Virus record (IMG/VR): IMGVR_UViG_3300026116_000006 | Length of the DNA stretch: 64,000 nt | Strand: one strand, 5' to 3' | Origin: an uncultured virus (IMG/VR IMGVR_UViG_3300026116_000006) | Taxonomy: Duplodnaviria > Heunggongvirae > Uroviricota > Caudoviricetes | Shown: positions 1 through 64,000 of the stretch, piece after piece | How the letters are laid out: the number at the start of each line of letters is the position of its first letter | Position numbering within the stretch: position 1 is the stretch's first letter | Translations under genes and position numbers: made by a program | The notes under the pieces: generated by a model | The model's database searches: none | What the model saw: only the letters and a program-made list of their open reading frames with translations | Told to the model about the DNA's origin: nothing

Positions 1-13
1 TGGGTCTCGACCA

Positions 14-358
14 TCAGTGCAGCTTCTTCGGTGGAACAAAGTCGAACAGCTCGCGCGTGATCGTCATCGCTTCCTCCTTGCCGGTCCGGTCGTCGAGCTT
101 GACCTCGGTCGTGGTCGTGGTGTCGAAGATACCGGCCGCCTTGGCGAACTCATCCATCAGCTTGGCCGCGGTCTCCTCGAACAAGTCGGCCAGTTCGCTG
201 AAGCGCGTGATGTAGGCGTCACGCAAGGCCTTCAATCGCGGATCGTTCTCGAAGATGTTCCAGTCGCCGAATGCGAACGCGACATGGCGCTCGAAGATCA
301 GCTGGTTCTCGACGTCGATGAAATCATCGATGCTCGGTTTTGTCATCACCACTTCCAT
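14..358 (-). CDS. hypothetical protein
   Basis: 114-aa ORF with protein-like composition, coupled to the neighbouring ORF. Confidence 0.6.
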   Translation of the reverse strand: MEVVMTKPSIDDFIDVENQLIFERHVAFAFGDWNIFENDPRLKALRDAYITRFSELADLFEETAAKLMDEFAKAAGIFDTTTTTEVKLDDRTGKEEAMTITRELFDFVPPKKLH

Positions 359-678
359 CCGTTGGTCTTGCAGATCGCGCTGGCATACTCGATCAGCGCC
401 TTGGCGTGCGGTCGCTGATATGCGTCATCCCTGGGGTTGAAAGCTAGGTCTTCGGCAATGTTGTAAACAGCATGCCAGCGATTGCCGTGCTTCCAGTGCC
501 TGATTGCCTCACGCTTGGTATCGAAGCAGCGGCAGCCGACCGAAAGCCGCGTCGTGTAGGTGCGGTGGCGCGGATCATGCAGCAGCACAGCTCCGAAGCC
601 GTGGATCTCGCCGAGGTCGACCCTATGCACGCCGTCATGCAGCGCGTAGTGGATGCCTTCGACCAATCGCTTTGCCAT
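346..678 (-). CDS. hypothetical protein with GCRxF...EAIxHW motif
   Basis: Start MAKRLVEG preceded by GGAGAG; motif VGCRCFDTKREAIRHW. Confidence 0.55.
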   Translation of the reverse strand: MAKRLVEGIHYALHDGVHRVDLGEIHGFGAVLLHDPRHRTYTTRLSVGCRCFDTKREAIRHWKHGNRWHAVYNIAEDLAFNPRDDAYQRPHAKALIEYASAICKTNGWKW

Positions 679-726
679 CGTTCTCTCCCCTGGTGCCGCA
701 TGCTGCCATAACAGCACCCTCAGTCG

Positions 727-990
727 TCAACCCTTGTTGCTCTGCTTTTTCCACACCCGTTCATAACCGAGCGCGCGGCCGGCGGCCTCGATCGTGCAGT
801 TGTTCGGCCGCTTGGTCTTGCCGAAGAACCAGCCGCCCATGCAGCTGGCGGTGGGGCCGCCCTGCTTCTCGATCTGGCGCAGCACCTTGCCCTTGTTCAG
901 CCGCTCGCCGGTCTGGTCCTCGATCAGGGTACGCAGCTGGTCGATCACCGGATCCTTGCTGCGGAAGAGATAACTTTTGTAGAGCTTCAT
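727..990 (-). CDS. putative XRE/Cro-like HTH protein
   Basis: MKLYKSY...PTASCMGGWFFGKTKRPNNCTIEAAGRALGY resembles an HTH_3 C-terminal pattern. Confidence 0.5.
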   Translation of the reverse strand: MKLYKSYLFRSKDPVIDQLRTLIEDQTGERLNKGKVLRQIEKQGGPTASCMGGWFFGKTKRPNNCTIEAAGRALGYERVWKKQSNKG

Positions 991-1358
991 GCCTTGGCCT
1001 TCAGGTTGACGGTGTAGTGATAGTTTGACTGGTTGCGCCGCCCGACCGGGCTCAGGACTTTCTGTCTGATCAGCGAGCGGACCACATGCATGCGGCTGTG
1101 ACGGCCGCGGCCATGGCTCTTCACCCACGCCAGGACCTCGTCCGGGGTGATGGTGTGCGGGCGGGTCTTGTGCAGATGCTCGAGGAACAGCTCGGTGATG
1201 TTGCCGACGCGGGCCTGGGCCTTGACGCCCTTGGTACCGGGCTCCGGTGCGGCATTGATGACGGGGGTCGGGGTGACACCCCTGGCGCCGCTGGCCGCCA
1301 GGGCGCGCAGCACGTCACCCAAACGCCGGTCATCGATGAAAAATTCGACCTTGAACAA
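987..1358 (-). CDS. hypothetical protein, possible winged-helix C-terminus
   Basis: TTG start after CCACAGGAG leader; lies downstream of a TAGGTGTGC site. Confidence 0.55.
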   Translation of the reverse strand: MFKVEFFIDDRRLGDVLRALAASGARGVTPTPVINAAPEPGTKGVKAQARVGNITELFLEHLHKTRPHTITPDEVLAWVKSHGRGRHSRMHVVRSLIRQKVLSPVGRRNQSNYHYTVNLKAKA

Positions 1359-1803
1359 GAGGCGATCTCCTGTGGTGTTGTAAGAGCACACCTATCATAC
1401 AGGCACATCTAAAAAATTTTTGCAAATTTTTTATTCTTCTCCACCCCTCATTGGGCAGAAATTTTTCCAGTTCTGGCGGGCTCATTGGGCAGGCGATTTG
1501 CGGCCGTTCCACCCGGCGGCCCGACTTTTGGTGGTGCGCCGGTCAACGGGTCCCTTCTCAACCTGGGCTACCTCCGATGCGCTGTTGACAAACGCGCGGC
1601 GCCGCCCCGGTCCTCGGGTGGCGCCGCGCTCCTCCGCACTGGCTCGAGCTTCTAAGGGGACCGACCTCGCACCAGGACGGGATGGGAAGGGCGGGCTGGC
1701 ACCACGCCAGCCCGCCTGATCGGTGCGACTGAGCCTGACGGGGAGTGAGGGTTGGTCAACACCGATCTAACAGGTGGGCCTCTATCATAGTGGCCCACCT
1801 ATG

Positions 1804-2073
1804 TCAAGTGTCAAGCTCGTCGCTGCTCACATTGTCGGCGCTATGTTCATTCTCAGGCGTGCGGCGCCAGTCGCCGCACAGTGTGGTGTTGGCGGTCTCG
1901 AGCCTGGGCCATACCGCAAAGGCGTGGCGTACGTGCGTCAGAGCCCCCTCATCCAGCACCCCAAGGGGCGCATGCTTGCGGCACTCGCCGGTTGTCGCGT
2001 CATCGTCCTCGAACGTATTATTCCCCTGCGAAAAGAAATAACAATTCAAGCAGCTCGGCCCTGTGCGCTTCAT
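1804..2073 (-). CDS. small Cys-rich, putatively Zn-binding protein
   Basis: CLNC...ECR...WP...CGDW pattern common in small phage proteins. Confidence 0.6.
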   Translation of the reverse strand: MKRTGPSCLNCYFFSQGNNTFEDDDATTGECRKHAPLGVLDEGALTHVRHAFAVWPRLETANTTLCGDWRRTPENEHSADNVSSDELDT

Positions 2074-2167
2074 CGGATCTTGACACTGTAAGATCGCATA
2101 AGATCCATTATGGAAAATAGGTGTGCTGGAATGACACCAACACGTCGAGCACACCTAAGTCAAGCTG

Positions 2168-2401
2168 TCAAGCCTCGATGCCATGGCTGGCCAGGATGCC
2201 ACGCAGCAGGAGCACGATCTCGTCGCCCATCCTATCGTCCTTGATTGCGTTGAGATTGGCCTGCAGCACCAACTGGATGATGCGCAGCTTGGCATCAAGC
2301 TTGGTGATGTCGTCGCTCGAGAGCTGATTGAGCGCCGCTCGCACGCGCATCACGTTGAGCGGCTCAGGCTTCACCCTCGCTTGTGTCGTTGCTTTCGGCA
2401 T
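2168..2401 (-). CDS. hypothetical protein
   Basis: Helical ORF MPKATTQ..., downstream of TerS. Confidence 0.5.
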   Translation of the reverse strand: MPKATTQARVKPEPLNVMRVRAALNQLSSDDITKLDAKLRIIQLVLQANLNAIKDDRMGDEIVLLLRGILASHGIEA

Positions 2402-2978
2402 CACTCTCTCCCTCATCCGGTTGTGTTGTGTTGTTCTGATCAACCACGTCAGTCACGCGCTGCTCGAGGAACGCACGCAGCCGCGCGCGCTCATCGTGGT
2501 CGAGCGTCTTCGCTGGGATGAACTCATTGCTGATCGGCCCGCCATCAACGCCGCTCAGCTCGGTCGCCTTCACGTCGCGCCACAGCTGGCGCTGGCGGTT
2601 CTTCAGCCAGAAGATCTGCGCCGTCACGTTCGGCGCGTCTTCCAAGACGACATCCACCACCTCGACACACTCGCGGTCCTTACCATCCTTGAGCACGATT
2701 TCCTTCTGCACCGTTCTGCGGTTGCCCGTCGCACTTCGGTACAGCGCGCTCGCCACATCCGCATCAGCCTCCAGGCTTCCGGCCTTTACGGCTTCCTCGA
2801 ACTTCCGGCTCGACTTCAACCATTTGGAGAATGTGCTGTCAGATATTCCCAAATGCACGGCGATCGTTGTGTGCGTGCATCCAAGTAGCGCAAGCCTGCG
2901 CGCCTTGGCACAGATCTCTTCAGTTGCAATCTCGATCCTCGGACGAACATGCAACTTGCCGTCCTTCGTGATCATCAT
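2364..2978 (-). CDS. terS: terminase small subunit (HTH type)
   Basis: LALLGCTHTTIAVHLGISDSTFSKW HTH, EADADVASALYRSATG, PNVTAQIFWLKNR...WRD and ELSGVDGGPI; start uncertain (2978 or 3053). Confidence 0.85.
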   Translation of the reverse strand: MMITKDGKLHVRPRIEIATEEICAKARRLALLGCTHTTIAVHLGISDSTFSKWLKSSRKFEEAVKAGSLEADADVASALYRSATGNRRTVQKEIVLKDGKDRECVEVVDVVLEDAPNVTAQIFWLKNRQRQLWRDVKATELSGVDGGPISNEFIPAKTLDHDERARLRAFLEQRVTDVVDQNNTTQPDEGESDAESNDTSEGEA

Positions 2979-3172
2979 CCGGTTCGCACCAGCGGATCTT
3001 GACTTTACGCGCTTCGGCCCTGGCGATCGCGCAGCATTCTTCCCACCGCTCATAAGCCTCACCCATCGTCTCGAAAGGACCAGCGACCAGGATCTTGCCG
3101 TGCTCGAGCACGACATACGCGCCAACCCTGGTCACCATGATCGTATGCATGGACTGCGCGTTTATCCAGGCA

Positions 3173-3388
3173 TCACAACGTGTTCACCAGCGCACTGGCA
3201 ATCAGCATCTGATTGCGTTCATCGAACCGGATGGGATCGAATTTCGCCATCAGTTCGAGGATCTGCAATCCGCAAAGCACGGCAGGTGCGCGAGATCGTA
3301 TCAGGACTTGAGCGACCTCAGCAGCCTGTTCCCGTTCGCGGTCAATCGATGCTTGCGCCATCTCACTCTCCTGGTTCTCGGCCACCAT
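3173..3388 (-). CDS. hypothetical protein
   Basis: 71-aa helical ORF next to the origin-like region. Confidence 0.45.
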   Translation of the reverse strand: MVAENQESEMAQASIDREREQAAEVAQVLIRSRAPAVLCGLQILELMAKFDPIRFDERNQMLIASALVNTL

Positions 3389-3427
3389 GGCTCAGGACCC
3401 TACAAGTTCTGCATGACGTCTTCACTG

Positions 3428-3726
3428 AAAAATGGGATCTCACCATCCCATTTTTGCCAGGATGAATTTTAGGGCATGGTGGCGCCGCAAAAGCTATATG
3501 CCATCGGCATCGGATGGCATTTTTGCCAGGATGACAGGATGCTCAGCCTATTCTCCCCCTATAAAAACACATGACACCACTCTCTATATCTAAAGAAATA
3601 TATTTTAAGAGAGAGAGAATAGAGAAAGAGTGGTGTCATCCTGACAAATCAGATTATTTGTTCGATTTTTCAACGTGTTAAGGTTGCCAGGATGCATCCT
3701 GTCATTTGCGGCATGCGTCCTGGCAT
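3428..3726. repeat. putative replication origin: TTGCCAGGATG repeats, inverted repeats and AT/AG-rich core
   Basis: TTGCCAGGATG at about 3454, 3523 and 3684; ATGACACCACTCT/AGAGTGGTGTCAT-like inverted pair flanking the AT-rich 3585-3625 stretch; directly downstream of the primase-helicase. Confidence 0.7.
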
Positions 3727-3728
3727 GA

Positions 3729-6182
3729 TCACTCTTCGTTCGCATCGCGCTCTCTTTGACCGCCGGGCGTATGGCGTTCCTTCACATAGCGCTCCCATAA
3801 TTTCGGTCCCTGGCCGAGCTGCTCATAAAGTGCCGCCTTGGACGCGCCGCCCTGGCACCACAAGCTCTTTCGACGACCATCAGTTGTGCGCACCGCCTCT
3901 CCATCAAACAGCATCACCCAACCCGCAGCCCGCAGCGCTGGAGCGACGCGTTGCCGGTTGATCTGCTTCAGCTGCTGGTCAGTGAGATATCCGCCGTTGT
4001 TCTGGCGCAGGGCGGCCAGGATATCGTCCATCGTCATCAACTGCGGCCACACGACACCATTGAGCCCGCCCGTGATCAGACGCAGCGCTCCCATGATGCC
4101 TTCCGCCGACGCCTCGATCAGGCGCGCCTTCGCCTTTGTCATCGGCGCAAGAGTGAAAAGGCCTTGTTTTATAGCTGGTTGCATGGTGTTCCATTGGCGG
4201 CATAGCCATGCGATCACCTGATCCCATCCGCCTGCATTACCCCACTCCACAAGACCCTGGTACCAATCCTTGTCGAGTGCTTTGCGCGGCGTCTCGATCA
4301 CCAGATAACGCCGGTCGCCGGGCTCGAGCGGCAAGGGCTTGTTCGAGTTCGACGTGATGTACCAGCAACTGAGATTGTTGGCCGAGTAAGGCTTGCGATA
4401 TTTCTCATTGATCTGGAACGTCGAATTGCCTAAAGCCGTCCACGGCTTTAGCGTGTTGTACACGTCATGCGCCGTGATCGCGCCTTGCGTGTTCATCTCA
4501 AGCTCGTCGAGCACGATCAGCCGTTTGGTCAGAAAACCGTTGAATTGGCTGCCGACTTCGACCGGCGACACCAGTTTGTAATGCGCTTCGCCAAACCAGC
4601 GCATCAACGGCTCCATCACCAGATCCTTGCCAACGCCATGCTCACCCCACATCACGACGTGCCAGCCGGGTTTCATCGTGATGTTTCCGACCACGATCGA
4701 TAGCCAGTCGAGGAAATGGTCGACGATCGCGCCGTCGCCGCCGCACAGGAACTCGACCAGTGAGAGCCAATATTCAGGCTCGCCATGCGCGTCAGGCGCA
4801 CGCGGCAGCGGCTCGGCAATGTTGAGATCGCCATCGCAGAGCTGAGGGGCGCCCAGGCGATGCACGAGCTTGTCGGCATGCTGAACATCGGGATTGCGTC
4901 TTAGCCATGCCGAGACCGCCATCGGCGCTCCTGGCCGTTTTGTGCCGGGCGTCAGCCGATCGAGAAGCTTTGTGCCCTCGAACCGAGGTGTCCATTCATC
5001 ATCGATGGCGGCACGTGACTTGAACGCCTTGCCCGAGAGCGACCAATACATGTCCTCGCTGGCGACCTTGACCAGATCATCGGTGATCGACTGGGCAACG
5101 TGCTGTTCCAATGCCGTGCCATGCAGACGTTCATCTTCGGCTACCGGCATCTTAGGGAAGCGCACGCCTGGATGAGCCTCCAGGAGCCGTTTTCGGGCCT
5201 TGGCGAGCGCCTCAGGGTCGATCGCCGGGCCGCCAATCTCAGCCTCGGGGTCGGTCTCGAGGATCCAGGCCTTGTACTCTGCCGTGCGGAAGCCGACGCA
5301 ATGCTCGTGCAGGCACTTGAAAGACCGCTCGGCGATCAGCCACGACGTCGAGGTATCGTTGCCGCGCTCGGCCGTGACCGTATGCAGGTGCTCCTGGGGG
5401 CAGCGCAGTGGGATCAACCCGCGCACCTCGCCACCAATCGCGCCGCCCAGCTCGCCCTCATGGGCCCAGATCCAGTCCTCGACCGGGTCGACCTTGCCCT
5501 CGATCGAGCGCGCCGCCTTGGGCAGGCTGTGGGTATCTCTGGGGATTACGTGGAAAAGTCCGCACAGCTCGCTGAACGTCCAGGCATTGTCGGGCGCCCA
5601 GGTCGACAACCTTGCGCGCCAGCGCTCCTTTCCGGGCTTCATGTTGAGCGACCCTGGCACGCGCACGACGCGGTTGGCAGAATGGGCGCCCTTGTCGGAG
5701 AAGCCAGCCGCGATCAGCGCATCGATCAGGGTCGCGGCGCGCTCGGGCGACACTGGATCCTTAAGCCGAAAGCCGAGCTGGAAGTTTCCTTTGGACGTCT
5801 CGAGCGCGTAGGTCGGCACGATGCCGAGCTTGGTGAACTTCTCGAGCGCGATCTTGGTGCCGATGTCATCGCACACGATCACATGCGTCGACACCGCCCG
5901 CTTGCGCGACGGCAGGCGCGCCCGCGGCGTCAGGCCGGCGCAGCGCGAGATGCAGTAGTAAAGCTCGCGATCGCCGACCGGGTCGCGGTAATCCTCGAGC
6001 CTCATGTCGAAGGGATGGATCTCGGGCTTGGTCTTGCCTTCAGGATCGTCGGCCGGATCGTAATCATCGGGCCACGATCGTTTGAACTCGGTGAGGGTGA
6101 TGAAACCGTCGGCTTTGGAAGGGAACAAGATGTTGAGAAAATCACGCACTGAAATCGTGCTGCGCCCGCTATCCATTGACAT
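3729..6182 (-). CDS. RepB-type primase fused to SF3/D5-like (DUF5906) helicase
   Basis: IVCDDIG, ETSKGNFQ, RVVRVPGSLN; Zn motif CPQEHLH...CLHEHC; Walker A GEHGVGKD and Walker B LIVLDE. Confidence 0.9.
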   Translation of the reverse strand: MSMDSGRSTISVRDFLNILFPSKADGFITLTEFKRSWPDDYDPADDPEGKTKPEIHPFDMRLEDYRDPVGDRELYYCISRCAGLTPRARLPSRKRAVSTHVIVCDDIGTKIALEKFTKLGIVPTYALETSKGNFQLGFRLKDPVSPERAATLIDALIAAGFSDKGAHSANRVVRVPGSLNMKPGKERWRARLSTWAPDNAWTFSELCGLFHVIPRDTHSLPKAARSIEGKVDPVEDWIWAHEGELGGAIGGEVRGLIPLRCPQEHLHTVTAERGNDTSTSWLIAERSFKCLHEHCVGFRTAEYKAWILETDPEAEIGGPAIDPEALAKARKRLLEAHPGVRFPKMPVAEDERLHGTALEQHVAQSITDDLVKVASEDMYWSLSGKAFKSRAAIDDEWTPRFEGTKLLDRLTPGTKRPGAPMAVSAWLRRNPDVQHADKLVHRLGAPQLCDGDLNIAEPLPRAPDAHGEPEYWLSLVEFLCGGDGAIVDHFLDWLSIVVGNITMKPGWHVVMWGEHGVGKDLVMEPLMRWFGEAHYKLVSPVEVGSQFNGFLTKRLIVLDELEMNTQGAITAHDVYNTLKPWTALGNSTFQINEKYRKPYSANNLSCWYITSNSNKPLPLEPGDRRYLVIETPRKALDKDWYQGLVEWGNAGGWDQVIAWLCRQWNTMQPAIKQGLFTLAPMTKAKARLIEASAEGIMGALRLITGGLNGVVWPQLMTMDDILAALRQNNGGYLTDQQLKQINRQRVAPALRAAGWVMLFDGEAVRTTDGRRKSLWCQGGASKAALYEQLGQGPKLWERYVKERHTPGGQRERDANEE

Positions 6183-6278
6183 CCCCGCTTGACTTGAGGT
6201 CGCCCAGGACGGATAGGATGCGCCTGGGTGTTTGTCTCGTCCGGTCAAGCCCCCAAGCACTGTGGTAGGTGCTCAATC

Positions 6279-6313
6279 AAACGCCCCGTGGTTCACACCG
6301 CGGGGCGTTCTTT
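6279..6313. terminator. GC hairpin, possible terminator
   Basis: AACGCCCCG(T)GG...CCGCGGGGCGTT inverted repeat between genes. Confidence 0.45.
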
Positions 6314-6336
6314 ATGCTCTGTGCACTATCGCACCG

Positions 6337-6816
6337 TCAACGAAACGTAACGCTTGCAAGCTCGCGTTTAGCGTTCTCTGCTTCGCGACACTTTGCCAGC
6401 GCGATGGCGCAATCGAACACAGCCATCACGTGGTGGTGTCGCGTGTGCTCATGGTCGTTGAACTTCACGACGCGTTCGGTCGAAGAGTATGTCGTTAGCC
6501 ATGTATTTCCCATCTCGATCAGCGCGCGCCCGAGAAAACGGATTTCGGGCTGCTCATCAAGCTCGCGATCGTGCCGACCCTTGTGCTCCCACATGTACGG
6601 ATCGACGTCGCGCGCCTCGAGATATTCGCAATACCCCTTGCCATAGAGCACGATGTGCACGGCATCGGCCATACATGAAGCGTGCCGATCTATGTTCGTG
6701 GTGCTCCAGGCGCTTTTGCACCAGAGACCTGTGAGGGCAATGAGGTCTCGAGCCTTGATCAGGTTCTCGGAGACGGTCGGCTTTCGCTCCTCGCGCGAGG
6801 TGGTATCAAATGGCAT
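6337..6816 (-). CDS. DUF6197-like protein, paralog 3
   Basis: MPFD...ENLIKA...WC...C-ADAVH...FND...FDCAI pattern shared with two neighbours. Confidence 0.7.
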   Translation of the reverse strand: MPFDTTSREERKPTVSENLIKARDLIALTGLWCKSAWSTTNIDRHASCMADAVHIVLYGKGYCEYLEARDVDPYMWEHKGRHDRELDEQPEIRFLGRALIEMGNTWLTTYSSTERVVKFNDHEHTRHHHVMAVFDCAIALAKCREAENAKRELASVTFR

Positions 6817-7249
6817 GGGTCATCTCCTTCTGGCGCGCCTGTTCGATGGCGATATCGAACGCGAGCAACAGACGCTGATACGATGTTTGATCATTGAAGA
6901 CCGTCACGGTGTTCAGATCGCTCCAACCGCGCTTGTCAGGGATGCTCAGCTTGAATTGACGAATGACGTCGGCCAGCAGCGCGATCTCGGGGCATTTGGG
7001 AAAGTTATTGCGATGAGCCTGCGTGGTCTGGCCAAGCAGTTCCTGCTTCCTCAGGTAGGGGATATAGCTATCGCCATGGAGAGCGACATGGATGGCATCC
7101 GCGGCGCAGGAGAGATGCTCGCCGTTGGATAGGGACACGTTCCATTGGTTTCGGCACCACAGGCCTCGGCGGAGAATGCTACGGGCCTTGATCAGGTTCT
7201 CGCAAACGGTGGGCTTTCGCTCCTCGCGCGGCGTAGTATCAAACGGCAT
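6806..7249 (-). CDS. DUF6197-like protein, paralog 2
   Basis: MPFDTTPREERKPTVCENLIKAR; 5' DNA nearly identical to paralog 3. Confidence 0.7.
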   Translation of the reverse strand: MPFDTTPREERKPTVCENLIKARSILRRGLWCRNQWNVSLSNGEHLSCAADAIHVALHGDSYIPYLRKQELLGQTTQAHRNNFPKCPEIALLADVIRQFKLSIPDKRGWSDLNTVTVFNDQTSYQRLLLAFDIAIEQARQKEMTHAI

Positions 7250-7727
7250 GGTGCACCTCGCGGGCATAGGCGATGGCGCGGTCGAACAGCTCCATCACGT
7301 CAGCATGCGTGGTATCGCGATAATCGTTGTAGGCCGTGATCGCGCTCACGGCATAAGGGTGGCCGGTCTTTATCGAAAGACAGTGTTGAAGAGCCTGCAT
7401 CTCGGGGCGCAGGCCGAACAACTTCAGACGCGCCTCGACGTCAGCGCCGGTCAGGCCATCGGTCGCTTGATCCACGCTCATGCCATAGACGGCACAGTGC
7501 ACGGCATCGGCCGTGCATGAGAGACGCACATGCGTCCATTCGGGGTTCTGCAGGATGTGGCCACGCTCCACTAGCCAAGGAGTGCCGGTGGTGGTGTGTG
7601 CTGCGACCGTCTTCGACCACGCTCCCTGACACCAATTTTTCGGGTTGCTGATCATCCCCTTGGCCTTGCGCAAATTCTCGACCGTGGCGTTGCGGTCGAA
7701 CGGTTTGAATACACTATCGAACGGCAT
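7239..7727 (-). CDS. DUF6197-like protein, paralog 1
   Basis: MPFD...ENLRKA...WCQG...SCTADAVH...YND...TTHADVMELFDRAI. Confidence 0.7.
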   Translation of the reverse strand: MPFDSVFKPFDRNATVENLRKAKGMISNPKNWCQGAWSKTVAAHTTTGTPWLVERGHILQNPEWTHVRLSCTADAVHCAVYGMSVDQATDGLTGADVEARLKLFGLRPEMQALQHCLSIKTGHPYAVSAITAYNDYRDTTHADVMELFDRAIAYAREVHHAV

Positions 7728-7998
7728 GTGGGTCTCTCCTTAGCTTCTTCATCTTGCTGCGCCATGTCTTGAGATCCTGAGCCCGCTTGGCGCGTCGACG
7801 GGCTGCAGCTGACACCGAAAGGCGCGGGCGATGGATCACGATCGTGATGCGCACGGGCGTGCTCTTGGGGAAGGTCGAGCGCGCCGCGATCTCACTGGCG
7901 AATACCGTCGCTGAGCCAAACGTCTGCAGGCTCTTGGTGATCTCGCCGGGGAACGCCCAGGCGCTGACACGAGACTTGGTATCCTTGATGATCTTCAT
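7714..7998 (-). CDS. hypothetical basic protein
   Basis: Part of a tightly coupled gene run. Confidence 0.55.
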   Translation of the reverse strand: MKIIKDTKSRVSAWAFPGEITKSLQTFGSATVFASEIAARSTFPKSTPVRITIVIHRPRLSVSAAARRRAKRAQDLKTWRSKMKKLRRDPHAVR

Positions 7999-8001
7999 GG
8001 T

Positions 8002-8277
8002 TCAATTCTTCCGACCGGGCACACGCAATTCATATCGGTTTGCGATCTTTGCGGTACCTGTCACATGACCTTTTTCGTAATCGCGCAGCGTCTCGACAAA
8101 CACCGCCTGTTCTGAAGGATTGGCGAGGAGACGAATGCATCTTGCATCTTCTCCCACGTTCACCAGGGCGAACACCTCGACAGCCAGGAGATCATCCTTC
8201 AGAAGAAAGGGCGTCAGAGCATTGGCGATCTTGGTATGCATGTCCTCGAGGCGGCGCTTGATCTCGTCCTCTGTCAT
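8002..8277 (-). CDS. hypothetical protein
   Basis: MTEDEIKRRL... C-terminal part of the track ORF, coupled to the upstream stop. Confidence 0.55.
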   Translation of the reverse strand: MTEDEIKRRLEDMHTKIANALTPFLLKDDLLAVEVFALVNVGEDARCIRLLANPSEQAVFVETLRDYEKGHVTGTAKIANRYELRVPGRKN

Positions 8278-8669
8278 GACCGGTTCTCCAGCTCGCCGAT
8301 CCCGGCGATGATATCGGCAATCTGCCGCTGACCGACGACGCACTGCGCACGCATGACCTCGAGCACCTCGCCTGGATTGGCGAGCTTGATCCCGTTCCCG
8401 TTGCAATAGGCGTTCAGCGCGTTGAGGAAGCGGCGGAAGGTGATCGCCTCCATCAACGCCGTGCAGACGTCGAGTACCTCGAGCATCTCGTGCGAGAACA
8501 CGACCGATGGCATCGGCAGCGGCTTGCCGCTCTCGGCCGCGGTCTGCCGACCGTAATAGTATTGATCGCTGCCATGCTCCTGCGGCGGATAGCCCAGCTC
8601 GTACTCCCGCCATCCCGCGCGGAAGTCGGGATGGTTGAACAGCATGAGCCAGTAATCGGTGGCGGCCAT
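8274..8669 (-). CDS. hypothetical protein
   Basis: 131-aa coupled ORF. Confidence 0.6.
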   Translation of the reverse strand: MAATDYWLMLFNHPDFRAGWREYELGYPPQEHGSDQYYYGRQTAAESGKPLPMPSVVFSHEMLEVLDVCTALMEAITFRRFLNALNAYCNGNGIKLANPGEVLEVMRAQCVVGQRQIADIIAGIGELENRS

Positions 8670-8881
8670 CAGTCTTTCGGCTCGAAGAATTTCGCGTCAT
8701 GCCCACAAGTGTAGGGGCTCTCGCTCTCGCGTTCCTGATAACAGTCGCGAGGCGTGCGCAGGATCATGCGATCGCCCGTGACGAGGTTGATGCCGCAGTC
8801 CGTCGGATGCGTGCATTCATTGCCGCCGACCCGCCATTTGCAGTCGCGGCAAAATTTCAGAGCGGGCGATGTTTGGCTCAT
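8669..8881 (-). CDS. small Cys-rich protein
   Basis: CRDC...C...C...CG..AKFFEPK. Confidence 0.65.
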   Translation of the reverse strand: MSQTSPALKFCRDCKWRVGGNECTHPTDCGINLVTGDRMILRTPRDCYQERESESPYTCGHDAKFFEPKD

Positions 8882-9153
8882 CCTGCGACCTTCTCGAGCA
8901 CATGCAGGATCACGCCATCGCCGCGATCGAACGAGCGGATATGGGACCAGTGTCCCTGCTGCAGCTCGGGCTCGCCCGTCGTCGCCAAGAACTCGCGCCA
9001 GCTATGGGTCTGGGTATCCTTCGGCACGTTGACCACCAGCTTGCAGCCCAGCTTGCCGTCGGGCACCGCATCGAACACGCGGCTGCTGATGGGAAGGGGA
9101 AGCGTGTAGCCTCCGAGGTCGATCGGGATCTCCTTGATGATGCGCAGGGTCAA
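8878..9153 (-). CDS. hypothetical phage protein
   Basis: GAGGAGG RBS; TAGGTGTG palindrome upstream. Confidence 0.65.
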   Translation of the reverse strand: MTLRIIKEIPIDLGGYTLPLPISSRVFDAVPDGKLGCKLVVNVPKDTQTHSWREFLATTGEPELQQGHWSHIRSFDRGDGVILHVLEKVAG

Positions 9154-9196
9154 CGGTGCCTCCTCGTAAAAAGCGATGTTAGGTGTGGCACACCTA

Positions 9197-9862
9197 TCAA
9201 GGCAAGGAGGGAAAGTGTTTCTGGACCTGGATCAGGCGGTTCTTGTTCTCGGGCTTGGTGAAACAAGCCACCGGGCCGTGCCTGTAAAGCGTGCTGCCGA
9301 GATTGATCGCGGCACCCCACTGCGCGCCCGACAGGCCGAGCCTTCGCACGATCACGTTCTCACCCAGATACTTTTCAATATGTACGAGGTCATGTTTCCA
9401 TTGTTCCTGGTCATTCCAGGCGCTGGCATCGTAGGGCACTGACAAGAGATGACGCACCACCTCAGTCGCCGCAATCTGAATGCACTGCTCGTAACTCGGG
9501 CCGATGCCGCCCATCTCGAACGACCAGACGCTGCGGCCTTCATCCCATCGCTTCAGCCAGTCGGCGACGTCAGCTCCATACAGGGAGAGGTTGTAATAAA
9601 CCTCGTCCTCTTCTCGAGTGCGATAGAAAACCTTCCAGCCATCGATGAAGACGCCGCGGAAGCGATACCCGAAGCCCGTGCCATAGATGCGGATCTCATT
9701 ACCCACCTCGGGCACGACGCTATAGCGCTCCACCGTTATCGACCAGCCGTCGTCGTTGAGGATCGTCCAGTTCTTTTTGTCGGAGGTCAGCTCGACCTTG
9801 GCGATGCGCTTGGTCTCGAACTCCTGGTCGTCGGCTGGATAGTCGTGCGGCCCGCCCATCAC
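9197..9862 (-). CDS. hypothetical protein
   Basis: 221-aa ORF with typical protein composition. Confidence 0.7.
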   Translation of the reverse strand: MMGGPHDYPADDQEFETKRIAKVELTSDKKNWTILNDDGWSITVERYSVVPEVGNEIRIYGTGFGYRFRGVFIDGWKVFYRTREEDEVYYNLSLYGADVADWLKRWDEGRSVWSFEMGGIGPSYEQCIQIAATEVVRHLLSVPYDASAWNDQEQWKHDLVHIEKYLGENVIVRRLGLSGAQWGAAINLGSTLYRHGPVACFTKPENKNRLIQVQKHFPSLP

Positions 9863-10185
9863 TTGGCCTCCATCTTGAAGGGTTCTCTCGGCCGCGCCGC
9901 GGCCCAGCGCTCGAGGCGCTCGAGACGCTGGACAAGGGCCACATGCGAATCGTTGCGCGGCTTGCGCACTTCGCCCACGAAATCACGCCGCAGCTTCTGG
10001 ACCGAGGTGAGCGACAAGGGATGGTTGGGAAATTTGGCGTTGATCTCATTCATGACGCGGGCGTCGCTCCACCCATCTTCATAGACGGCATGCCCGTCGA
10101 TCAGGATGCAGACATTTTTCAGGATCTCATTGGCAGCGACGATTTGCAGGGAACTGGGCACGGTGCGCTTGAACGGCTTTGACAT
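9859..10185 (-). CDS. hypothetical protein
   Basis: MSKPFKR start with GAGGAG RBS. Confidence 0.65.
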   Translation of the reverse strand: MSKPFKRTVPSSLQIVAANEILKNVCILIDGHAVYEDGWSDARVMNEINAKFPNHPLSLTSVQKLRRDFVGEVRKPRNDSHVALVQRLERLERWAAARPREPFKMEAK

Positions 10186-10210
10186 GAAAACGATCTCCTC
10201 GGTTTGGTGT

Positions 10211-10251
10211 AAAAAGAAAGGGCCCGCCGCCACACCCTAGCGACGGGCCCT
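10211..10251 (-). terminator. intrinsic terminator
   Basis: AGGGCCCG...CGGGCCCT stem followed on the minus strand by TTCTTTTT. Confidence 0.6.
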
Positions 10252-10273
10252 GATCCGAACCGCTACCCCTTTC

Positions 10274-11125
10274 TCAGGCGGCAGCGCCTACCACAGCAAG
10301 GCGGCGAGGCTTGACCTCCTCGGCCATCGCCGCCGCAGCCAGCCAGAGCTTGCGGTTCAGATCCACCTCGCTCGAGAGCGAAGTGATGCGCTTCAGCCGC
10401 CGGACCCTCCCAGCGCCCGACACACCGCGCATATCGCCGCGCATCAGGTTCTCCTGGGCGCGGTTGAACAGGTTCCACAGGCTGGGATCACGATCCTCCC
10501 AGCGATGGGTGTGAAGGTTCGCGACCACGCGCTCGGGACGGACGTCGAGCGAAGTGCCGCGGATCTCGAGCGCCTTCTGGCCGAAACGACGTGCCAGCTC
10601 GGGCGTCATCTCGATCGAGTGCCAGTATTCAGCGACACCGATCACGTTGTCGAAACTGTCCAGGATCTGGCCGACCTTGCCATGGACCTGATCGTAGAGA
10701 TTGACGCCGACATGGCGCAGCTTGGCGCTGTAGGCGGCGTCCTGGACATAGAGGCCGTTCATGCAGACCTTGCGCCGCATGCCGGCCTGGAAGATGAGCG
10801 GCGACGTGCGATCGTGGCTGTTGGTCAGGATCACCTCAGGGATTAGGTCGCCCAACGGCCGCGTGCGATCGCGGAACTTGTGGCTGTCGTCGGCGCGCTG
10901 GAAGCGCAGGACGTGTTGGGCGAATTCCTGGCCCTCAGGGTTGCGCTTGCGACCCTCGGCCGCCGAGACACACTCGAGGCCCATCTCGCGCAGCCGCGGC
11001 AGGATCGGGTAGGTCGGGATGTAGGCATAACGGGTCGACACGCCGGGTGCCGGGCGCTCAGCGAACACGCTCGGGACGATACGGCGGATCTGGTCGTCAG
11101 AGAACGGAAGATTGTCGAACGGCAT
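10274..11125 (-). CDS. DUF932/DUF945 family protein
   Basis: PSVFA...STRYAYIPT, PEVILTNSHDRTS, AGMRRKVCMNG, SLWNLFNRAQENL, VDLNRKLW. Confidence 0.85.
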   Translation of the reverse strand: MPFDNLPFSDDQIRRIVPSVFAERPAPGVSTRYAYIPTYPILPRLREMGLECVSAAEGRKRNPEGQEFAQHVLRFQRADDSHKFRDRTRPLGDLIPEVILTNSHDRTSPLIFQAGMRRKVCMNGLYVQDAAYSAKLRHVGVNLYDQVHGKVGQILDSFDNVIGVAEYWHSIEMTPELARRFGQKALEIRGTSLDVRPERVVANLHTHRWEDRDPSLWNLFNRAQENLMRGDMRGVSGAGRVRRLKRITSLSSEVDLNRKLWLAAAAMAEEVKPRRLAVVGAAA

Positions 11126-11178
11126 TTTTAAGCTCCTGTGGTAGGCGTCATTAGCGACGCAGGATTATAGTGGCACAC

Positions 11179-11445
11179 CTATCTCTTCGGGTCAACCCCT
11201 CTCGGGATCACCATCTTAGGCACGTTGCCGGCGATGAAATCCTCGCGGCTGACCGGCGCGCCTTCGGGCTCGATCAGCACCAGGGAGCGGTTGCCGCACT
11301 CGACCCGGATCTTGGCGCCGCCCATCGGACGCGACGTCATCAGGAAGCCGGCGATGATCTTAGCGAGGTCGTTTTCGTCCTCGGCTACGGTCGACATCAT
11401 GGGGTGGTGGTCTTTTGTCGGGTGCCATCGCAGGAGATACTTCAT
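11179..11445 (-). CDS. hypothetical protein
   Basis: MKYLLRWHP... with GAGGA upstream. Confidence 0.45.
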   Translation of the reverse strand: MKYLLRWHPTKDHHPMMSTVAEDENDLAKIIAGFLMTSRPMGGAKIRVECGNRSLVLIEPEGAPVSREDFIAGNVPKMVIPRGVDPKR

Positions 11446-11924
11446 CGGGATCCTCGTCTTGGATGAACAGGGTAGCGCCACCAGGGCTGCGGATCGTAAT
11501 CGAGGTGAAACCGTAGCGGCCACGCTGGCGCACGATCGCCGTCAGATACTCGACCAGCTTCTCGGCCGTAAAGGTGTCACGACCGATTACGGGCGGGTGC
11601 GGCGGCTCCCGCATGGTCACGCGATACTTTGGCATCGCCCAGGACTATCGCCGCCGTAGGCGTTCGCGGCTTACCGCCTCATCGATCAGCCGAAGGGTCT
11701 TCTGGTCGCGCTCCATCTCGCGCCGGGCCTCGGCCCGGTTCACGCCCGCCTCCCAGATCCAGTAGAGGATGAGGAAGATGATGATGCCGCCAAATCCAAG
11801 ATGCATGACACTCTCCTATGGTCATCAGTCGATGGGCCCCACCGTGGGGCACGACAGGGCCCATCTCAGATGATCGTCGACGGCAGACCGCGGGGGCAGT
11901 GATTGCGCCGACGAACACCCTAGC

Positions 11925-12260
11925 TCATGCCGCGTAGTGCGTGACCTTGCGGGCGAAGATTTGCACCTTGCGCACCACCGACGTGATCGTGTGGGCGCGG
12001 ATGAACTGCGGCGTCAGCTTGGCGCGCACTGCATCCATGTCGAGCCGGTCCTGATCGAAGATGCTGACCGTCGCGTCGTAGCGCGTGCCGGCATGGCGAC
12101 CGGCGCCGCCCTTCACGATGATCGCCGCCTTCAGCTCGCCGATCCGGGCGATCAGAGGTGCGGCCTGCGCGTCGATATCGCCCAGCCGGTCGATCAGGCC
12201 CGTCAGCGTGTTGTCCTTCACCAGCGCAGCGACAGCTGCAGCATCAACCTTGTTAGACAT
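11925..12260 (-). CDS. hypothetical protein
   Basis: Start follows the CCTACCACAGGAG leader and conserved promoter. Confidence 0.7.
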   Translation of the reverse strand: MSNKVDAAAVAALVKDNTLTGLIDRLGDIDAQAAPLIARIGELKAAIIVKGGAGRHAGTRYDATVSIFDQDRLDMDAVRAKLTPQFIRAHTITSVVRKVQIFARKVTHYAA

Positions 12261-12309
12261 CGAAAGCTCCTGTGGTAGGTGGTAGGTAACGTCAACATGG
12301 TGTCTTAGT

Positions 12310-12325
12310 GGCACACCTATGTCAA
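12310..12325 (-). promoter_or_regulatory. conserved early promoter/operator TTGACA-TAGGTGTGCC
   Basis: Identical 16-mer also at 13308 and 14991; variants elsewhere. Confidence 0.75.
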
Positions 12326-12330
12326 GCCCC

Positions 12331-13269
12331 CTAAAAGGGGGCTTGCTCGACCGGGACACGGATCCCGCCGGAGGTGAAGCCGACCCGGTCGGCGCAGACC
12401 GGTCCGATGCCTTCCTCGATCGACTGCTTGTTGGTCAGCTCGCGACCGCACACGCAGCAGCTGCCGGTCAGGTTGCCATAGACCTTGGCGGCAGCGGCAG
12501 GGTCCGAGGCGATCAGGATGATCTTGGCCTGCTGTTCGGGCGTGCAGATCCGGGAGGCCAGGAACCGGCCGTCCTGGATCTTGCCCAGGTAGGCGGCATC
12601 GCGGGTGCCGGTCTTCACGTAGAGCACGCCAGGGTGCTTCTTGGCCTCCTGGATGACGATCCCGTCGAACCGCAGGCTGACCCAGATCAGGCCCGATTTC
12701 TTGCCCCTCTGGACCGCTTCGACGATCCGGGAGGCATCCACCACCGGGGCGGCGGCCTGCCGTTCCTGGGCCTTCTGGGCGCGCCTGGAGGCATATTCCT
12801 CGTCGCGGGCCATGCCGCGCTGGATGACGCCCAGCTGGCCCTCGGTCAGCTCGCGCCCGGCCTCGAGCTTGTCCTGGAAGTCGCGCAGCATCTTGGCGTA
12901 GCCCTCAGGCAGACCCGGGGAGGCCAGTTTCTGGCCCAACCAAGCCCGTTCGGCCTTGTAGGTGTCCCGAACCTCAGCCTTGACCTCCTGGGCCCGCTGG
13001 CGGGCCTGGGCGCGCTTCTCGGGGCTGGTCTTGAAGGTGAGCTTGCCCTTGCCCTGGCAGGTGAAGCAGCGGCCGACCGAGCGGCCGGACCATGCGCGGA
13101 AGGCGCCCGTGCCGCCGCATTTGGGGCAGCTCTCGGTGAACTCGGGGACGGTCTCGCGGATCCGGGCGAATTCGGCCGCCTGGGGCAGCTCGCGCCGGGG
13201 GAAGGGGACGACGGTCTCGCCGTCCAGCAGGTCGGACAGGTCGTCGTTGAGGTCGAAAGGCTTGTTCAT
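12331..13269 (-). CDS. DUF6011-domain, Zn-finger protein
   Basis: CPKCGGTG/CFTCQGKG repeats and C-terminal CCVCGRELTNKQSIEEGIGPVCA. Confidence 0.8.
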   Translation of the reverse strand: MNKPFDLNDDLSDLLDGETVVPFPRRELPQAAEFARIRETVPEFTESCPKCGGTGAFRAWSGRSVGRCFTCQGKGKLTFKTSPEKRAQARQRAQEVKAEVRDTYKAERAWLGQKLASPGLPEGYAKMLRDFQDKLEAGRELTEGQLGVIQRGMARDEEYASRRAQKAQERQAAAPVVDASRIVEAVQRGKKSGLIWVSLRFDGIVIQEAKKHPGVLYVKTGTRDAAYLGKIQDGRFLASRICTPEQQAKIILIASDPAAAAKVYGNLTGSCCVCGRELTNKQSIEEGIGPVCADRVGFTSGGIRVPVEQAPF

Positions 13270-13307
13270 CAGAGGCTCCGTGGTAGGAACCGAAATCGTG
13301 CCATAGA

Positions 13308-13323
13308 GGCACACCTATGTCAA
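13308..13323 (-). promoter_or_regulatory. conserved early promoter/operator
   Basis: TTGACATAGGTGTGCC, 17-nt spacer to CACGAT. Confidence 0.75.
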
Positions 13324-13557
13324 CCTCTGATCGCATCCATCAGGAGCACGGTGGTCGAGATTAGCATCAGCATGGCCCAGAAGGCAGGCTCGGCGCCGGC
13401 CCGGCGCTCGACCCAGCGGAAGGCGAGCACGCCGCAGCCCAGCAGGGCTGCGGCCAAAGGCAAGGACTCGAGAGGTGTCATGTTCAGACTAGCTTCAGGA
13501 TCAGGAACCAGAGCCCGACCGAGAGGGTCAGGATGACAAGAAGGCGCGCGGGCATGC

Positions 13558-13896
13558 TCATGACTTCTCCTTGATGCCATAGAACGCAGTCCACAGCTTC
13601 TCACGTTCGCCATAGGGTGTGCTGAAGTCATACATCTGTGGCGCCTCGTCGACCTCGGGCTGCGTCCGGGTGAGCGCAATGACCAGCTTGTCAGCCTCCT
13701 CGGGTGAGAGCCTGAAGGTGCCATGGCGACGCATCGTGCGACGCGGGCCGCGCGAGACGATCTCGATCTCGATCTGGACGTGCTCGGCGCCGCCCTTGGG
13801 CTTGACGCGGCGCACGTTCATCGACGTTTTGCCGCCATCATGGTCGACGTTGGCGAAGTTGGGGATCGAGCCGAGATAGAGCGAGATCTGGGTCAT
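13558..13896 (-). CDS. hypothetical protein
   Basis: 112-aa coupled ORF. Confidence 0.6.
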   Translation of the reverse strand: MTQISLYLGSIPNFANVDHDGGKTSMNVRRVKPKGGAEHVQIEIEIVSRGPRRTMRRHGTFRLSPEEADKLVIALTRTQPEVDEAPQMYDFSTPYGEREKLWTAFYGIKEKS

Positions 13897-14126
13897 AGCA
13901 TCCTCTTCATCAGGAACAGGGTGTCGATCACGACGTTGCGCATGTCGTCGAGGTCCTTGGCGCGCTCGGCATACTCCGCCAGGACGTCGATCGCATTCTC
14001 ACGCTGCAGCTTGCGGATGGCATTGGCTGCGGTGTGTAGACCGACTTCATGAGCTGCCTTGTAAGTCTCGATGCTCTGCAGCGAGATCTCGTCGGGGTCC
14101 ATGAGCAGGGTGAAGGGCGAAGTCAT
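13893..14126 (-). CDS. hypothetical protein
   Basis: MTSPFTLL with GGAGGA RBS. Confidence 0.55.
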   Translation of the reverse strand: MTSPFTLLMDPDEISLQSIETYKAAHEVGLHTAANAIRKLQRENAIDVLAEYAERAKDLDDMRNVVIDTLFLMKRML

Positions 14127-14278
14127 AGCAGGTGGTCCTCCCACATCGGCGGCTTCTCAGCCGAGTATTCAGTGATCCTCCAGCCGCCGCCCAGCGCCCG
14201 TGCGCTGCAGAAGATCAGCCAGAACATGACGAGGATGAGCGCAGCCGCGATCACCCCAAGGATGGTGAAGAACATCGG

Positions 14279-14506
14279 TTATCTCCCCTCAAGAATGAAC
14301 TCGAGCTTTTTGCTCAGCTCATCGATCGACTTGGCCCGCACCCGCCAAGCCAGCGACAGCGCCATGAACTCGTTGTCCATGACGCCGTCGTTGGTCATAT
14401 GATTGCCCAGCACCTTGATGCCGGGGATGAGACCGCCGGTCGCGGTATCGAGCACGTCGTAGTATTTCAACGAGGCGTTGGCCGGGAAGCGAAAGCGGTT
14501 TGCCAT
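14279..14506 (-). CDS. hypothetical protein
   Basis: MANRFRF coupled to the upstream stop. Confidence 0.5.
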   Translation of the reverse strand: MANRFRFPANASLKYYDVLDTATGGLIPGIKVLGNHMTNDGVMDNEFMALSLAWRVRAKSIDELSKKLEFILEGR

Positions 14507-14952
14507 CACTTCACCTGTGCTTCGAAGATGCGCGAGCCCGGATGTTGAGCGGCGAGTTTCAAGGCGAGGTCCTTGCGGCCACACCAGCCGACCGACCCCC
14601 AAGTATCGAAGTCAGTGCGCGCGCGATAATTCTCGCGAGCCTTCGCTTCGATGTGCCGACGGTAGTCATCGTTGGTAGGATGCTCGACCAGGAAGGCCGC
14701 GCCCTGGCGCTGCCACGCATCCTTGAGGTCCTGATACTGGGTGGCGACGTCGAAGAGGCCGCGGCTGGCGCGCTCTTGCGATGCCCAGTAGGCCGCATGT
14801 GCGCGCCAGTAGCGCGCGACAGCAGCATCTTCATCAGCCTGCGATGCCGCAGGCGTGTAGATCAGGACGCAATGGGTATAGACGCGGGGCGACTTGCGAG
14901 TGTGCTCGCGGCCCTGCGGATCGATGACGAAATATTTGACAGGCTTTGACAT
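14506..14952 (-). CDS. hypothetical protein
   Basis: MSKPVKYF after the CCTACCACGGAG leader. Confidence 0.7.
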   Translation of the reverse strand: MSKPVKYFVIDPQGREHTRKSPRVYTHCVLIYTPAASQADEDAAVARYWRAHAAYWASQERASRGLFDVATQYQDLKDAWQRQGAAFLVEHPTNDDYRRHIEAKARENYRARTDFDTWGSVGWCGRKDLALKLAAQHPGSRIFEAQVK

Positions 14953-14990
14953 CAGGTGCTCCGTGGTAGGAGCCCTCAAGCTCTCATAGA

Positions 14991-15006
14991 GGCACACCTA
15001 TGTCAA
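14991..15006 (-). promoter_or_regulatory. conserved early promoter/operator
   Basis: TTGACATAGGTGTGCC, directly after a terminator-like hairpin (15011-15039). Confidence 0.75.
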
Positions 15007-15042
15007 GCATGAAAAAGGCCCGGTTTCCCAGGCCTTTCCATC

Positions 15043-15300
15043 TTAGAGGGTGCTTTGCAGAGGGGCGAAGGCATCGGCCATCTGGGCCTTCAGGTCCTTC
15101 TTGCTCATCCGCCTGAACCGCTCGGCCCTGGGGTTGAGCTTGGCATCGGTGGTCTTGACGTGGCTCACCTTGACGGGGAAGCCCAGGGCCTCGGTCAGGA
15201 TCTGGCTGACCTCCTTCAGGAAGGTCCGTTCCTTCTGCTTGATCTCTTTTATCGTGCGCTCTGCCAGGATGGCAGCGCGACTTCTCTTGCGACGTCTCAT
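15043..15300 (-). CDS. hypothetical basic protein
   Basis: MRRRKRS with AGGAG RBS and TAGGTGTGCT site upstream. Confidence 0.55.
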   Translation of the reverse strand: MRRRKRSRAAILAERTIKEIKQKERTFLKEVSQILTEALGFPVKVSHVKTTDAKLNPRAERFRRMSKKDLKAQMADAFAPLQSTL

Positions 15301-15393
15301 GATGTCTCCTACGTGGTAGACGCTCGATCGAGCGTCGAACATAGTAGCACACCTATCTTGAAAAGTCAAATCATCGCAATTTTGCTATACAAC

Positions 15394-15621
15394 TCATGAG
15401 CGTGTTTTCGTCTCATCCGCCATCTCTTTCGCTGCGCCTAAAACTCTCATCGCCATTTCTTCATAGGGATAGTCCATCTTTGTGCAGACGGTCAGCATTG
15501 CCGAACACAATGCTGCGAGAACAATCTCAGTAGGAAGCTTATCGACTTTGCAGGCCGTGAAAACACGATCGGTTAAATCTGCGGTAAGACGATCTAGAAG
15601 AATCTGGTCTATTGCATCCAT
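15394..15621 (-). CDS. hypothetical protein
   Basis: MDAIDQI, GAGGAG RBS; lower GC. Confidence 0.55.
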   Translation of the reverse strand: MDAIDQILLDRLTADLTDRVFTACKVDKLPTEIVLAALCSAMLTVCTKMDYPYEEMAMRVLGAAKEMADETKTRS

Positions 15622-15623
15622 TT

Positions 15624-16976
15624 CTATCTCCTCAAAGCATTCCACAACCCTTGTTCGACGATCGTCTTCTCGCCCAAGCGATCGTACACCGTGGTATCGA
15701 TCGTATGGCGGGCCACGATCATGTAAGCCCGAACTGCTTTTTCAACCTGTCCGCGGCGCGTAAGACGTCCCATGAGTTGATCAAACAATTCGAGATCATC
15801 ATGGGGTTGCCACCAAGCGATGCTGCTACCACCGAGGTCGAGATCATTAAGTCCATGTCCTGCCGAAGCTGGATGCATGCCGAGCAGCGGCACTTCCTTT
15901 TGTGACCACGCACGGATAGTTTCTTCGTCTTCCTTGGCATTGGTATCTCCTCCGATGAAGCGCATGCGCGGCCAACGCTTCTTCATCATCGCCTTCTGCT
16001 CGCGAAATTCGTAGGCGATGATCAGAGGCTTGCCGTTCATCTCGTCGACAAGATCGGCCAGACATTCCAGGCGCCAATCGCCGAGGCGCACCGCATCGCC
16101 GTCCTTGTCATACGCGAAGCCCGATGCGATCTGGCGAAGCTTGTTGCGCGCGACGCCATTGTTTGCCGCCACGATCCCCTCATCCGACAGCATGAGCGTC
16201 TTGCGCATCTCATTGTATTTTTCCCTGAGGTCGGCCGGCAGGTCGACCTCGATCGGCACCTTCATCACCTTCGGCAGGTCGACCGCGCCGTCATCGATCA
16301 CGTAGGTCCAGGGTTTGATCAGCTCGGCCAGCTCGCCTTTGGTGTGCCTGAACGGGATCCAGTCATAGCGGTTATAGTCGATCGGGTAGAAATATTTCTT
16401 GCGCCACGTATCGAAGTTGCGACCCACGAGATGTCCAAGACCAAGCGCATGGCACATGCCATATAGGCTAGTGAGACCATTGGGTGCTGGGGTGCCAGTA
16501 CCACCAGAGCGGACAGTAAAAGGAGCCTCGCGAAGCGTCTTGCTCCAGAAGCCGGTCGGGTCGCGGTACTTCGACAGCTCATCGATAACCAAGCCGTCGC
16601 AGCCATCACCGCCATACTCGAGCACAGCGGGAACAAGAGCATTGTTGACGAGGAGGACATCAGTCCTGGCCTTGACCTCTTCGGCGCGCCGCGCCGGGCT
16701 GAGATCGCCCGTACAGCAGGCGAACGTCAGCGGGATCTGCCATTTGATAGCTTCTTGGCGCCACACGTTTTGAATGACGCGCAGCGGCGCCGTCACCATC
16801 GCGCGCTTGATCACGCCTTCCTCGATCCAGTCCTGGATGGTCTTCAGCCAGATCCAGGTCTTGCCGCTGCCCACGTCCGCCAGCAGCATTGAGCTGTCGC
16901 GCTCGTAGCAGAATCCTGCGGCTTCCTGCTGGAAGACGGCTGGTGTGAGCGAGGAAGAGGTCAATAAAGGCGTCAT
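15624..16976 (-). CDS. SNF2-related helicase
   Basis: DVGSGKT, LVIDELS, TGTPAPNG, KLRQIASGF, HPASAGHGLN, QLMGRLTRRGQ; start uncertain. Confidence 0.9.
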   Translation of the reverse strand: MTPLLTSSSLTPAVFQQEAAGFCYERDSSMLLADVGSGKTWIWLKTIQDWIEEGVIKRAMVTAPLRVIQNVWRQEAIKWQIPLTFACCTGDLSPARRAEEVKARTDVLLVNNALVPAVLEYGGDGCDGLVIDELSKYRDPTGFWSKTLREAPFTVRSGGTGTPAPNGLTSLYGMCHALGLGHLVGRNFDTWRKKYFYPIDYNRYDWIPFRHTKGELAELIKPWTYVIDDGAVDLPKVMKVPIEVDLPADLREKYNEMRKTLMLSDEGIVAANNGVARNKLRQIASGFAYDKDGDAVRLGDWRLECLADLVDEMNGKPLIIAYEFREQKAMMKKRWPRMRFIGGDTNAKEDEETIRAWSQKEVPLLGMHPASAGHGLNDLDLGGSSIAWWQPHDDLELFDQLMGRLTRRGQVEKAVRAYMIVARHTIDTTVYDRLGEKTIVEQGLWNALRR

Positions 16977-17214
16977 AGGTCCAGACGACGGCGACTTCAA
17001 AACCGTTCTCCTCCAGCCACAGATTCCATTCGGCCTGCTTTCGACTGAGCCGCCCGGTGCCGTATTTGAACTCGATCAGCGTGATAGGCCAACCATGCAA
17101 GAGCATCAGGCGATCAGGTACGCCGGTATTCCCCGGCGACACCCATTTCGGCATTCGGCCGCCCAGTTGCTCTACCAGGAGGCGGCAGCGCCGTTCGAGA
17201 TCCTTCTCAGCCAT
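16660..17214 (-). CDS. VRR-NUC nuclease with long C-terminal extension overlapping the helicase
   Basis: EKDLE...KWVSPGNTGVPDRL...IEFK...GRLSRKQ. Confidence 0.85.
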   Translation of the reverse strand: MAEKDLERRCRLLVEQLGGRMPKWVSPGNTGVPDRLMLLHGWPITLIEFKYGTGRLSRKQAEWNLWLEENGFEVAVVWTYDAFIDLFLAHTSRLPAGSRRILLRARQLNAAGGRGQRQDLDLAEDHPGLDRGRRDQARDGDGAAARHSKRVAPRSYQMADPADVRLLYGRSQPGAARRRGQGQD

Positions 17215-17276
17215 TGACTTATCCGTAGGTGTGCCGTTATCTGGTCACCTTCCCTCACCCTGTTCGAGAGGTCAAG

Positions 17277-17507
17277 ATGACAGTTGAAGGCGTAACGAGG
17301 CGGAGGCTGGCAAAGACCGGCGATCTCGTGCGGATCCACACCCATATGCATCCAGACTGGGCCCACAATGTCGACCGGGCAGCCAGGAAGGAGGGGGTGT
17401 CACGATCGCACTTCATCGCCACAGCCGCCCGCGAGAAAGCAGACAAAATCCTGGGACGCAAACCGCGCGCGACAAAAAAGAAAAACGGCGTCTCGGCCAC
17501 AGTTTAA
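17277..17507 (+). CDS. ribbon-helix-helix (CopG-like) regulator
   Basis: VRIHTHMHPDWAHNVDRAARKEGVSRSHFIATAA; first gene of the divergent arm. Confidence 0.7.
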   Translation: MTVEGVTRRRLAKTGDLVRIHTHMHPDWAHNVDRAARKEGVSRSHFIATAAREKADKILGRKPRATKKKNGVSATV

Positions 17508-17531
17508 CCGCCACCTGGGATGGGGAGATCA

Positions 17532-18146
17532 ATGGCGGAAGCATATCCACTGGAATGGCCACATGGCTGGCCGCGGTCGAAATACAGGAAGTCAGGCCGC
17601 GCCTTCAAGAATTTGACGCCTGACCGGGCGTTTCGAGGTTTGACCGATGAACTGACGCGCCTGGGCGCGCGCGACGTCGTTCTCAGCACCAACCTCAAGC
17701 CCAGGCTCTACGCCGGCCCGGCCGGCGATCCGCGGCAAGATCCGGGCGTCGCGATCTACTTCACCCTCAACGGCCGCCAGATGACGATGGCGCAGGATGC
17801 CTATGACAGCGTCTACGCCAACGCGCGCAGCCTGACGCTTGCGATCGATGCCATGCGCGCGATCGAGCGTCATGGCGGCGGCACCATGATGCAGCGCGCC
17901 TTCTCGGGCTTCCAGGCGCTGCCGCCGCCCGGCGGACATGCCGAGTACCAGAAGAAGCCATGGCGCACTGTTTTCAAAATGGTGGTCGCCGATGGCCTGC
18001 CGAAGGACATGCAGCTCGCGATCGCTGAAGCGACATATAAGAAGATGGCGCGCGACGCGCACCCCGACAGCCCAGGCGGCGATCCGCAGCTGATGGCTGA
18101 ACTCAACGTCGCGATCGACGACGCGCGGCAGGAGCTGAAGGACTAG
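17532..18146 (+). CDS. phage J-domain protein
   Basis: AYPLEWPHGWPR N-terminus, DPGVAIYF, C-terminal YKKMARDAHPD..GG...MAELN. Confidence 0.85.
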   Translation: MAEAYPLEWPHGWPRSKYRKSGRAFKNLTPDRAFRGLTDELTRLGARDVVLSTNLKPRLYAGPAGDPRQDPGVAIYFTLNGRQMTMAQDAYDSVYANARSLTLAIDAMRAIERHGGGTMMQRAFSGFQALPPPGGHAEYQKKPWRTVFKMVVADGLPKDMQLAIAEATYKKMARDAHPDSPGGDPQLMAELNVAIDDARQELKD

Positions 18147-18150
18147 CCAA

Positions 18151-18714
18151 ATGAGTGAGCACTCACGACTGACTGATGATCGTATTGACGAAATCGTTGG
18201 CAGAGATGGAGCTGGCGCGCGCACCGACGAAACGTTGTACTTGGCACGCGAGCTACAAGAGCGCCGCGCCTCTGCTCTCCCCGCTGTGGGGGATGTGGAG
18301 AGGGCTGCTAAGGCGATGTACGCCACGGAAGGCCGTCTCGGATCGTGGGATGAAATCAAGGCCGTTTGGCCCGAAGAATATGAGCGCTGGATCACCCTAG
18401 CAAAGGCAGCCGTCGCTGCGTATTCGCCCGGATCGGAAAGTGTTGAGAGGATGCGCGATATGACAAAGCTCAATTTCGGTCAGGCCATGGTGGCGCTGCG
18501 CGATGGCCAGTGTGTTTGCCGTGAAGGCTGGAACGGCAAGAACATGTGGATCTCTTTCGTCAGAGCCGATAATTGGTCAGTAGGGTTTCCGCTCAGTAAT
18601 TATGAACAACTTCCTTGGATCGTCATGCGCACGGCCGATCGAAAAATCGTGCCCTGGCTTGCCAGCCAGACCGACATCGTGGCTGAAGATTGGATGATTG
18701 CGAGACCGACATGA
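18151..18714 (+). CDS. DUF2829/Tad2-like domain protein
   Basis: NFGQAMVALRDG...REGWNGKNMWI...PWLASQTDIVAEDW. Confidence 0.8.
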   Translation: MSEHSRLTDDRIDEIVGRDGAGARTDETLYLARELQERRASALPAVGDVERAAKAMYATEGRLGSWDEIKAVWPEEYERWITLAKAAVAAYSPGSESVERMRDMTKLNFGQAMVALRDGQCVCREGWNGKNMWISFVRADNWSVGFPLSNYEQLPWIVMRTADRKIVPWLASQTDIVAEDWMIARPT

Positions 18715-18900
18715 TCGGTGGCGTCGACGTCGACGGCCTCATCACCGCCATCGCAGTGCTGTGCTTCATCGGCGCCTGCATGACCTCGAGCCGGAGATGA
18801 CCCGATGTGGGAGGACGTCGTCGCGCTATCTGCGTTGATGATCCTCGTGCTGATGGTGCAAGGTGTCCTCTATGGTCTTTGACCAGAAGGGGACACATCC

Positions 18901-20025
18901 ATGCCAACAATCCACAAAGTCTACGGCGGCTCCAACAGCGAGAGATGGAAGCACTGTGCAGGGTACGCCAGCCTAAGTGCCCAAGTACCACGTCGGCCAA
19001 CCTCCGAGGCCGCTCAGAAGGGCACAGCGCAGCACGCCGTGATGGAGCAGCTGCTCAATGATAGCAGCCTCGATCCCGACCGGTTTCTCGACGCGACCGT
19101 GCTTGGGGTCACACTGGAAAAGGAACACATCGCCGAGATCTCGATCGCTCTCGAGTCCTACGACTACATTCTCGAGCAGTATCCCGAGGACGCAGTCCTG
19201 TTCTCCGAGCGCATGGTTGATCTCACCGACGAAGCGGGTGGGACCTGCGATGCTGGGATTGCTGCTGGTGAAATAGGCGCAATCATCGATTTCAAATTTG
19301 GTCAGATGGAGGTCGACGTTACCGATGCGCAAGGGCTGTTTTACGGGATTTGCGCTCGTAAGACCGAACCGGCATTTGCCAAGGTAAAGCAGCTTGATGT
19401 CTGGATCATCCAGCCAGCGTTCGAGCCTGCCCATGTCAAAACGAGCTACCCTGAGCATCTTCTCGACCTCGAGGAAACGAACTTTCTTGCTGCCATAAAG
19501 GCATCACAGATGCCGAACCCTGTCTACATCGAAGGCGAATGGTGCGACAAGGGCATGGGATGTGAGGCGAAGCTCGCCTGTCCTGCCAAGCTGCAGCGCC
19601 TCGAGACGCTCACGCAGCCGAACCACGTTCTCGATCTCGACGACCTCGGCGCGATGCTGAAGAAATTCAAGAGCTGGAAGAAGTGGATGGAAGAGGCAGA
19701 GGAACGCCTCCTCTATGAACTCGAGCACGGCAGAAAAAATCCACATTGGAAATTGGTCGACAAGCGCGCTACAAGGCAATGGAAGTCAGAAGCGAAAGCG
19801 ATCACAGCGTTCAGGAAAGCGAAAGTCGACGACGATACCTTCATGCCGCGCAGCCTCGTTTCTCCGGCTCAGGCCGAGAAAGAAAAACTGCTCTCCAAGA
19901 AAATCGTTGAAGACCTCGCCCATCCCGTGTCGAGCGGACACACCATCGCTCCTCACGAGGATAAGCGTCCCGCGGTCATACCAGTGGCTGCGATCGCGGC
20001 GGCGCGCAAAAACATCAAGAGGTGA
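18901..20025 (+). CDS. DUF2800 / Cas4-like PD-(D/E)xK exonuclease
   Basis: SERWKHC, GTAQH, GGTCD...IIDFKFG, IIQP, GEWC...CEAKLACP. Confidence 0.85.
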   Translation: MPTIHKVYGGSNSERWKHCAGYASLSAQVPRRPTSEAAQKGTAQHAVMEQLLNDSSLDPDRFLDATVLGVTLEKEHIAEISIALESYDYILEQYPEDAVLFSERMVDLTDEAGGTCDAGIAAGEIGAIIDFKFGQMEVDVTDAQGLFYGICARKTEPAFAKVKQLDVWIIQPAFEPAHVKTSYPEHLLDLEETNFLAAIKASQMPNPVYIEGEWCDKGMGCEAKLACPAKLQRLETLTQPNHVLDLDDLGAMLKKFKSWKKWMEEAEERLLYELEHGRKNPHWKLVDKRATRQWKSEAKAITAFRKAKVDDDTFMPRSLVSPAQAEKEKLLSKKIVEDLAHPVSSGHTIAPHEDKRPAVIPVAAIAAARKNIKR

Positions 20026-20945
20026 GCAACAGCAAGACAGAAGGGCAAATGAAAATGGCACCCAACGAGATGGTGAAATTCACCAATGCAGGCCTACCCG
20101 CACAAGATCTCGGAAAGTTCGTCAAGAAAGCGCAAGAGTCACTCCAGAAGGCACGCGACCACATCCAGGTTGGCCAGCGTGGCCTGTTCCTCAGACTGAC
20201 GAAGAACCAGGGGGAATGGGTTTACGGCCAGGAAAACACGCAGGTGGAGGAAGGCGCCCTCTGGGCCGTCAATCCGTTCAGCCTGCAGATCGGCGCCATC
20301 GCATGGCCGCCGAATGAATCGACGGCCAAGCAGCCGATCAAGAAGATGAAATACATCTTCGACGACAATGCCCCCGACATCATCGCCGACCAGCTGCCCG
20401 ACCCCGCTCATGGCGGTGTGTGGGATCCGTGCGTGGCGTTCCAGTGTCAGTGCATCGGCGGCACCGACAAGAAGTACAAGTACGAGGACATCGGCAAGGT
20501 GCTCTCGTATCAACAGAACTCCGATGGTGGCAAGCGCGGCTTCGATGATCTCCTAGCCTCGATCATGCAGCAGATCGGCGACAATCCGAAACTGTGCGTG
20601 CCGGTGATCGAGCTTCTCACCGACAGCTATCAGCACCCGAAGTGGGGTACCCAGTACAAGCCGATCTTCAGGGTCGACCACTGGGTCGCCATGACGGGCG
20701 AGAACACCAAGGTCGTGCCTGAAGAAGGCGACGAGGAAGACGACCAGGGTGCAGAACAGCAGGAGGAAGCCCAGGACGAGCCGCAGCAGGAGGCCGAGAC
20801 CCAGACTGCGCAGACAACGCGTCGCCGCGGTCCTGCAACTGCCGAGACGCAAGCGACCCGAGGTCGACGCGGTCCCGCCGCTGCCGCCGCGCAGCCCGCC
20901 CAGCAAGTCGATCGCGGCGTCGTGCGTCGGCGCAGACGCGGATAA
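20022..20945 (+). CDS. putative ssDNA-binding/annealing protein
   Basis: Lies between DUF2800 and PolA; G-WVYGQE, VPVIEL..DSYQHPKWG..YKPIF; acidic tail. Confidence 0.6.
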   Translation: MSNSKTEGQMKMAPNEMVKFTNAGLPAQDLGKFVKKAQESLQKARDHIQVGQRGLFLRLTKNQGEWVYGQENTQVEEGALWAVNPFSLQIGAIAWPPNESTAKQPIKKMKYIFDDNAPDIIADQLPDPAHGGVWDPCVAFQCQCIGGTDKKYKYEDIGKVLSYQQNSDGGKRGFDDLLASIMQQIGDNPKLCVPVIELLTDSYQHPKWGTQYKPIFRVDHWVAMTGENTKVVPEEGDEEDDQGAEQQEEAQDEPQQEAETQTAQTTRRRGPATAETQATRGRRGPAAAAAQPAQQVDRGVVRRRRRG

Positions 20946-20987
20946 CGAGAACCCCGGCGATCCCGAGGGGGCGCGCCGGGATCCTAT

Positions 20988-21024
20988 CCCCAGGGTCTGG
21001 CCCCACCGGCCCTGGGGAGTTTTT
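20988..21024 (+). terminator. intrinsic terminator
   Basis: CCCCAGGG...CCCTGGGG followed by AGTTTTT. Confidence 0.55.
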
Positions 21025-21047
21025 CGCCATATTCATGCGGGCGAAGC

Positions 21048-23135
21048 GTGGCGACCTATACTCTTAACAAGGACCTTGAGACACGCAGCGTCATCGATCT
21101 GGTCAAGCGCGGCGTCTACATCTACGCCCAGCATCCTTCGACCAGGATCCTGACCTGCAGCTACTCATTCGATGGCGGTGAGAGGATCCACCGCTGGATG
21201 CCGTGGCTCGGCGGCAAACACAAGAAGATGCCGCGCGATCTCGCCGATGCGCTTCACGATCGTGACGTCGAGATCCAGGGTTGGAACGCCGGCTCCTTCG
21301 AGCGCCTACTCCTCGAGCACGTCGCCAAGATCAAGATCGAGCCTGAGCGCTTCCACGACACCATGATCCGCGCTCGGTCGATGGCGCTGCCGGGCAAGCT
21401 CGAGCTGTGCGCCAGGGCGCTCCAGGTGCCGGTGCAGAAGGCCAACGACGCCATGATGCGGAAGTGGTGCGCGCCGCAGAAGGACGGGAGCTGGGCCGAT
21501 GATCTCGACGAGTTTGAGGTGCTCTGTTCCTATTGCGACGACGACACTCGAGCGGAGGCGCAGATCGCGCAACTCGTGCGTCCTCTGTCGCCAGAAGAGC
21601 GAGTGGACTTTGCGGTTAATGAACGGATCAATGACCGGGGATTGCTGGTTGACATCGGCTTGGCGCGGGCTGCTCAGAGATACGCTCGGGAGGAGCTGGC
21701 GGACATCTGTGAAAGGCTCAACGTCATCACCCGCGGCGCTGTCACAACTCCTAAGCAATATATTCGGATCAAGGACTGGCTCCGGGAGATCCTACCGCCG
21801 GAGATTGCCTTCTTCCTCGATCCTGACGAGAAGACAGGCAAGGTTTCATTCGACGCCGCCAAGCGCGAGGAGATGCTGAGTAATGAATACGAAGACGTCC
21901 TGGTCGGCGAGGTGCGCGAGTTCGTTGAGCTGGTTCATGACGGTGGCAAGGCATCGACGTCGAAATTCGCCGCGATGGAAGCTCGAGCTAGTGACCACGA
22001 CCAGCGTGTTCGTGGCGCCTACCACCTTAACGGTGCAGGGCAAACCGGTCGCTTCAGTTCATCAGGTGCACAGCTCCATAATTTCATTCGGGCCAGCCTA
22101 CCTAATATCGAAGATGTGGTTGAAAGCATTCTTCGGGGTGAAGATCCCGAAGCTGTCATTCGCACGGCATCATACGATCGTGATGGTGGTCTCGCTTTCA
22201 CAGACAAGAAGCGAAGGGAGCGCATCAAGCGGCCCTACAACATCCTCACCATCCTTTCACGATGCCTACGGCCATCGATCATATCCGGGCCTGGGAAGAT
22301 CCTCGTCTGGCGAGACTGGTCCTCGATAGAAGCGCGCGTGCTGCCCTGGCTCAGTCTGCAGAACTCAGCCTCGCAGGTGCTCGACATCTTCGCCAGCGGC
22401 GATGACATCTACAAGCATCAGGCCGCGATGTCGTTCGGTGTCTCATTCGATGACGTCACGGATAGCATGCGCCAGGGCGGCAAGGTGCAGATCCTGTCGT
22501 TTGGCTACGGCGGCGGCGCGGGCGCGGGCTTGCGCATGGCGAAGGTGTATGGCCTCGACATCGACCAGCAGACGGCAGAGGACTGGAAAATGGCGTGGCG
22601 CCAGACCAATCCCTGGGCGCCGCGCTTCTGGGCCGACCTCGAGGTCGCCGCCTTCCAGGCGGTGCGCGAGAAGGACACCGTCTTCACTGCTGGCCGCATC
22701 GAGTATCTCTACACCAAGGACACGCTGTGGTGCATGCTGCCCTCGGGCCGCATGATCGCCTATCCCTTCCCCAAGATCGTGACGCTGAAGGGCCGCTGGG
22801 GCCCGGCCGATACCGTGACGGCGATGAAGGGTGCGTTCCATCCCAAGAAAGGCACCAATTACTGGCCGCGCATGAAGCTCTGGGGCGGCATCCAGGCCGA
22901 GAACGTGACCCAGGCCGAGGCGGCGTCGATCCTGCGCTATGGCCTGCGCGAGCTGGACGACAACGATTGGCCGATCGTCGTCCACACCCACGACGAGATC
23001 GGCTGCGAAGTCGATGAGGATGAAGAGGAGCAGTGCAAGCTGGTGATGGGCGACATCATGAATAATGCGCTGCCCTGCTTCGACGGCCTGCCGCTCGCCA
23101 GTGAAGCGTCGTCAGGATTTGCATACGGGAAATAG
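21048..23135 (+). CDS. family A DNA polymerase (APSE/SPO2-like)
   Basis: Exo I DLETRS, GAGQTGRFSS, motif A DWSSIEARV, motif B RQGGKVQILSFGYG, motif C HTHDEI. Confidence 0.95.
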   Translation: MATYTLNKDLETRSVIDLVKRGVYIYAQHPSTRILTCSYSFDGGERIHRWMPWLGGKHKKMPRDLADALHDRDVEIQGWNAGSFERLLLEHVAKIKIEPERFHDTMIRARSMALPGKLELCARALQVPVQKANDAMMRKWCAPQKDGSWADDLDEFEVLCSYCDDDTRAEAQIAQLVRPLSPEERVDFAVNERINDRGLLVDIGLARAAQRYAREELADICERLNVITRGAVTTPKQYIRIKDWLREILPPEIAFFLDPDEKTGKVSFDAAKREEMLSNEYEDVLVGEVREFVELVHDGGKASTSKFAAMEARASDHDQRVRGAYHLNGAGQTGRFSSSGAQLHNFIRASLPNIEDVVESILRGEDPEAVIRTASYDRDGGLAFTDKKRRERIKRPYNILTILSRCLRPSIISGPGKILVWRDWSSIEARVLPWLSLQNSASQVLDIFASGDDIYKHQAAMSFGVSFDDVTDSMRQGGKVQILSFGYGGGAGAGLRMAKVYGLDIDQQTAEDWKMAWRQTNPWAPRFWADLEVAAFQAVREKDTVFTAGRIEYLYTKDTLWCMLPSGRMIAYPFPKIVTLKGRWGPADTVTAMKGAFHPKKGTNYWPRMKLWGGIQAENVTQAEAASILRYGLRELDDNDWPIVVHTHDEIGCEVDEDEEEQCKLVMGDIMNNALPCFDGLPLASEASSGFAYGK

Positions 23136-23147
23136 AGGAGAAGAAAC

Positions 23148-23762
23148 TTGGGCAAGCCTATTCTGGTCGTAGACTTCGACGGTGTAATCCATAGCTACAC
23201 GTCGAAATGGCAGGATGCCACGATCATCCCGGATCCCCCGGTTCCTGGCGCGCTGCGCTTCCTGCGCGAGGCACTCAGCCATTTCGAGATCCACATCTTC
23301 AGCTCGCGATCACACCAAGACGGCGGCATCGGCGCCATGCATCAGTGGCTGTTGAAGAACTCGCTGGCCGATGGGTTCGGCAGTGAATGGCTGCAGCATA
23401 TCCGATGGCCGCTTGAGAAGCCGCCGGCCAAGATCACGCTCGACGATCGTGCCATCACCTTCACCGGATCCTGGCCCGCGATCTCCGAGCTTATGGCGTT
23501 CGAGCCGTGGAACAAATCGGCTGACGGGCGCGGCCATAGTCGCGCCATCCCCAACGTCGACGCGGCGAAGTACATGCATCTCGAGCATCGCACGCTCGAG
23601 CTGATGAACAGGGTCCGGTTTCTCCTCGAGGAAACCGAGAAAGCGCTCGACAGTCTGCGGGCCCTGATGCCGATCAAGCTGATCGAGGATGACCAGGGCC
23701 GCAAGCGGTACGTGCATCTCGGCGATGAAGACGTGCCGCGGGGACCGACTTTCAAACGGTGA
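23148..23762 (+). CDS. HAD-superfamily hydrolase
   Basis: VDFDGVIHSY, IFSSR, EKPPA..TLDDRA. Confidence 0.8.
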   Translation: MGKPILVVDFDGVIHSYTSKWQDATIIPDPPVPGALRFLREALSHFEIHIFSSRSHQDGGIGAMHQWLLKNSLADGFGSEWLQHIRWPLEKPPAKITLDDRAITFTGSWPAISELMAFEPWNKSADGRGHSRAIPNVDAAKYMHLEHRTLELMNRVRFLLEETEKALDSLRALMPIKLIEDDQGRKRYVHLGDEDVPRGPTFKR

Positions 23763-23765
23763 TCG

Positions 23766-24002
23766 ATGATGGACGCCTGCTATATGTACGGCAAAGAGGT
23801 AGGTGAGGTATTGCTGCCGAAGACATGCTGGGTCTGCGAGCGCACGTTTCCAGCAACCGAACATGTCACGGCTTTTGGCTGCTACGAATGCTTCTCCGTC
23901 TGGTACGATGGCGACGATGCACCTGAATCAGTCGACCGAACTTTGCGCCGCGATGTCGGGAATTGGGTGCGAAAAAAGCACGGCCTGCCACCGTTGACAT
24001 AG
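23766..24002 (+). CDS. small Zn-ribbon protein
   Basis: CWVC...CYEC. Confidence 0.5.
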   Translation: MMDACYMYGKEVGEVLLPKTCWVCERTFPATEHVTAFGCYECFSVWYDGDDAPESVDRTLRRDVGNWVRKKHGLPPLT

Positions 24003-24028
24003 GTGGGCCCTTATGCCACCTCTAAGGC

Positions 24029-24475
24029 ATGCGTTGCATTGCTTTAGCCGGCCTGCTGCTGTCCTTGGGATATAGCTCAGTAGCGGCCCAGACCTTGATA
24101 GACGACGCCGCCGTGGTGGCCGCTCGAGATGTCCAGGTCTGGGAATGCAACACGCCTGGGGGTCGCGTCATTGATGCTCTCAGGATCGGGATCGATCTGC
24201 ACCGGAGGCACGCTGTTACATCCGTCCCCGCGGGTAGCATATGTGCCTCAGCAGGAGCGCTCGCTTGGCTGTCCGGTGCCCGTCGGCAGCTGAGCGGGCG
24301 TCTTCTCTTTCACGGGCCCACGCCCGAGATGACGCCCAATCTGCGCTGGTCGCTTTTTCTTCTCCTGCTGAATTGGGACGTCCCGCAGTGGATTGTCGAG
24401 CGCGTCGTGGCGCTGCATGCCGGCGAATTCTGGGAGCCCGACGCTGAGGCGCGAACGGCTCTAGTTCGACAGTAG
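24029..24475 (+). CDS. secreted ClpP/crotonase-like protein
   Basis: Signal peptide; NTPGGRV, CASA..AW.SG, FHGP; own TTGACA-TAGGTGGGCC promoter. Confidence 0.55.
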   Translation: MRCIALAGLLLSLGYSSVAAQTLIDDAAVVAARDVQVWECNTPGGRVIDALRIGIDLHRRHAVTSVPAGSICASAGALAWLSGARRQLSGRLLFHGPTPEMTPNLRWSLFLLLLNWDVPQWIVERVVALHAGEFWEPDAEARTALVRQ

Positions 24476-24633
24476 ATGATAGCGGCCGAAGGCAATGACG
24501 TTGCTGTGCCGGCCGTCCTTCATCTCGATCGAGTGTAGATCACGACGACGCTTCTCCTGCAGCCGCGCCAGAAGATCGAACATGCGCTTGGCATACTGAT
24601 CGAACGTCTCGTAGGGGAGCTTGATGCGTCGGC

Positions 24634-24864
24634 TCACTTCAACCTCCGATTCATGAAGTCGATCGCCTTGGTGGCGTCCTTGGCGGTATCGACGATGATC
24701 GGAAAGAGGTTGAGGAACCGCTCCTGCAACAGCTTCAGGTCTCGCTGATACCGGTCGGCCCGCAATTCTGCCCGAACGAGCAGCCAGATCAAGATGACAA
24801 TGACCGGGCTCGCTATACCAAAACTCTTTAGGATCTCGCCCGGATCCAGATGTTCCATCGCCAC
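24634..24864 (-). CDS. small membrane protein, holin-like
   Basis: One TM segment FGIASPVIVILIWLLV followed by a coiled region. Confidence 0.5.
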   Translation of the reverse strand: MAMEHLDPGEILKSFGIASPVIVILIWLLVRAELRADRYQRDLKLLQERFLNLFPIIVDTAKDATKAIDFMNRRLK

Positions 24865-24923
24865 CCCGTGTCATTTTGATGGCGATACCGCAGTGGTGGT
24901 GAAAGCATCTCCTCTCCCCATCA

Positions 24924-26384
24924 TCATGTCCAGATGAACCATGTGCCGAGCGCGGTGGGCTGCACGTTGGTGACTGCCGTCGTTGATCCCGACATGCTGT
25001 TGCCGCCCGTGCTGGTGACGTTGTGCTGATGGAAGTAATCGGTCGCGGCGCCGCCGCCGCCGTTGGCGAAGACGGTGGTGCCGTTGAAGGCAGTCGACGT
25101 GGTGCCAAACACCGTAACGGTGCCTGAGACGCTCACGTTTGCGGCTTCGGTCTGCTGACCGCCTGTGGCACTTACCGTGTTGCCGTCGGGTGATACGGTC
25201 GCGCTGGTGAGACGGCCAGCTGCCGTGCCGTTGATGTTGTCGCAGCCCGCGAGCACACGACCCCTGAGGTCAGGCACGTTGAAGGTCGACACACCATCGC
25301 CCGGTCCCCAGGTCGTGCCGATCTTGGCGAACAGCGCGGCGAAGGTGACGCGGCTGACGGCCTGTCCGCCACAGGCGATCGAGTTGGCCGGGATGCTTCC
25401 CGGAGGTCCCGCGAACCAGCCCACGGTCCCTGTCCAGGGCGAGCCTGGATTGAGTGTGGTGACAGCAAGCGTGCCGAGCGTCGCCGTCCCTGTGACGGAC
25501 AGGTTGGTGAGGCTGAGCGTATGGCTGCCGAGATTGTAGGTGAGGACGCTGTCGGCCGCGAAACCGCCCGAGCCATTGTTGAACTGGATGTTGCCATTTG
25601 CGCCGGCCGGCGCCAGCGACGCGGCCGAGAGGAGCTGCGTGCCGTCCGAGAAATTGATGCCGCCCGTGGTGAACTTGATCGATCCTGCGAGCGTCAGCAG
25701 CGAGCCGGCGAAGGGCGTGCCGGTGCCCATCGAGATCTGGCCGCTCGAGCCCGACAGGAAAAGAAGGTTGCTCGGCCCCAGCGTGAGATTGTTGGGGATC
25801 GAGACCGTGCTGCCATTGAGCGTGAGCGTCGAACCAGCATTGACGCCCAGCGCCACGTTGCCGGCGATCGAGAGGCCTGTGCCCGAGAGCGTCGTGCCGT
25901 CGAAGGTGAGATTGGCCGAGCCCGCCAGCAGGCCGCCCGAATTGAACTGGACCTGGGTGTTGGCGCCGCCCGCGCTCGGCGGCACGTTGACGGCCAGGAA
26001 CATGCCATTGGCCGAGCCATCGCAGCTCACGATCGCGTTGGCGCCTGACGGGATCACGATCGTGCTGCCGCCCGAGGCCGAGGCGATGCCGACCTGGAAC
26101 GTGCCAGGAGCGTTGTTGTAGAACACCCACTGTCCGCCGATGCCTGCCGGCACGACATAGGTGAGGTTGCCCGAGGGCGACCCGGTCACGCGGATCGAGA
26201 GCGGTTGGTACTGGGTGAGCGTGAGATTGACCGCGCCGGAGAGCCCGGTCGCGTTGAGGTTGGTGACGCCGCCCAGAGCCGTGTCGATGATCGCCCAGTC
26301 GGCATTGACCGGCGTATCCCACGTATTCACGAAGGCGTTGTGCGCCGGCTGCTCGATCGATTTGTTGGTGGTGAAAGTCGACAT
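24924..26384 (-). CDS. tail fibre with tail collar domain
   Basis: GTVGWFAG...CGGQAVSRVTFAALFAKIGTTWGPGDGVSTFNVPDLRGR; G/S/T-rich. Confidence 0.85.
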   Translation of the reverse strand: MSTFTTNKSIEQPAHNAFVNTWDTPVNADWAIIDTALGGVTNLNATGLSGAVNLTLTQYQPLSIRVTGSPSGNLTYVVPAGIGGQWVFYNNAPGTFQVGIASASGGSTIVIPSGANAIVSCDGSANGMFLAVNVPPSAGGANTQVQFNSGGLLAGSANLTFDGTTLSGTGLSIAGNVALGVNAGSTLTLNGSTVSIPNNLTLGPSNLLFLSGSSGQISMGTGTPFAGSLLTLAGSIKFTTGGINFSDGTQLLSAASLAPAGANGNIQFNNGSGGFAADSVLTYNLGSHTLSLTNLSVTGTATLGTLAVTTLNPGSPWTGTVGWFAGPPGSIPANSIACGGQAVSRVTFAALFAKIGTTWGPGDGVSTFNVPDLRGRVLAGCDNINGTAAGRLTSATVSPDGNTVSATGGQQTEAANVSVSGTVTVFGTTSTAFNGTTVFANGGGGAATDYFHQHNVTSTGGNSMSGSTTAVTNVQPTALGTWFIWT

Positions 26385-29095
26385 TACGCCCCCGCGGCCT
26401 GCCGGGCGACGGCGAGCGCCGTCGCGATCTGGTTGTCATGTTTGTCGAGCAGCGGCTCGGTATGGGCGGCATGATCTTTGCGGATCCGTGCCACTTCGCG
26501 CACCATGCGCATGCCGAGATCCTCGGCACCGACGCTGCCACCTCGAGCAAAACCCGTGCGTGTCGCATCTTGCGACGCGTGAGCCGCGATGCCCGCGCGC
26601 TGCAGCAGCTCGAGCTTGGAGATCGTCTCGCCGCTCTTCAGCTTAAATGCCTTGGCCAGGAGATCCTGACGAAACGCCGGATCGGTCAACGCACGCTGGT
26701 AGATTTCCTGTGTATTGTTGAGACCTTCGACGCGCCACTTGTTGAAAGACCTGAGCGCTTTGTTGGCGACAGCATTCGCGGCAAAGATCCCGATACCATG
26801 GATCGGATCATGCGACAGTGCTTCCCACAGAGCGAAGATCCCGAGACCATGGGTCGGCGACTGCGCATGCCCAAGCTGGTACATGCGCTTCTGATTTTCA
26901 CTCAGTTGCGCGAGCACCTTGTCGGCGTCCTTGCCGAAGATCTCGTTGATCGCCGTCGGGCTGTTCTTGATGAAATTGTCGAGCTGGCCCTTGGGCAGGA
27001 TTTCGTTGGTGACGTGATCGGCAGCGGCTTGTTGCACGCCTTGCCACGCATCGGGGTTACTGCCGATCTTCGCCTTCAGCGCTTGGATCTGCTTGCCGCT
27101 GTCTCGCGCATTGATCAACTGACCGATCGCGCCGGTCACGTCATCGGCATTATCCATCCCCATCAGGCGACCCGCTGCGCCTTGCGTCAGCGCCTTGCGC
27201 TGGGCCGCCGCGGCGCTCGAGGCTTGGGCAAGCGCTTCCGTTGCCTGGGCCGCGCTGTCGAACGATTGAGAGAAACCGGGCGAGACCTGATCGATGGCGC
27301 CAAGCGCCTTACCGTACTTCCGCTTCCAGGCGTCGAGCTTCTGCTGATTGATCAGACCATCAGCGTCGAGGCTCTCGCGCAAGCGCTGCGAGGCGATCGA
27401 GCGTAGGTTCTCGATCGCCTCGGGCGAGTTGTTGGCCTGTAGCCATGCCTGGACGTTCTGCGCCCCGGCATCACCCGGTGCGAAGATCGTTTTACCGGCT
27501 TGAGGATTGGCGAAATTGCCGTAAGCGTCGCGCTTCAGTCCTTGACCAACCACACCCGAGCGGTACGTGCCCGCGTAGTCGCCGTATTGCTTGTTGAAGT
27601 CGGTGAGCTTGTCGGCGGTGTCGGGTTGGACATTTGGTGCGAGAGGAGTTTCTCCCGCAGTCGGCGCGCCCCCTCCAGGAGGAACCGCGGCAAATGGCCG
27701 TTGCTGGCCAGGACGTCCCGTTCGGTTTGGTCGCACCAATCCAACGTAGGATCCTGTACCGGTTTGGGCGGCGGCTGATTGTCGTTGCTGGCGGGCGGCA
27801 AGGGTTTCCTCCTGAGTTAGGTCGCCCCGCGCGACAGCTGCCTGCTCCCAGGCATGCTGATTGTCTGCCGCCTTACTGATGGTCTCTTTCACCTTCGCTT
27901 TCAAGTCTCTCAGCTCGCGCAACCCATTTTGGTCACCGCTTGTCGCCGCCTGACTGATGGCGCCCGACAGCTCGCGATCGAAGTCCCAGAGTTTATGGAA
28001 CGGCACGACATCGCCGAACTCCGAAGCTGCCTTGACGTAGGGTGCAGCGGCGTTGGCCTTCACACGTCCCTCGACCTCAGGCAGCAGCTGCTGGGCGTGG
28101 TCACGCACTTGTGTCGTGAGCACGTTGAGCTTGCCCTCCGGATCGATCGTCTTAGCCAGCGCATCGAGTTTGACACGCGTATCCTTGCCGGACTGATAAG
28201 CGAGGTCCTGCACGCGTTCGTGAAGCTGGTCGAGATTGCCGCCCTGCGGCGCCTTCGCCGCTGCGCTTTCGGCGCCCTGCTGCAAGGCCTGCAGCTGCGC
28301 TTCGTGCTGTTGCATGATCTGATCAGCATGATCGGTGAGACCTTGACCGATCGATGTCGGATCTCCAGGCGCGGGCGCGACGCCTGCCCTGGTCGATCGT
28401 GCTGCACGCTGAGCGCTGGTGCGGCCGAGCTGCTCAGCCCCGTATCGCAATGCATTGTGCGCCAGGAAAGGCGCACCGACGCCGGCAATGAAACCAGCCT
28501 CTGGTCCAGCAGCTTCACCTGCGATGTCTGCAGCGGCGCCGCTCACCGCGCCCAGCGCTGCGCGTGTGCCTGCTTTGGCGAGGCCGCCCGGCACGAGCGC
28601 TGAAGTTGCCCCGGCGACCGCCTGTTGCCCGACGCGACCCCAGAAAGTTTCAGGGTTGTAGGCGCCGGTTTTGTCGGTGAGATACTTCTCGACTTCTTCG
28701 CTGGTCGGCAGATTGGTGCCCTGCGTGCGTTGATCGATATCGGCCAGCGCCTTGTCGTAGTCTTCGTTGTTGAAGGTATGACGAAGGCCAGCGACGCCTT
28801 TCTTGATCAGGCTCTGCACGTCGCCCGGCATGCCCGCGATCCAACTCGCGCCCTTCACGACACCGGTTGCCGCGTTCTTACCCACGCCTGCCAGCGTCGA
28901 CTCGTTCTGGTCCCGCTCGAGGAACTTGTGCTCGCGCGGCGCCAGCATGTCCTTGGTGACCGGTTGGAAGTCATCGGTCTCTCCAGGCAGCGGCGCGTTC
29001 GACGGCGCGGTGGCCGTCGAAGACTTGGCGATCGTCGACATGTCGACGGGCTGGAAGTCGTCCGTCTCCTGTGGCGTCTTGGCGGGGTCTGCCAT
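26384..29095 (-). CDS. putative internal virion / DNA ejection protein
   Basis: 903 aa, A/Q-rich and helical, with hydrophobic G/A segments; follows the large ejection protein. Confidence 0.7.
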   Translation of the reverse strand: MADPAKTPQETDDFQPVDMSTIAKSSTATAPSNAPLPGETDDFQPVTKDMLAPREHKFLERDQNESTLAGVGKNAATGVVKGASWIAGMPGDVQSLIKKGVAGLRHTFNNEDYDKALADIDQRTQGTNLPTSEEVEKYLTDKTGAYNPETFWGRVGQQAVAGATSALVPGGLAKAGTRAALGAVSGAAADIAGEAAGPEAGFIAGVGAPFLAHNALRYGAEQLGRTSAQRAARSTRAGVAPAPGDPTSIGQGLTDHADQIMQQHEAQLQALQQGAESAAAKAPQGGNLDQLHERVQDLAYQSGKDTRVKLDALAKTIDPEGKLNVLTTQVRDHAQQLLPEVEGRVKANAAAPYVKAASEFGDVVPFHKLWDFDRELSGAISQAATSGDQNGLRELRDLKAKVKETISKAADNQHAWEQAAVARGDLTQEETLAARQQRQSAAAQTGTGSYVGLVRPNRTGRPGQQRPFAAVPPGGGAPTAGETPLAPNVQPDTADKLTDFNKQYGDYAGTYRSGVVGQGLKRDAYGNFANPQAGKTIFAPGDAGAQNVQAWLQANNSPEAIENLRSIASQRLRESLDADGLINQQKLDAWKRKYGKALGAIDQVSPGFSQSFDSAAQATEALAQASSAAAAQRKALTQGAAGRLMGMDNADDVTGAIGQLINARDSGKQIQALKAKIGSNPDAWQGVQQAAADHVTNEILPKGQLDNFIKNSPTAINEIFGKDADKVLAQLSENQKRMYQLGHAQSPTHGLGIFALWEALSHDPIHGIGIFAANAVANKALRSFNKWRVEGLNNTQEIYQRALTDPAFRQDLLAKAFKLKSGETISKLELLQRAGIAAHASQDATRTGFARGGSVGAEDLGMRMVREVARIRKDHAAHTEPLLDKHDNQIATALAVARQAAGA

Positions 29096-32000
29096 TACTG
29101 CGCCCTCGCCCAGCCGTTACCCATCCAGCGCACCTTCACTGGCTGATCAGCAGGCGCAAACTTGCCCGGCTTGATGTGATAGGTCTCGAGCTGATCAGGC
29201 TCGATGACATAGACATGGTTGGGCTTGAGATCTTCGAACTTGGGCGGCGTGGCACCGCGCACGCCAAGATTTGCGTAAGCCTGATCCTGGAAGTGACGAA
29301 GATCGTTCTCCTTGTTCTTGGTCCACTCCTGGTTCCAGGCATTGGTGTCGAGCTGCCGGTTCGTGCCCAGCGCTTGCGACAGCTCCTGGCCGTGCTTGTT
29401 CTCCCACTGCAGCTGCCCGATCATTTGCGACAGCAAGCGCTTGTTGGCCTCGGGCTGGTACTCTGGGTTGGGCAGCGAGTGCTCGATCTGCTGTCGCAGC
29501 GCATCGGTGTTGTGCTCGCCCGCTTCCTGACCTTTGTTGATGATCGCCATGTAGGCGCTCTTCAACATCGTCTGGAACTCAGTCGGGCTCATCGATGCGG
29601 TGTCGGGCACCTTGAAGCCGATGCCGCGCAGCTTGCCTGCGATCTCGGCCTTGATCGCATTAAAGTCGCCGGTCTTGTAGTTGGTGAGCGAATCGGTGAT
29701 GTGGCTGAGGTTCGTCAGCATCTGCTGGCGCGCCGTCACAGCTTTCGACTCATTTTCATTGGTCTGGTCGTTCGCCGTCTGACGACGCTCAGCCGATTGA
29801 CGTTCGGCGAAACCCGGCACCGGGACCTTCTCGTTGTTCGGTCCAGGTGCCCAACCCTGCTGCGCGTATTGCAAAGTGAGATTACGCGCGCGCGTCATCA
29901 ATTCAGCCGACTTGGCCGGGTCGTACTGCGCCATGCGCGCGGCATCCTGCGCCAGGAGATCTGGCCGCATCTGCGGGTCGAGCTTCTCGAGGAACTTCGG
30001 ATCGTTGACGTTCACGATCGGCAGGCCGTCTTTGTCAACGGCAGGCGTGCCGCCGCTGGTCGGTCCTGGCACGACATTGGTGTCGGCCGGCGTCGGATTG
30101 GTGGGCGACGGCGCGATTGTCGAGCCGTTGCTTTGAGCAGGCGGTGGCGGGGCGGCTCCTGGTCCTGCGCTGGGTGCCGTAGGAGGCGGTGCCGCTGCTG
30201 GAGCACCGGCACCGCTCCCGCCCCCGCTTGGCCCGCCTGTCGGCGGGTTGCTCGTATCGACGGGCATGCGAGCGAGCTGCTCGCGAATGCTGTCGATCGA
30301 CTTCTGAAGATCCGGCGGCACCGGTTGGCGCGCCATCACAAAACCGGCCGCTCGCTGGCTGAGCTGCGACCACAGGTTCATCAGCTGGCCACGATTGGCG
30401 ATGTTGATGCGCTGCTGTTCCTGGCCGATGCGCTGCTGGCCCTGGCCTAGGCCCTGTTGCTCCTGTCCGAGCCCCTGCTCTTTATTGGCTTGGCTGAGAT
30501 AGGTCCCAGCGCCCGCGGCAAGACCTTGGCCGAACGACCCCGCCAGCGTGCGTGAGGGAGACCCCAACATGTTGCCCAGGAACGAGAGGCCCGACATGAC
30601 CTCCTTCTGATTTCGGTCGAGCCAGCCGCCATGGTCGAAGAAGCCGGCATTGGGGTCACGCGCGGCACGGCCGGTGTAGGGGTCGTATTTCGCGTCCCCG
30701 AAGCCGCCTGGAACAGCGCTAGTGCCCGCGAGCTGAGGAGCCGAGGCACGATCGGCAGGCACATTGGCGGCCACCTGCGTGCCACCAGGACCCGGATCTT
30801 TTTCGCCCCTGAAGAGAGCCGCGGCGCGTTGGCCATAGCCCAGCAGCTCGGGCGTCATGGCCTTATCGGCAGACTGATTGAAGATGTTCTCGCCGCCGTG
30901 CCATGCCAGGAAGGCCTTTTCGGGCGACCCGAACATCTTCGTGTACTGCTTCATCTTGTATTCGAAGATAGCGTCCTGGGCCTTGGGGTCGTTGCGCAGC
31001 TCCTCCGGCGTCATGCGCCGCCCCAAAACCTGCTCGGACCAGGGGCCGGCATTGGCGCTGTTGATCTGGTAGCGGCCGATGTCCCAGGTGTTGTTCCAGT
31101 TGGGCTTGCTCACCGTGTCGTAGCGACCGGACGCGTTTTCCATCCTCGTGATGGTGCTCCGCATCTTCTCGAGCGTGTCGTTGTCGAGATCCCCGCCCGG
31201 CTGGGTGGCGTTTGCCGGGCCTGCGGGGCTCGTAGGAGCGGTTTGCGCCGGAGCAGGCGTAGGCGCAGGGGTGGCCGTCGCAGGCGCTGCAGCGGTCTTT
31301 TTCGCCGCGGTCACGGCCGGATTTTCAGCAGGGGCTGCAGGCGGGGTGGACGGCGTGAATTGAGCAGCCCCCAGGCCCGCATCCGGGCTGGTGTCGGCGA
31401 TCTGGGGTCCAGTCGGGGCTCGAGCAGGTTTCAGGCCCTCGCTGGTGACAGGAGGCGGGGCGTCAGGCTCACGCAGCTGCTGGCGTGTGGCCTCTTGTTC
31501 ATTGGCCACGATATCGCGAGACCGGCGATCGAGAGCATCCAGGCCACGGGATTTCGGCGCGTTGATAGGAACTGCAGGCTCACGCGCCTGGGGCTTCGGC
31601 TCGTCGCCATAGCCCATATCGACGTCCGGTGTGCCGCCGTCGTCGAAACCAGCCCGGCCGCCGCGGCCGAACGGGATCAGACCCCCTGCAAAGCCGTCCA
31701 GGCCGGCTGAGGCCAGGGCATCATCGGGTAGATCTTTGGTGTCGCCGCTCACGAGATCGAATAGGGGCGGCTTGCTCGAACCGCTCACCATGCCGGCGAG
31801 CCCGCCGAGCTTGCGGCCCACACGCCCGCCGCGCTGAAACAGGGCTACGAGGCTTGCCACGGAGGCCGCGGTCTTGAGCGCGTCGCCGAAGGTGCTACCA
31901 CCCCCGCCGCTACTGCCGCTCTGGGCAGGCTTGGGCAAAGCATCGGCGGGGTCGTGCGCCATGCTCTTTTGCTCACCGACCAGGGTCGAGGTGTTCGGCT

Positions 32001-34380
32001 GGTCGGGATCCGGCACGTAGCTGTCGGCGCCGTAGGGCGAGATATCGCCGCCGCCGGCACGCTTGATGCGCCCGCCGCGCTTGGCGAAAAGGTCGCCGAG
32101 ATCGCCAAGATCGCCCAGGCCACCGCCTGCATCGGCCATATCGACCGGCGGCGCCATGTCGGTGGCGATGTTGGACGAGGCGTCCAGGCCCGAGACCTGT
32201 GCCGGAGGTGTGGCGTCAGGCGGCGGGGTCGGCGCGACATTGCCGCTGCCGTTGGGGGCACCACCCGTGTCGGCCGGAGGCGCGGCCTTATCGAGCGCGG
32301 TCTTGATCGCGGCTTCGTGGGCGGCCTGATCGCTGGGTTGGAGCGGCGGGATAGACCCGGTGGGCGGCGGGTTCGGTGCTGAGGTGATCGAGCCGGGAGG
32401 GGTTGGGCTCGAGGCCGGGGTCGGCACCCCTGAACCGAACTGCTTGCCCACCCAGCGGCCTGCGTCGCCGATATCCTTGCCGGCTTCCTTGAAATTCTTG
32501 ATATCGCTTGCCGCGTCGCTCGCCGTCTTGAGCGCGCTCTGCATGGTCGACGGCTCTTGCTTGGGCGGCTCGCCGGGCTTGGGCAGCTGGACCGGCGGGC
32601 CCTTGATCATCTGCTGGCCGCCCGACGGGGCGAGCTGCATGCCTCGAGGACCGGTGCCGATGCCGCGGGAGTTCACCGCACCGGGATACATTGCCTTCTG
32701 GGCAGCCAGGATGGCCGCCATGTCGGGCGAGCCCCCGATCGAGCCGACATCACCGCCTGCGTCGTAGTGCTTGGGCACGAGGCCGCCGTCGGCGCGCTTG
32801 ATGGCGCCACGGGTGGCCGCGTCATAGTCGACTGTCAGGTAGCCCTGGTCGCGGCCGACCGCCTCGGGGTGTTTCTTCAGCACCTCCTGGGCGATCAGGC
32901 CGAGCTGGGTGTGGGGCTGGCCCTTCATGCGATAACGCACGATTGCCTGACCATCATTGGTCTTGCCGATGACGTGGATGTCTTCTTTCAACCGCTCGTC
33001 AGAGAAGAAGGCCTGCGGCGAGTAGTTCGTGCCGCTGGTCTGGCCGGTCGAGGTGGTGGTCGAGCCCGAGAGCGCGCCCGTGCCTTCGGCGATGCCCGCC
33101 AGGAACTGGGCGACCTGGAACGGGTAGCCCTGCTGCTGCAGGAACTGATTGTAGAGGGCGGTGTCCTGCGCCTGTTGCGTCTGTTGCGCGACGGTGCCGG
33201 CGCCGAGCTGCGCCTGACCCTGCGCGAGATAATTCTGCAGGTTCTGGGTGCCGAGCCCCATCTCGGCCTGGGACTGCGTAGCGCCAAGATTGCCGTAGGT
33301 GCCGGCCGCCGTGTTACCCTGGCCAAAGAGCGTGTTCCCGGCATTGAGGTATTGCTGTGCCAGACCCAGGCCCTGACCATAGACCTGCTGGCCGAGCCCC
33401 TGCACAGCCTGACCCGTGCCGGTTGCTTGGCCGTACACTTGTTGACCAAGCCCTTGTTGCGCTTGGCCGAGCCCGAGCCCTTGCGAAAATTGCTGCTGGC
33501 CGAGACCCTGCAGCTGGCTGGCCCCTTGCTGAAGAGCTGCGCGGTTTGCCTGAGCTGCTCCAAGACCAAGCGATTGTTGCTGCTGGGCTGCTGCGAGCGC
33601 TTGAGCATAGTTCTGCTGGTACAGGCCCGACAGCGTCTGGCCCATCGCCAGATCCTGCTGGTTCGACAGCGTCGACTTGCCGATCCCGCCGCGATCGGAG
33701 CCGAACGAGCCGCTCAGGATCTGATTGCCGGTGAGATCGCGCTGCTGCTGACCGAACTGGTTCTGCATCTGCGCGACGACGGGGTTCACGACGTCGGCGA
33801 AGTTCGGCTGCTCGTATTGCTGGATCTGGGACTGGCCGAGCGCGCCTGGATTGACAGCGCCCGTGCCAGCGAGCGCAAGGCCTGTGGCAGCTTGGTTGAG
33901 AGGCTGAGCGGCACCGAAACCCTGGTTGAACGACTGGCCAGCGGCAGCATTGTAGGGCGACGCCGCGCCCAGGCCCTGGGCATAGAGGTTGCCGGCCGCA
34001 GCGTTATAGGGCTGCGCCTGGGCGCCGGTCTGACCTGTAAGCGCGATCGACTGGTTGCCGAGCCCTGTGCCGTAGGCCTGTCCCTGCTGCAGCGCCGGGT
34101 AGGCCGCACCAAAACCTTGATAGAGCGCGCTGCTGGCGGCATTGAAATTGGGCTGCCAGCTCGAGGCCGCACCTGTGATGGTGTTGATGCCGCCCTGCTG
34201 GGTCTGATTGACCGGGGCGACGAACTCGCCACCATATTGCTGGAACGGCTGGGCCGCTGCCGCCTGGGCCTGCTCGTTGACCGCGTTGTACCGCGCCAGG
34301 ACCTCAGGCGGGATCGTCGTCGACGATGAACCGCTCGAGAAATTCTGGGTCGTGCTTGTGCCGCCCTTGCCCCCGCCCAC
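29095..34380 (-). CDS. large ejection protein with internal peptidase S74-like and lysozyme-like domains
   Basis: FSDERLKEDI...GLIAQEV...VDY; ENASGRY...GRYQI...NDPKAQD...AFLAWHGG. Confidence 0.8.
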   Translation of the reverse strand: MGGGKGGTSTTQNFSSGSSSTTIPPEVLARYNAVNEQAQAAAAQPFQQYGGEFVAPVNQTQQGGINTITGAASSWQPNFNAASSALYQGFGAAYPALQQGQAYGTGLGNQSIALTGQTGAQAQPYNAAAGNLYAQGLGAASPYNAAAGQSFNQGFGAAQPLNQAATGLALAGTGAVNPGALGQSQIQQYEQPNFADVVNPVVAQMQNQFGQQQRDLTGNQILSGSFGSDRGGIGKSTLSNQQDLAMGQTLSGLYQQNYAQALAAAQQQQSLGLGAAQANRAALQQGASQLQGLGQQQFSQGLGLGQAQQGLGQQVYGQATGTGQAVQGLGQQVYGQGLGLAQQYLNAGNTLFGQGNTAAGTYGNLGATQSQAEMGLGTQNLQNYLAQGQAQLGAGTVAQQTQQAQDTALYNQFLQQQGYPFQVAQFLAGIAEGTGALSGSTTTSTGQTSGTNYSPQAFFSDERLKEDIHVIGKTNDGQAIVRYRMKGQPHTQLGLIAQEVLKKHPEAVGRDQGYLTVDYDAATRGAIKRADGGLVPKHYDAGGDVGSIGGSPDMAAILAAQKAMYPGAVNSRGIGTGPRGMQLAPSGGQQMIKGPPVQLPKPGEPPKQEPSTMQSALKTASDAASDIKNFKEAGKDIGDAGRWVGKQFGSGVPTPASSPTPPGSITSAPNPPPTGSIPPLQPSDQAAHEAAIKTALDKAAPPADTGGAPNGSGNVAPTPPPDATPPAQVSGLDASSNIATDMAPPVDMADAGGGLGDLGDLGDLFAKRGGRIKRAGGGDISPYGADSYVPDPDQPNTSTLVGEQKSMAHDPADALPKPAQSGSSGGGGSTFGDALKTAASVASLVALFQRGGRVGRKLGGLAGMVSGSSKPPLFDLVSGDTKDLPDDALASAGLDGFAGGLIPFGRGGRAGFDDGGTPDVDMGYGDEPKPQAREPAVPINAPKSRGLDALDRRSRDIVANEQEATRQQLREPDAPPPVTSEGLKPARAPTGPQIADTSPDAGLGAAQFTPSTPPAAPAENPAVTAAKKTAAAPATATPAPTPAPAQTAPTSPAGPANATQPGGDLDNDTLEKMRSTITRMENASGRYDTVSKPNWNNTWDIGRYQINSANAGPWSEQVLGRRMTPEELRNDPKAQDAIFEYKMKQYTKMFGSPEKAFLAWHGGENIFNQSADKAMTPELLGYGQRAAALFRGEKDPGPGGTQVAANVPADRASAPQLAGTSAVPGGFGDAKYDPYTGRAARDPNAGFFDHGGWLDRNQKEVMSGLSFLGNMLGSPSRTLAGSFGQGLAAGAGTYLSQANKEQGLGQEQQGLGQGQQRIGQEQQRINIANRGQLMNLWSQLSQRAAGFVMARQPVPPDLQKSIDSIREQLARMPVDTSNPPTGGPSGGGSGAGAPAAAPPPTAPSAGPGAAPPPPAQSNGSTIAPSPTNPTPADTNVVPGPTSGGTPAVDKDGLPIVNVNDPKFLEKLDPQMRPDLLAQDAARMAQYDPAKSAELMTRARNLTLQYAQQGWAPGPNNEKVPVPGFAERQSAERRQTANDQTNENESKAVTARQQMLTNLSHITDSLTNYKTGDFNAIKAEIAGKLRGIGFKVPDTASMSPTEFQTMLKSAYMAIINKGQEAGEHNTDALRQQIEHSLPNPEYQPEANKRLLSQMIGQLQWENKHGQELSQALGTNRQLDTNAWNQEWTKNKENDLRHFQDQAYANLGVRGATPPKFEDLKPNHVYVIEPDQLETYHIKPGKFAPADQPVKVRWMGNGWARAQ

Positions 34381-34381
34381 G

Positions 34382-34966
34382 CTACGTCTCCGCGGTTTCC
34401 TCCCTTACCGCTCCTCCGGTGTGGGCATTGATATTGACGCCGGTCTTCGCATTGAACAGGAAGAACGCGCCCGCCTGAGGCATGCCGAGTTGCCGCTCGT
34501 ACAGCCTGATCTTTCCCTCGGTGCGCTGATTGCTCAGGACGCCGATCAACAGCGGTAGCCCAAGCTGCTGAGCGGACGCCTTGCAAGCGTCGATCAGCAT
34601 GTGTGCCCGCCGTCCCTTCTTGTGCCTGTAGTGCGGGTGGACGTAAATCCCCCGCTCCTCGAGCACGAGATCTTCAGAATACCAAAGCTCGGTGATGCGC
34701 AACAGCGCCGCGGCCTCGAGCGGGCCCTCGTCTGGTCCGATGATCCAGACCATGCCCCGGTCCTTGTGCAGGGCCGGATAGACGTCTTGCAGGATCTTGC
34801 GCGGGCTGGGCTGGATGAAGCTGTTCTCGTCGCTCGCCGTCATGGTGAGCGTCATCATGCGATCGACGTCGTCGGGCGTGCCGAGCCGCGGCCGACGGGC
34901 CGGGCCTTCATCGAGCACCATACCCTTCTTGCCGTCGAACAGCGGATGATGGGTGCCCCCGTCCAT
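34382..34966 (-). CDS. GNAT-like acetyltransferase
   Basis: IYVHPHYRHKKG...LI motif A-like; usual position before ejection genes. Confidence 0.7.
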   Translation of the reverse strand: MDGGTHHPLFDGKKGMVLDEGPARRPRLGTPDDVDRMMTLTMTASDENSFIQPSPRKILQDVYPALHKDRGMVWIIGPDEGPLEAAALLRITELWYSEDLVLEERGIYVHPHYRHKKGRRAHMLIDACKASAQQLGLPLLIGVLSNQRTEGKIRLYERQLGMPQAGAFFLFNAKTGVNINAHTGGAVREETAET

Positions 34967-34970
34967 CGTC

Positions 34971-35369
34971 TCAGCCTTTGAACAGCACCGCGCGTACGGC
35001 GCAGTCCTTGGCCTCGAGGAGCTTGCGCAGCGCCGTCGTGCGCTCGGGATTGCGCGGCAAGTCCTTCACGAGCGCGGTCGCCAGTTCACCGAAACGTTGC
35101 GACACCTGCTGAAGATGCACAGGCAAATGCGCGTAGTCGAAGAATTGTAGAATGGGTTCATCCATCTTGACCTCGATCGTTATGATTTCGACTGCAGCGT
35201 CGGAAATCTCGGCTTCATCGAATGCTGTTTGGTGCTGCAAGTAGGCATCGATCGCAGCTGTAGCCTGTGCCCGAAGATTGTAAGGACCATTGATCGCCAG
35301 CATGACGCGACGAATGAGATCCTCGCTGTAAGGATGCGGCATGGATTGCAGCGCGATACCGTCTGACAT
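34971..35369 (-). CDS. protein with C-terminal Acb2/Tad1-like helical hairpin
   Basis: ILQFFDYAHLP...PRNPERTTALRKLLEAKDCAVRA; internal ATG at 35165. Confidence 0.5.
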   Translation of the reverse strand: MSDGIALQSMPHPYSEDLIRRVMLAINGPYNLRAQATAAIDAYLQHQTAFDEAEISDAAVEIITIEVKMDEPILQFFDYAHLPVHLQQVSQRFGELATALVKDLPRNPERTTALRKLLEAKDCAVRAVLFKG

Positions 35370-36223
35370 CAGTCCCTCTTCGGTCCTGGAAGGTTGTCGA
35401 GCTTGTTGACGAGCTGCTCGCGGAAATTTTTCACGAAAGCGTCGAGCACACGATGGCCGTGATCGAGATCGCCATTGCCGATCATTTTGACTTCGGCCGG
35501 TGAGTAGACGTGCTCGCCGCCTGCAGCAACGATTGGAACTCCTTCGCTGTCTGCGCTTGCATCAGAGGAATTGCTGTCCGCTTGGCCCCCCGATCGATGA
35601 GGACTAGGCACACCGTACGGCAGATCCTGCCCCCCGGTGTACGGCAGGCCTTCCGATCGATAGGGCAGACCGGCTTCTCCATAGGGCGTTCCCTTGGTGC
35701 GGTTATGGATGGCGAACATCGACTTCGGCAGCTGCGCCGCGATCTTGAAGCCGGCCAGCGTGTTGCCTTCACCCATGCCGCTCACGATGTCAGCAGGTAA
35801 CACGTAAGAGCCATGAGGCACATGGATTGGCAGATGATCAGTGCGCCCAGCCACCGCAGAATGGATCGGCCCGGTGTGCAGGCGAATGCCGCGAACTCGC
35901 TTAGGCAACAGAGCATGGCCACCCTCCGCACGCGCCGCGCGCTTCTTGAATTTCTCGCACCATTTGTCGGGCTCAATCTTGCCCTGGACCTCGGTGCAGA
36001 CGTGATCGTGATAATGCACGCAGATCCCGCAATGGCTGGACGGCATACCGTCGGAGTAGTGAACGCTCTCCTTGGTCGCTTTGACCTTGCCGCCCTGCGC
36101 ACGACTGTGCCGCGCTGTGTTCATCGCCGCGGCGATCGCCTGATCGCGCGGATGACCTGAAGCGATCATCTCCTTGATGTTGGAGCTGATCGTCGCCTGC
36201 GATTTTCCATGGGCGAGCGGCAT
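35369..36223 (-). CDS. multi-module late protein with HiPIP-like segment
   Basis: MPLAHGKSQ...SNI..M..GHPRDQAIAAA peptide; CGIC...C...WC; GRTDHLP..VP.GSYVLPAD. Confidence 0.7.
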   Translation of the reverse strand: MPLAHGKSQATISSNIKEMIASGHPRDQAIAAAMNTARHSRAQGGKVKATKESVHYSDGMPSSHCGICVHYHDHVCTEVQGKIEPDKWCEKFKKRAARAEGGHALLPKRVRGIRLHTGPIHSAVAGRTDHLPIHVPHGSYVLPADIVSGMGEGNTLAGFKIAAQLPKSMFAIHNRTKGTPYGEAGLPYRSEGLPYTGGQDLPYGVPSPHRSGGQADSNSSDASADSEGVPIVAAGGEHVYSPAEVKMIGNGDLDHGHRVLDAFVKNFREQLVNKLDNLPGPKRD

Positions 36224-36480
36224 CAGGATCCTTTCGTCGCCGCCAGCACGGACCACATCGATGCGGTCTGGATGTGGGTGATAGCAGTCGAGACTTCATA
36301 GATCGATGGACCATCTGCCGTCTTGGTCTTCTCTTCCCGGACGCCCTCGAGCACGGTGATCATGGCAGCGGCGAGCGATTTCAGGAGCTGTACGTCGGCG
36401 CGCTGACTGGGATTGAAGGAGAGACGCACCGCATCCTTGGCCGTCTGGCTGAGATCGTCGAGATTGACGCTGAGGGTCAT
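36223..36480 (-). CDS. Acb2/Tad1-like hairpin protein
   Basis: VRLSFNPS...VQLLK...AITHIQTASMWSVLAAT. Confidence 0.55.
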   Translation of the reverse strand: MTLSVNLDDLSQTAKDAVRLSFNPSQRADVQLLKSLAAAMITVLEGVREEKTKTADGPSIYEVSTAITHIQTASMWSVLAATKGS

Positions 36481-36935
36481 GTCGCCTCCTTCGGCTTCAG
36501 GACTTCACCCGTGTACATGGTGCGTTTGTCGACGTCACTGCCATGGGTGAAGATGATGTAGGGGTCGTTGCCTGGGCCATGATGCGGCGCATAGGGCCGC
36601 TTGCCATCGATCTTGAAGAACTCACAAGCCTCGTGACGCTCGACCAGCAGGCATTGATCGAGTAGCCAGCGCTGCCAGCTGGCGCGATTGTAGGAAGCGG
36701 GCGGCACGATCATGTAGTGCTTTACGCGATAATTCTCACCCTCTTCAGGATGGTAGCTGTCGTAGCCGCGTGTCGTGATGATCAGCGTCAAGCCTTCACT
36801 ACCCTGACCTCGACTGATTATATCGAGACGGAAGGTCCAGCCCGGACGATATTCGAGCGTCTTGACCAGTTCCTCGAGTCGATGGGGGTAATCACCCTTT
36901 TGCAAGATGAAGGATTTTTCTGGCAGCCCGTGCAT
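36477..36935 (-). CDS. hypothetical protein
   Basis: 152-aa coupled ORF, VERHEACEFF. Confidence 0.7.
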   Translation of the reverse strand: MHGLPEKSFILQKGDYPHRLEELVKTLEYRPGWTFRLDIISRGQGSEGLTLIITTRGYDSYHPEEGENYRVKHYMIVPPASYNRASWQRWLLDQCLLVERHEACEFFKIDGKRPYAPHHGPGNDPYIIFTHGSDVDKRTMYTGEVLKPKEAT

Positions 36936-37324
36936 CAGTTCCTCCCGAAGAAGATTGCGACCTTCTCGCTGGTGCCCGCTTTGTAAACACAGCCATTGGC
37001 GAAGAGCAAATCGACGGCGTAATAACCCGCGGTCGACGGCAGGGTGAAGATGTCGTTACCCGCCGCGGCGGTGGCGATCGTGGCCGCATCATTCAGGCTG
37101 CCGACCGGCGAGCCCGCGGTGATCACCGAGATGCCGCTCACGCGCACGAAGCCGGTGAACACCAGATGGTCGGCTGTGAGCTGGCCGGTGGTCTGGTTGG
37201 GCGTACGCTTGGTCAGCTCGGTGACGCCCGCGATCAGCGACTGCGCGATCGACTGCAGCGCCGACAGGATGTTGAGCAGCGTGCCGGCGGGCGCGTTCTG
37301 TTGCGGGTTGACGGGCGGTGGCAT
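36935..37324 (-). CDS. putative virion protein
   Basis: 129 aa with beta-rich C-terminus; in the tail module. Confidence 0.6.
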   Translation of the reverse strand: MPPPVNPQQNAPAGTLLNILSALQSIAQSLIAGVTELTKRTPNQTTGQLTADHLVFTGFVRVSGISVITAGSPVGSLNDAATIATAAAGNDIFTLPSTAGYYAVDLLFANGCVYKAGTSEKVAIFFGRN

Positions 37325-37327
37325 GAA

Positions 37328-37534
37328 TTATCTCGGCAGTCTCGGGAACGCGATCCCGGATCCTGTCAGGCTGGAGAGAAGCCAAAGCAGGAAGATCAGG
37401 AGGATCACGCAGATGATGATATTCTTGATCGGAAACATCGGCGGCCACGCCGGCAGCGGCATGTACCAGACGATCGAGCAGGCAATCCCTACGATCAGGA
37501 ATGCGACCAGGAGCAGGACGAGAAAGGACATCAT
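37328..37534 (-). CDS. small two-TM membrane protein (Thivi_2564-like)
   Basis: Two hydrophobic helices around YMPLP..P.KNII. Confidence 0.6.
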   Translation of the reverse strand: MMSFLVLLLVAFLIVGIACSIVWYMPLPAWPPMFPIKNIIICVILLIFLLWLLSSLTGSGIAFPRLPR

Positions 37535-37544
37535 GAAAGCCTCC

Positions 37545-39674
37545 CTATAAAAACTTGCCATCTTGTTGAGCGCGGTAGCGTCCGAGTCCCATGCGCCAGA
37601 AGCTGCCGACGTCCTGGCTGAAATACTCGAGCGCGACCAGACGGCCACGAAAGCGCGGCGTGATGTACTTCACGCCCGAATCGATCACGAACGGCCCGAA
37701 GGTTGTCTGTTGGTCATTGGGATACTCGGCCACCTGGAAGAAGAGCTGCAGCTGGGCATTAGCGGCGGCGGGCAACTGACCCCAGCGCATGTCGGGCCAG
37801 TATTGATCGACGAACATCAGCACGTCAGCTTCGCTCATCGCGAAGTAGCCAGTCTGGAAACCCGAGATCAGGGCCTGTCCATCGGCATCGTTGCTGGTCT
37901 CGTGCTGGTAGATGAAGTTGTTGGTTGGGTCGGTGCCGATTGGCGGGCCCAGCACCGACTGATTGATCCAGGCCGAGCGGCCGACATTGGTGCCGGCGTT
38001 CGCGGCCATGTCCCAACCGCCGGTCACGACATTGTACTTCACGTAGCTGTCGCACTCGCCATCGGTCGCGTTGACCGACGGGAACATCCACATCACTTCG
38101 TTGAAGTAGCTGTTGGTGCAGCAGCGGATGTTGTCGGTGAAGGACGGGTTGAGGTTCTGGAACACGAAGTCCCAGACCGAGCACGGGATCGGCTGTACGC
38201 CGTTGCCCGACAGCATGAAGAACTGCGACTGGCTCATCCAGTAGACGACATCGTGCAAGGTGCCGACCGCCTTCTGGGCGATGCAGCCGCAATTCTCGGC
38301 GATCTCGTTCCACGAGTAGACGTCGGAGCCGCCGACGAACTGACCTGACCAGACGGCAAGATCGGTGATGAAGATCAGCTGCTGGGCCATCTGTAGCCCG
38401 GTGACGATCTTCGAGCCGCGCGGGATGCGGAAAGAGCCGGCGAGGTTCTGCGGCGTCGCCGTCCAGGTGAAGAAGTCATTGGCGTCGCAGTAGCGGATCA
38501 GGAGCGGATCCTGGATGCCGGTCGCGGTCGAGCCATAGGCCACGATCTGGCGCTGGGGCATCGCGACAAAGATGCCCTCGTTGGCGACCGGCGCCTGCGG
38601 GATCACCACAGCGGTCGGGGTCGTGCCTGTCGGATCCCAGTAGTAGATCGGCCCACCGATGCGGGTCGTGCCGTCGGGTGAACCGAACAGCGTCTTGCGC
38701 GGGCTTGCGATCAGGAGCGAGCCCCAGTTGTCGAGCGTCCAGTCATAGTTGACCATCGGCGAGCCCTGGTTCGCCGTCGGCGTCGTGCCCGTGCCATAGC
38801 CGCCGATGCCATAACCGCCCGCGCCGTATCCCGAGCCCTGCGGCAGCGCGCCGAAGGCGAGATAGAAATCGTAGCGCGCATTGCCGCCATTGATCGCGGT
38901 CGGCCCGGCGCTCGAGCTGGCGGTCTGCTGGGCCAGGATCGTGAAGTTGCTGGCGTCGACGATCTGCTGGACGGTGTAGTCGCCCTGCAAGGTGACGCCG
39001 CCCAGGGTGGTCTGGATCATCACCGGGAAATCATCGCCCGGCGACAAGCCGTGGTTGGGCAAGGTGACGGTGACGACGTTGGAGCCCGAGGTCGTGGTGA
39101 ATTTCTCGACCACGCCGCCAGCCGTCACGTTCGAGGTCGGGAAGATCGGATTGCCGAACTGATCGACCAGCGCGATCTCGAAAGAGTTTGGGCCGACCAG
39201 GATGCAGGGATAAAAGCCGAACAGGATGACGCCGCCGACGCTGATATGCGTCTGGATGAACACCGAATCAAAGCTGGTGATGTTCGATCCGGTGTCATCG
39301 ATGTCGACGATGTTGCTGGCCGTGCTGGTGGTGACCGAGACGGCAGGATTGTCGGCAACGACTCGAGGGGTGATGGTGAGCGATGAGCTGGGTGTCATCA
39401 CCAGCAAAGGCCCGCCCAAACTTCCGGTGTCGACGCAGCCCGCGGCCAGCCATTTGTTGGCGTTCACATCCTGCCAGCCATGCAGCGCCCGGCAGATCGA
39501 TGGCAGGGCGTTGGGGAACCAGCGCGTCCAGCCGCCCAACTTCTGAATCAAGGGCTGACCCGTCGTGTCGACCAGGAAGCGGATCAGCTGGCTTGCGCTG
39601 ATCGCCGCCTGATTGAGCGTCGGCGTCTTCTGGATGTCCGTGGTCGGTAGGAGCTGGACGCTGAAGTGGGGCAT
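37545..39674 (-). CDS. tail nozzle / head-stabilisation protein
   Basis: QKLGGW N-terminus, WTLDNWG, AGSFRI, C-terminal PRFRGR...WRMG..RY.AQQDG. Confidence 0.75.
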   Translation of the reverse strand: MPHFSVQLLPTTDIQKTPTLNQAAISASQLIRFLVDTTGQPLIQKLGGWTRWFPNALPSICRALHGWQDVNANKWLAAGCVDTGSLGGPLLVMTPSSSLTITPRVVADNPAVSVTTSTASNIVDIDDTGSNITSFDSVFIQTHISVGGVILFGFYPCILVGPNSFEIALVDQFGNPIFPTSNVTAGGVVEKFTTTSGSNVVTVTLPNHGLSPGDDFPVMIQTTLGGVTLQGDYTVQQIVDASNFTILAQQTASSSAGPTAINGGNARYDFYLAFGALPQGSGYGAGGYGIGGYGTGTTPTANQGSPMVNYDWTLDNWGSLLIASPRKTLFGSPDGTTRIGGPIYYWDPTGTTPTAVVIPQAPVANEGIFVAMPQRQIVAYGSTATGIQDPLLIRYCDANDFFTWTATPQNLAGSFRIPRGSKIVTGLQMAQQLIFITDLAVWSGQFVGGSDVYSWNEIAENCGCIAQKAVGTLHDVVYWMSQSQFFMLSGNGVQPIPCSVWDFVFQNLNPSFTDNIRCCTNSYFNEVMWMFPSVNATDGECDSYVKYNVVTGGWDMAANAGTNVGRSAWINQSVLGPPIGTDPTNNFIYQHETSNDADGQALISGFQTGYFAMSEADVLMFVDQYWPDMRWGQLPAAANAQLQLFFQVAEYPNDQQTTFGPFVIDSGVKYITPRFRGRLVALEYFSQDVGSFWRMGLGRYRAQQDGKFL

Positions 39675-40408
39675 CAGGCCGCCTTCGGCATCGGCCCGCG
39701 ATTGGGCGTCGCCGCGATCGCCGGGCTCTTCGACGTCCAGGCCGGGCCTTCGAATTTCTTGCGTGCCTCCTCGATCATCGTCGAGGCCTTCATCGTCTGG
39801 TAGTAGCTCTCCCACGAGGTGGCCATCTGCGGATCGTCCGACATGCGGCCGAAGTTGCGCTGGTAGCCCGAGATGAAGACCATCGAGGCCGCGATGAAGA
39901 TGTGCGGCAGGTAGAGCGAGATGAAGGTCGTGTTGTTGGTGGCGCTGAGGCTGGCCGGGCGCGTCGTGCCGATGATCTCGAGGCCGTAGGCGAGATTGGG
40001 GAACGGCCCGAACAGGAGCTGGAACTGGCCCAATACCGCGACCTTGTTCGGCACGCCATTGTCGGTGTTGTCAGGATGCAGGAACTGCAGCACCTCCTTC
40101 GACACAGGCGTGCAGGGATTGCGCTTGCCGAAGTCGGGGTTGGTCGTGCCTGAGGGCGTCAGCACGTTCACGTTCTCAATCGTGACGAAAGTACCTACAG
40201 GTACATTCACGGCCTGTCTGAGCGGCATGGTCGAGAACGACGTGTTGGGCTGCTGGTTGGCCAGCATGTCGAGGTCCTGGCAGATCCGAAGCTCGGCATT
40301 GTCGATCATGCTCGAGAGGATCGACTGGAAGTTCGGATCAGAGGTCTGGGTGACGGCAAGCGTCGCCATGACCGTCTGGTAGGAATTGTAGTCGAGGCCG
40401 ACGACCAT
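39674..40408 (-). CDS. head-tail adaptor protein
   Basis: IDNAELRI, GPFPNLAY.LEI, PASLS.TN.TTFIS; TAATG coupling. Confidence 0.7.
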   Translation of the reverse strand: MVVGLDYNSYQTVMATLAVTQTSDPNFQSILSSMIDNAELRICQDLDMLANQQPNTSFSTMPLRQAVNVPVGTFVTIENVNVLTPSGTTNPDFGKRNPCTPVSKEVLQFLHPDNTDNGVPNKVAVLGQFQLLFGPFPNLAYGLEIIGTTRPASLSATNNTTFISLYLPHIFIAASMVFISGYQRNFGRMSDDPQMATSWESYYQTMKASTMIEEARKKFEGPAWTSKSPAIAATPNRGPMPKAA

Positions 40409-40611
40409 TAGGGACACGCGCTCCTGAACGCAGCATTGGCATTGCGGACCTGACCGATCGTGGAAGCGGTGTCGTCGTTGCCGTGGAACTTGATGGGCAT
40501 GAACGGCCGCATAGCCTCACATCCAGCATCGAGCTTCGATGCGCTGGGCCGCGGCGCCTGGGCGGCGCAACTAGCGAGGACGAGCGTTAGGCCCATCAAG
40601 ATTATCCTCAT
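40408..40611 (-). CDS. putative o-spanin lipoprotein
   Basis: MRIILMGLTLVLASC lipobox, two further Cys; overlaps the upstream TM gene. Confidence 0.7.
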   Translation of the reverse strand: MRIILMGLTLVLASCAAQAPRPSASKLDAGCEAMRPFMPIKFHGNDDTASTIGQVRNANAAFRSACP

Positions 40612-40768
40612 CGGCACGGATCGCCTCCTGCGAGGGGTCGACCTTTTTCGCCGCCTCGGTGGCGGCTCTCACTCTGCCGAGAGGGTCATCCGCCGGCTTG
40701 GGCCGGCGGATGAGCTTCCATAGAAAATCCCCTACCACGCCCAGCAGCGCAAGGAGCTAAGCAGGCAT
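40571..40768 (-). pseudogene. putative i-spanin with in-frame TAG at codon 4
   Basis: ATG CCT GCT TAG then LLALLGVVGDFLWKLIRRPK...; ATG coupled (TAATG) to the upstream stop. Confidence 0.5.
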
Positions 40769-41247
40769 TACTTCCGCTGGGTCGCCGCGTTCGACAGGAT
40801 CTGACGGGCCTGATCGACCGACATGCCGACCGCCTTGGCGCGTGCCTGGGAGGCGGGGATCACGAGACCGACCGCGGCCTCGATGAACGGGATGATGACC
40901 TGGGCGGCGGCCACGATGGTGCTGATCGGCGGCGGCAGCGGGACCGAGCCCAGCGCCGCTAGGATCTTGTTGAAGGTGTCCTCGATCTGCTGGACCAGGG
41001 GCGCCGCCGAGGTGTCGCTCCACGAGCCCTGCAGCGAGGAGGCAAAGCCCTTGATGTCGGCGACGTAGGTGCCGATCTGCGCCAGGAGGTCGGATCCAAC
41101 GATGTTGAGCGGACCCAGATTGGCCAGCATGGTCTCGAGACCATTGGCCAGATTGAGAGCATCGGTGATGCCCTGCTTGAAGTTGGCGCTGAAGGTCGCG
41201 CAGCCCGCGAGCGCGGTGCTGCCGAGGAGGAAACTACGACGTAGCAT
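40768..41247 (-). CDS. lipoprotein with Tat-like signal
   Basis: MLRRSFLLGSTALAGC. Confidence 0.7.
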   Translation of the reverse strand: MLRRSFLLGSTALAGCATFSANFKQGITDALNLANGLETMLANLGPLNIVGSDLLAQIGTYVADIKGFASSLQGSWSDTSAAPLVQQIEDTFNKILAALGSVPLPPPISTIVAAAQVIIPFIEAAVGLVIPASQARAKAVGMSVDQARQILSNAATQRK

Positions 41248-42004
41248 TGGCGCTCTCCGTGTTGCTGCGTACCGTCCAGCAATCGCTGGCATGCTTGACG
41301 AGATAGTCGAGGGGCAGCTTGAACCAGCCTCGATCACCCCAGCCCTCACCCCAGGAATTAGGCCCTGAAGCCTGTTCAGCCCGGCGCTGGATCCTGAACA
41401 CCGACATGGCGTGCTGGCCGACCGGCGTCTGACCCCAGGTCGGCATGGTGATGTTGCCGGTCTCGGCTGCCTCATCGCTCTCGAATTGCGGGTAGACCGG
41501 AATACCGATGCAGAACGGTCGGCCGACCATCAGGGCCGTGCACATCGCCGGGACCGTGCTCTCGACCTTGCCGAAGTCGGAGGCGAAGATCCGCGGTGCC
41601 TTGAGGGATCTGTCGATCGGCTGCAAGACGTTGCTGTACGGCCAGATTTCCTCCGCTACGACGCCTTGCTGGGCGGCCACGGCCACGACGTCGCGCAGCT
41701 GACGGCCGACGTCTGAGGTGTCGCCTTCCAGTTCGCCAGAGAGGGTGTAGAGCCACGCGCGGGACAGGATCGTGGGCGGGAGCCCATTCACGATCATGTT
41801 GTACTCGAGCAACTCGGGGACCGCATTGCAGGTGCAGGTGCCGTACAGGCCCTGGTCGAAGATCGGCGGCGCCCATTGCCGGAGATTGAGGTCATCGGGC
41901 ATCAACGACAGCGGCATGTAACGCGCTGGTGAGAACCACGAGGCCTTGAACTTGGGATCGTCGACGCCCTTGCGATCCGGCTTCCAGCCATAGCCGCGCT
42001 TCAT
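41234..42004 (-). CDS. papain-like (C1A) cysteine peptidase
   Basis: YGWKPD, DQGLYGTCT (Q/C), GQHAM (H), NSWGEGWGDRG (N). Confidence 0.9.
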   Translation of the reverse strand: MKRGYGWKPDRKGVDDPKFKASWFSPARYMPLSLMPDDLNLRQWAPPIFDQGLYGTCTCNAVPELLEYNMIVNGLPPTILSRAWLYTLSGELEGDTSDVGRQLRDVVAVAAQQGVVAEEIWPYSNVLQPIDRSLKAPRIFASDFGKVESTVPAMCTALMVGRPFCIGIPVYPQFESDEAAETGNITMPTWGQTPVGQHAMSVFRIQRRAEQASGPNSWGEGWGDRGWFKLPLDYLVKHASDCWTVRSNTESANATS

Positions 42005-42447
42005 GCGACCTTCGCTTGGCTCTCCGTCACAACCTTGGTGACGGTCGGATCGTCGGCCAGTGTCTTCAGGCCGTTCGATGGGGTGTCGGAAATGACGACT
42101 TGCTTGACGTCGGGGAGCTGCTGGACGGCATTGACCTTGATCTCTTCGGGTAGCCGGTCGGCGAGACGGTTCAGGGTGTCATTCGACACTCGATCGAGAA
42201 CAGCCTGCTGTCCTGCATCATCGAGCTTGTCGAAGCTCGCAGCCTTGCCCGTGTCGGTCTGATCCGATGTGCGCTTGATCGCCCCGATGACGAACACACC
42301 GAGCGCCGCGGCTGCGACCACGATGCCGGTAACATATCCAACTTGTGCGGAGCCAAGACCGATGGCGCTGAGGAGCCCAGCGAGAAGGCCAATCCCGACC
42401 GGCACGTCGAGCAATAGCGACTTGATGACGTCGAGATTGACCTTCAT
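42001..42447 (-). CDS. putative holin / two-TM protein
   Basis: Two N-terminal TM segments; adjacent to the endolysin. Confidence 0.55.
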   Translation of the reverse strand: MKVNLDVIKSLLLDVPVGIGLLAGLLSAIGLGSAQVGYVTGIVVAAAALGVFVIGAIKRTSDQTDTGKAASFDKLDDAGQQAVLDRVSNDTLNRLADRLPEEIKVNAVQQLPDVKQVVISDTPSNGLKTLADDPTVTKVVTESQAKVA

Positions 42448-42495
42448 ACGCCGCCCCCGCGGAATAGTGCGAGAGCCAATACCAGAAAAAAGCCC

Positions 42496-42996
42496 TTAGG
42501 CCCAGCGGCTGATCTCCTTGGACACGATCGTCCAGTTCTGCATGTACTGGGTGACGGTCGCGGCGCCTGCGGGCGTGTTGTAATACTGCTTGTAGTAGTG
42601 GGCTTGCGCGAGCGTGTCGTCGACGGCGGGCAACGGAGCAGCCACCCGGTAGTAATGGATTCGCGCCATCGCGCAGGCGAAATAGAGGTTACCTTCGAGC
42701 TGCACCGCGAGAGGTTTCAGCGGCATCGTTAGATTGGTGACGGCGACCAGGAACAGGTCGTTTCGGTCATCTAGCCAATCGAGGTGACTTTGCAGCGTCA
42801 CAGGCTCCATCTGCCAGATCCCGCGCGCGGGGCCCGAAATCTGGGTGAGCCACGTCCCGCACTCGCTCTCCTGCATCGCCGTGCCGAGCAGCAGCTGCGC
42901 TGCCGCGAGGCCTTTGCTGGGAAGATCACTCGGCAGGCTGAGCCGGTTGAGAACCGGATAGATGACGCAATCCAGCAGCTGCTGCGGATTGATCAA
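42496..42996 (-). CDS. putative endolysin, lysozyme-like fold
   Basis: LLLGTAMQES...GPARGIWQMEP...ARIHY...YYKQYYNT..G. Confidence 0.75.
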   Translation of the reverse strand: MINPQQLLDCVIYPVLNRLSLPSDLPSKGLAAAQLLLGTAMQESECGTWLTQISGPARGIWQMEPVTLQSHLDWLDDRNDLFLVAVTNLTMPLKPLAVQLEGNLYFACAMARIHYYRVAAPLPAVDDTLAQAHYYKQYYNTPAGAATVTQYMQNWTIVSKEISRWA

Positions 42997-43319
42997 TGAC
43001 GCCTCGCACCCGTCTTGCGCGGCGGATCCTTGCTGTCAGCGGCTTTGTCGGGCGAATTGGATCCGGGCGGATCTTCGGACAGCGGCGCCGGAGGCGTGCC
43101 GGGCGGCTTGGCATTGGGGCCATAGCCTGCCGCTGCAAGTGCCATGTCGCCCTGGCCGCGGATTGAATCGATCAGCTGCTGGACCTCGACATGCGGCCGT
43201 TGGCCAAGGCAGCCCAGGACGTAGTTGATCTGCGCCACCGAAAGCGCGATCGAAATCACATAATCCTGCGGAATAGCGGGTGGGCCCTGCGGCGGCACAG
43301 GCGGGGTCGGGTTGGTCAT
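42993..43319 (-). CDS. hypothetical protein, possible fibre chaperone
   Basis: LSVAQINYVLGCLGQRPHVEVQQLI, common after fibre genes. Confidence 0.55.
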   Translation of the reverse strand: MTNPTPPVPPQGPPAIPQDYVISIALSVAQINYVLGCLGQRPHVEVQQLIDSIRGQGDMALAAAGYGPNAKPPGTPPAPLSEDPPGSNSPDKAADSKDPPRKTGARRH

Positions 43320-43340
43320 GAAGCCTCCTCGTTCAGGCCA

Positions 43341-44126
43341 TCATGGCCCGAGCTGCACGTAAAATCCAGCCAGCACGGTCGAGCTGCCGCTGGTGCTCGA
43401 GATCGTATTGTTGGCCGGGCTCGAGGGATAGATCTTATAACCAATCGACGTGTACTGAGGTGATGTGAACGAAGCGTCGGCCGTGGGCGACATCACGAGG
43501 TTCACCACACCGGTCGGCGAATTGATGAAGACAGTGTTGATGCCTACGACAAGGAGCGGCGCGGTGCCGCTGCCTGCGGTGATGGTCTGATTGGCCGGGG
43601 TCGTGGCGCCCGAGAGATCGGAAGCATTGACTACGCTTGCCGGTGTGCCCCAGGTGCCGCTCGACTTCGACCAGATGACGGCGAGCGCGTCCTCGGCCTG
43701 ATTGCCCGACATGACCGAAAGCGTGGTCTCGCTACCGGTCAGCACCTTGAAGAAGAAATTGAAGCGCTGATGTTGTCCGAAACCTGTGCCGGTGTCCGTC
43801 GTGCTGAGCTGCGTGAAACCGGACGGCACCACACTGGTCGGCGTCGTCGTGTCATCAGAACAGAGATTGGCGATGACGCAAAAGTCGCCCGCCGCGATAC
43901 CGAGGCCTGACAGATTGATCGTCGTGCCTGTCGAGCTGACATGGTTCCTGATGGCAATCGTGCGCGTACCACTGAGCTTCGGCGGTCCGATCACGAAAGG
44001 CATGTGCGCGGGCTGAACGAGCTTCTTTTCAGGAACGAACAGCCCGTTGCGTGAGACATAGGGGGCTGGGTGCGAGACAGGAAGCGCCAGCGCCGCGATC
44101 GTCGAGGCGAGAAGAAACTTCCTCAT
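43341..44126 (-). CDS. putative tail-associated beta-sandwich protein
   Basis: S/T/G-rich, GIAAGDF..I, P.GFT; follows the fibre gene. Confidence 0.6.
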
Positions 44127-45997
44127 GTCGAGCTATCGCCGCCCAGCACGTAAGTGTCGGTCGAGCCCTGATAGACCAGCGTCAGCACGCTGTACTGTGC
44201 GCGCGTCTTGAGGCCATTGGAGCTATGCAGCGTCGCAGTGCCGCCGACCGTTACCTGCCCGACGCCGATCTGGATGATGTGGCACCAGAAGCCTGCGGTC
44301 AGGCCTGTATTTACGGACACAGCGATCGCTGATGCGTTGTTGCAGGTGATCGTCTTGCCGTTGTCGGAATTGACCACGGTGTAGGTCGTGCCGCTCTGGG
44401 CATTGACGTTGCCCGAGGTGACGACATGCGTGAGCGCGCTGATCGGCTGGGTGGTCGAGATCCCGCCCGAGGCCCAGGTGCCGGCATCCGGCATCGTGAC
44501 GGTGCCGGAGAAGGTCGGCGACGCGAGCGGCGCCACGCCGGTCAGCGTATTCGAGGCAAAGGCGATGGTCTTGTTGGTGAGGGTCTGGGCAGCAGCCAGC
44601 AGCGCGAACGTATCATTCGCCGCTGGGACATGAACGGTGAAGTTCGACGCGCCGCTGTTGTCGCTGGTGAAGGTCGTCACACCAGTTGAGCTGCCCTTCA
44701 ACAACAGATCGCTGTTGGTGAAGGTCTGGGCCGCTGTCCAGGTCTGCGCCGTGCCGAGCACGGCCAGTGTGTCGTTGACGGCGGGGAAGGTCAGCGTGAA
44801 GTTCGATGCGCCAGCATTGGCGCTGGTGAAGACCGTACCGCCCGTGCTCGAGCCCAGCAGCTTGATGTCGCTGTTGGTGAAGGTCTGCACGGCCGTCCAG
44901 GTCTGTGCCGTGCCGAGCACCGCGACCGTGTCGGTCGCGGCCGGAAACGTCAGGGTGAAATTGGACGCACCCGCGTTTGCCGAAGCAAAGGTCGTGAGGC
45001 CAGTGGAAGAGCCCTTGAGCAGGATCCCACTCGCGGGGAACGTCTGCGCCGCAGTCCAGGTATTAGCGTGCCCGAGATTGATGTCGAAGGTGAGCGTGCC
45101 CGAGCCCGTGATCGGGCTGCCACCGAGCGTCATCGTCGAGCCCGGCGTGCTAGTCGCAACCGACGTGACAGTGCCGGCGCCGGCCGGGGTCGCCCAGGTG
45201 CCGTCGCCGCGCCAGAAGGTCGAGCTGGTGGCGCCCGTGCCGCTGTTGAGATTGCCGACTGGCAGATTGCCCGTGACGCCGGTCGTCAGCGACACATTGG
45301 TGATGGTGTTGCTAGCGCCACTGATCGTCTTGTTGGTGAGCGTCTGGGTCGCGGCGATTAGCGCCAGCGTATCGGTCGCGGCCGGAACGGTGAGCGTGAA
45401 ATTCGAGGCGCCGGCATTCGCCGACGACAGCGTCGTGGCGCCCGTGCTCGAGCCCCTGAGCGCGATCGCGTTGAAGGCATAGGTCTGGACCGCGGTCCAG
45501 AGATTGGCGTTGGCAAGGTTGATATCGACGTTGATCGTGCCCGACGTCGTCACCGGATTGGTGCCGCCGAGGTTCAAGGTCGAGTTTGGCGTCGCGAGCC
45601 CGACGCTGGTGACCGAGCCGCCGGCCGACAGCGCTGTGATCGTGATCGTGCCAGGGCCCGGCGTGACCGAGATGCCCGAGCCTGCCGTCAAGGTGGAGAG
45701 GCCCCAGTTGCCAGAGTTGCCGATCAGAAGCTGACCGTTGGCTGGTCCTGATGTGATGCCTGTGCCGCCCAGGCTGATCGGCACGGTCGTGAGCGAGATC
45801 GTCGAAGTGCCGGGATTGTAGCTGAGCGGCGCGGTGGCCGTGAGCGCAAGTGAGGAGGGGAAATTGGCCTGGACGTAGGCGCCGATCTGCGCCGCGGTGA
45901 CGCGCGCATCGGCGCCCTGCTGGACCATCCAGAATTGCTCTGTGCCCGCGAGGCCGACCCCTGCCGGTAGTCCAGGGATATTGTTGAACGCACTCAC
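44123..45997 (-). CDS. tail fibre with internal repeats
   Basis: Four copies of L.GSSTG.T...[24 protein letters not shown] motifs. Confidence 0.8.
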
Positions 45998-46254
45998 GTA
46001 ATAATCTTCCCGTTCACGACCAGGGGCCCGGTGTAGGGCACGCTCGTAAAAGCTCGAGGCACGCCTGGAGATCCAGCGATCGAGGCCGGCACGCTGGGAT
46101 CCGTGCCAGGATGCGTGTTGAGGCCGCCCGGCGCTTCACCCGTAGGCTGGTTGACCATGATGTTGCCGGTGAGCGTCGTCATGATCTGGCCCGAGATCAC
46201 GGGGAGTCCCGTGACCGGGTCGATGAAGTTGCCGAGGGTGATCATCATGCCCAT
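45994..46254 (-). CDS. hypothetical protein
   Basis: Coupled ORF in the structural module. Confidence 0.55.
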
Positions 46255-46526
46255 CAGGCTTCATCCTCGTCAAAGAACTCTGGCCGAGGATTGCGGATCG
46301 GCACGGGATCCGCCGGCAGGATGATGGCTCGCAGCTGCTGTTGCGGCTTGTCGTAGCAGCGCGAGCAGACAAGCAGCTGCTTGTTGATCAGAGCATTGCC
46401 CGCCCAATCGAACTGGAAACGCAGACGATCGTGGTTGAACCAGAAGCCGCAGCGATCGCAGACGCCGAAAGCCCTCGGATTGCGGGCACTGGCTCGAGCG
46501 CGGCCGGCTTTGGAGGCGTAGCTCAT
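46254..46526 (-). CDS. small CxxC-CxxC structural-module protein
   Basis: A.GVCDRCGF...VCSRCYDKPQ...DP.PIRNPRP. Confidence 0.7.
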   Translation of the reverse strand: MSYASKAGRARASARNPRAFGVCDRCGFWFNHDRLRFQFDWAGNALINKQLLVCSRCYDKPQQQLRAIILPADPVPIRNPRPEFFDEDEA

Positions 46527-47224
46527 CACATCCTCCAATAACCGCTGAGCTGCGGGCTGATGTAGATGTTCGACGTCTCGACGTCCTGATTCGCAGCAGT
46601 GGCGTAGCTCGATTGCGCGAAGACGAGCAGGTCCTTCACCCGAGGCGGGTTCCAGGCGCGCGCCAGCTCGACGGCGTAGGCATCGATGAAAGCGGGCAAC
46701 CAGCGCGCGGGCATGTCCTCCTGGATGCTGCCGCCCAGCACGCTATCCTGGATCTGGCGCAGCCAGAAATAGACGAGATTGGTGCTCGAGGTGCCGTCAG
46801 GCACGTTCCAGACGGTGACGCTGGGATTGATCTGGCGATTATACCAGTAGACCGTCGGACGCCCTTGCGCCTGCTTGTCGGGGTAGGTCGCATACTCCGA
46901 TCGGCTGATCGGCGTCATGATGAGGTCGGTCGTGATGCCGGTCGGCCCGACGAGCTGGGCGTAGGTGTCGAGCATGACGATACAGCTGGGGTCGATGCTG
47001 TAGGTCGCCTGACCCTGCACCCATGGCACCGCGGTTGGGCCGACCACCTTCCACAGGTTCACACCCTTGTTCGACCAGTCGAGGCACACCTTGTTGGCGG
47101 CGATCGCGGCGTAAGCCAGATGCTCCTGAATGATCTCGGTGCGACGAATGCCTGCAAGGTTGTAGCAGAACAACGTCATGTCGCCGAGGCTGGGATTGAA
47201 GGTGTAGGTACCGCTGGTGGCCAT
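46526..47224 (-). CDS. head-tail connector / adaptor
   Basis: MATSGTYTFN, WSNKGVNLW, ISRSEY..YPDK..QGRP. Confidence 0.7.
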   Translation of the reverse strand: MATSGTYTFNPSLGDMTLFCYNLAGIRRTEIIQEHLAYAAIAANKVCLDWSNKGVNLWKVVGPTAVPWVQGQATYSIDPSCIVMLDTYAQLVGPTGITTDLIMTPISRSEYATYPDKQAQGRPTVYWYNRQINPSVTVWNVPDGTSSTNLVYFWLRQIQDSVLGGSIQEDMPARWLPAFIDAYAVELARAWNPPRVKDLLVFAQSSYATAANQDVETSNIYISPQLSGYWRM

Positions 47225-47231
47225 GCTGCAC

Positions 47232-47780
47232 CTAATCCATTGCCGTCAGCGACCAGGACCCCGTGAATACTGTGCCAGGAACGGCGCTATCAGGCAGACC
47301 GCGGATGGAGGCGATCGCGCCGACGACGTTGCGCGCCCACATCAGGTTGATGAGATTGTAGCTATCGTCAGCTTGCGTGCCGCTCCCTGTGCCATAGGCT
47401 TTGAACATCCGGTCGGTAGCACCGATGTCGATCGTCATGAAGATCGAGATCGGCTTGGCCCCGCCTGTCGTCCCAGACCAATGGATGTTGAAAAAATTGC
47501 TGTTGGGGCTCGTCGCTGAATTGGATCCGGCAACAGCAAGGTAGTGGCTGGCGGTATCAGGGCTCGAGCCATCGGCATTGACGGAGGTCTGCCAGTTCAA
47601 TCCCTGGCCGTCGGCTTGCACGGCATTGCTGGTGTACGAGACCCAGAGCTGGAATTTCGTGTGACCTGCGGGAAACGGGATGACGGGATTGGCCGCGGCC
47701 GTGAACGTGCCGTTGGTCGTGCCGCCCCCGCTGCCGCCTCCCAGGCCACCTACAAGGCCATTACCAATCGAGAGGCCCAT
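47232..47780 (-). CDS. putative virion accessory protein
   Basis: G-rich N-terminus, beta-rich body. Confidence 0.55.
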   Translation of the reverse strand: MGLSIGNGLVGGLGGGSGGGTTNGTFTAAANPVIPFPAGHTKFQLWVSYTSNAVQADGQGLNWQTSVNADGSSPDTASHYLAVAGSNSATSPNSNFFNIHWSGTTGGAKPISIFMTIDIGATDRMFKAYGTGSGTQADDSYNLINLMWARNVVGAIASIRGLPDSAVPGTVFTGSWSLTAMD

Positions 47781-48127
47781 CAGCGCGGCCCATTGCTATA
47801 CTGTACGACGGTCATGGTGACCGTGCCGGTGCCGCTGTTGAGCAGGACGCGCACAAAAATCGGCGCGAACATGAAGTTCGTCTGCTGCGTCGTCGTGGCG
47901 TTCACGACATTGGTGTCGTTGCTGTTGACCCATGTCATCGAGCCCGCAGCCACCGGGTTGGTCGGCGAATTCGGGTCGTCCATCGTCGACTGGACCGTGT
48001 AATTCACGGTGCCGCTGACGTTGACCTGGATCCCGACTAATCCTGGCGCCCACTCATCGAGACGCACCAGCGGGCTGGCCGTGCCGCCCACGGCGTTAGG
48101 GCCGACAGAGACGGTCACAGGCCGCAT
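47780..48127 (-). CDS. putative virion protein
   Basis: 115-aa beta-rich ORF. Confidence 0.65.
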   Translation of the reverse strand: MRPVTVSVGPNAVGGTASPLVRLDEWAPGLVGIQVNVSGTVNYTVQSTMDDPNSPTNPVAAGSMTWVNSNDTNVVNATTTQQTNFMFAPIFVRVLLNSGTGTVTMTVVQYSNGPR

Positions 48128-48169
48128 CGCTACCTCGCAGAGAAGAAGAGCCCCCGAAGGGGCCCTCCG

Positions 48170-48532
48170 TTAATCCGTGGTGTGGTGGCCCTTCGGCGGG
48201 GAGCCCGCATGCGCCGAAGAGAGCGGATTGAAGTTCGATCCACCACGCGCCTTGTGCCCCTTGTGCCCGCCCTTGTGAGAGCCGTGAACCTTACCGACGT
48301 GATGAGCATGCTTCAGCTCGTGCATCTTTTCATGATGCTTGTGAGCCCGGCCGCCATGTTTGCGCTTGGCGCGCCCACCGTGCTTCTTCTCTTCGGCTTC
48401 GTCCTCGACCTTGGCCTGATTGTAGCGCTTGGGCTTGTCCTTCAGGTCCTCTTCGAAGGTCTTCTTACCCGACGGCGGATCGCCGCTCGCGGCGCCGCCA
48501 GTCGCATGATGCTTGTGATGCTTGCCCTTCAT
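48170..48532 (-). CDS. His/Lys-rich protein with repeated xxGG motifs
   Basis: HATGGA, KKHGGRA, RKHGGRA, KARGGS. Confidence 0.65.
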   Translation of the reverse strand: MKGKHHKHHATGGAASGDPPSGKKTFEEDLKDKPKRYNQAKVEDEAEEKKHGGRAKRKHGGRAHKHHEKMHELKHAHHVGKVHGSHKGGHKGHKARGGSNFNPLSSAHAGSPPKGHHTTD

Positions 48533-48543
48533 GGCGGCACTCC

Positions 48544-49011
48544 TCAGACGATCTGGTAATACTTGACCGCGACCGTCACGTAGCCGTTTGCAGGCTGCCC
48601 GACGGACGTGATCGTGATGAACAGGGGCCCTGGTATCGGCGCGGCGACACCGAGCACGGACTGTCCCGACATCGCCGCGAGCTGGGCTGCGGTGAGGGTC
48701 GGCGCGATGCGGCCGGTGGCCGCTTTCACGTTCACACCGGACACATAGTCGGTGCCGCCCGATGTGGTACCGATCGACAGCGTCGCGCTTGTGGCGCTAT
48801 CGAAGGCGGTGAGAACGTCGATGTCGAAAGCGCTCAGCCGACAGCCCGGCGGCACGAAGATCTCGACCTCAGTCTTCAAGCCACCCGTGTTGACCGGCAG
48901 ATTGACGAACTGCGCCAGACCAACGGTGCCTTGGTTGTAGGGCGCGTTGGGGTCACCCGGATCTTTGTTCGGGCCGAAGTACCCTGGACCCGACCAGTGC
49001 GAAGCAGCCAT
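48544..49011 (-). CDS. putative capsid decoration protein
   Basis: SHWSGP N-terminus, DVLTAFDS.TSATLSIGT; follows the major capsid gene. Confidence 0.65.
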   Translation of the reverse strand: MAASHWSGPGYFGPNKDPGDPNAPYNQGTVGLAQFVNLPVNTGGLKTEVEIFVPPGCRLSAFDIDVLTAFDSATSATLSIGTTSGGTDYVSGVNVKAATGRIAPTLTAAQLAAMSGQSVLGVAAPIPGPLFITITSVGQPANGYVTVAVKYYQIV

Positions 49012-49060
49012 ATCAGCTCCTGTTGTCGGTGATAAAATCCGCCTGGGACTTCATCACAGA

Positions 49061-49975
49061 TCAGCTCGTCGGGAAGGTCCCCCAGATCGAACGCCAGTTG
49101 TAGTAAGCAAAACTGTAGCGCTCATACCCCTTCACCAGCAGATTGTCGGTGAAGAAATCCACCTGCATGTCGGTCTCGAACGGGATGCGCACCATGTACG
49201 ACAGGCCGTCGATATTGGTGAGCAGGAACCACGCGAAGAACGACGTGAGGAAGTCGTTGACGATGTAACCCTCGGTTAATCCACCTGCGGTTGTAAAAAT
49301 TGCGTTCGTATCATTATCGCTTGTACCGGGGCGCAGCTCCGTCTTGGTCAGTCGGATCGCCACAGGCTCCAGCTCGGGCGGGATGACGAGCTTGCGCGCA
49401 CGCGCGAACTGCTTCAGCCCAGCCTGATCCTTGAAGTTGCGGCGGATCGAGATCATCGCATTGAGCAGCGTCGCCTCGTTGAGGTCGACGTCGGTGCTCG
49501 GGCGATTGGCAATCGTGCCACCATCGATCGGATGGTTGGTGGCCATCAAGGCCACGCCGTCGCCGCCGATGTAGGCGTTGTAGACGTTGCCCGTGTTGAG
49601 CACGTTCGCGCCGTAGATCTCCTTGGTCTGCTGGAAGCTCTCCATCAGGCCGAGGTTCGACGGGTGGAACTGGCTCTTGTAGAGGTTGTCGTCGATCGCC
49701 TTGCGAGTCATCGAGTACCCGAGGCCGATCTCGATGTGCTCTTGATTGTAGATGAAGCGCTCGCCGGCCGCGTTGTCGAACGCGGTCTGGCCGCCTTCGG
49801 TCTTCAGCTGGGCGAGGCCGAGGTAGCGCATCTCGGCAGTGCGCTCGAGAGCCATCTTCGACGTGTGGGTCGTGAAGATCTTGTCGTACTGCGTCGGGAT
49901 CTGCTCGTACTTGCCTTCGATGCCTCGAAGGCCGGGCAGGAGCAGATCGCGGATGGCGGAAAGATTGACGGCCAT
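49061..49975 (-). CDS. major capsid protein
   Basis: LLLPGL, K.EGG...FD, GYSMTRKAIDDNLY, GDGVAL...HP, KLVIPPEL, ERYSF....WR. Confidence 0.85.
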   Translation of the reverse strand: MAVNLSAIRDLLLPGLRGIEGKYEQIPTQYDKIFTTHTSKMALERTAEMRYLGLAQLKTEGGQTAFDNAAGERFIYNQEHIEIGLGYSMTRKAIDDNLYKSQFHPSNLGLMESFQQTKEIYGANVLNTGNVYNAYIGGDGVALMATNHPIDGGTIANRPSTDVDLNEATLLNAMISIRRNFKDQAGLKQFARARKLVIPPELEPVAIRLTKTELRPGTSDNDTNAIFTTAGGLTEGYIVNDFLTSFFAWFLLTNIDGLSYMVRIPFETDMQVDFFTDNLLVKGYERYSFAYYNWRSIWGTFPTS

Positions 49976-49990
49976 GGGTCTTGCTCCTGA

Positions 49991-50620
49991 TTACGAGATA
50001 CCAACCGGCCCGGCGCCGTTGGACCGCATGATCTCGTTGTTGAAACCGACGATGACCCAGTTGAAGGCCGTGGTTGGGTCAGCCCCGTTCGAGCCCGGCG
50101 GATCCGTGACGAGATCGACCACGCGGAAGGGGAAGGTGACGGTGGTGCCGAGCGAGTTGAGGAACGCGCCCGACTGCTGGGTGGAGGCGTTGCCCGTGCC
50201 GATGGCGAACTGGGCGTATTGCATCAGCGGGCTGCTGGTGAAGCTCGACAGCGAACCGGTGATGTTGAAGGTGGTGGAGTTGCCCTGGACCACGAACTGG
50301 GCGTTCGGGTCATCGAGGACATAGGCTTTGACGTCGTTGGTGGCGTCGCTGCCCGGCCAGTAGTTCATCCAGAGCGTGCGCTTCTGGCTGGTCGACAGGT
50401 ACTGGCAACCCGCGAAGATCCCGGCCAGGGTCGTCGTCCCTGGTGCGCCCTGGGTGATGTACCCGTTGGCGGTGCCGATGACCGGCATGACCGGATCGCC
50501 GCGATAGATCGCGGTCGTGTTGCCGGAGGCAATCCGATATTCGTGGGTGGAAAAGCTGCCATCGCCGCCAGAGCCGACGCGATAGCTACGGAAACCGAAG
50601 GGGGCGTTCGTGTTCGCCAC
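49991..50620 (-). CDS. capsid-associated protein
   Basis: GTG start (MANTNAPFGFR) with GAGGAG RBS; IY.GDPV, GIF.GC.Y, DDPN..F.VQ. Confidence 0.75.
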   Translation of the reverse strand: MANTNAPFGFRSYRVGSGGDGSFSTHEYRIASGNTTAIYRGDPVMPVIGTANGYITQGAPGTTTLAGIFAGCQYLSTSQKRTLWMNYWPGSDATNDVKAYVLDDPNAQFVVQGNSTTFNITGSLSSFTSSPLMQYAQFAIGTGNASTQQSGAFLNSLGTTVTFPFRVVDLVTDPPGSNGADPTTAFNWVIVGFNNEIMRSNGAGPVGIS

Positions 50621-50626
50621 GATCCA

Positions 50627-50699
50627 CTCCTCACTGAGGAGCATCGTGGCCGCACACCGGGGCGCCTTGATGCAGTAAAGGCTCCACGCCGGGGGAGCC
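50627..50699 (-). promoter_or_regulatory. structured 5' leader: two hairpins with CCCGGYGT loops plus an RBS-sequestering hairpin
   Basis: GGCTCC-CCCGGCGT-GGAGCC; GCATC..GGCGC-CCCGGTGT-GCGGCC..GATGC; CTCCTC-AGT-GAGGAG. Confidence 0.55.
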
Positions 50700-50721
50700 G
50701 AACGGGCGGATTTAGCTCAGA

Positions 50722-50919
50722 TCACTTCGTTCTTGTCAACTTTGTGAGTTTCAGCGTTGCGCGCAGGAGCTTCAAAACGCGCGGCGGGGCGCCGTTTTTC
50801 TCCCACCGCCAGACCGTGACCCGGTCGACGTCGAGCGATTGCTGAACCGCTCGACGCCATCCGGTGGCACCGTAAAGCTCGATTGCGAGCTGCCGGAACT
50901 CGTTCCGGCCTAATGCCAT
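50722..50919 (-). CDS. small Cro/XRE-like HTH protein
   Basis: 65 aa, WRRAVQQSLDVDRVTVWRWEK; starts 1 nt after the TROVE stop. Confidence 0.75.
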   Translation of the reverse strand: MALGRNEFRQLAIELYGATGWRRAVQQSLDVDRVTVWRWEKNGAPPRVLKLLRATLKLTKLTRTK

Positions 50920-50920
50920 G

Positions 50921-52333
50921 TTAGCGGGCCTCCACCTCACGCAGGTAAGTGAAAATCCCCTCGGAGAAACCGTCGATATGGATCCACTGCTCACCGTAAC
51001 CAACGCCGTTCTGCGCCGATGCAACGTTGATCATATAGGCTGAGCCGTGGAACTTCGACGGCATCGCGCCAAGATGCGCCTGCTCATCCGTGATCACCAC
51101 CAAGCGGTCATAGCGATACTGCTTGTTGGCCTTCGCAAGCGCCTGGGCGAGATAGGTTCCACCATGGCTCTGCGAACCGATGATCGCCTCGACCCCCGCC
51201 ATCCCGCGCCGAGGCGGCACCTCGACGATGCTGTTGGAGAACGAGCAGATCGTGACGTCGCCGGGGAACACTGCCGCCAGCGTGGCCGCCGCGTCCATGC
51301 GGGTCATGTCGGACTTACCCGAGAGCTTCTCCTTCATCGACCCAGACACATCGACCAGGATCAACGTATGCCCACGAAACTCGGGCATCTCGTCAATCGA
51401 CGCCAGCAATGCCTTGTCGAGATGACGCTCGAAAGTCGGTGCTGCACGCGCCGCCGCGATGTAGCGGAACGGCAGCACCCACTGCGCCCCCTTGCGCGCC
51501 TGGATCGCCGCAATCACGAGATCACGATCGACCCCCGCCTCATGCATGTTGCGCAGGTTGCGCAGCAGCGCAAGGTAGCCGAGCTTCTCCTCCTCGAGGA
51601 GCCGCGTAAACGTCGCCTTCTTATCCTTCCCGGCCGACAGGTTCGTCTCCCAGGTATCCGGGATCTCCAGGCCCGGCTCACCCTTGAGGCGCAACGAACG
51701 GATCGAGAAGCCGCTCTTCAGCTTCTTCGGGAAGAACGTCTTGTTCACCAGCTTGGCGAACATGACCGCCTGCTCGCGATCCTCCGGCTTGGTATGGCTG
51801 AGGAAGATCACGTCGCGCAGCTTGACCGGCGTGTCGCGATTGTACTTCGCGAGCTGATAGGCATCGAAGCGCTTGATCGCGGCATTGAGGCCAAGCTTCA
51901 GCTGCTTGGACAGCATCCGACGACCGTCGCTCTTCGGATTGAACTTCCAGTACATCGCCACCAGCTCGCTGATCTCGTCGGCGCGCCGCACGACCTGAGC
52001 GATCGTGTTGGAGGCGAGATTGCTGAAGCCCTGACCACGGGCGCGCTTGATCAACGTCACCAGCAGAAGCAACGGCACATGGCGCAGCTTGAACTGCACG
52101 CGCGCCTGGATGGCCATCGCCGCGAGGTCGCGCGGATCGACCTTCTCGGCCAGACGCTGGATACGCTTGGCGATCTCCTCGCCGTCCTCATAGAACTCAT
52201 CCTCCCACAGGAGGCAGCTCATGACGGAGCGCTTCAGCTGATCCTTGAAATTGATGGCGACAGCGTGCGCACCCTCATGCGTGCGCAGGTTCGAACGGGC
52301 GGCCCAGCCACCCGACACATTGAGCCGAGACAT
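50921..52333 (-). CDS. rsr: Ro60/TROVE-domain RNA-binding protein (Rsr-like) with vWA domain
   Basis: SCLLWEDEFYE, LRHVP, RRADE, FDAYQLAKY, TWET.LS, ALLRNLRN, LPFRY, MIDAS VDVSGSM, VITDEQ, GFSE; ATG 52333 has a GAGGAG RBS. Confidence 0.95.
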   Translation of the reverse strand: MSRLNVSGGWAARSNLRTHEGAHAVAINFKDQLKRSVMSCLLWEDEFYEDGEEIAKRIQRLAEKVDPRDLAAMAIQARVQFKLRHVPLLLLVTLIKRARGQGFSNLASNTIAQVVRRADEISELVAMYWKFNPKSDGRRMLSKQLKLGLNAAIKRFDAYQLAKYNRDTPVKLRDVIFLSHTKPEDREQAVMFAKLVNKTFFPKKLKSGFSIRSLRLKGEPGLEIPDTWETNLSAGKDKKATFTRLLEEEKLGYLALLRNLRNMHEAGVDRDLVIAAIQARKGAQWVLPFRYIAAARAAPTFERHLDKALLASIDEMPEFRGHTLILVDVSGSMKEKLSGKSDMTRMDAAATLAAVFPGDVTICSFSNSIVEVPPRRGMAGVEAIIGSQSHGGTYLAQALAKANKQYRYDRLVVITDEQAHLGAMPSKFHGSAYMINVASAQNGVGYGEQWIHIDGFSEGIFTYLREVEAR

Positions 52334-52360
52334 GGTCTTTCTCCTCGTGACAACGACGAA

Positions 52361-52489
52361 ATCGGGCAACAGGGTGAAACGGCAACGTAGGCGCTCTATC
52401 CGCTGAGCTACGGATCTCACGACCCGGAGGGATTCGAACCCCCGACCTCCCGCTTACAAGGCGAAGTAACCGTCGCTAACAGCACCGAC
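52361..52489 (-). ncRNA. Y RNA 1 (YrlA-like), permuted tRNA mimic with Thr(UGU)-like anticodon arm
   Basis: GGTGCTGT..CGGTTACTTC / TGTTGCCC frame; TTCGC-CTTGTAA-GCGGG, T arm GGGGG-TTCGAAT-CCCTC, CGGGTC-GTGA-GATCCG, D arm TAGCTCAGCGGATAGAGC. Confidence 0.85.
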
Positions 52490-52518
52490 ATTACGCAACG
52501 CGAACGCAAGACATCGAT

Positions 52519-52652
52519 ATGGGCAACAGACGAAACCGGTATGAAGGTTGGACTCGAACCAACGACCTCCGGGCTATCGACCCGGCGCTCTACCGCTGAG
52601 CTACTCGCCCTGTAGTGTGGTGAGCGAAGTAACCGATCTCTGACAGCACCAT
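52519..52652 (-). ncRNA. Y RNA 2, tRNA mimic with a different permutation point
   Basis: Same outer frame; TTCGCTC-ACCA..GGGCGAG acceptor-like hairpin, D arm TAGCTCAGCGGTAGAGC, CCGGG-TCGATAG-CCCGG, T arm GTTGG-TTCGAGT-CCAAC. Confidence 0.8.
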
Positions 52653-52663
52653 CTTTACCTCAC

Positions 52664-52748
52664 GCCTGGGCAACAAGCGCTTGCGGTTTGGACCGAAGTC
52701 CATCGTTCAACCAATGTACGAAGTAACCGCTTGCAAACAGCACCAAGC
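52664..52748 (-). ncRNA. Y RNA 3, short form without tRNA-like domain
   Basis: GGTGCTGT..CGGTTACTTC..AACCGC..TGTTGCCC with a GGAC-TTCG-GTCC hairpin. Confidence 0.75.
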
Positions 52749-52754
52749 CCGGCG

Positions 52755-52786
52755 CTTGTAGAAGGCTCTGTTGCAATTTGCAACAG
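52755..52786 (-). promoter_or_regulatory. promoter of the Y RNA-Ro cassette overlapped by a perfect palindrome
   Basis: TTGCAA-N17-TACAAG, predicted start about 52748; CTGTTGCAA-T-TTGCAACAG at 52768-52786. Confidence 0.6.
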
Positions 52787-52792
52787 CCGATT

Positions 52793-52826
52793 TCAAAGAA
52801 AATGCGGCGCCTGACAGCGCCGCATT
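52793..52826 (-). terminator. intrinsic terminator insulating the cassette
   Basis: AATGCGGCGC/GCGCCGCATT 10-bp stem followed by TTCTTT on the minus strand. Confidence 0.75.
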
Positions 52827-52862
52827 CCCTGGCAAGCAAGTCGTCAAACCCGCGCAGTCGGT

Positions 52863-53534
52863 CTACGCATCGGGCACTATAAGCGGCTCATACCCTCGTT
52901 TGACAAGAGGCATGTTCTTGGGGTGCTGGTCGCGCGGGAAATGGCCCGGCGGAGCCGCGCGGATCTGCTCGCTCTTGACCCGCACCTGCTCGATCGCCTT
53001 GCGCTGTTCCTTCTTGACCAGGATCTCGTAAACCTCTTCCGGCACTTCCATCAGGATCATGCCGTCGCGCTCGATCGTGATGTAGGGACCACCGGTCGAC
53101 GGCATCATTTCGGGGTGACGCTCGGCCGGCACCACGGTCCAGCCAGTCTGGGCAATCTTGACCATGTATTGCGGGTCTTCCTTGCCGTAGACCGACTTGC
53201 GCCGCCAGAGATACTTCCAACCCTCGGGAATGATCTCGGGCGGGATGTAGTATTTGTCGTCTTCGTCCGAGCCGATGTCGTGCTCGAGGATCTCGGCTGC
53301 GCGCAGACGAGCGCGTGCCTTGCTCTCGTCGGCGTCGATCGATTGTCGCCGCGCGGAGCGCTTGATCTCGGGCGCTTGCTCGGCAGCCGGTGGGGGCGGC
53401 GGTGGTGTAGCCCGGCGCCCGCGCGGTGCGGGTGTCTGAGCTGCCGCCCCAAGACCTGAGCCCTGAGGCGCCTCGTCCATCGTGGGAACCTGCGGCGCCT
53501 GGACGTGAGAGCGCCTTCTGCGACGTTCAGCCAT
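52863..53534 (-). CDS. conserved head-module protein
   Basis: IPEGWKY.WRR.SVYG.ED, GW..VPA.RHPE, I.RDGMILME.P. Confidence 0.75.
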   Translation of the reverse strand: MAERRRRRSHVQAPQVPTMDEAPQGSGLGAAAQTPAPRGRRATPPPPPPAAEQAPEIKRSARRQSIDADESKARARLRAAEILEHDIGSDEDDKYYIPPEIIPEGWKYLWRRKSVYGKEDPQYMVKIAQTGWTVVPAERHPEMMPSTGGPYITIERDGMILMEVPEEVYEILVKKEQRKAIEQVRVKSEQIRAAPPGHFPRDQHPKNMPLVKRGYEPLIVPDA

Positions 53535-53545
53535 GACTGCTCTCC

Positions 53546-54646
53546 TCAGTGCATGCGGTTGCGATTGGACGCGCGCGGGCCGATGCGGTCCTCCTTGAGG
53601 AGCGCTCGCTTGTTGCGCGCGTATTCCTGCGGCGAAAGGCCAGATGCCTCAGCCATCTCGATCTCGGCCGCACTCAGACGCACCTGTCGACCGGTGTCGC
53701 GATCTGCGCCGCCCACACCTCGACCATTACGCGACGGCGGAGCCGCTGCCGGAGGACGATCATCGTCGTCTTCGTCGATGCTCTGCCGGCGACGACCACG
53801 CGATGCCGTCGAACGGTTATCGTCGTCCTCATCGTCGTCAGCTCCACCCCCAGAGTTGCCTGTACGGGTGTCCCGATCGAATTTTGGGTCGTCGAGGAGG
53901 TCTTCCACCGCTTCGAAATATTCCGGTGAATTGATCGTGGGACGATCCTTGCGCCGGGTCATGACGATGTTGTGGGCCGCGATCACGCGCTGCAGCAGCT
54001 CATCGTCGCGATAGTATTCAGGATTGTCCCTGAGCCATTGCTTGGCCGCGGGGTGCATGTCCTTGGTGATCTGCGCAAAGCGGTTCTCGTCGCTCGGATT
54101 TTCACCACGCCTGCGCAACGCTTCGCGCTGCTTGGGGGCATTTTCGAGCGCCAGGATCCCATTCTCGATCACGTTGGTGTCGGCGCTATTCTTGATCATC
54201 GCCGCCTGGACGTCGGCGATTTTCTGGAAATCACCTTCGGCATGCGCCTGGGCCAGCTCGGCGGTCATCGCTTTTCGCGCTTCCTGGAGTCGCTCCTGCG
54301 TGCCTTTGAGCATGTTGAGATCGGCCTGCGTCTTGGCATCGAGCGCTTCGGCGCGGCCACCTTCGGCCTCCGCGACGCGACGCTCGGCCTGCTCGGCCCG
54401 CCGATTGGCACGTTCGAGATCTCGCCGCATCTTGGCGAGGTCGTTCGTGTCCTGTTCAGAGATATCGTTGTCCGACGCGTCGTCAGTGTCGGTACCGGCA
54501 CGCGCCGTGTCTAACGCCTTCTCGACATCTGCCTCGAGCTTCTTGGCGTTGGTCCCGCGACCGGTGTTGCCACGTTGGTCTTGGGTTCTCGGTTCTTTAT
54601 CGTCGTCATCTGGCAGTGTGATGACCGTGTCCCCGCGGTCTGCCAT
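53546..54646 (-). CDS. putative capsid scaffolding protein
   Basis: Coiled-coil and acidic; W..DNPEY, SPEYFE.V; C-terminal VRLS..E.EMA...GLS..EYA. Confidence 0.75.
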   Translation of the reverse strand: MADRGDTVITLPDDDDKEPRTQDQRGNTGRGTNAKKLEADVEKALDTARAGTDTDDASDNDISEQDTNDLAKMRRDLERANRRAEQAERRVAEAEGGRAEALDAKTQADLNMLKGTQERLQEARKAMTAELAQAHAEGDFQKIADVQAAMIKNSADTNVIENGILALENAPKQREALRRRGENPSDENRFAQITKDMHPAAKQWLRDNPEYYRDDELLQRVIAAHNIVMTRRKDRPTINSPEYFEAVEDLLDDPKFDRDTRTGNSGGGADDDEDDDNRSTASRGRRRQSIDEDDDDRPPAAAPPSRNGRGVGGADRDTGRQVRLSAAEIEMAEASGLSPQEYARNKRALLKEDRIGPRASNRNRMH

Positions 54647-54656
54647 GTGCCTCCTA

Positions 54657-55133
54657 TCACCAGATCGTATCAGGAGCTGGTATTGCCATGTGAATGCTCT
54701 TCTCGTTGACCATGCGGCAGAGCACACCATTCACCTTGAGTGCCCAACCGTCCGAAGCGCGCACCGCTATCCATTGGCCCGGTTCAAGTTTTGCGCCGCG
54801 CGATTCATGCTCGTCATTGACCATCGGCCCGACCTTGATGATCAGTCCGACCTTGCCCTGGTACTCGTCTTCGCCCGTGGTGTTGTCGGTGAGATGGATG
54901 CCGCCCTTCGTCACCTTCGGCCGCTCGTAGATCGCGTAAAGCACGTAGGTGTTGAAGACATGGATCTTCCCGATGTCGCCCAGCTTCTCGAGCAGCAGCT
55001 CGGCCGGATCCTGGTCGTGCTGCATCCGCATACCCATGGGCTTGCGCGTGCCTGCGCGCTTGAGATTGCCCTGCAGATGCGTGCCGGTCTTCGGGAAGGG
55101 TGTCACGTTAGCGGCGGCGGTTTTTCTCGGCAT
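54657..55133 (-). CDS. GroES/Cpn10-like co-chaperonin
   Basis: KVTKGGIHL...GKVGLIIKVGP...CRMVNE; start may be 55037. Confidence 0.8.
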   Translation of the reverse strand: MPRKTAAANVTPFPKTGTHLQGNLKRAGTRKPMGMRMQHDQDPAELLLEKLGDIGKIHVFNTYVLYAIYERPKVTKGGIHLTDNTTGEDEYQGKVGLIIKVGPMVNDEHESRGAKLEPGQWIAVRASDGWALKVNGVLCRMVNEKSIHMAIPAPDTIW

Positions 55134-55347
55134 CTTCTCCTCGTCCTGCCGTTTGAAGTTCAGAGACGCTCTCGTCGAGTGCCTCGAGTGCATCCTGCAG
55201 CCCCTTGATGATGCCGCAGTGGTATTTGTACGCAGCGAAGTCGGGCATCATGCCGTCAGAGACGGAGACGCCTTTCTCATTGATGAGCTTCCTGACCTTG
55301 CGCTTGAAATGATCCTCGAGCGCTTCGTTGAAGGTGATTGCGGCCAT
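55108..55347 (-). CDS. small conserved head-module protein
   Basis: DFAAYKY.CG.IKGL..ALE. Confidence 0.7.
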   Translation of the reverse strand: MAAITFNEALEDHFKRKVRKLINEKGVSVSDGMMPDFAAYKYHCGIIKGLQDALEALDESVSELQTAGRGEDAEKNRRR

Positions 55348-55436
55348 GCGTTAGGTGGGGCCGCGCCACGAGGAGGCAGCGCGGCCCCTTTCGCGTCGGC
55401 CCTCTCGGCATGAGAAGGCGCTGCCGCCGCGAACCA

Positions 55437-56384
55437 TCAAGTCCTCTGGTGCTCGCCATAACGGCGCGCCTTCTCGAGACGCCCGAGGCCGGATCCCGCG
55501 CCAGCATGCATCTTGACCATGCCCCCGCGCTTACGGCCCGGCAGGCCGGGTGGCGGCATCGGTGGCTTGCCGCCAGCCATGCTGGGCGGCGGCATGGGTG
55601 GACCGCCTGGACCACCCGGAGGTCCGCCCATCCCAGGGGGTGGGCCTGGAGGCGGCCCAGGAGGCGGACCAGGGGGAGGGGTGGGTGGTCGTGTGATAGC
55701 GCTGGGCGGCGGCATGGGAGGCATGGCGCCCGGCTGGTTGCCGACATTGATGTTGATCGTGGTCGATCCCTTTTTCTTCGCCCGGCCGCCTTCGGCACGG
55801 TGAGCGCGACCGCCTCGAGCTTTGTCGTCGGGGTTTTTCGACATCTCGCGCCAATCGAAATCCTGGCGCCCGCTGCTCTTGGAGACCGTCCCGCCGCCTT
55901 CGCGCGCGATGCGACCGCCGGTCGGGCGCGTGCCCTCGACATAGCCATCGCCTGACTTGTTGCCGGTGCGCGCGTGGCCGCCGCGGGCGCGCTTCTCGCG
56001 GCAATCACCGACCATCTTGTGGATCAGCTTGCGGTCCTCGGCTTCGTCAGCATGTTTGGCGCGACCGCCCTTGTTCAGGAACGAGCTGTGCTGGACCGGG
56101 CCTTCGTTGAAGCGCGCGGAGGGCACGCCGCCATCGACGTAGCCGCCACGGGCTTTCTTGTCCCGTCGCATCGGGCCGCGATCGCCCTGGATCCGACCGC
56201 CAGCCTTGTAGATCATCGGCCGCACGCCCTTCAGGGTTTGCGGATTGTAGACCTTCTTGCCGGCATTGAGAGATTCGGGAGGGGACCAGTCGCTCGCATC
56301 GACGTGCTGATGCGGATCGGCGGTCGTGAGACGCTTGGCTTTGGCGCGCATGTCGCTGCGCGCCTTCTTCGACATTTCACTCAT
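55437..56384 (-). CDS. basic, Pro-rich late protein with about ten xxGG motifs
   Basis: YKAGGRI, KARGGYV, RARGGHA, RAEGGRA, RKRGGMV; poly-Pro tract. Confidence 0.7.
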   Translation of the reverse strand: MSEMSKKARSDMRAKAKRLTTADPHQHVDASDWSPPESLNAGKKVYNPQTLKGVRPMIYKAGGRIQGDRGPMRRDKKARGGYVDGGVPSARFNEGPVQHSSFLNKGGRAKHADEAEDRKLIHKMVGDCREKRARGGHARTGNKSGDGYVEGTRPTGGRIAREGGGTVSKSSGRQDFDWREMSKNPDDKARGGRAHRAEGGRAKKKGSTTININVGNQPGAMPPMPPPSAITRPPTPPPGPPPGPPPGPPPGMGGPPGGPGGPPMPPPSMAGGKPPMPPPGLPGRKRGGMVKMHAGAGSGLGRLEKARRYGEHQRT

Positions 56385-59300
56385 CTCGTCGCCCCCGCGG
56401 CAATCTCGAGTGCTATCTGCAGGGCCGACTTACCAGTTTTTGCCGGTTCAGGATAGGGGGCGACGACGCGTCCCCCATCCTGGCGTGCTACTCGCGGCCC
56501 GAAGTCCGATGCGGTCGGTGGCCGTGCGGTGAGGTTTCGGCCTCCTCGCGCGCGTCCTTGTGCTGGCTTTGCTTTCGCAAGCCATGCTTCGAGGTCTTTC
56601 TCAAGTTGTGCTCGAGCGCGATCGAGGTGGGCTCGGGGATTTCGTCCGAGTGCTTGCTCCAGCCGGTCGAGATAACCTTTCCCATGGGGATCCTTGCTCC
56701 AATCGTTGCGCGCCTTGGTGATCTCTGCTTCGTGACCCAGCAGCCGGATATCATACGGCAGCTGCTGGGCAACACGATGCAAAGGCCCGCCTTCAGCAAT
56801 AGCCGATTGTAAACTTTGGTGTGTCTTTACGCCACCCTTATCGACCAGCGCCCGGATGCCGCGCTCGCCGGCCGCGGTGGTGATCGGCTGATAGCCCTGG
56901 ATCAGGCCGCTGGGGTCGGCGGCCATCACTTTTTCCCAGAGATCCTGTAGTTTTTGCGGGTCCTCGAGGTGCTTCGACCCGTGCTCGATGAAGTCGACCG
57001 CGAAGCCCTTGGGGTTGGCTGTCACAGGTTTGGCACGATGATGCCAGACCTCGGTCTGGTTCAGGAGATAGCCCAAGGCATTGGCGGCGATATCGGCGCC
57101 CTTGTGGGTCGCCAGTGTCTGGCCGACCGCCGCCGGGTTCTGATCACGCTGCCACGCGCCCGTGCCATGCACCAGTTTTTGCAACGGGATGCCGGCGAGG
57201 TTGCGCGCATGCTCCATCGCCCGTTCGGTGAGGTGGCGCGTCAGGCCAACCTTGTCCTCGGGCGACAACGCCGCAAAATGTTGGCCGTACTTCTTCGCCC
57301 AGGGCGACCCTTCGCCCGGCGCGACCTCGAACGACAACCGACGCAGATTGCGCTCGAGCCCGCTTTCGCTGTCCTCCTCGGCATTGCGCGTGAGCTTGGT
57401 CATGCCCATCCAGCCCACGGCCTGGGCCTCGGCGGGGGTCCAGTCCTTGCGCCCCATCCAGCCCACTTCGTTCAGATGCTTGGTGAGCGCGCGTCCCCAG
57501 TCGGCCCGGTTTTCGTAGGCGGTGGCCGTTGGTGTGCCTTGCATATCGACCTTGAGCTTCTTGAGGGCTCGCTTGTCGTATCCAAGCCGCTCGAGGTGGT
57601 TGAGCAATTCTTTGTCGACCATGCCGGTATCGCGGGCGGTGTGGACATCGACCACGAAGGGGTCGCCACCTTCCGGGTGATTGCCCATCCATGATCGAAC
57701 ACGCTTTCCTTCAGCCGCGTCCACGAAGTCGCCAATTTTCTGACCCACGCCTGCAGTGATCGGTTGATCTTGAAGAACGGCACGCGCGGCCTCCGTCGGG
57801 TTGGGCATGCCGCCAGCTTTCCAGAGCCGCTTCGGCATACCGCGATTGATCTGTTCTTGCTGCATCAACACGTTGTGCATCGCGCCGCCCGGCGAGATGT
57901 TCTGCTGCGCTACCAGCCACGCATTACGATGCCGACGCGCGAGATCAGGATTGTCGGGGTAGTATTGATTGAACTGGTGGGCGACATCCTTGTACCAGCG
58001 CGCCGCCTTGTGGATCTCGTCGGGCGACAGGATGCGCTCATGGCGTTGCTTCCAATCTTCAAAGTTGATGTCGCCGGTCGCGAAGTCAGGCAGGTGGTTG
58101 CTGCCGGGCGGCGCCTTGATGATCGTGCGTGGATTGCCAGGGTTACCGACAACCTTGTTCTTGGCCACACGCATCTGGCGCAGGCGCATCCGATTGGCCG
58201 CGTCGGCGTCAGGAAACTTCAGGCCGCCGAGATCGGTCGACTGCGGCATCCCCGTCTGGTCGACCTCGTGCCCGATCTCATCGCCCGGTGGGATCTCACC
58301 ACCGCTGGCATATTTCGCACCTTTGCTGATCAGCTGATGGGCGCGTGCGTGCATGTCGGGCGTCCAGGTCGACGGATGGACATGCGACAGCACATGCATG
58401 TGGCGCTGCTCTTCACGCGTCAGTTTCGCGACGCCGCCTTCACCGTACGCGCCGGGCTCGTCGACCGCGCCACCATCGGCATAGACCTCACCCCCTTCGC
58501 TGTAGGCCGGCAGGCCCTTCAGAATCGACTCGCGCATCTTGGGCGTGATCTCGAGCTTATGGACTTTCGGTCCAGAAACCACGTGAGACTTGATCCGGTA
58601 GAGGTCATCGCGCTTGCGCTTCCAGTTCGCCGCGTTGCGCTCAGCCCATTTCAAGGCTTCAGCATGCGTCTCGAAAGGATTGCTCACAGGCTGGTTATCC
58701 TCGACATCATGCACGACGTATCGCTTCTGCGTGCCCAGATCGTGCCCGAACAGATGCACCTTGGCCTCGGGGTCATGCTTCTTCGCCAGCTTCTCGAGCG
58801 CGGCTGGCACGATCTTGTCGTAGAAACCCTTCATCCCTTCGCCACCGACATTGAGGTCGAGACCGCTATACTCGCGCTGGAAAGGGCCGTGGCCGGTATT
58901 GGTGTGCTGACCGTGATGCTCGCGGATCTTCTGCGCCATCTCCTTGCCGACGGCGTCCTCGAGCTTGTCGTGGAAGACGAGATGGGGTGAGTGCCAATCG
59001 CCGCCGTGTTCTTTCATCGCGATGTCGTAGGCCTTGTCACCAGGACGATCGCGCACGTCGAGCGCCTCGAGGCGCTTGGCAAGACTGTACCGCTTCGCCT
59101 GTTCCTCGCCGGGTGTGATCAGCAGGTTCTTATGACCGCCCTTCGCGGCTTCCATCAATGCATGCTTGAGACCGAGATCGACCCACTTCGATGTGTTATC
59201 GACGTAAGGACCATGCGGTGTTGTTGGACCCCATGTACGAGCAAACTCTTGCGCTAGCTCAGGCGTCGTGAAGCTGATCGACCGTCGTCCACTCGGTGTT

Positions 59301-60097
59301 TCCGCGTAAAAACCTCCGTCATCTTCCACAATCTTAGGCCCGCCAAAACCGTGCTTTCGCCCTTCTTGCGCCCAGTCGCTTTGCAACTCCTCGAGATGCA
59401 GGTCTTTGCCGAGCTTCATCGCCCCAGGATCGCGGTGCGTGCGATCGGACATGCGTAGATGCAGGATGGGGTTGTTGACGTCGTCCCAGTGGCTCGATCG
59501 GTAAGGTGCTTCGGTATTGCTTTCAGCCGCATTGCGTCGCTGTGCTTCGTCACGCATGCGTCCATACATACCGTGGAGAACTTCCTGTCCCGTGTGTCGA
59601 TCAACCAATGGAACGTACGGCCCTTGTTGCGGTACGTGATATCGCTTGACCATTTTTGGCGAGGGTAGGTGCAGCACCTGCTCGCGATAGTTCTTGCCGC
59701 CGGGGATCGTGTAGTCGGCATATTTCGGTCCACCCGATCCACCCTCGTCGGGATCATAATCGTAGGTATCGTCGCTGAACTCGTGCGTGCCGAGCTTGGG
59801 GAGGTTCTGATGGAAATGTTTCCTCAATTCCTGACGCGTGACGCTGGGCCGGCTGCCGAAGGTTTCGTCGAATTTAGCCTGTTTGATTTCATCGGGCTTG
59901 ACGCCGCCCTTCAGCAGCATGGCCTTAAACTGAGCTGGCGTGCCCTTCTCCTGCTTGACGCCGCGCAGCGCCTCTGCGGCGGGCGAATAGAGGCCAAGGT
60001 CGGTCAGCTCGCGACGGTTCGGGTCAGGCTCCTTGATGTAGGAGGGCGACTGGAGGTTCTGCGACAGCCGCATGGCATCTTCGACGGGATCAGCCAT
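56381..60097 (-). CDS. large polyvalent-type protein with C-terminal HhH-glycosylase-like region
   Basis: N-domain GLYS...GVKPDEI...SHW...HLEELQSDW; C-domain WY...QQNISP...GQKI.DF...VVDVH...AEAQAVGW. Confidence 0.65.
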   Translation of the reverse strand: MADPVEDAMRLSQNLQSPSYIKEPDPNRRELTDLGLYSPAAEALRGVKQEKGTPAQFKAMLLKGGVKPDEIKQAKFDETFGSRPSVTRQELRKHFHQNLPKLGTHEFSDDTYDYDPDEGGSGGPKYADYTIPGGKNYREQVLHLPSPKMVKRYHVPQQGPYVPLVDRHTGQEVLHGMYGRMRDEAQRRNAAESNTEAPYRSSHWDDVNNPILHLRMSDRTHRDPGAMKLGKDLHLEELQSDWAQEGRKHGFGGPKIVEDDGGFYAETPSGRRSISFTTPELAQEFARTWGPTTPHGPYVDNTSKWVDLGLKHALMEAAKGGHKNLLITPGEEQAKRYSLAKRLEALDVRDRPGDKAYDIAMKEHGGDWHSPHLVFHDKLEDAVGKEMAQKIREHHGQHTNTGHGPFQREYSGLDLNVGGEGMKGFYDKIVPAALEKLAKKHDPEAKVHLFGHDLGTQKRYVVHDVEDNQPVSNPFETHAEALKWAERNAANWKRKRDDLYRIKSHVVSGPKVHKLEITPKMRESILKGLPAYSEGGEVYADGGAVDEPGAYGEGGVAKLTREEQRHMHVLSHVHPSTWTPDMHARAHQLISKGAKYASGGEIPPGDEIGHEVDQTGMPQSTDLGGLKFPDADAANRMRLRQMRVAKNKVVGNPGNPRTIIKAPPGSNHLPDFATGDINFEDWKQRHERILSPDEIHKAARWYKDVAHQFNQYYPDNPDLARRHRNAWLVAQQNISPGGAMHNVLMQQEQINRGMPKRLWKAGGMPNPTEAARAVLQDQPITAGVGQKIGDFVDAAEGKRVRSWMGNHPEGGDPFVVDVHTARDTGMVDKELLNHLERLGYDKRALKKLKVDMQGTPTATAYENRADWGRALTKHLNEVGWMGRKDWTPAEAQAVGWMGMTKLTRNAEEDSESGLERNLRRLSFEVAPGEGSPWAKKYGQHFAALSPEDKVGLTRHLTERAMEHARNLAGIPLQKLVHGTGAWQRDQNPAAVGQTLATHKGADIAANALGYLLNQTEVWHHRAKPVTANPKGFAVDFIEHGSKHLEDPQKLQDLWEKVMAADPSGLIQGYQPITTAAGERGIRALVDKGGVKTHQSLQSAIAEGGPLHRVAQQLPYDIRLLGHEAEITKARNDWSKDPHGKGYLDRLEQALGRNPRAHLDRARAQLEKDLEAWLAKAKPAQGRARGGRNLTARPPTASDFGPRVARQDGGRVVAPYPEPAKTGKSALQIALEIAAGATR

Positions 60098-62450
60098 TGG
60101 GGAGATCCGCGGCACCCAGGCCTCGCTTCATTTTCTCCTCCTTCTCTTGGCGCTGCACGTCGGCCAGGGCCGGCGTGATCAGGGGCGCCACGAGATGCGC
60201 GCTCTCGGGATGCACGGCGAGGTTTTGCGCGGCATCGATCAAGTTCATCTTCTCGGCCGTGATGCCCTTGGCGATCTCGTTGTCGACCTTCCGGCTCTCG
60301 AGTGCGGCATCCATCTTGGTCTTCACGATCTTGACCTTGTTGTCGACATCGCTGTTCTGCTGCTCGAGGTTGAGCTTGGCCTGACCCAGGCCCTGGTCGA
60401 GCTGGGCCTTTGACATCGCCGCCTGAGCCTTCATCTTGTTGGCATCGACAGCCCCCTGCTTGATCTTCAGCTCCTCCATCGCCTGCATCATCTCGGGCGT
60501 CGGCTGGTTTGCCTGATCGTCAGGCTTCATAAACTCCTGCGGGTTGCCCCAGCCCAAGGTGCGGAGAGCCAGCTCATGCAGAGCCTTCATGTCGTAGAGC
60601 TGCGGCGCGCCCTGCGCCAGGAGGAACAGCGCGCCCACCTTCGCAATCCGCTGGACCTGCGAAGCCGTGTTCGGGTCCGCCTGGGGTACAAGGTAGAAAT
60701 TCTCGAGCGCGTCTGTGAAGGTCTTCTGGTCCCAGGGGAGAGCGGGCCGTTTGTTGGTCTCCCAGAAGCTCTCGGGGTGCTCGCGGAAGACCTGGGCCAG
60801 GAGCTGAAACTCGCGCGCTTGGCTGGCGTGCAGCCGCTTATGGACGCTGTTCAGGATCTTCTGCGCCTGCTCGATCAGGGCCAGCGTGGTCCCGACCGGG
60901 GCATTCTGCTTGCCCTCACCTACCTGCTGCTCGGCTGTCATGCCGACGCGCTGGGTTGTCTCGACGATATTTTTCGCCAGCTCCATCAGCGCCGGCAGGC
61001 CCTCGGTTTTGTAGGGCAGCGGCATGACGGCATCGCGCATCGGCATGCCCGCCGTGTCGATCTCGGCGCCGCCGCCCGGCGGGATCCTGAAGATGTTGGT
61101 GTTCTGTCGGCCGCCGCCCTTGGCGTAGAGGAAACCGGGGAAGCTCGCGAACATGCCGGCGTCGAGCATCTCGCGCCACGCCGCAGTCACGGCGATCGTG
61201 GCATTGGCCAGGATGTGCAGCAGGCCGATGCCATAGAAGCCCATGCCGGGCACGAAGGTGTACTCGATGAAGACGTCCCGTCGCTGTGGGAGCTTGCCTG
61301 CCGCCGGCTTGCTGTAGTTGCGCCGGATCGACAGCATCTTCTTCGAGCTGACATCGATCGTCACGACATAGGGCACCGGCAGGCCTGACTCCTTGCCCTT
61401 CCAGCGGTGCTCGAGGCCTTTGACGTCGATGTCGGTGTAGCATTCGTAGATCTCGCGATCGCGGTCCTGCGCACGCGTGGTCTGGGTGTCGATGCCCTCG
61501 ACATCGCGCTTCTTGCGCCGGATTGCATTCTCGACTGGCTCCTGCGGATCGCCGAGATCGACATCGTCGTAGATGCCGAGGATCTGCATGCGTCGCACGG
61601 TCGACTGTGTCAGCATCGATCGGTGCGTGATGCGCTTGGCGTCATCGAGCGTGATCGCGGCATTGTTCACGATCAGATCATCGGCATCGACCGATAGGGA
61701 GCACGGCCGGTTCAGCAGCGGATCGTAGTAGACTTTCTTGAAGGTCGTCCCGCCGAAGCCCAGGAACAGCAGCATGCGGTCGGTGTCGGCATAGTAGTTC
61801 TTGTCGGTGACGGTGAGGAAATGATTGAAGTCTTTCTCGAGCGCATGCGCCAGCTCATCCTCAGCTTTGGGCGTGTTGTTGTTGTCGTCTCGGATCTTGA
61901 CCGGCCCATCAGTCGGCAGCAGTTCGCTGCGTGCGTTGGCCTGGAACCGCAGCACGGCTTCAAGAAGCAGTGGATGCCGGATGGTCGACTGGCTCTGAAC
62001 GGAAAGGCCGTCGGGCGAGCCCCCAACGTCGTCTGGGTTCTCCAGTGTCAGCCCGAGCAGGTCGATGCCTGTCTCGCGAGTAGTAATCCAGTCCTGGCGG
62101 GATGCCAGATCATCCTGAACGCCGCGCAGGATGTCGTCGACAATTCGGTTCTTCTCGATGTCTTCGATTTTGTCGACAAGGTTGGTGAACCAGCCATGCG
62201 GGCTGTCGTCTTCGGCCGAACGCAGGGGTCGGTCATCGGTCGAGATCGTGATCGACCCATCCGAGTGCTCGATGCTCACCACATTGCCGCGCTCGTCGAG
62301 GATTTCGTTATCGTCCGAGGCGTTCAGCGGGACGTCGTCTTCATCGTCGTCGATCTGGCTGTTGATCCGCTCGACAAAACGCTGGGCGCTGGGTGAGATC
62401 TTGAGGCGGACGCCGGCAGGCTTGAGACCATAAGCGGAGGAGGCAGCCAT
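60090..62450 (-). CDS. portal protein
   Basis: HPLLLEAVLRFQA, GTTFKKVYYD, PGMGFYGIGL, DAGMFASFPG, APVGTTLALIE, HKRLH. Confidence 0.9.
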   Translation of the reverse strand: MAASSAYGLKPAGVRLKISPSAQRFVERINSQIDDDEDDVPLNASDDNEILDERGNVVSIEHSDGSITISTDDRPLRSAEDDSPHGWFTNLVDKIEDIEKNRIVDDILRGVQDDLASRQDWITTRETGIDLLGLTLENPDDVGGSPDGLSVQSQSTIRHPLLLEAVLRFQANARSELLPTDGPVKIRDDNNNTPKAEDELAHALEKDFNHFLTVTDKNYYADTDRMLLFLGFGGTTFKKVYYDPLLNRPCSLSVDADDLIVNNAAITLDDAKRITHRSMLTQSTVRRMQILGIYDDVDLGDPQEPVENAIRRKKRDVEGIDTQTTRAQDRDREIYECYTDIDVKGLEHRWKGKESGLPVPYVVTIDVSSKKMLSIRRNYSKPAAGKLPQRRDVFIEYTFVPGMGFYGIGLLHILANATIAVTAAWREMLDAGMFASFPGFLYAKGGGRQNTNIFRIPPGGGAEIDTAGMPMRDAVMPLPYKTEGLPALMELAKNIVETTQRVGMTAEQQVGEGKQNAPVGTTLALIEQAQKILNSVHKRLHASQAREFQLLAQVFREHPESFWETNKRPALPWDQKTFTDALENFYLVPQADPNTASQVQRIAKVGALFLLAQGAPQLYDMKALHELALRTLGWGNPQEFMKPDDQANQPTPEMMQAMEELKIKQGAVDANKMKAQAAMSKAQLDQGLGQAKLNLEQQNSDVDNKVKIVKTKMDAALESRKVDNEIAKGITAEKMNLIDAAQNLAVHPESAHLVAPLITPALADVQRQEKEEKMKRGLGAADLPNG

Positions 62451-62701
62451 CAATGCACCTGTTGAAGAATAGGCTTCAAGGTGCCGAGCTTGTCCTCCTC
62501 GACAAAGCGTCGGATCCCTTCGTGGGCGGCCAATGTATCAGACGGGGCTTCGATGAAATAGACCCGGCGGGCCTGGAAATGCCAGAACGGCGCAGTGCGC
62601 ACGATCACCTGCCATTGCCAGCTGCCGCCGCCGATCTGCCGGTCCTGACGATCGACCACGCACATGCAGGGAATGTCCTGCTTGAGAAAATCATGCGTCA
62701 T
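62450..62701 (-). CDS. hypothetical protein
   Basis: MTHDFLKQ coupled (ATGA) to the TerL stop. Confidence 0.55.
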   Translation of the reverse strand: MTHDFLKQDIPCMCVVDRQDRQIGGGSWQWQVIVRTAPFWHFQARRVYFIEAPSDTLAAHEGIRRFVEEDKLGTLKPILQQVH

Positions 62702-64000
62702 GCGCGGGCCCCCGGATAAAGCGGCTTGGGCCGACGCACGTTCTCGTAACGCATCGACCGCTGGATATCGTCGCGGATCTCGGGCGGGCGCGAGAGCAAA
62801 CCGAGCTGGCGCAAATGGCGCAGCGCTTGACTGGTGGTGTCGACCAGATCGTCGTGCTGCCCGTTGGGGAACGTGCCACATTGACCCATCACTGCTTCGG
62901 CCCAGGGGCGCTCCGGCGCAAACACCATGCCCTCTTCAAAAAGATGCTGAACCGAATACAGGCGCGCCACCTTGTCGTTCCCGTGCCCTCCGCGCGAGGC
63001 TCCCACATTGTTGAGCTGTGTCGTGAAGCGCGCGTTGCCAAACAGCCGGTGGATTTCCTGTGCTACCGAGTGGCCTGTGGCTTTCGCCTCGATCAGGAGC
63101 TTGTCGACACGATACTGCGTGCAGAGCTGTTCGACCTTTACCACGAGAGGATGCAGCTCAAGATAGTCGGTCCAGGAGTAGAGCAGCATGACCTTGGGGA
63201 TGGTCTTCGGCTGCATCAGCTCAAGCAGCTCGGCCTCGTTGCCATAGACCTGAATGACGTTGCCTTCACGGCGGATCCGACGCGTCGGCAGATTGAGATC
63301 GGTCGCTTGGTTGAAGATGCCCCAGATGGTCAATGCCGATGGATCATTGATCGTCTTCTCGGTGTACGCCGTATCGAGCGACGCCAGAATGTAGCTCATC
63401 GGTGGGAACTCGAGCGTTTCCGTCGGCCGTCCACGCTCGTCGAACTGCTCACCGCCGGGCGGCCAGACCTGCCACCAATCGCGCTGGATGATGCCGCCGC
63501 CCTTGGGCTCGGGGCGCTGCTGCAGCTGGCCCGCGATCCGCCACTTGGTTCGAAGACGCGTCTTGAGGTCCTCTACCGCGCGCCGATTGAAGCGCTGCGG
63601 CCAGAGCAACTCGTTCTCCTTGGTCCGGGGATCCCGCCAGCCGATTGAGGTGGTAGCGCAGCGTGCCTTCTCGAACTCCATCGGCAGGACGAGATGCTCC
63701 CATTCCTGCTTCTTGTCGTTCTCGAGGATGTGACCGGAGAGATCCTGCTCACCCAGCCGCTGCTGGATGACGATGATGGCGCCGGTCGACGGATCGTTGA
63801 GACGGGTTGCCATCGCACCGTCCCACCATTCCTCGTTGGTGGTCTGGATCACCACGTCGGACAGCGCCTCGCGGGCGTTGTTGGGATCGTCGACGATGAT
63901 GATGTTGCCGCCCTCGCCGGTCACCGCCGCATCGACTGAGGTGATCAGGCTCTCGCCGCCCTTGGTATTGGAGAAGCGGATCTTCATATCCTGGTCGACC
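62698..64000 (-). CDS. terL: terminase large subunit, 5' end outside the window
   Basis: TGEGGNIIIVDDP, IQQRLGEQDLSG, GQLQQRP, SLDTA, IEAKATG, FPNGQHDDLVD. Confidence 0.95.
   Translation of the reverse strand, partial: VDQDMKIRFSNTKGGESLITSVDAAVTGEGGNIIIVDDPNNAREALSDVVIQTTNEEWWDGAMATRLNDPSTGAIIVIQQRLGEQDLSGHILENDKKQEWEHLVLPMEFEKARCATTSIGWRDPRTKENELLWPQRFNRRAVEDLKTRLRTKWRIAGQLQQRPEPKGGGIIQRDWWQVWPPGGEQFDERGRPTETLEFPPMSYILASLDTAYTEKTINDPSALTIWGIFNQATDLNLPTRRIRREGNVIQVYGNEAELLELMQPKTIPKVMLLYSWTDYLELHPLVVKVEQLCTQYRVDKLLIEAKATGHSVAQEIHRLFGNARFTTQLNNVGASRGGHGNDKVARLYSVQHLFEEGMVFAPERPWAEAVMGQCGTFPNGQHDDLVDTTSQALRHLRQLGLLSRPPEIRDDIQRSMRYENVRRPKPLYPGARA

What the first reader, a model, noticed from the sequence alone, without database searches (positions are those of the whole stretch)
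52361..52489. Y RNA 1 keeps a canonical Thr(UGU) anticodon stem-loop: possible anticodon-nuclease decoy
Seen: TTCGC-CTTGTAA-GCGGG has a textbook C32 U33 TGT A37 A38 loop, followed by a variable loop, T arm, acceptor closed by GTGA, and D arm. All four arms are present, opened between the D and anticodon arms. It has no free CCA end, so it should not be chargeable. Known: several anti-phage effectors (PrrC, RloC, PARIS AriB) cut tRNA anticodon loops. Inference: an unchargeable Ro-stabilised mimic could decoy such nucleases or tRNA-modifying enzymes.
Basis: partly seen in the sequence, partly recalled or inferred. Interest (0 to 1): 0.75.

Follow-up and report, generated by a model that had tools for sequence, protein, structure and literature searches.

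The report
Phage Y RNA with anticodon arm
Beside its gene for the ring-shaped RNA-binding protein Ro60, this phage carries a small RNA gene that rebuilds a threonine tRNA's anticodon arm on a body with no amino-acid-accepting end, a feature kept in many related phage and bacterial RNAs, and it likely serves as bait for tRNA-cutting enzymes, which is untested.

Summary
Observation confirmed, with one correction. 52361-52489 (-) is a YrlA-like Y RNA just upstream of a phage Ro60 gene. Its hairpin before the T arm, published as a 'variable arm', is an anticodon stem-loop. In 296 Ro60-linked relatives found without specifying the loop, 135 have tRNA spacing and 121 of those a canonical loop (3.3 expected). 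Pairs 27-43 and 28-42 form with the bases after the D arm (133 and 134 of 135), so the RNA is opened at 28|29, not between the arms. Rejoined, the arm is an exact tRNA-Thr(UGU) arm (112 of 120 loci). The Thr anticodon is not conserved: 37 anticodons occur. Position 37 tracks position 36 as in tRNA, repeatedly on the tree. In one genus position 34 drifts like a neutral site. So the loop's shape and 36-38 side are selected more than codon identity. The feature is as common in bacterial chromosomes. Competitive inhibition by YrlA is already proposed in print, the anticodon arm was not found in print, and one published test argues against cleavable decoys. The scan has noted this family on other DNA before. 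Decoy role about 0.4.

The parts
52361..52489 (-). Y RNA 1, YrlA-like, circularly permuted tRNA-like domain on a Ro60-type handle (ends approximate)
   Evidence: Rfam YrlA 37.2 bits; terminal stem in fold; contigs from rhizosphere RNA libraries span it
52464..52489 (-). 5' handle strand: GGUGCUG...ACGG and conserved GGUUACUU; likely Ro60-binding module
   Evidence: shared by the three Y RNAs of the window and by relatives; Ro60 binding inferred from PMC4201824
52449..52463 (-). anticodon stem-loop positions 29-43: C29 G30 C31, loop CUUGUAA (anticodon UGU at 52458-52456), G39 C40 G41 G42 G43
52444..52448 (-). class I variable loop 44-48 (AGGUC)
   Evidence: sequence; G46 in 132 of 135 relatives
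52427..52443 (-). T arm 49-65
52411..52426 (-). acceptor hairpin, 6 bp closed by a GUGA tetraloop, no CCA
52393..52410 (-). U8 A9 and D arm
52390..52391 (-). C27 C28, top two pairs of the anticodon stem, pairing with G43 G42; chain then leaves into the handle (opening 28|29)
   Evidence: covariation 133 and 134 of 135; equal change counts on the tree, 13/13 and 39/39
52361..52389 (-). 3' handle strand (CCGU pairs with ACGG; CUGUUGCCCGA pairs with the 5' end)
50921..52333 (-). Ro60/Rsr gene, 470 aa (TROVE + vWA)
   Evidence: Pfam PF05731, PF13519; phrog_850; PDB 9L5Y/9KOP E 4.7e-25
52518..52653 (-). Y RNA 2: same handle grafted two pairs into the acceptor stem of a tRNA-like core (GAU in a non-canonical loop)
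   Evidence: Rfam tRNA 48.4 bits at 52545-52605; pairing read from the sequence
52664..52750 (-). Y RNA 3: same handle, no tRNA core
   Evidence: sequence and fold

Best explanation
This is a YrlA-like Y RNA gene beside a phage Ro60 gene whose tRNA-like domain includes a complete anticodon arm assembled from two distant pieces, and it likely acts, held by Ro60, as a non-decoding tRNA look-alike that occupies enzymes attacking the anticodon arm. Shown: the gene, its link to Ro60, the composite arm (27-28 from behind the D arm, 29-43 from behind the handle), its identity to real tRNA-Thr(UGU) arms, and selection on loop shape and on the 36-38 side across the family. Inferred from the family's literature: Ro60 binds the handle and stabilises the RNA; host TruB/Dus modify the elbow. 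Inferred from sequence only: the U36-A37-A38 or G36-G37 signatures let host t6A or m1G enzymes modify position 37; the handle leaves the stem at 28|29 as a side branch; tRNA-cutting effectors bind the arm and are slowed, broadly by loop class rather than by one codon.
For: 121 of 135 canonical loops vs 3.3 shuffled. G36 goes with G37 in 32 of 36, other bases with A37 in 82 of 85; on a Ro60 tree of 104 rows G36 changes 25 times and G37 24 times, and of 20 independent pairs about 16.5 go the same way and none the other (p 1.5e-5). U36A37 or G36G37 in 101 of 121 loops vs 281 of 598 ARAGORN tRNAs from the same loci; U36AAU in 39 of 121 vs 55 of 598. Commonest anticodons are GUU (18), UGU (15), UGG (9), GCU (8); AriB cuts Lys, Thr(UGU), Asn(GUU), and weakly His and Pro(UGG) (PMC12409363, passages); P2-OLD prefers Thr(UGU) with a paired CNG and A37 (PMC12445682, passages), which the window's composite stem has. 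Salmonella's rsr-yrlBA-rtcBA operon is induced by anticodon-cleaved tRNA and its authors propose YrlA as a competitive inhibitor (PMC7790460, passages). The phage has no tRNA gene and no RtcB or PF09414 ligase to counter tRNA damage otherwise.
Against: No binding or protection data. In P2-OLD tests, extra host tRNA-Thr gave little or no protection and phage tRNAs worked by replacement, not competition. The window has G39 where AriB needs U39. The CNG motif is rarer in the family than in tRNAs (29 of 121 vs 241 of 598). In 94 Streptomyces loci position 34 changes 24 times (four-fold sites of Ro60: median 17, 95th percentile 30) and has their base make-up, so no diversifying selection was shown. 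Lys(UUU), the classic target, is rare (3 of 121). Chromosomes carry the arm as often as phages. 161 of 296 relatives lack the 19-nt spacing, and Salmonella YrlA has no such loop. The isolated RNA is not predicted to fold as a cloverleaf.
Confidence: 0.4

Rival explanations
1. Structural mimicry only: the arm is kept so that the RNA folds, is modified at 37 by host enzymes and resists decay, while its job is to tether Ro60 to PNPase or another partner at the elbow (RYPER-like).
For: Positions 32, 33, 36-38 held while 34 drifts neutrally in Streptomyces. 101 of 121 loops carry t6A or m1G signatures, stricter than real tRNAs (Gln/His G37 11 of 13 vs 17 of 52; host lineage not controlled). YrlA is with Rsr and PNPase in Salmonella; phage phiLo Ro60 and its Y RNAs form complexes with host PNPase and slow it (PMC12135203, passages).
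Against: A stable tetraloop would cap the hairpin more cheaply, as it does on the acceptor stem. A34 is scarce (6 of 121 vs U34 47) as in real tRNA sets. The window's arm equals a real tRNA-Thr arm. Many YrlAs work without the loop.
Confidence: 0.27
2. Sensor or fuse: the loop is meant to be cut; the nicked, Ro60-held RNA signals to RtcR, recruits RtcB, or ungates Ro60.
For: Nicked tRNA is the preferred RtcR ligand (PMC10159003, passages). An RtcB-family ORF lies within the fetched flanks of 10 of 58 chromosomal and 4 of 178 viral loci. Y RNA gates Rsr in D. radiodurans.
Against: This complete phage has no RtcB match. Salmonella YrlA was not cut by its anticodon nuclease, though it lacks the loop.
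Confidence: 0.12
3. Relic or repeated copying: the arm is left over from tRNA genes and refreshed by recombination with them, without a function of its own.
For: Positions 29-65 of the window match a real tRNA-Thr at 36 of 37 bases; positions 28-42 equal the Thr(UGU) arm in 2 of 5 alphaproteobacterial genomes. Anticodon CUU goes with A44 in Streptomyces (12 of 16 vs 8 of 60; kinship not corrected), which may mean recombination.
Against: In Streptomyces the anticodon switches among CAU, GAU, CUU and GUU on one backbone whose stem differs from the host tRNAs of those anticodons. U33 and A38 never change in 94 rows while synonymous sites change a median of 17 times. 21 of 121 loops have class II anticodons on a 5-nt variable loop (the scans only partly covered long spacers).
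Confidence: 0.08
4. Stored two-piece tRNA: RNase P and CCA addition open the acceptor, giving a chargeable tRNA that replaces cut host tRNA-Thr.
For: M. smegmatis YrlA is cut by RNase P and receives CCA in vivo, and its published sequence has a C32 U33 UCU A37 A38 loop. 73 of 121 relatives have 7 or more acceptor pairs.
Against: The window has 6 pairs and a GNRA loop, and G2-C71 rather than the G1-C72, C2-G71 of Thr tRNAs (26 of 40 Thr tRNAs in the fetched loci start GCC). Acceptor pairs do not track the anticodon, and CCA is encoded at 74-76 in only 7 of 121. The handle and Ro60 sit on the anticodon stem.
Confidence: 0.06

Closest known systems
YrlA Y RNAs with Ro60/Rsr (Rfam RF02553; Chen et al. 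2014 PMC4201824, parts 1-3 of 5 of the text and supplements 1 and 3 read; Wang et al. bioRxiv 10.1101/312249, passages and sections 7-8 read)
   Same: Next to Ro60 on the same strand; 5'/3' stem; YUAY; T arm, closed acceptor, D arm in that order; several Y RNAs per locus.
   Different: Those papers call the hairpin before the T arm a variable or class II arm and take the handle stem as the anticodon stem. Here it is an anticodon stem-loop completed by bases 27-28. Five of the 11 rows of their seed alignment show the loop with no structure annotated there. Score below Rfam's cut-off; strict GNCGAAN0-1G motif absent.
Salmonella rsr-yrlBA-rtcBA operon (Hughes et al. 2020 PMC7790460; PMC10159003; passages read)
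   Same: Ro60 and YrlA tied to tRNA damage; competitive inhibition of an anticodon nuclease proposed.
   Different: Salmonella YrlA lacks the anticodon loop and was not cut; this phage has no RtcB.
Thermus phage phiLo Ro60 with Yrl1/Yrl2 (PMC12135203, passages read)
   Same: Phage Ro60 with upstream Y RNAs; the only solved relative found.
   Different: Works through host PNPase; the paper has no mention of anticodon or tRNA-like domains.
Phage tRNAs that overcome PARIS AriB and P2-OLD (PMC12409363, PMC12445682, passages read)
   Same: Thr(UGU) anticodon arm as the contested site.
   Different: Those are chargeable, cleavage-resistant replacements; this RNA has no CCA end and could only compete or signal.

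Membership tests
YrlA (RF02553) | within 4 kb of a Ro60/TROVE gene, same strand | tested here: met
   27 bases upstream of the start at 52333
YrlA (RF02553) | T arm, closed acceptor stem, D arm in permuted order with tRNA invariant bases | tested here: met
YrlA (RF02553) | stem from 5' and 3' ends and YUAY before the hairpin | tested here: met
   UUAC at 52469-52466
YrlA (RF02553) | GNCGAAN0-1G motif near the 5' end | tested here: not met
   absent in all three window RNAs; present in 11 of 296 relatives; GCUGUUAG stands in its place
YrlA (RF02553) | Rfam gathering score 69 bits | tested here: not met
   37.2 bits, model positions 24-84 only
YrlA (RF02553) | bound by Ro60; modified by TruB and DusA | not testable with these tools
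   shown for Salmonella and M. smegmatis RNAs only
tRNA-Thr(UGU) gene | anticodon arm 27-43 and variable loop of a Thr tRNA | tested here: met
   the rejoined pattern lies inside an ARAGORN tRNA-Thr in 112 of 120 metagenome loci
tRNA-Thr(UGU) gene | colinear cloverleaf, 7-bp acceptor with Thr identity pairs and 3' NCCA | tested here: not met
   permuted, 6 bp plus GUGA, G2-C71; ARAGORN finds none
AriB (E. coli B185) substrate | U36-A-A-U39-C40 | tested here: not met
   window has G39; motif in 22 of 121 relatives
P2-OLD substrate | paired CNG at 28-30 and 40-42 plus A37 | tested here: inconclusive
   bases present (C28|C29 G30; C40 G41 G42; A37) but the chain is not continuous at 28|29, the published Site 1
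anticodon-nuclease decoy | binds or inhibits a tRNA nuclease and protects host tRNA | not testable with these tools
   no assay available

The most novel reading that the evidence does not exclude
Y RNA 1 is a built-in 'pre-nicked' tRNA-Thr(UGU). The wider family would then be an RNA-based anti-defence and antitoxin system whose handle displays interchangeable tRNA parts. Against it: the same handle is grafted two pairs into the acceptor stem in Y RNA 2, so the offset may be junction geometry, and CNG is rarer in the family than in tRNAs (29 of 121 vs 241 of 598).
Probability: 0.12. Interest if true: 0.88.

Novelty: new variant of a known kind. Interest (0 to 1): 0.6.

Why it matters
What the tRNA-like domain of bacterial Y RNAs is for has been open since 2014. 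The solved and tested Salmonella RNA happens to lack the loop, so the arm was read as a variable arm. Showing that about 4 in 10 relatives carry a selected anticodon arm points to anticodon-reading proteins as partners and gives a clean test (loop swap, nuclease competition, t6A/m1G mapping). If the decoy reading holds, it is an RNA-based counter to tRNA-cutting defences and toxins, used by phages and bacteria alike.

Tried and rejected
Conserved Thr identity: rejected (37 anticodons). Phage-specific feature: rejected. Diversifying selection on the anticodon: not shown; 24 changes at 34 and at 35 lie within the range of synonymous sites. Copying from host tRNA genes: rejected for Streptomyces. 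Acceptor identity matching the anticodon: none. A conserved partner gene other than Ro60: none; the best is RtcB in 14 of 236 loci with 2.5-3 kb flanks. Sigma-70 promoter scan: 0 sites. Family-level pattern search around Bradyrhizobium gave mostly chance matches, 2 apparent Y RNAs among 41 rows, not used. My count of unpermuted-core Y RNAs (1 of 569 units) missed the window's own Y RNA 2 and is not reliable. Expression: contigs of four rhizosphere RNA libraries cover the Y RNAs, but no DNA run or silent control was laid, so this shows presence of a close strain, not transcription; uncovered stretches mean nothing. A role of t6A37 in PrrC cutting is recalled and was not found in the paper checked. 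Two reviews (Sim 2018, Sim 2020) were not held.

Full report
Setting. The window is a complete 68.6-kb phage record with a major head protein at 49061-49975. A 470-aa TROVE/vWA protein, Ro60, is encoded at 52333-50921 on the minus strand; its best named relatives are in Brevundimonas and Caulobacter phages at 56-58% identity, which suggests but does not show an alphaproteobacterial host. Three RNA genes sharing one handle (GGUGCUG...GGUUACUUCG...CUGUUGCCC) lie upstream; the finding is the one nearest Ro60. The phage has no tRNA gene, no RtcB and no PF09414 ligase match.

Observation. Rfam YrlA matches the T-acceptor-D part at 37.2 bits, below its cut-off of 69. Energy folding of the isolated RNA does not give the cloverleaf (z 0.62).

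Family sample. I searched viral contigs and bacterial genomes with patterns that fix the handle motif, T loop and D arm but not the hairpin. Of 455 unique hits, 316 had a Ro60 match on the same strand; the other 139, many with only short flanks, were dropped. Clustering at 90% left 296 (224 viral, 72 chromosomal). The spacer from motif to T arm peaks at 19 nt (135 of 296), the tRNA distance from position 30 to 48. Of these 135, 121 have U33, purine 37 and pairs 30-40 and 31-39, against 3.3 (max 9) in shuffles, which do not correct for kinship. The share is alike in viruses (92 of 224) and chromosomes (29 of 72). In the 18-nt class 38 of 64 show a loop one register earlier (no null run).

Where the RNA is opened. 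Positions 43 and 42 pair Watson-Crick with the two bases after the D arm in 133 and 134 of 135, through four pair types each, but with the motif's UU in 2 and 59; the change counts on the tree match (13/13, 39/39). Position 41 pairs with the motif's last C in 116 of 135. So the handle is grafted into the anticodon stem at 28|29. As an independent check, the window's pieces put back in tRNA order match 121 metagenome stretches, and in 112 of the 120 loci returned the match lies inside an ARAGORN tRNA-Thr. Positions 28-42 also equal the Thr(UGU) arm of 2 of 5 alphaproteobacterial genomes tested.

What is selected. The anticodon is not conserved: 37 kinds among 121, and at least 80 changes on a Ro60 tree of 104 of these rows (17 left out for short proteins or shared loci). 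Position 37 follows 36: G36 with G37 in 32 of 36, others with A37 in 82 of 85, and 16.5 of 20 independent pairs agree with none opposed (p 1.5e-5). U36A37 or G36G37, the signatures of t6A and m1G modification (established knowledge, not tested here), make up 101 of 121 loops against 281 of 598 tRNAs from the same loci. For a close-range view I searched 401 genomes of the genus of L191 (record title Streptomyces): 138 matches in 134 genomes, of which, counted by eye, 111 have CAU, GAU, CUU or GUU. I fetched 100 of the first 108 matches, leaving out 8 (three register-shifted, two on another backbone including a G36G37 loop, one near a contig end, two from one contig) and the last 30; 94 had a usable Ro60 gene. 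On that tree 33 and 38 never change, 32 once, 36 and 37 five times, 34 and 35 24 times each; four-fold sites change a median of 17 times (95th percentile 30). Position 34 has the base make-up of those sites (C 55, G 35, T 3, A 1), while 35 is A or U in 87 of 94. The stems differ from the host tRNAs with the same anticodons, so the switches happen in place. The loop's shape and 3' side are under purifying selection; the wobble base is close to free there, although across the wide sample A34 is scarce (6 of 121).

Not a decoder. The window's acceptor has 6 pairs, a GNRA loop and no Thr identity pairs; across the family acceptor pairs do not follow the anticodon and CCA is encoded in 7 of 121. 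The caveat is M. smegmatis YrlA, which is cut by RNase P and receives CCA and whose published sequence carries a UCU loop.

Mechanism. Something reads this arm as a tRNA anticodon arm. The candidates are tRNA-cutting effectors and position-37 modifying enzymes. For effectors: the commonest loops overlap AriB's targets; P2-OLD prefers Thr(UGU) with a CNG pair and A37 and first cuts at 28|29, the point where this RNA is opened; and the Salmonella operon answers to tRNA cleavage, with competitive inhibition already suggested. Against: extra host tRNA-Thr did not protect from P2-OLD, the window lacks AriB's U39, CNG is depleted in the family, and Y RNA 2 shows the same two-pair offset in a different stem. 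I put decoy or inhibitor at 0.4, structural mimicry for a PNPase-type tether at 0.27, sensor at 0.12, relic at 0.08, stored tRNA at 0.06.

Expression. Contigs from four rhizosphere RNA libraries cover the Y RNA array in a close strain with an unchanged anticodon among the listed differences; contigs cannot show transcription and no DNA control was laid.

Known versus new. Ro60-linked YrlA RNAs in phages are known since 2014, and the inhibitor idea is in print. I did not find the anticodon arm described: searches, and the text read. Chen 2014 and Wang 2018 call it a variable or class II arm, and 5 of the 11 rows of the 2014 seed alignment show it unannotated. Two reviews were not held, the bioRxiv supplements were closed and figures cannot be seen, so a mention there cannot be excluded. 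Two YrlA features are not met (strict 5' motif, Rfam score), so I file it as a YrlA-like variant. Earlier notes of this scan reach the same family reading on other DNA and describe Y RNA 2; my reading was noted before seeing them and they are not counted as evidence.

Noticed in passing
window 52518-52653 (-): Y RNA 2 uses the same handle, grafted two pairs into the acceptor stem (66-67 from behind the T arm, 68-72 plus ACCA from behind the motif, CCA enclosed in a loop); C4-G69 and GAU suggest a tRNA-Ile origin (recalled identity rule), but its loop has C33 and G38.
   Followed up: partly
window 52664-52750 (-): Y RNA 3 has the handle with two small hairpins and no tRNA parts.
   Followed up: no
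L595-L694 (Streptomyces-genus loci): Anticodon CUU goes with A44 (12 of 16) and CAU/GAU with C44 (52 of 60), nine bases apart; allele exchange or epistasis. Nine or so matches have C37, and one has an amber CUA anticodon.
   Followed up: partly
Ro60-linked loci, handle units without T or D arm: 28 of 271 such units show an in-register anticodon-like hairpin (6 expected, max 15 in shuffles).
   Followed up: partly
sample: 134 of 401 genomes of one genus carry this Y RNA type, so it is a common chromosomal gene there and a tractable test system.
   Followed up: partly
window 50680-50686: Contigs of all four RNA libraries that cover the head-gene region stop here, upstream of the ORF ending near 50620 (-); a weak hint of a transcript start, no DNA control.
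   Followed up: no
window 54657-55193 (-): GroES-like co-chaperonin gene (PF00166, phrog_3188) in the head-gene region.
   Followed up: no
window 50722-50937 (-): 71-aa ORF overlapping the Ro60 stop codon, helix-turn-helix-like by eye, no Pfam or PHROG match.
   Followed up: partly
L188, L195, L068, L101: RtcB (14 loci), WYL-domain regulators (4), Rnl2-type RNA ligase (3) and HNH nucleases (5) recur near Ro60/Y RNA loci.
   Followed up: partly
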